Source: Chiloscyllium plagiosum (Eukaryota). Taken from it: a stretch of 20,000 nucleotides of DNA. The notes under the pieces are model-generated. The model saw only the letters and a list, made by a program, of their open reading frames with translations, searched no databases and was not told where the DNA came from. This document shows positions 1-20,000 of this stretch, in pieces. The DNA lies in NCBI RefSeq assembly GCF_004010195.1, contig NC_057759.1:4575735-4595734 (forward strand). Reading direction: 5' to 3'. A program made the translations under genes and the position numbers. Every line of letters begins with the position of its first letter. The first letter of the stretch is position 1.

Positions 1-553
1 TTCAACTTTTAGATCTGGTCTATCCTTTCCCATCACTATTTTATAACTAATAGAGGTATGGTTACTGACCCCAAAGTCCTACCCCATTGACACCTCAGTC
101 ACCTACCCTTCCTTATTTCCCAAGAGTAGGTCAAGTTTTGCACCTTCTCTAGTAGATACATCTACATACTGAATCAGAAATTTGTTTTCCTCTCCATGTA
201 AATCCTTAACACTATGGCAGTCCCAGTCTGTGTTTGGAAAGTTAAAATCCCTTATCATAACCACCCTATTATTGTTACAGGTAACTGAGATCTTCTTACA
301 AATTTGTTTCTCAATTCCCCAATGACTATTATGGGGTCTATACTATAATCCCAATAAGGTGGTCATTCCTTTCTTATTTCTCAGTTCCACCCAAATAACT
401 TCCCTGGATGTAATTGCAGGAATATCCTCCCTAAGTACAGCTGTAATGCTATCCCTTATCAAAAACGCCACTCCCCCTTCTCTCTTGCCTCTCTTTCTGT
501 CCTTCCTGTAGCATTTGTGTCCTGGAACATTAAACTGTCAGTCCTGTCCATTC
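1..553 (-). mobile_element. CR1/HER1-type LINE ORF2 fragment, APE endonuclease region (decayed)
   Basis: Manual minus-strand translation gives FNVPGHKCYRKDR, GGVAFLIRDSI, EVIWVELRNKKG, LLGLVYRP and VVMIRDFNFPNTDW, all typical CR1 APE motifs; frameshifted. Confidence 0.85.
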
Positions 554-1020
554 CTGAGTCACGGTTCTGTAGTTTCCTGTGGTGATGTCATTTCCTGTTC
601 TTTTTCTCAGGTGATGGCAAATGGCATCGAAGTCAATGTGTTTGTTGGTGGAGTTCCGGTTGGAAACCCATGCTTCTAGGAATTCTCGTTCATGTCTCTG
701 TTTGGCATGTCCTAGGATGGCTGTGTTGTCGCAATAAAAGTGGTGTCCTTCCTCATCTGTATACAAGGATACTAGTGAGAGTGGGTCAAGACATTTTGTG
801 GTAGGTGATGTATATGTATCCTGGTGGCTAGTTTTCTGCCTGTTTGTCCAATGTAGTGGACTCGTAAATAGAAAGCAGGCCATACCACCAGTGCTTCATC
901 CGGAGTCTCACTGATTATGTTACTTAGTATGGTGACAAAACGTCTGAAAACGAACCTTCCAGCTCAGCGAGCAAAGCTAGATCCAGAACTTCAACCTGAG
1001 CTACAAATCTTCTCAAAACT
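554..1020 (-). mobile_element. Penelope-like element, GIY-YIG C-terminus plus inverted terminal (pLTR) piece
   Basis: ORF 530..883(-) contains SLVSLYTDEEGHHF..DNTAILGHAKQRHEREFLEAW..NKHIDFDAI, typical of the PLE endonuclease end. A decayed hammerhead-like core (ctgattatgttac..gtgacaaaacgtc, ~911-944) lies on the opposite strand. Confidence 0.75.
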
Positions 1021-1029
1021 TTCTAGACT

Positions 1030-1200
1030 TCCATTACGTCTCCCCTCGGTCTCTGCTGCTTAGAAGAAAACTACCCGGGTGTTTCTAGCTTCTCTTTATA
1101 CTTCATACCCTCTAATCTGGACAACATTCTGGCAAACCTCTTCTGCATCCTTTCTAAATCCTCCACATCTTTCCTGTAATGTGCCGACCACAACTAAACT
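1030..1200 (-). mobile_element. CR1 LINE fragment (post-RT ORF2 C-terminal region)
   Basis: Degenerate similarity to the CR1 copy at ~10820-10990 (ttccat..tctcccctcggtctc..gaagaaaac..ctggcaaacctcttctgca). Confidence 0.65.
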
Positions 1201-1209
1201 GAACTAAGT

Positions 1210-1950
1210 TTAAAATCACACAACATCGGATTACAGTCCAACAGGTTTATTTGGAAGTACGAGCTTTCACAGCGCTGCTCCTTGATCAGGTAGCTATGAA
1301 ACAGGATCATAAGACACAGAATTTATAGCTAAAGCTTACAGTGGCATGCAACTGAAATGATATATTGAACAAACCTAGATTATTGTTCAGTAATTCATCT
1401 TTTAGAACGGATTGCAGTTAATTAATATATACATCCCAGGACTTATTTTACGTCACATTGTCAAGATGACTTAAGATTTTATTTTAAAAAGGGTGACATC
1501 TCAGATCAGACAATGTATTAAAGGTGTAAGGTTAGAGTCTGACTGTATCCCAATCTTGAGTAAGACTGTTTCTATTTCCAAAGTAGGAATTTATAAAATA
1601 TTACATGGATTGAGCAAAATAGAATGTTTCTGCAAATGCAAATTCACTCCAGTCACTTATGTGTGAGTGCATGTGAGTGTGAGTGCATCTGAGAATGTGT
1701 GTGTTTGTGTATGCTTGGTAAAGTGTGTGTGTGAGTGTGATGGAGTATAAGCCATGGAGGGTGCGCGCATGGGTGTGTGTGCGCCCGCATGGGTGTGTGT
1801 GTGTGTGTGTGTATGCATACATATGAGAGGAAGCGTATGGAGGAGAGAGGTTGTGCATGTGAGAGAGTGTACAGTGTATTGGGGACACCTGTAGTGTGAC
1901 AGGAACCCTAGGTCCCGATTGAGGCCGTCCTCATGGGTTCTGAACTTTAG
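1210..1950 (-). mobile_element. Penelope-like element 3' end (GIY-YIG tail, CA-rich spacer, pLTR with hammerhead-like core)
   Basis: Minus frame reads ILKFRTHEDGLNRDLGFLSHY, then a CA/GT-rich tract at 1658-1875. The minus-strand core ctgatcaaggagcagcgctgtgaaagc lies at ~1263-1289. The terminus resembles the element at 14347-14534. Confidence 0.75.
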
Positions 1951-2106
1951 AATGGATACTTTTAACATTACAATCGAGGTGAACAAAGAGACAATGCTGG
2001 TAGCTTGAGCAACCATATATGAAGTAGATAGTGAGTACAGATATTGAAAGAAACATTTCAGATATCAGTAACTGAGAAGGACAGAGTTAATCTTTTGTCA
2101 CAATAC

Positions 2107-2420
2107 TCTAAGTACAGTCTTATAAAGCTGCAATGACATCCTGACTCTTGTACTCAATTCCCCGACCAATAAGGCAAGCATGCCATACGCCTTCTGCTAG
2201 ATACCATCTTGTCTCCTTGTGTGGCCACGTTCAGGGAGCTATAGACTTGAACCCCAAGATCCTTCAGTACATCAAAGATGTTCAGAGTCCAGCCATTTAC
2301 TGTATACCTTCCCTTAACATTTGATCTCCCAAAGTCCAACATCTTACACTGTGCCAGATTAAACTCAATCTGCTATTTCTCCACCCATGTCTGCAATTGA
2401 TCTATATTCTACTGTATCAT
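2107..2420 (-). mobile_element. CR1 LINE RT C-terminal fragment
   Basis: ORF 2154..2342 reads LDFGRSNVKGRYTVNG..KDLGVQVYSSLNVATQ, homologous to the CR1 protein in ORF 11150..12409. Confidence 0.85.
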
Positions 2421-2434
2421 TTAACAAGATTATA

Positions 2435-2748
2435 TTAGATTGCCTACAATGTGGAAACAGGCCATTCAGCCCCACCAGTCCACACAGACCCTCTGAAGAG
2501 TAACTCACCCAGACCCATTTCCCTCTGACTAATGCACCTGACATTATGGGGCAATTTAGCTTGGCCCATCCATCTGACATGCAAACATTTTTGAATTGAG
2601 AGGGGAAACTGGCGCACCCGGAAGAAACTCATGCAGACACGGGGAGAACGTGCAAACTGCATACAGTCAGTCGCCTGAGGCGGGAATTGAACCCGGGTTC
2701 CAGGCGCTGTGAGGCAGCAGTGCAAACCACTGTGCCTCCGTTCCGCCC
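2435..2748 (-). mobile_element. HE1/V-SINE-type tRNA-derived SINE
   Basis: Reverse complement has a tRNA-like head with B-box ggttcaattcc, the V-SINE core (tttgcacgttctccccgtgtctgc) and a LINE-like 3' tail; very similar to 6092-6379. Confidence 0.85.
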
Positions 2749-2927
2749 ACCACGTTGAAAGAAACATTTCAGCTATCATTAAATGAGAATGACAATTAAT
2801 CTTTTGTCACATACATAGACACAGCAATCAAAGAATATGAATTCCAAAGGCACTTTGTGTCAAAGCCTGACAGAGAGAATGATTAATGTGTAGGTACGTG
2901 ACCACACATTCATTCCCCACCCCCCCC

Positions 2928-2957
2928 CACCACACACACACACACACACACACACAC
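2928..2957. repeat. (CA)n microsatellite preceded by a poly-C run
   Basis: Read directly from the sequence. Confidence 0.95.
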
Positions 2958-3299
2958 TCGCTCTCTGACTTACGATGAGTTTTAAAAACATACACCATCC
3001 TGACACAGTACAATGTCTAACAGCCATGCAGTTCCATTGATATTGCAAGTAACAGAAAATGTTAGATTCAAAATGATTTCTCCCCACAGATCCCTTGTCA
3101 GACAGGCCTACAGCTGGGCCTACAGCCCTTGAAAACTTATGAGTCAGCACCGATCAGAAGCAACCAGCTAACAATTTTCATCTTGATCAGCTAGCATCTG
3201 TTTGCCTAATTGTATCATGGTAACAGAGGAGCTGCCATCCCCATCTTTATCAAAACATTTCTTCACGTTGTAGGAGAAGACTTTGTTTTGTCTGTTTCA

Positions 3300-4465
3300 A
3301 GAGTGTGGTGCTGGAAAAGCTGAGCAGGTCAGGCAGCATCTGAGAAGCAGGAAAATCAAGGTTTTGGACAAAAGCCCTTCATTAGGAATGAGGCTGGGAG
3401 TCTTGGAGGTGGAGATATGAGTTGGAGGGAATTGGGGCTGGTGATAATTTAGCTGAGACTGCAACAGATGGGGGTAAAGGTCGGAGTGGAGGGTGGTGCT
3501 GATAGATGGAAAGGAAGATGGTCAGATGTGATAGGTCATGAGGACGGTGCTAAGCTTGAGGTTTGGAACTGGGGTTAGGTGGTGAATGGGAAATGAGGAA
3601 ACCGGTGAAGTCCACATTGATGTCATGGGGTTGGAGGGTCCTGAGGTGGAAGATGAGGCATTCTTCCTCCAGGTGTCAAGTGGTAAGGGAATGGCGATGG
3701 AGGAGGCCCAGGACCTGCATTCCTCAGCAGTGGGAGCGGTTAAGTGTTGGGCCATGGGTCGGTGGGGTTGGTGGGGTAGGTGTCTCAGATGTTCTCTGAA
3801 GCGCTCGGCGTCCCCAATGTCAAGGAGTTTGCATCGGGATCAGTGGATACAGTAAATGATGTGTGGAAGTGCAGGGGAAACATTGATGGATGTGGAAGGC
3901 TCCTTTGGGGCCTTGAACGGAGGTGAGGGGGGAGGTTTGGGCGCAGGTTTTGCAATTCCTGCTGTGGCATGGAAGGTGTCGGGACGGGACGGTGGGTTGC
4001 TGGGGGGCATGGACCTGACGAGGTAATCGTGGTTTGAGCAGTCTTTACGGAAAGCGGATGGGGTGGGGAGGGAAATATATCTCTGGTGATGGGATCCGTT
4101 CGTGGGTGGCGGAAATGGCGGAGGATGATGTGATGTATACAGAGGTTAGTGGGGTGGAATGTGAGGACCGGTGGGGGGGGGGGTTCTGTCCTTGTTCTGG
4201 TTGGAGGGGTGGGTTTCAAAGGCAGAGGGGCGTGAAATGGATGAAATGCACTGAAGGGCATCCTCAACCACGTGGGAGGAGAAATTGCAGTCTTTAAAGC
4301 GGGAGGCCATCTGGCGTGTTCTGTGATGGAACTGGTCCTCCTGGGAACAGATACGGTGGCGGTAGTGGAAGAATTGGGATAACGGACATTTTTGCAGGAG
4401 GAGGTGTACTCCAGGTAGGTGTGGGAGTTGGTGGGTTTGTATCATCTGCAGTACTCATTTTCGCC
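3300..4465 (-). mobile_element. 5'-truncated Penelope-like element (RT C-terminus, GIY-YIG, pLTR)
   Basis: Minus frames give SQFFHYRHRICSQEDQFHHRTRQMASRFKDCNF and LTFHPTNLCIHHIILRHFRH. The 3' terminus (3301-3390) matches the arms of the palindromes at 7888 and 11086, and ends with the ctgcagtactcattttc terminal motif. Confidence 0.8.
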
Positions 4466-6091
4466 TTTGTGTGTTTCAGTCCAACCAGAAACTTTGTTTT
4501 AGTTAGTTATGTACTACTTTTAAAATTTGTTGCAATTTACTACAAAGAGCTCTGCATTCCTCCTTCCTTTCCCTCGGATGTATCATGAAAAAAAAAGAAA
4601 TCTTGCTGCAATTTTCACAATGCATCAATGGAATCTAATAACCCTTCAAAGCAGTGGAGAAAGGGGGAGAAAAAAGTCAAAATTAGTAGGTTTATAAAAC
4701 TGTGCATTTTATTTTCAAGCAGAGCAGAAAGTGTTGATCATTCCATAAATTCAATTTGGCAGTTTACACATTTTGTACTGCATGACAAAAAAAAAAGCCT
4801 TTTTCCTTTCCTCCTTCCTACTATAGAGCAACGCAAGAGTACAGCATGCATCATCACACGACAGAGCAATGTAATATTCTGTCTACATCAGAAAATAGAA
4901 GTGAACGAGTCTGTACAAGGAACATTATGGTCAGTCAGCTCCAATGCAGTTGAATTGTTTGTCACCCTTTTACTTAGTTGCAAATGTTTACATAGATTGT
5001 TACTTCACCAAATTCATAAAAGAACATCACTATGCACTGAAACAAAAACTGATGGCTTTCTGACGACCAACATTTTATATCATTACTCTGTTAGATTCCG
5101 CATTGTACAAAATACAAAAAGTCTAATTGTTTTTCCTATCTTGACGCTGACGAACAGCATAGAATCCTTTCTGTTGCAGTGTGTTACGCTTTCACTTGCA
5201 CATGATTCCTACAGGCACTAACAATTAAAGAACTTCGGCTGTTTCAACACAGGAGACATGAACTGAGATACAGACTGGCAGCACAAGAGTAAACTCACTC
5301 TGACTCAGTCACTGGATGCTGAAAGGAAAAGAATAAATTTTGGCCTCTATTTCCAGATGTGAATTGACTCTCAACATCACTTATCACAGTTGAGGATATA
5401 CAGTGCCCAGCAGTGCCTGATAAAGTCTACTATACATGCACACACGCACAATGTAAAAATAAACAGACTGAAATGCAACACAATTAAGCATCATCGAAAA
5501 GAGTTTATTAACAGAGTTTATGCTACATTCAGACACAAACCGCAACTGAACATAGGTGAATGAGATCCAATGAACCCTCTCCAGAGCTTGAAGATCCTTC
5601 CTTAAGTAAGGTGACCAGAACTGAACACAAATGTGATCTGACCAACCAAGAACTACATTTATTAAAAGTCAGATGTCTACAGAATTGATGTCAAAGTGTG
5701 CTTTCCATATGGACACTGGCAATGAGTGGATGAAGTTCACATTCCCAACAATTACTGCAGAACTGATGTATAAGAGAATGTCCCAGTACAGACACAATGG
5801 GCTGAATGGTCTGTTTCTGAGCTGTACCATATCAGTGATTCTGATTTTGGTGAGAAAGGAGATGACATGCTGTCGTGTTACATATTGGTACAAAAAATAT
5901 CACACAGAAATGGACTGACATGCAGAATAAAAACACCAACAATGTCTGGGTACAAATTGAAACTAAATGTCTCAGTGGTACCACAGATCCCAGACTCTCT
6001 CCCCGAACAGGAAATGTGTGACCATAATTCAAAATGGTTCTCAGAATAAAGCAGTTTCCCTTCTGCCATTGAGGAACTACGTCCCCTCAAG

Positions 6092-6379
6092 AGATTACTT
6101 TACAGTGTGGAAACAGGCCCTTCGGCCCAACAAGTCCACACCGCCCCGCCGAAGCGCAAACCACCCAGACCCCTACATTTACCCCTTTACCTAACACTAC
6201 GGGCAATTTAGCATGGCCAATTCACCTGACCTGCACATCTTTGGACTGTGGGAGGAAACCGGAGCACCCGGAGGAAACCCACGCCGACACGGGAAGAACG
6301 TGCAAACTCCACACAGTCAGTCGCCTGAGGTGGGAATTGAACCCGGGTCTCTGGCGCTGTGAAGCAGCAGTGCTAACCA
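6092..6379 (-). mobile_element. HE1/V-SINE-type SINE (head slightly truncated)
   Basis: V-SINE core ggaggaaaccggagcacccggaggaaacccacg on + strand, B-box, LINE-like tail. Confidence 0.85.
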
Positions 6380-6598
6380 AGGGGCCTCTTGGTTCGATAT
6401 CGGTCAAATGAATCGACAAATGTGGTCTATTCATAAAGCAAGGTTCATTAATTCCTTGGATTAAGCTACCTTGACACAATTCTATCCAGCAACACAGAGA
6501 TTGAAGCTTCCGTGATCCGGGGTGAAGCTGCGCAATTACATTTATATGTTTTTCAATAAATAGTACAGCCTTAATTACAAGAAATACCAATCACATAT

Positions 6599-6745
6599 GG
6601 GCGGCACGGTGGCACAGCAGTTAGCACTGCTGCCTCACAGCGCCAGAGGCCCGGGTTCAATTCCCGCCTCAGGCGACTGACTGTGTGGAGTTTGCACGTT
6701 CTCCCCGTGTTTCCTCTTTCAACACTGTAAGTAATCTAATCTAAT
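6599..6745 (+). mobile_element. HE1/V-SINE-type SINE, internally deleted
   Basis: Head gggcggcacggtggcacag..gggttcaattccc, truncated core, joined directly to the tail acactgtaagtaatctaatctaat. Confidence 0.85.
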
Positions 6746-7124
6746 AACGTGACGTGATTTGCAGCAAGTTAAGAAGGATGTCTAATTTACGTACATTGTC
6801 ATGCCATATATTAGTTCAAGGTTAGTTCAAATGGTCAATTAATGTGTCAGTATTCATCTTATGAAAACTCTGTTGTCCTCTTATCTTTGAACTGCAAGTT
6901 AATTCTGCAAATCAGCAGTATGTTCAGCAATATGGTTTACAGGCTATTTTATAGCATTCTTTTAAATTGAGAAACCATTCTGAACAAATAAAAATCGACA
7001 TATTTTGTTGCCTAAATTCCAATTTTAGATCCTCATCCCCATCCCCATCTCACCCCTCCCCCTCACCCCCCCCCCCCACCCCCCTTGGCCATCTTATGAC
7101 CACACCATAAAGGTATAGATCAAA

Positions 7125-7887
7125 TCAATTCAATTCAACAGCAGCAAGAGACTGCCATAGTTCCTCTTCCTCCGAAGGGGAACTAAAGTCAGGCAATGGC
7201 GTTTCCTCGTCTTCATTTAAGTAAAGAAGCATTTTCAGATTGGAGCCAATGTTGTCAATAGAAATTAATGTTTTAGCAATAATACTCTTAGCTATAGCAA
7301 TGCTAACAAAAAGACAAATTGAAACAATAGCACCATACAAAGACATATTAAGTAATCAGTTGTACCATGAGCCAAACCCCAATCTTCCCATCCCACACCT
7401 TCGTTCATTTGGTTGACAAAAGTGTGAATATTATCAATATGTCTCGTAATGTTTTCGAAAGGATCAGTGACCCTCATAATGCATTTTCTTTTAACTATAA
7501 CGCAACATCCACCTTCCTTCACAAGCATGTAATCAGTTTTGTTGGGCAAATAGGCACAATTCTGAAAGCATTTCTAATTTCTATTAAGGTAGCAGTTGTC
7601 TCATTTCCCAAAATTGTGAGTCCACCAATGAGATAATTATGGGTTTTGATGACTAATAATTCTTAATGACTCTACTAATGAAAGAACACTAAGAGCTGCA
7701 TATGTCAATGAGTGTGTTTTACTTCTTGATATGGTCTTTGGATTCTTCTATTCTGTGCAAAAGTCAGGAGAAACTTTATGTTTAAAAGGGAAATTATGAT
7801 TTCATTGCCAGGTGATTGGACAGGGAACAGGAGTTGGAAATAGTGTTCCCACAGCTACGACTTGCTCTATTCAGGACAAGGTAGTTC
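7125..7887 (-). pseudogene. env: Endogenous viral envelope glycoprotein (class I fusion; SU C-terminus plus whole TM), filovirus-GP2/ASLV-like, frameshifted
   Basis: Joining minus frames gives VVAVGTLFPTPVPCP..FKHKVSPDFCTE*KNPKTISRSKTHSLTYAALSVLSLVESLRIISHQ / NYLIGGLTILGNETTATLIEIRN / LSELCLFAQQN / DYMLVKEGGCCVIVKRKCIMRVTDPFENITRHIDNIHTFVNQMNEGVGWEDWG / GSWYN*LLNMSLYGAIVSICLFVSIAIAKSII..EEEELWQSLAAVELN*. Uses ORFs 7292..7549 and 7125..7346. Confidence 0.85.
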
Positions 7888-8090
7888 GCTGAAAAATGTG
7901 TTGCTGGAAAAGCACAGCAGGTCAGGCAGCATCCAAGGAGCAGGAGAATCGACGTTTCGGGCATAAGCCCTTCTTCAGGTGCCCGAAACGTCGATTCTCC
8001 TGCTCCTTGGATGCTACCTGACCTGCTGCGCTTTTCCAGCAGCACATTTTTCAGCTCTGATCTCCAGCATCTGCAGTCCTCACTTTCTCC
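7888..8090. mobile_element. Palindromic Penelope terminal mini-element
   Basis: 76-bp inverted arms 7888-7963 and 7980-8055 (3 mismatches by eye). Minus-strand core ctgaagaagggcttatgcccgaaacgtc; ends with the PLE terminus ctgcagtcctcactttctcc. Confidence 0.85.
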
Positions 8091-8640
8091 GATAAAAAAG
8101 GAACACCACTCATCTAAATCTGAATTATCATTGTCGTCCTCATTAAAACTAAGGCCAACCATCGAATTGCGCAGTTCTGTTTGTTTACCAGTCACTTGTG
8201 ACTTCTCCTTGTGTTTCTGTATTTATTTTGCTCGAGCAATTCACTTTTAAGAACCTCAACAGACTTCATAGCACCATTTGCAGTTAATTCAATCCCCAAT
8301 TTGGTGGCAGTATCCTGCCACGAGCGCAAAACTGATTTTTTGTGCCTCTCATCACAAAACTGTCACAGTAGTCCAATTAACTCTTTCGTTCCCACTCCCA
8401 TGTTATGTTGCTAAATCAATTGCTGAGCTGATTTAACCAACTGAACAACTTAGGAACTCCTAATGATATTCTTCATCACCCAATGTTTTGTTTAGATTCC
8501 ATACAGTTTTCCAAAGGCCTCAGACCTTTCGGAAAATTTTCACATAATTTCACTAACGTTGATGAAATTACTCACGATCAATCTTCCACAGATGCTAATC
8601 AATTTCACAAACCTTTTTATTAAAAAAAACTTTCATTATA
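8091..8640 (-). pseudogene. Putative decayed retroviral gag N-terminus (matrix-like)
   Basis: Minus-strand frames with stops read ISSTLVKLCENFPK / LWKTVWNLNKTLGDEEY / VVQLVKSAQQLI*QHNMGVGTKELIGLL*QFCDERHKKSVLRSWQDTATKLGIEL. Helical-looking, same strand as and upstream of env. The identity is inferred mostly from position. Confidence 0.4.
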
Positions 8641-8693
8641 AAATATTGTGTTTTTTTAAAAGAAATTTATTATATCAATAATAACCTATAATT

Positions 8694-8930
8694 AAATACC
8701 AGGAACCTCTTGCTCCCTATAACTTCAAATATCAAGAGCCTCATGCCCCCTGTTACCTCAAATGCCAGGGGCCTCTTGCCCCCGTAACCTCAAATACCAG
8801 GGGTCTCTTACCCCCTGTAACATTAAATATCAAGGCCCTCTTGCCCCCTGTAACATCAAATTCCAGGGGTCTCTTGCCCCCTGTTACCTCAAATACCAGG
8901 GGCCTCTTGCCCCCTGTAACCCCAAATACG
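8694..8930. repeat. 33-bp minisatellite, ~7 copies
   Basis: Consensus aaataccaggggcctcttgccccctgtaacctc; units start at 8694, 8727, 8760 (32 bp), 8792, 8825, 8858 and 8891. Confidence 0.95.
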
Positions 8931-9271
8931 AAGTGTTAATAATTTCCTATATTGAAAGCGTTGAGGGCAACAGTCTTCAAAACCAGCTGAAAATACAAGC
9001 ATCCGATCTTTTTAGAACCTGGGAATAAAAAAAATTCAAACAACCTCAAAGTTTTTTTTAAACTTAAAAAGGAAGACTGTGAGAAACAGAGTTCACAATA
9101 TAATAATTTTCAGTCTGAGTCAAATTCTGAAGCAACAAATTTTATTGAAACGTTCTTGCAAGACAGGTGTCTAACAAATAGGCACCCTGATCCAAAAATT
9201 ACTCCACAATTTACACAGTTTAATTGAGTCTTTCTTGGTACTTCCCCATTTACCTCATTGGCCTAACATAT

Positions 9272-9567
9272 TACTTGATTACTTACAGTGTGGCCCAACA
9301 AGTCCAAACCGATCCTCTGAAGAGCAACTCACTCAGATCCATTCCCCTACATTTACCCCTCCACCTAACACTGCAGGGAATTTAGTATGGCCAATTTACC
9401 AAACCTGCACAGTTTTGGACCATAGGAGGAAACTGGAGCACCCGGAGGAAACCCACACAGACACGGGAGAATGTGTAAACTCCACATAGACAGTTGCCTG
9501 AGGCAGGAATTGAACCCAGGTTTCTGCCGCTGTCAGGCAGCAGTGCTAACCACTGTGTCACCGTGTC
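9272..9567 (-). mobile_element. HE1/V-SINE-type SINE
   Basis: Same head, core and tail as the other copies; imperfect flanking repeat aacatat/aacctat. Confidence 0.8.
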
Positions 9568-9914
9568 AAACCTATCACTATTCCTTATTGTGTTCTGCCC
9601 CTGCTGAGCTGTGCTCCGCCCTTGTTTATTTCTCCACCTGCTCCAAGCCGGGCGACCCTTACTCTTCTTTATCCTATCCCTTATTTGCAGCTAACTTAAC
9701 TCGTTTTAGTGCCTATATGGGGGCAATATGCCGAGTTGGCATAATGTTCTTTCTACTCCTTATCTATTTGTTTGTAACATTTGTTTGCAGGCATGCTCCA
9801 TTTTAACTAACTCAGTTCTTTGCTGAAACAATTAGAGACTGGTGTAGGTTAGTTCATTTACCTTGCAAAAGCAATTATTATTGTAGAAGTAACACTACTT
9901 TACCCACATCCCAC

Positions 9915-10360
9915 ATCGAAGTTTTTTCAATTAAAAAAAAACGAAGTTCAAACCGTTGCATTTTTGTTAAAACGATAAAAAAAACGAATTTCAAATGAAC
10001 GAAGTTTTTTTAAAGAAACGAAAACAGCCCCAGCCTGTTCAAACGGTCGGAGTTTTTTTTTAACAAAAATAATCGAAGTCCAAATAATCGGAGTTTTTTT
10101 TTATAAAAGCCGAAAATAAACGAAGATAAAATGACACGAACCCAAAAAAAAACGAGGTTAAAGCAGTCGGAGTTTTTTTAAATCGAGAAGTAACTAAGTT
10201 AACACAACCCGAACCCGAAAATAAATGACGTTTAAGCAATCAAAGTTTTTTTTTAAACAAGAAAGCACCGGAAAATAACAAATCTCGGGACATCGATTTT
10301 TTTTTTACTTCTGCAGTCAACGAAGCTCGGGAGAAAGAATTATTTTAAAACTAAAAATTA
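9915..10360. repeat. Degenerate A/T-tract tandem array with CpG-containing motifs
   Basis: Recurrent aaaaacgaag(t)tcaaa and tcggagttttttt motifs separated by A-runs and T-runs. Confidence 0.75.
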
Positions 10361-11052
10361 ACAAAGCTTGGGAATTCAGATTTCAACACTCCCCTCAGAG
10401 TTCAGCAATTTTCGAAGACCAATGTGGGATTTAGATAAAACACTGTTACTTAGAGTCATAGCGATGTACAAGCATGGAAACAGACCCTTTGGTCCAACCC
10501 GTCCATGCCGACCAGATATCCAAATCCAATCTAGTCCCACCTGCCAACACCCGGCCCATATTCCTCCGAACCCTTCCTATTCATATACACATCCAAATGC
10601 CTCTTAAATGGTGCAATTGTACGAGCCTCCACCACATCCTCGGGCAGCTCATTCCATACACGTACTACCCTCTGCGTGAAAAAGTTGTCCCTTAGGTCTC
10701 ATTTATATCTTTCCCCTCTCACCCCAAACCTCTAGTTCTGGACTCCCCGACCCCAGGGAAAACACTTTGTCTATTTATCCTATACATGCCCCTCATAATT
10801 TTGTAAACCTCTATAAGGTCACCCCTCAGCCTCCGACGCTCCAGGGAAAACAGCCCCAGCCTGTTCAGCTTCTCCCTGTAGCTTAGATCCTCCAACCCTG
10901 GCAACATCCTTGTAAATCTTTTCTGAACCTTTTCAAGTTTCACAACATCTTTCTGATAGGAAGGAGATCAGAATTGCACGCAGTATTCCAACAGTGGCCT
11001 AACCAATGTCCTGTACAGCCGCAACATGACTGCCCAACTCCTGTACTCAATA

Positions 11053-11279
11053 GGTAAAAACAATGACTGCAGATGCTGGAAACCAGATTCTGGATCAGTG
11101 GTGCTGGAAGAGCACAGCAATTCAGGCAGCATCCGACGAGCATCAAAATCTACGTTTCGGGCAAAAGCCCTTCATCAGGCATATTCCTGATGAAGGGCTT
11201 TTGCCCGAAACGTCGATTTTGATGCTCGTCGGATGCTGCCTGAATTGCTGTGCTCTTCCAGCACCACTGATCCAGAATC
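11053..11279. mobile_element. Palindromic Penelope mini-element with 12-bp TSD, inserted in the CR1
   Basis: 94-bp inverted arms 11086-11179 and 11186-11279 (1 mismatch), 6-nt loop; TSD ctgtactcaata at 11041-11052 and 11280-11291. Confidence 0.9.
11187..11214 (+). ncRNA. Minimal type I hammerhead ribozyme core (Penelope-associated)
   Basis: CTGATGA-A-GGGC TTTT GCCC-GAAA-CGTC, i.e. conserved core, stem II and GTC triplet. A mirror copy lies on the minus strand in the left arm with one substitution just 3' of GTC. Stem I pairing not verified. Confidence 0.65.
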
Positions 11280-11695
11280 CTGTACTCAATACTCCGACCA
11301 ATAAAGGGAAGCATACCAAATGCCTTCTTCACTACCTGAAGTCTCTCTACCTGCGACTCCACTTTCAATGAGCTATGAACCTGCACTCCAAGGTCTCTTT
11401 GTTCAGCAACACTCCCTAGGACCTTATCATTAAGTGAATAAGTCCTGCTAAGATTTGCTTTCCCAAAATGCAGCACCTCGCACTTATCTGAATTAAACTC
11501 CATCTGCCACTTCTCAGCCGATTGGCCCATCTGGTCCAGATCCTGTTGTAATCTGAGGTAACCCTCTTCACTGTCCACTACACCTCCAATTCTGGTGTAA
11601 TCTGCAAACTTACTAACTATACCTCTTATGCTTGCATCCAAATCCTTTATGCAAATGACAAAAAGTAGAGGGCCCAGCACCGATCCTTGTGGCAC

Positions 11696-12195
11696 NNNNN
11701 NNNNNNNNNNNNNNNNNNNNNNNNNNNNNNNNNNNNNNNNNNNNNNNNNNNNNNNNNNNNNNNNNNNNNNNNNNNNNNNNNNNNNNNNNNNNNNNNNNNN
11801 NNNNNNNNNNNNNNNNNNNNNNNNNNNNNNNNNNNNNNNNNNNNNNNNNNNNNNNNNNNNNNNNNNNNNNNNNNNNNNNNNNNNNNNNNNNNNNNNNNNN
11901 NNNNNNNNNNNNNNNNNNNNNNNNNNNNNNNNNNNNNNNNNNNNNNNNNNNNNNNNNNNNNNNNNNNNNNNNNNNNNNNNNNNNNNNNNNNNNNNNNNNN
12001 NNNNNNNNNNNNNNNNNNNNNNNNNNNNNNNNNNNNNNNNNNNNNNNNNNNNNNNNNNNNNNNNNNNNNNNNNNNNNNNNNNNNNNNNNNNNNNNNNNNN
12101 NNNNNNNNNNNNNNNNNNNNNNNNNNNNNNNNNNNNNNNNNNNNNNNNNNNNNNNNNNNNNNNNNNNNNNNNNNNNNNNNNNNNNNNNNNNNNNN
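11696..12195. other. Assembly gap (500 N)
   Basis: Run of N. Confidence 1.
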
Positions 12196-12204
12196 CCATG
12201 TCAG

Positions 12205-13230
12205 GGTAACATGGTGGCACACTGGTGCAGGGACCCAGTTTCAATTCCAGCCTTGGCTCATTGTACAAATTGCACACAGACATGTTCCCCATGTCTGCAT
12301 TGGTTTTGATACGACATGGGGTAAACCCCTTTGCTAATTTAAAACCAGCAACACTGAAAAGATTTATCTCATGCAGTAATCTGTGAAAATGTGACAGGCC
12401 TAGAACCAATTAAAATAAAGATTAACAGCTTTATTTATTAAAATATAACAGAGAGTGATTAACTAACAAGTATTTACAACTCCTTCCTCTAACCTATCTT
12501 CTATAATACTCGTCCGAGAGAAGTCCTGATAAAGATTTACAAAACAAAACAGTTTATCTCAAAACCAGGCAGCTTTTGGTACTTTTCTGTATTCGGGTTG
12601 TCTTTTGTTCTTCTTGAAGATTGTGCTTCACAGGTCACTGATCGATAAAGTACCTTTCAGAGAGCTAATTTTCAGGGAGTCTTTTTACATGCTTGGTGGC
12701 TTGGCAATTCGCCTCCTAACTGTTCAATTTTACCCAGTCTTATACCTCCAGAGCTTCACATGTATCATTGGCTTTTAAGATTGTTAATATACTCAATTCA
12801 GACTGGATTGGAATTTGATATTTTCGGGATTCAAACATTTGGTTGAATTCAAATATTTTTGTCTCCAGGCAAACAACTACTTGGGTTGTTTGACTAAATG
12901 TTACTTTGTCTTTTTTCGGAACACTTGGTGATGTCCAGTAGTTCTACTGGCTGATAACTTTCTTAAAGGTACAGTACACCCACATCTTCATAACAGTTCC
13001 CTCTTGGTGCTCTAGTTTCCTTTCACAGTCCAAACATGTGCAAGTTAGCTGGATTAGTCATTGTAAATTGCCCTGCAATATTCAGCAATGCTCAGACTAG
13101 GTGGGTTAACTATGGTAAAGATGTGGTTATGGGGGTAGGGTGGGGTCTATATCTGGGTGGGATGTGCTTTGGCGAGTTGTTGCAGGCCGATGGGCTGAAT
13201 GACCTCTATCTATACTGGAGAAATTCTACG
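12205..13230 (+). mobile_element. Old V-SINE split by a solo LTR (SINE parts ~12205-12306 and ~12996-13230)
   Basis: Head ggtaacatggtggcacactggt..tttcaattcc..gttccccatgtctgcattggttt resumes after the LTR as cctcttggtgctctagtttcctttcacagtccaaac. Confidence 0.75.
12307..12995 (-). mobile_element. Solo LTR (689 bp)
   Basis: TG..CA ends with imperfect terminal inverted repeats (tgatacga / tcataaca) and a 4-bp imperfect TSD gttt/gttc; it cleanly interrupts a SINE. Orientation is tentative, from a minus-strand TATA-like motif (~12740) and AATAAA (~12431). Confidence 0.75.
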
Positions 13231-13531
13231 TACTGTAAATGAAAATGAGACTTTTTAGACTATTGTCAGTCTCTCACACTCTAAAGCAGTTTAGATAATT
13301 TCCACAACTTTTATTCGATGGTAAGTTCTGTGAGTGCAGAACTCATCTTGTTTCTTCCATTTACTTATACGGTTTGTGTATTTGTGAAGTATTCTCTACC
13401 TGTCAGTCTGTGCTATTCAATAGGCCTGTGAATACAGCTTATTGTCCTTCAAAACTCTGCTCAGATGTGACAGACTGTGAACAGATGAGAGCCATATTGA
13501 CTAGTGAGGAACTTGGAAACTAACATTTAAT

Positions 13532-13620
13532 TAGGAGAAAGTGAGGACTGCAGGTGCTGAAGACCAGAGTTGAAAAATGTGATGCTGGAAAAACACATCA
13601 GGCCAGGCAGCATCCGAGGA
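13532..13620. mobile_element. Penelope terminal fragment
   Basis: ggagaaagtgaggactgcag..gaaaaatgtgatgctggaaaa..ggcagcatcc is the reverse complement of ~8005-8090. Confidence 0.75.
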
Positions 13621-13621
13621 G

Positions 13622-13912
13622 AGTGTGGAAACAGACCCTTCAGCCCAACAGGTCCACACCGACCCTCTGAAGAGTAACGCACCCAAGCATCTTTTCCCTC
13701 TGAACTACGCACCTAATTGACAACTTAAGCATGGCCAATTCACCTGACCTGCACATCTTTGGACCGTGGGAGGACACCGGAGCACCCGGAGGAAACCCAC
13801 GCAGACACAGGGAGAATGTGCAAACTCCACGCAAATAGTCACCCGAAGTTGCAATCGAACCCGGGACTCTGATGCTGTGAGGCAACAGTGCCAACTACTG
13901 AGCCACTGTGCC
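13622..13912 (-). mobile_element. HE1/V-SINE-type SINE
   Basis: V-SINE core and tRNA-like head on the minus strand. Confidence 0.8.
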
Positions 13913-14254
13913 AAAAGATTTTTGAAAGAAACAGTTGTTATGATACAGGAAGGATGCCCACACTCGATTAATCCTGCTTCAATCTTCCTGCATGGTGTTA
14001 CTGAGCAGTTTAAATGTTTGCTGTCAAGTGAACAGCCGGTTAGCAAAGGAGAGAGTTTTCAGTTCATGTTTCCTGAAGTGAATGGGAAAGATCTTATTTT
14101 CTTTGACTGTATCTGTAGGATTCACAGACAAGTGAAACCTGAACACAATGTGCTGGTTCTGTGCTGTTCTTCAGAGTCAAGGAGGTAAAAGCAATGGACT
14201 TTTGCAACTCCGATAGTGCGGAGTCTAACTGGGAATAATCAAGGTGTAGCCTTT

Positions 14255-14905
14255 AGAGAGTCACACAGATTTACAGCACAGAAACAGATCCTTTGGTGCA
14301 AGCTGTTATTGCTGACCAGAGATCCTGATCTGACCTAGTCCCATTTAAATTAAGATCTCACGACACCAGGTTATAGTACAACAGGTTTATGTGGGAGCAC
14401 TAGCTTTCAGAGCGATGAAGGAGCAGTGCACTGAAAGCTAGTGCTTTCAAATAAACCTGTTGTCTGAGAAACTGGTGTTGTGTGATTTGTAACATTGTCC
14501 ACCCCAGTGCAATGCTGGCACCTCAACATCATGACTAGTCCCATTTGCCAGCACTTGGTGCATATCCCTCGAAATTGTTCCTATTCTTGTACATATCCAG
14601 GTGCCTTTAAAAGGTTGGAATTGTACCTACCATCTCCACTTCCTCTGGTAGCTCATTCCATACAAGCAACACCCTCTATGTGATAAACTAACACCTTTTT
14701 AAATCCTTTCTCCTCAAATTAAACCTGTGCCCTCCATTTTTGCACGCACCCATACTCGGAAAAAGACCTTGGCTATCACCCTATCATGTCCCTCATGATT
14801 TTCACAACCTGTACAAAGGTCACACCTCATTCTCCGACAGTCCAGGGAACAAAGCAACAGCCTGTTCAGCCTTTCCTTATAACTCAAAACCCCCAGTCCT
14901 GGCAA
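14255..14905 (-). mobile_element. CR1 LINE 3' end (old), interrupted by a Penelope mini-element
   Basis: ORF 14714..14905 reads PGLGVLSYKERLNRL..RRMRCDL; 3' UTR homologous to 10449-10720. Confidence 0.8.
14347..14534. mobile_element. Imperfect palindromic Penelope mini-element with 12-bp TSD
   Basis: TSD ctagtcccattt at 14335-14346 and 14535-14546; inverted arms around gatgaaggagcagtgcactgaaagc; same family as the terminus at 1210-1290. Confidence 0.8.
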
Positions 14906-17340
14906 TGAAGCATCCTGATGAGAGGAGAGCAGTTGATGTGGTTTACATGCACTTCAGTCAGGCCTTTGTCGGAGCATAACCCCCAACCGGGGATGAAAGA
15001 CTCAGCAGGCAGGCAGTATTCAGGCAAGTGGTAGGAGGTTCGTGCAGGCAGACGGCCTCCGAGAGGACAAAAGACTGTCCTCCGAGACTGGCCTCAGAAC
15101 AGAGGTCTATGACACACTCTGATTTTACAATAAAAAGCAATATTTTTAATAAACTTTCTGATAACAATCACATACAACTTTATTACGATGTTCCTCTCTC
15201 TTACTTTGCATATCCTATTCAATGAGATACCTAATCAATGATGGGCATTTCTATGGACTGCCCCAGGATCCCCTGACCTCTCAGAGTTTAGCGGACATTG
15301 TAATCTCTTGGCTTTGTGATCTTTCTATGCATCCTATCATTCTTATTCCAAAGTTATGTGCGAAAAACCTTCAGGTTTCTCTCAGGCTAGCTTGTCTCTC
15401 AGGACAGTTTGAATGCTGTTATTCATTGTATTCCATTTTATCAAGTTCAATTGCTCCTCTGATATAATAGGGCAGTGGGGAATATATGAGGAAAAAACAA
15501 AGGACAGTTTGATTTGACTTACTTGCCATAGACTTGTAATTTTAATTTTTATTATAAAAAGTTAGTTACAAAGTGTGAAGTAATTTATTTGCCCCAACTG
15601 TTAGCACTTTGTGATTAATGGGCTGTGAGCAATCTATTGTGATCTGGGCATAAGAGAAGTCATTACCTAAAGTAACTAACCTTCACTTCCAGGTTTAAAT
15701 GCTTCTTTTCCCCTTTCTGCTTTAGTATTATGCACCTAGTTTTCATGCTGGAAACTGCCGAGTTAATGCTACGTCTCTTTACGAGAACCTAATTCTTAAT
15801 ATTCCAACTTATTTCAAGAAACTACATACTTTAAGATACCTTTAGCTGTTTTGGGCATTAATGGGCTGTAACTAGCACCTGGTGTCTGTTCAGTAACTGG
15901 GACAATTACCCTTTCATTTAATGTGGCTGGAGTTACTCATTTACCGGACCTTCGGTCTGCTTGTCAGAACTGTTTCAAATTGGAACAGGCTGGGTCCTTG
16001 GAATGGCTTTATCAATGGTATCATTTTACCTTATTGTGTGAGTGCGCTGTAAAGCTTAGATTCTGCCTGCCATTCTGTTTCACAAACTGCTGTTTAATTC
16101 TACTTTACACTTACATACCAGTTTGTGTTAACAGACATGGGCTACTCTATCTGGCCTGGTACAGGCCACCCCGAAGCCTTTGACAAAGTCCCATATAAAA
16201 GACTGGTCCAAGATTGGCACTTGGAGTCTTAAGCAAACTGGATCTGAAATGAGCTTGCAGACAGGATGCAAACTATGATGGTGGAAGGTTGTGTTTGTGA
16301 TTGGAAGCCTGTGACCAGTGGTGTATCACAGGGATCAGTGCTGGGACCCTTGCTGCTTGTTATGTAAATATTAACAATTGGATGTGAATGTATAATTAGT
16401 ATGCCTGCAGATGACTTTTTCATGTGGAAGTATTAAATGTTTCAGTGCAGTCTTGGTGTACAAAGGGCCTGTTTTGTGCTGTATTGTTCTTTGCTCTATG
16501 ACATGAAAGTTGGTGGTGTTGTTGACAGTGAGGGGGATGGTCTCAGGCTACAGTATGAGGACTTTGGGCACTGCAATGACAGATGGAATTTAATCCTGAT
16601 AAATGTGAGGTAATGCATTTTGGGAGGTCTAATAAGGGAAAGAATTACACAATGAAGGATTGGTCCCGAGGTAATACTGAGGAACAAAGGTACCTTGGTG
16701 TACAAGTCTATAGATCACAGAAGTGGTCAGCACAGGCAGACAGGCTGCTGAAGGCAGCATACAGAATGCTTCCCGGAGCTGTCAAATATAAGAGCAAGGA
16801 AGTCTTATTCCACATTTATAAAACAGATCAAATACTGTGTGCAGTTCTGATTGCCACACAATTAGAAGGATGGGATCGACTGGAGAGGATGCAGTGGGTT
16901 GGAAAGTCTCTGTTAAAAGGGGAGACCGTATGAGCTGGGTTTGGTTTCCTTGGAGCAGAGGACATTGAGGGAGGATCTGACTGAGATATACTAAATTATG
17001 CAAAATGCAGACAGAGTAGATTGTGAGAATCTTTCTCCCGTTAGTAGATGTGCCGAAGACCAGAGGGTAAAAGTTGAAGTTGTGGGGAAAGCAGTTTAGA
17101 GGATATCTGAGAAAAATATTTTGACCTAGCTGGTGGGTAAAGTTTGTAATATGCTGCCTGAGAGTGTGATGGAATACTCTCACAGCATTTAAGCAGCATC
17201 AGGATATGACCTAATGAAACCAGGGCATAGTCAGCTCTTGGCCAAGTGCAGATAAATAGGATGAATGCAGTTTTTGGTGTTTGTTGGACATCATGGACAT
17301 GGTAGGCTGAAGGGTCTGTTTCTATGCTGTATGACTCTAT
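14906..17340 (+). mobile_element. CR1 LINE RT region to 3' tail (old), split by a solo LTR
   Basis: DERRAVDVVYMHFSQAF continues after the LTR as AFDKVP; then VTSGVSQGSVLGPLL, MEFNPDKCEVMHFG (ORF 16583..16933), and the tail ctgtatgactctat at ~17327-17340. Confidence 0.85.
14967..16175. mobile_element. Long solo LTR (1209 bp) with perfect 5-bp TSD
   Basis: TSD gcctt at 14962-14966 and 16176-16180; ends tgtcgg..ccga(c)a. Removing it restores the CR1 motif aggcctttgacaaagtcc (AFDKVP). Confidence 0.8.
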
Positions 17341-17344
17341 ATCG

Positions 17345-17755
17345 CTATAACATCCTTGTAACTCTTTTCTGCAGCATCTAAAGTTTAACAACATCCTTCC
17401 TGGAGAAGGATGATGAGCGTTGTATGCAATCTCATAAGAATGGCATCACTTAATGTCCTGTACAGCCACCAGATGACATCCCAACTCCTACACGAAATGT
17501 TCCGACGAAGGAAGGAAAGCTTGCCAAACGCTTTCTTCACCGTCCTGTCTACCTGTGGCTCTACTTTCAAGAAGATCTCCCAGGTGCAATGGTTCAAGCT
17601 GCAACCCTCGGTCTCTTTGTTCAGCAACACTTGCCAAGGCCCCACCATTAAGTGTATAAGTCCTGCCCTGGTTTGTCTTAATCAAAATCTAACACCTCAC
17701 ATGTATCTAAATGTATCTGTATCTGTCACGTCTTGGCCCACTGACCTACATGATC
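17345..17755 (-). mobile_element. CR1 LINE fragment
   Basis: ORFs 17385..17648 and 17488..17685 read LKVEPQVDRTVKKAFGKLSF and TNQGRTYTLNG. Confidence 0.85.
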
Positions 17756-18665
17756 AATTGGTGAGCTGAAAGAAGACAGAGGGTGGTAGCTGATGGGAAA
17801 TGTTCATTCCTGGAGTTCAGTTACTGGTGGTGTACCGCAAGGATCTGTTTTGGGTGAGGGTGTAGAAAGATGGATTTGCAAATTTGTGGATGATACTAAC
17901 GTCAGTGGAGTTGCGGACAATGCTGAAGGTTGTTGCAGGTTACACAGGTACATAGATAAGCTGCAGAGTTGGGCTGCGAGGTGGCAAATGGAGTTTAATG
18001 TGGAAAAGTGTGAGATGATTCACTTTGGAAGGAGTACTGGTCTAATGGTAATGTTCTTGGTAGTGTAGATGAGCAGAGAGATCTCTGTGTACATGTACAT
18101 AGATCCTTGAAAGCTGCCACCCAAGTTGATAGGGTTGTTGAGACGGCATACGGTGGTTAGCTTTTATTGGGAGAGGGATTGAGTTTTGAAACCATGAGGT
18201 CATGCTGCAGCTCTACAAAACTCTGGTGTGGCCGCACTTGGAAAGTTGCATCCAGTTCTTGTCCCCACATTACAGTAAGGATGTGGAAGCTTTGGAAAGG
18301 GCTCATAGGTGATTTACTGGGCCGTTGCCTGGTCTGGATGGAATGTCTTATGAAGAAAGGCTGAGGGACATGAGGCTTCATTAGAGAGAAGAAGGTTGAG
18401 AAGTGACTTCATAGAGACACACAAAATAATCAGAGGGTTAGATAGTGTGGGCAGTGAGAGCCTTACTCCTCCGATGGTGATGGCTAGCACCAGTGGACAT
18501 CACTTTAAATTGAGGGACGATAAATATAAGACAGATGTCAGAGGTAGTTTCTTTACTCAGAGTAGTAGAGGCATGGAACGTTCTGCCTGGAACTGTAGTA
18601 GACTCACCAATTGTATGGACATTTAAATGCAATAGTATACTGCACTGTCATGTTCTATGTTCTAT
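17756..18665 (+). mobile_element. CR1 LINE RT C-terminus to 3' tail, internally deleted
   Basis: VTGGVPQGSVLG|EGVERWICKFVDDT..WQMEFNVEKCE (ORF 17793..18068); tail gttctatgttcta at ~18652-18664. Confidence 0.85.
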
Positions 18666-18671
18666 TATCTC

Positions 18672-20000
18672 ACTAAAGTGGAGCTTATTCAAGGAACAGC
18701 TACTGCGTGTCCTTGATTAGTATGTACCTGTCAGGCAGGGAGGAAGTGGATGAGTGAGGGAGCCGTGGTTTACTAAGGAAGTTGATCTCTTGTCAGGAGG
18801 AAGAAAGCTTATGTTACGATGAGATGTGAAGGCACAGTTAGGGCGCTCAGAGTTACAAGCTAGCCAGGAATGACCTAAAGAGAGAACTAAAAGGAGCCAG
18901 GAGGGGACAAGAGAAGTCTTTGGCAGACAGGATCAAAGAAAATCCTAAAGCTTTCTATAGCTATATCAGGAACAAAAGAATGACTAGAATTAGATTCGGG
19001 TCAATCATGGACAGGAGTGGGAAGTTGTGCATGGAGTCCTAGGAGATAGGAGAAGTGCAAAATGAATACTTTTTAAAATCGGTATTCACACTGGAAAAAG
19101 ACAATGTTGTCGACGAGAATACTGAGTTACAGGCTACTAGACTAGATGGGAGATAAGTTCACAAGGAGGACATTTAGCAATTCTGGAAAGTGTGTAAATA
19201 GATAACCCCCTGGGCCAGATGGGATTTATTCTAGGATTCTCTGGGAAGCCAGGGAGTAGATTGCAGAGCCTTGGGCTTTGATCTTTATGTCGTCATTGTC
19301 TACAGGAATAGTGCCAGAAGACCGGAAGATAGCAAATGTTGTCCGTTTGTTCAAGAAGGGGAATAGAGTCCACCCTGGTAATTACAGATCAGTGAGCCTT
19401 TCTTCGGTTGTGGATAAAATGTTGGAAAAGGCTAGAATAGACAGGATTTATAATCATCTCAATAGGAATAAGTTGATTAGAAATAGCCAATATGGTTTGT
19501 GAAGGGTAGGTCATGCCTCACAAATCTTATTGAGTTCTTTGAGAAGGTGACCAAACAGATGGAAGAGGGTAAAGCAGTTGATGCAGTGTATATGGATTTC
19601 AGTAAAGTGTTTGATTAGATGTTTTCAGTAAGGTTCCCAACTGTAGGCTATTGCACAAAATATGGAGGCATGGGATTGAGGGTGATTTAGCGGTTTGGTT
19701 CAGAAATTGGTGAGCTGAAAGAAGACAGAGGTTGGTAGCTGATGGGAAATGTTCATTCCTGGAGTTCAGTTACTAGTGGTGTACCGCAAGGATCTGTTTT
19801 GGGTGAGGGTGTAGAAAGATGGATTTGCAAATTTGTGGATGATACTAACGTCAGTGGAGTTGCGGACAATGCTGAAGGATGTTGCAGGTTACACAAGTAC
19901 ATAGATAAGCTGCAGAGTTGGGCTGAGAGGTGGCAAATGGAGTTTAATGTGGAAAAGTGTGAGATGATTCACTTTGGAAGGAGTACTGGTCTAATGGTAA
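18672..20000 (+). mobile_element. CR1 LINE ORF2 (tether plus RT), decayed, runs off the window
   Basis: IFMSSLSTGIVPEDRKIANVVRLFKKGNRVHPGNYRSVSLSSVVDKMLEK (ORF 19278..19502), then GRSCLTNLIEFFE and VDAVYMDFSK. Confidence 0.9.

Follow-up and report, generated by a model that had tools for sequence, protein, structure and literature searches.

Filovirus-like ectodomains have already been described in retroelements of cartilaginous fish, and the available text of Nino Barreat & Katzourakis 2024 (PMC11521997) gives 14 chondrichthyan loci with Amblyraja, Leucoraja, Scyliorhinus, Chiloscyllium, and Rhincodon as hosts. In the Bayesian tree presented there, the chondrichthyan ectodomains are sister to the GPs of Ebola, Marburg, Lloviu, and Mengla (PP 0.83), and Tapajos virus is placed with lizard elements, namely the Mabuya and Varanus Envs (PP 1). 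On NP, Tapajos virus goes with Marburg-like viruses, and the conflict with PMC11521997 is called unresolved in the accessible part of PMC11398700. Filovirus-like hits of this kind have also been filtered as ERV-derived (PMC11089739, in the sections available). The hallmarks of a gamma-type Env, as given in the available part of PMC9967133, are an ISD, a CX6CC motif that provides the SU-TM disulfide, and a CXXC motif in SU. According to the accessible text of bioRxiv 2021.11.23.469661, a cysteine-flanked internal fusion peptide characterizes the avian variant of this type, and 6 cartilaginous fish are among the hosts of the anamniote ERVs with a gamma-type env, which also include CXnC subtypes. 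A proximal domain common to retroviral SU and GP1 has been proposed as well (bioRxiv 2023.10.07.561363, as far as its available text goes).

The window analyzed here is a 20,000-nucleotide stretch of DNA from Chiloscyllium plagiosum, and its minus strand carries at 7125-7887 the 3′ half of an env gene, i.e., the last ~40 SU codons, a probable cleavage region, and the whole TM (the class I fusion subunit), ending at a TGA stop codon (7127-7125) directly after the acidic tail. Most of SU and the signal peptide are missing. Aligned to an unbroken sister stretch (L098:1063-1950), the remnant has 5 frameshifts (near 7864, 7639, 7574, 7535, and 7373) and 3 stops (near 7804, 7750, and 7358), and translation of 6900-8400 finds the env pieces spread over three minus-strand frames. 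The initial annotation had counted about four frameshifts, which is right for the part that it quoted, and the pieces that it had read there (NETT, the ISD, GG-C, NIT, the Trp-rich stretch, the TM helix, and the acidic tail) are indeed present on this strand in three frames. The internal fusion-loop region lies at 7624-7759 (minus strand), with its first Cys codon at 7759-7757; the second loop Cys position, 7626-7624, is not Cys in the window copy nor in 11 other copies of the 40 compared. HR1 with its NETT sequon (Asn codon 7605-7603), the ISD, and CX6C (7504-7481) follow at 7481-7640 (minus strand), and HR2 with its NIT sequon, the Trp-rich membrane-proximal stretch, the TM helix, and the acidic cytoplasmic tail take up 7125-7480 (minus strand). 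The window ISD is broken by the frameshifts near 7574 and 7535; in the sister copies it reads QNRxALDxxLxxxGG and is an ISD of the gamma type. The extra Cys of the window's GGCC is private to this copy, and the sister copies have GG-V/I-C. Public DNA run X1, which may come from the same sample as the window, yields a contig identical to it over 7144-7382, and the RNA run X21 (one sample, ~2% of the run) has no reads on 7090-7869 while covering the adjacent hairpin repeat. The window copy has no protein function now.

By sequence comparison, the likeness of the predicted window product to filovirus GP2 exceeds chance. When aligned to 7125-7887 by tblastn, Marburg GP reaches 40.4 bits (0/192 shuffles with a hit as high, 200 made) and Mengla GP 31.6 bits (0/198, 200 made); Tapajos GP is not significant against the broken copy, with 12/197 shuffles as high. 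The 93-aa open piece at 7292-7573 ranks 33 filovirus GP2 entries and the CAS GP2 above any retroviral TM in the PDB, although weakly (best E 0.012), and Pfam gives no match to any of 7 single-frame window pieces, this one included. When an unbroken 296-aa sister stretch is used in place of the window copy, the first 33 PDB rows are all filovirus GP (best E 2.9e-13), followed by syncytin-2 (2e-7), CAS virus GP2 (4e-5), ASLV TM (0.015), and MLV p15E (0.04). The ebolavirus GP2 string given for comparison in the initial annotation agrees with the PDB chains. Pfam PF22307 and PF00429 are found on unbroken sister stretches, where the TLV_coat scores are 24.1 and 27.1 bits against a cut-off of 22.5 and the best Ebola-like_HR1-HR2 score is 27.1 bits against one of 27, so the proposed check for a class I TM profile did return hits, about at the cut-offs. 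Word-index homologue searches with two sister stretches found no match. An unfiltered profile search found 449 proteins at E<=0.001, and the best 150 of these were examined. The top matches are chondrichthyan proteins from Heterodontus, Mobula, Pristiophorus, and Hemiscyllium, to which a separate search adds Rhincodon, and these nearest named homologues bear out the cartilaginous-fish host that had been surmised. Among the best 150 of 449, the best non-shark match is Tapajos virus GP at rank 15 (E 2.6e-19), with Mengla GP at rank 44, Marburg GP at rank 57, and many ordinary Envs above both. One database record calls for care: P0186 (ALT19595.1) is labeled 'GP [Zaire ebolavirus]' but falls into one 90% cluster with Marburg GP and has the start and TM of Marburg; a table in the available text of PMC11521997 gives ALT19595.1 as a Zaire best hit.

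The cysteines provide characters beyond the ranking of hits. One of them is a Cys exactly 34 residues before the 'LD' of the ISD, with a partner 38-49 residues further up. Among the listed matches with a readable motif, this Cys at -34 sets the shark clade, Marburg, Mengla, Sudan, Tapajos, and five lizard-type Envs apart from all others, two of which have a lone Cys at -35. For the pair, the shark clade has a spacing of 40-44, Tapajos one of 38, and Marburg and Mengla one of 45, and in the 40 copies compared the first loop Cys is present in 35 and the second in 28. The loop is thus flanked by a Cys pair in the manner of the avian-variant and filovirus-type internal fusion loop, the disulfide itself being predicted. 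Each Cys of CX6C is present in 39/40 copies, and a third Cys after CX6C in 0/40; it is also absent from the database relatives and, among the listed matches, from Tapajos GP and four lizard-type Envs. Ebola and Marburg have CX6CC. The third cysteine of filovirus GP2 links GP2 to GP1. The likeness to GP2 put forward in the initial annotation is overstated in this respect, the cysteine being absent from the shark Env. Likewise, the HR1 sequon that it stressed is present, but such sequons are common among non-mammalian gamma-type Envs according to the accessible part of PMC9967133. In SU we find no CXXC of the gammaretroviral form, and a single Cys (C-Y) stands there in 11/11 shark-clade proteins examined. 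As judged from these motifs, the shark Env fails two defining tests of a canonical gamma-type Env, the third TM Cys and the SU CXXC.

Outside HR1-HR2, the likeness takes another direction. The cleavage site of the window family is K-R and not the canonical RXXR. SU has no match in Pfam or the PDB, is retrovirus-like by ESM features (TLV_coat 0.95, Avian_gp85 0.92), and does not match the GP1 of Marburg or Mengla by sequence (4/100 and 24/100 shuffles as high). A profile of the SU end plus the loop matches a lizard-type Env at 19.4 bits and Tapajos at 14.9 bits (0/300 shuffles each), with Mengla and Marburg GP at chance. Nearness to the filovirus lineage, as had been suggested, is thus seen in HR1-HR2, but beyond it the affinity is to Tapajos and lizard-type Envs and not to Marburg or Mengla GP. 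The structure prediction that had been called for yielded no usable model of SU or the loop. In the AlphaFold model of a sister stretch (mean pLDDT 47.1), the TM helix is the sole well-predicted part, and neither there nor in a second AlphaFold model (pLDDT 40.3) do SU and the fusion loop have a confident fold, so the loop disulfide and the cleavage site are placed by motif position. A Foldseek search returned EAV-HP Env first (E 7e-4), but with TM-scores of ~0.1 on the pLDDT 40.3 model, and we rejected it as evidence of fold. As a separate observation, the env subfamily of the window has an extra Cys-containing N-terminal SU region of ~150 residues (P0001, P0011, L112:6583-7242), which precedes the common SU start motif and is missing from the ~465-aa sister Envs and from Tapajos GP. 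It could be a separate receptor-binding domain.

The surroundings of env are those of a retrovirus. A DNA search for the family gave 271 candidates, 40 of them scored, with long matches at 80-91% identity, and a protein search gave 907 candidates, of which 150 were scored; the set compared consists of 39 env-bearing stretches (up to 10 kb each) and 20 flanks. Pairs of ~650-bp LTRs (TG...CA) enclose 7 sister elements, with K2P distances of 0.027, 0.040, 0.055, 0.083, 0.100, 0.106, and 0.153, and an exact 4-bp target duplication is seen in 4 of these 7 and none exact in the other 3. After the 5′ LTR comes a primer site complementary to the 3′ end of tRNA-His, the first 12/12 bases of which match the genomic tRNA-His in L050, L115, L122, and L123. 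Pieces of pol precede env in line in 5/39 loci, and in L095, L103, and L113 the order is RT, RNase H, integrase, and then env, above the Pfam cut-offs; the best RT match is MLV/XMRV (E 1e-28), ahead of foamy virus (5e-18) and HERV-K (1e-12). We assign the env to a class I ERV because of the LTR pairs, the tRNA-His primer site, the pol in front of the same env, and the RT nearest to MLV, and these sister copies support the endogenous retroviral env that had been proposed from the window alone. The provirus in the window is very probably a defunct copy, with an internal deletion, from a class I ERV family (MLV-like RT; gamma/epsilon group) of a cartilaginous fish. No filovirus gene array (NP, VP35, VP40, L) surrounds env, which is flanked instead by gag, pol, PPT, and LTR. 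Two further features were noted in sister stretches. Just before RT, L103:4939-5535 (plus strand) has two H-x-T motifs that fit a 2H phosphoesterase domain, with no Pfam match, and some family copies are nested in or adjoin other ERVs with pol or gag pieces (L109; L038:1-634).

The window copy retains the leader repeats, the gag start, the env end, the PPT, and the 3′ LTR, all on the minus strand. Downstream of env, the polypurine tract at 7036-7087 has grown into a G-rich run (a short PPT stands directly before the LTR in L038, L040, and L053), and the 3′ LTR occupies 6070-7035, with TG at 7035 and CA at 6071-6070; it is ~650 bp in sister copies and is split in the window by two SINE-like repeats at about 6599-6768 and 6092-6379. 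On the other side of env, a high-copy hairpin repeat (an inverted repeat, 7888-8093) sits at the junction of an internal deletion of ~5.5-6 kb, with a 4-base microhomology between repeat and env at 7887/7888, and the distance from gag to env is 206 bases compared with 5.7-6.3 kb in 6 sister copies. Rfam gives only sub-threshold miRNA matches to the hairpin repeat. Beyond it lies the broken 5′ end of gag at 8094-8401, with a Met-Gly start at 8401; it is colinear with the gag start of the pol-bearing L103, has no Pfam match, and owes its name to position. A 33-bp tandem leader array (7.2 copies) occupies 8694-8929, and the leader near the primer site lies at 9915-10425, with a ~43-bp repeat array at 9934-10260, followed by a LINE fragment. 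The primer site and 5′ LTR are absent from the window and the next 20 kb. The 33-bp array reaches up to ~8 kb in other copies (G000:C2:26512169-26520969, C101976, C11), and the ~43-bp array at 9934-10260 has GTTCRA-like cores.

Many copies of the family have no pol. A shared filler is found in 24/39 loci, none of them pol-bearing, and 10/39 have neither filler nor pol within the stretch. This filler, ~4 kb long, replaces most of gag and pol (e.g., L053:3600-7900), is absent from the window, and has 538 candidates in the genome; it carries a SINE at one shared position, and parts of it read like decayed coding sequence. None of its 55 open segments matches Pfam, and its read-throughs have no match in Pfam or the PDB. 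The ISD frameshift of the window is shared by 19/20 of the nearest copies and 0/19 of the others, and other breaks of the window env (two frameshifts and two stops) recur in 11, 9, 14, and 11 of these 20, which were chosen by similarity to the window, a choice that favors shared breaks. The env of the window's pol-less subfamily was already dead before the subfamily multiplied. Since these copies have no pol and a dead env yet keep LTRs and the primer site, helper proteins supplied in trans would be the simplest account, and the family may serve as an example of a pol-less, env-dead subfamily spreading in this way. The dN/dS ratio is 0.74-0.78 among young copies compared with 0.29-0.38 between deep lineages. 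For L097, L098, and L105 compared with L036-L055, the env dS to these three older pol-less copies is 0.69-1.09, and their shared filler differs by 0.16-0.21. We considered selection on env within the pol-less lineage and rejected it because the env dS far exceeds the filler divergence, an excess suggestive of env exchange between the pol-less element and different helper viruses. At the published shark pedigree mutation rate of 7e-10 per generation (PMC10587355), the youngest LTR pair would be ~2e7 generations old and the oldest impossibly ancient; we therefore rejected absolute dating and compare ages in relative terms.

To place the shark Env, we used a tree of 121 columns with 52 of 120 usable rows, 39 having been dropped for motif or length; it is built without reptarenavirus, ASLV, or MLV sequences and without the Mabuya and Varanus Envs nearest Tapajos. 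The shark Env clade forms one branch (97/86), Tapajos GP joins it (94/55), and Ebola, Sudan, Marburg, and Mengla join shark plus Tapajos (90/87), with the lizard-type Envs outside. None of 4 alternative groupings is rejected by AU tests (p 0.31, 0.22, 0.27, and 0.29), the first of these being shark plus mammalian filovirus, as in the published tree. A tree had been proposed as a check; the present one returns the shark and filovirus grouping but leaves its alternatives standing. Together with the PDB ranking and the -34 Cys, it agrees with the extra affinity to filovirus GP2 that had been claimed; this affinity is supported, not strongly, and the tree cannot order the members of the group. It is conceivable, but doubtful, that the shark Env clade, Tapajos GP, and Ebola/Marburg GP2 are one lineage and that filoviruses captured their glycoprotein once and not, as published, twice. 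We raise this because the best tree unites all three at 90/87, the AU test leaves a single filovirus origin standing (p 0.22), and Tapajos virus goes with Marburg-like viruses on NP (PMC11398700). Against it, the rival groupings are likewise not rejected (AU p 0.27-0.31), the Mabuya and Varanus Envs, which the published tree puts beside Tapajos (PP 1), are missing from our set, and the lizard-type Env exceeds Tapajos on the SU-end profile. If it were true, Tapajos GP would have stayed a whole retroviral Env with little alteration (SU start motif, SU end, cysteine-closed loop, no SU-TM disulfide), Ebola/Marburg GP would be a remodeled descendant with a new GP1 face, and the ancestral form of the Ebola spike would be best represented, in structural terms, by natural shark Envs.

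The nearest known system is the group of PMC11521997, with which the family shares its cartilaginous-fish host, the position of env in an LTR element, and a grouping with mammalian filovirus GP2; in both, HR1-HR2 is Ebola-like and filovirus or Tapajos GP gives the best match. Judged by these shared traits and by a compatible tree built without their 14 loci, the env family probably belongs to this published chondrichthyan filovirus-like group, and the locus is another example of it and not a discovery; the novelty first attached to it has largely been anticipated, the same inference with a Bayesian tree being already in the available text of PMC11521997. In its accessible sections, that text deals with the ectodomain only and is silent on the absence of a third Cys, the cysteines of the fusion loop, a family of hundreds of copies, and a pol-less subfamily. 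Filovirus GP2 shares with the shark Env the Cys 34 residues before the ISD, the HR1 sequon, the ISD, CX6C, the NIT in HR2, the Trp-rich stretch, and a similar loop spacing (45 in Marburg and Mengla, 40-44 in the shark clade); it differs in having CX6CC where the shark Env has CX6C-I. The shark Env, in turn, shows no detected GP1 or mucin-like region, has no profile match to filoviruses in the loop and SU end, and stands in a retroviral context. Tapajos virus GP (Tapjovirus, from a snake; 461 aa) is like the shark Env in having both loop cysteines and no third Cys; its hhalign match reaches the SU end (186 columns, 99%, compared with 128 columns for Mengla), and its SU start motif N-x-F-x3-H...C-Y is similar to the shark's, weakly (7/300 shuffles), but it has CX7C and is the glycoprotein of a negative-strand RNA virus. 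ASLV-type and lizard Envs (Mabuya Env-Mab3, an Anolis ERV) share the Cys-flanked fusion peptide, the ISD, and the absence of an SU CXXC, whereas ASLV and Mab3 keep the CX6CC whose third Cys the shark Env lacks; the family pol is class I (MLV-like) and not alpharetroviral as in ASLV, the TM of which matches far lower (E 0.015). With the anamniote ERV set, the family shares a shark class I pol with a gamma-type env and a CXnC variant. A literature search on the fusion loop in elasmobranch ERVs, with subscription journals mostly outside its scope, found no paper.

How far the filovirus ranking can be trusted bears on whether this is simply an ordinary fish gamma-type env that ranks with filoviruses as an artifact of a PDB rich in Ebola GP. 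The many Envs above Mengla and Marburg in the profile search, the AU result that keeps a tree with mammalian filoviruses outside shark, Tapajos, and lizard (p 0.29), and the mere 121 columns of the tree all fit such a reading. We nonetheless consider it unlikely, given that the Cys at -34 is common to filoviruses and absent from ordinary Envs among the listed matches, that the best tree joins shark and filovirus at 90/87, and that the published tree, in its available form, concurs (PP 0.83, PMC11521997). The opposite extreme would be an endogenised filovirus GP gene, in which the mRNA of a shark filovirus was copied into the genome and later amplified, as the 33 top PDB matches of the unbroken sister stretch and the 90/87 branch of shark, Tapajos, and mammalian filoviruses might indicate. 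But env sits between IN and the PPT and LTR of a class I provirus, its SU resembles retroviral SU and leaves Marburg and Mengla GP1 unmatched, its ISD is of the retroviral QNRxALD type, and such hits are also called ERV-derived in the accessible part of PMC11089739. The genomic context has already largely refuted this origin, which we regard as highly improbable.

The transfer could also have run in reverse, an ancient shark retrovirus having captured an early filovirus GP as its env; the trees are unrooted at the shark-filovirus node, and among the listed readable matches none but filoviruses, Tapajos, the shark clade, and 5 lizard-type Envs has the loop Cys pair. This is very unlikely in our estimation: the fish filoviruses are without the ectodomain (PMC11521997, available text), SU is retrovirus-like, and the presence of the loop in lizard ERV Envs and the ASLV-type variant makes the type older and wider in retroviruses (bioRxiv 2021.11.23.469661, available text). 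Finally, we give next to no credence to a host-domesticated env, whether syncytin-like or a restriction factor. Relatives in other sharks are labeled 'syncytin-1-like', but these database names are automatic, and against the deep dN/dS below 1 stand the 8 disabling breaks of the window copy, its loss of most of SU and the signal peptide, and the empty RNA coverage of 7090-7869 in the part of run X21 that was read. Domestication is refuted for the window locus.

For the preferred reading, a class I ERV env of the published chondrichthyan group, we infer a course of events from the motifs and from established class I fusion chemistry. The ancestral Env would have been a trimer, a class I fusion protein with an internal fusion loop, and its cleavage at a basic site would have fallen 5-7 residues ahead of the first loop cysteine. 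This cysteine would pair with the second at the start of HR1 and so close the hydrophobic loop, as in filovirus GP2 and ASLV TM, and HR1, the ISD, CX6C, and HR2 would then fold into a six-helix bundle. With neither the SU CXXC nor the third TM cysteine present, SU would stay attached by means other than the usual SU-TM disulfide. A derivative element would then have lost most of gag and pol, carrying the ~4 kb of filler, and its env would already have been broken when helper proteins supplied in trans copied it many times, with integration producing the 4-bp duplications seen in sister copies. The window copy would afterward have shed a further ~5.7 kb at the hairpin repeat as well as its 5′ LTR, and SINEs would have inserted into it.

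Where the retrovirus-like fusion protein of the Ebola type came from has been asked since 1996, and by the published work the donor's relatives are best sought among shark ERVs. As a dead, truncated copy, the locus alone adds little. The family contributes more: its copies run to hundreds in a single genome, it has relatives in both sharks and rays, and it offers two motif characters for tree building, the loop closed by cysteines and the combined lack of an SU CXXC and a third TM Cys. With these, one versus two captures of the filovirus GP can be tested by computation.

Several other elements lie near env in the window. The hairpin repeat belongs to a family of very high copy number, with members at 7888-8093, 11086-11279, 3299-3396, and 13534-13621; that at 11086-11279 is a near-perfect palindrome with 97-bp arms, and that at 7888-8093 is heavily covered by X21 RNA reads, probably from other copies. 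Further retrotransposon fragments with RT-like ORFs, which we take to be Penelope-like and CR1/L2-like, are found at 3300-4450 (minus strand), 10480-11600, 16580-16930, and 17750-20000, and a 296-bp stretch at 17756 is repeated at 19705 with 98% identity. An assembly gap falls at about 11690-12190. Near one env-bearing copy elsewhere in the genome, L108:3-863 (minus strand) has a 287-aa open frame that reads like a seven-transmembrane receptor.
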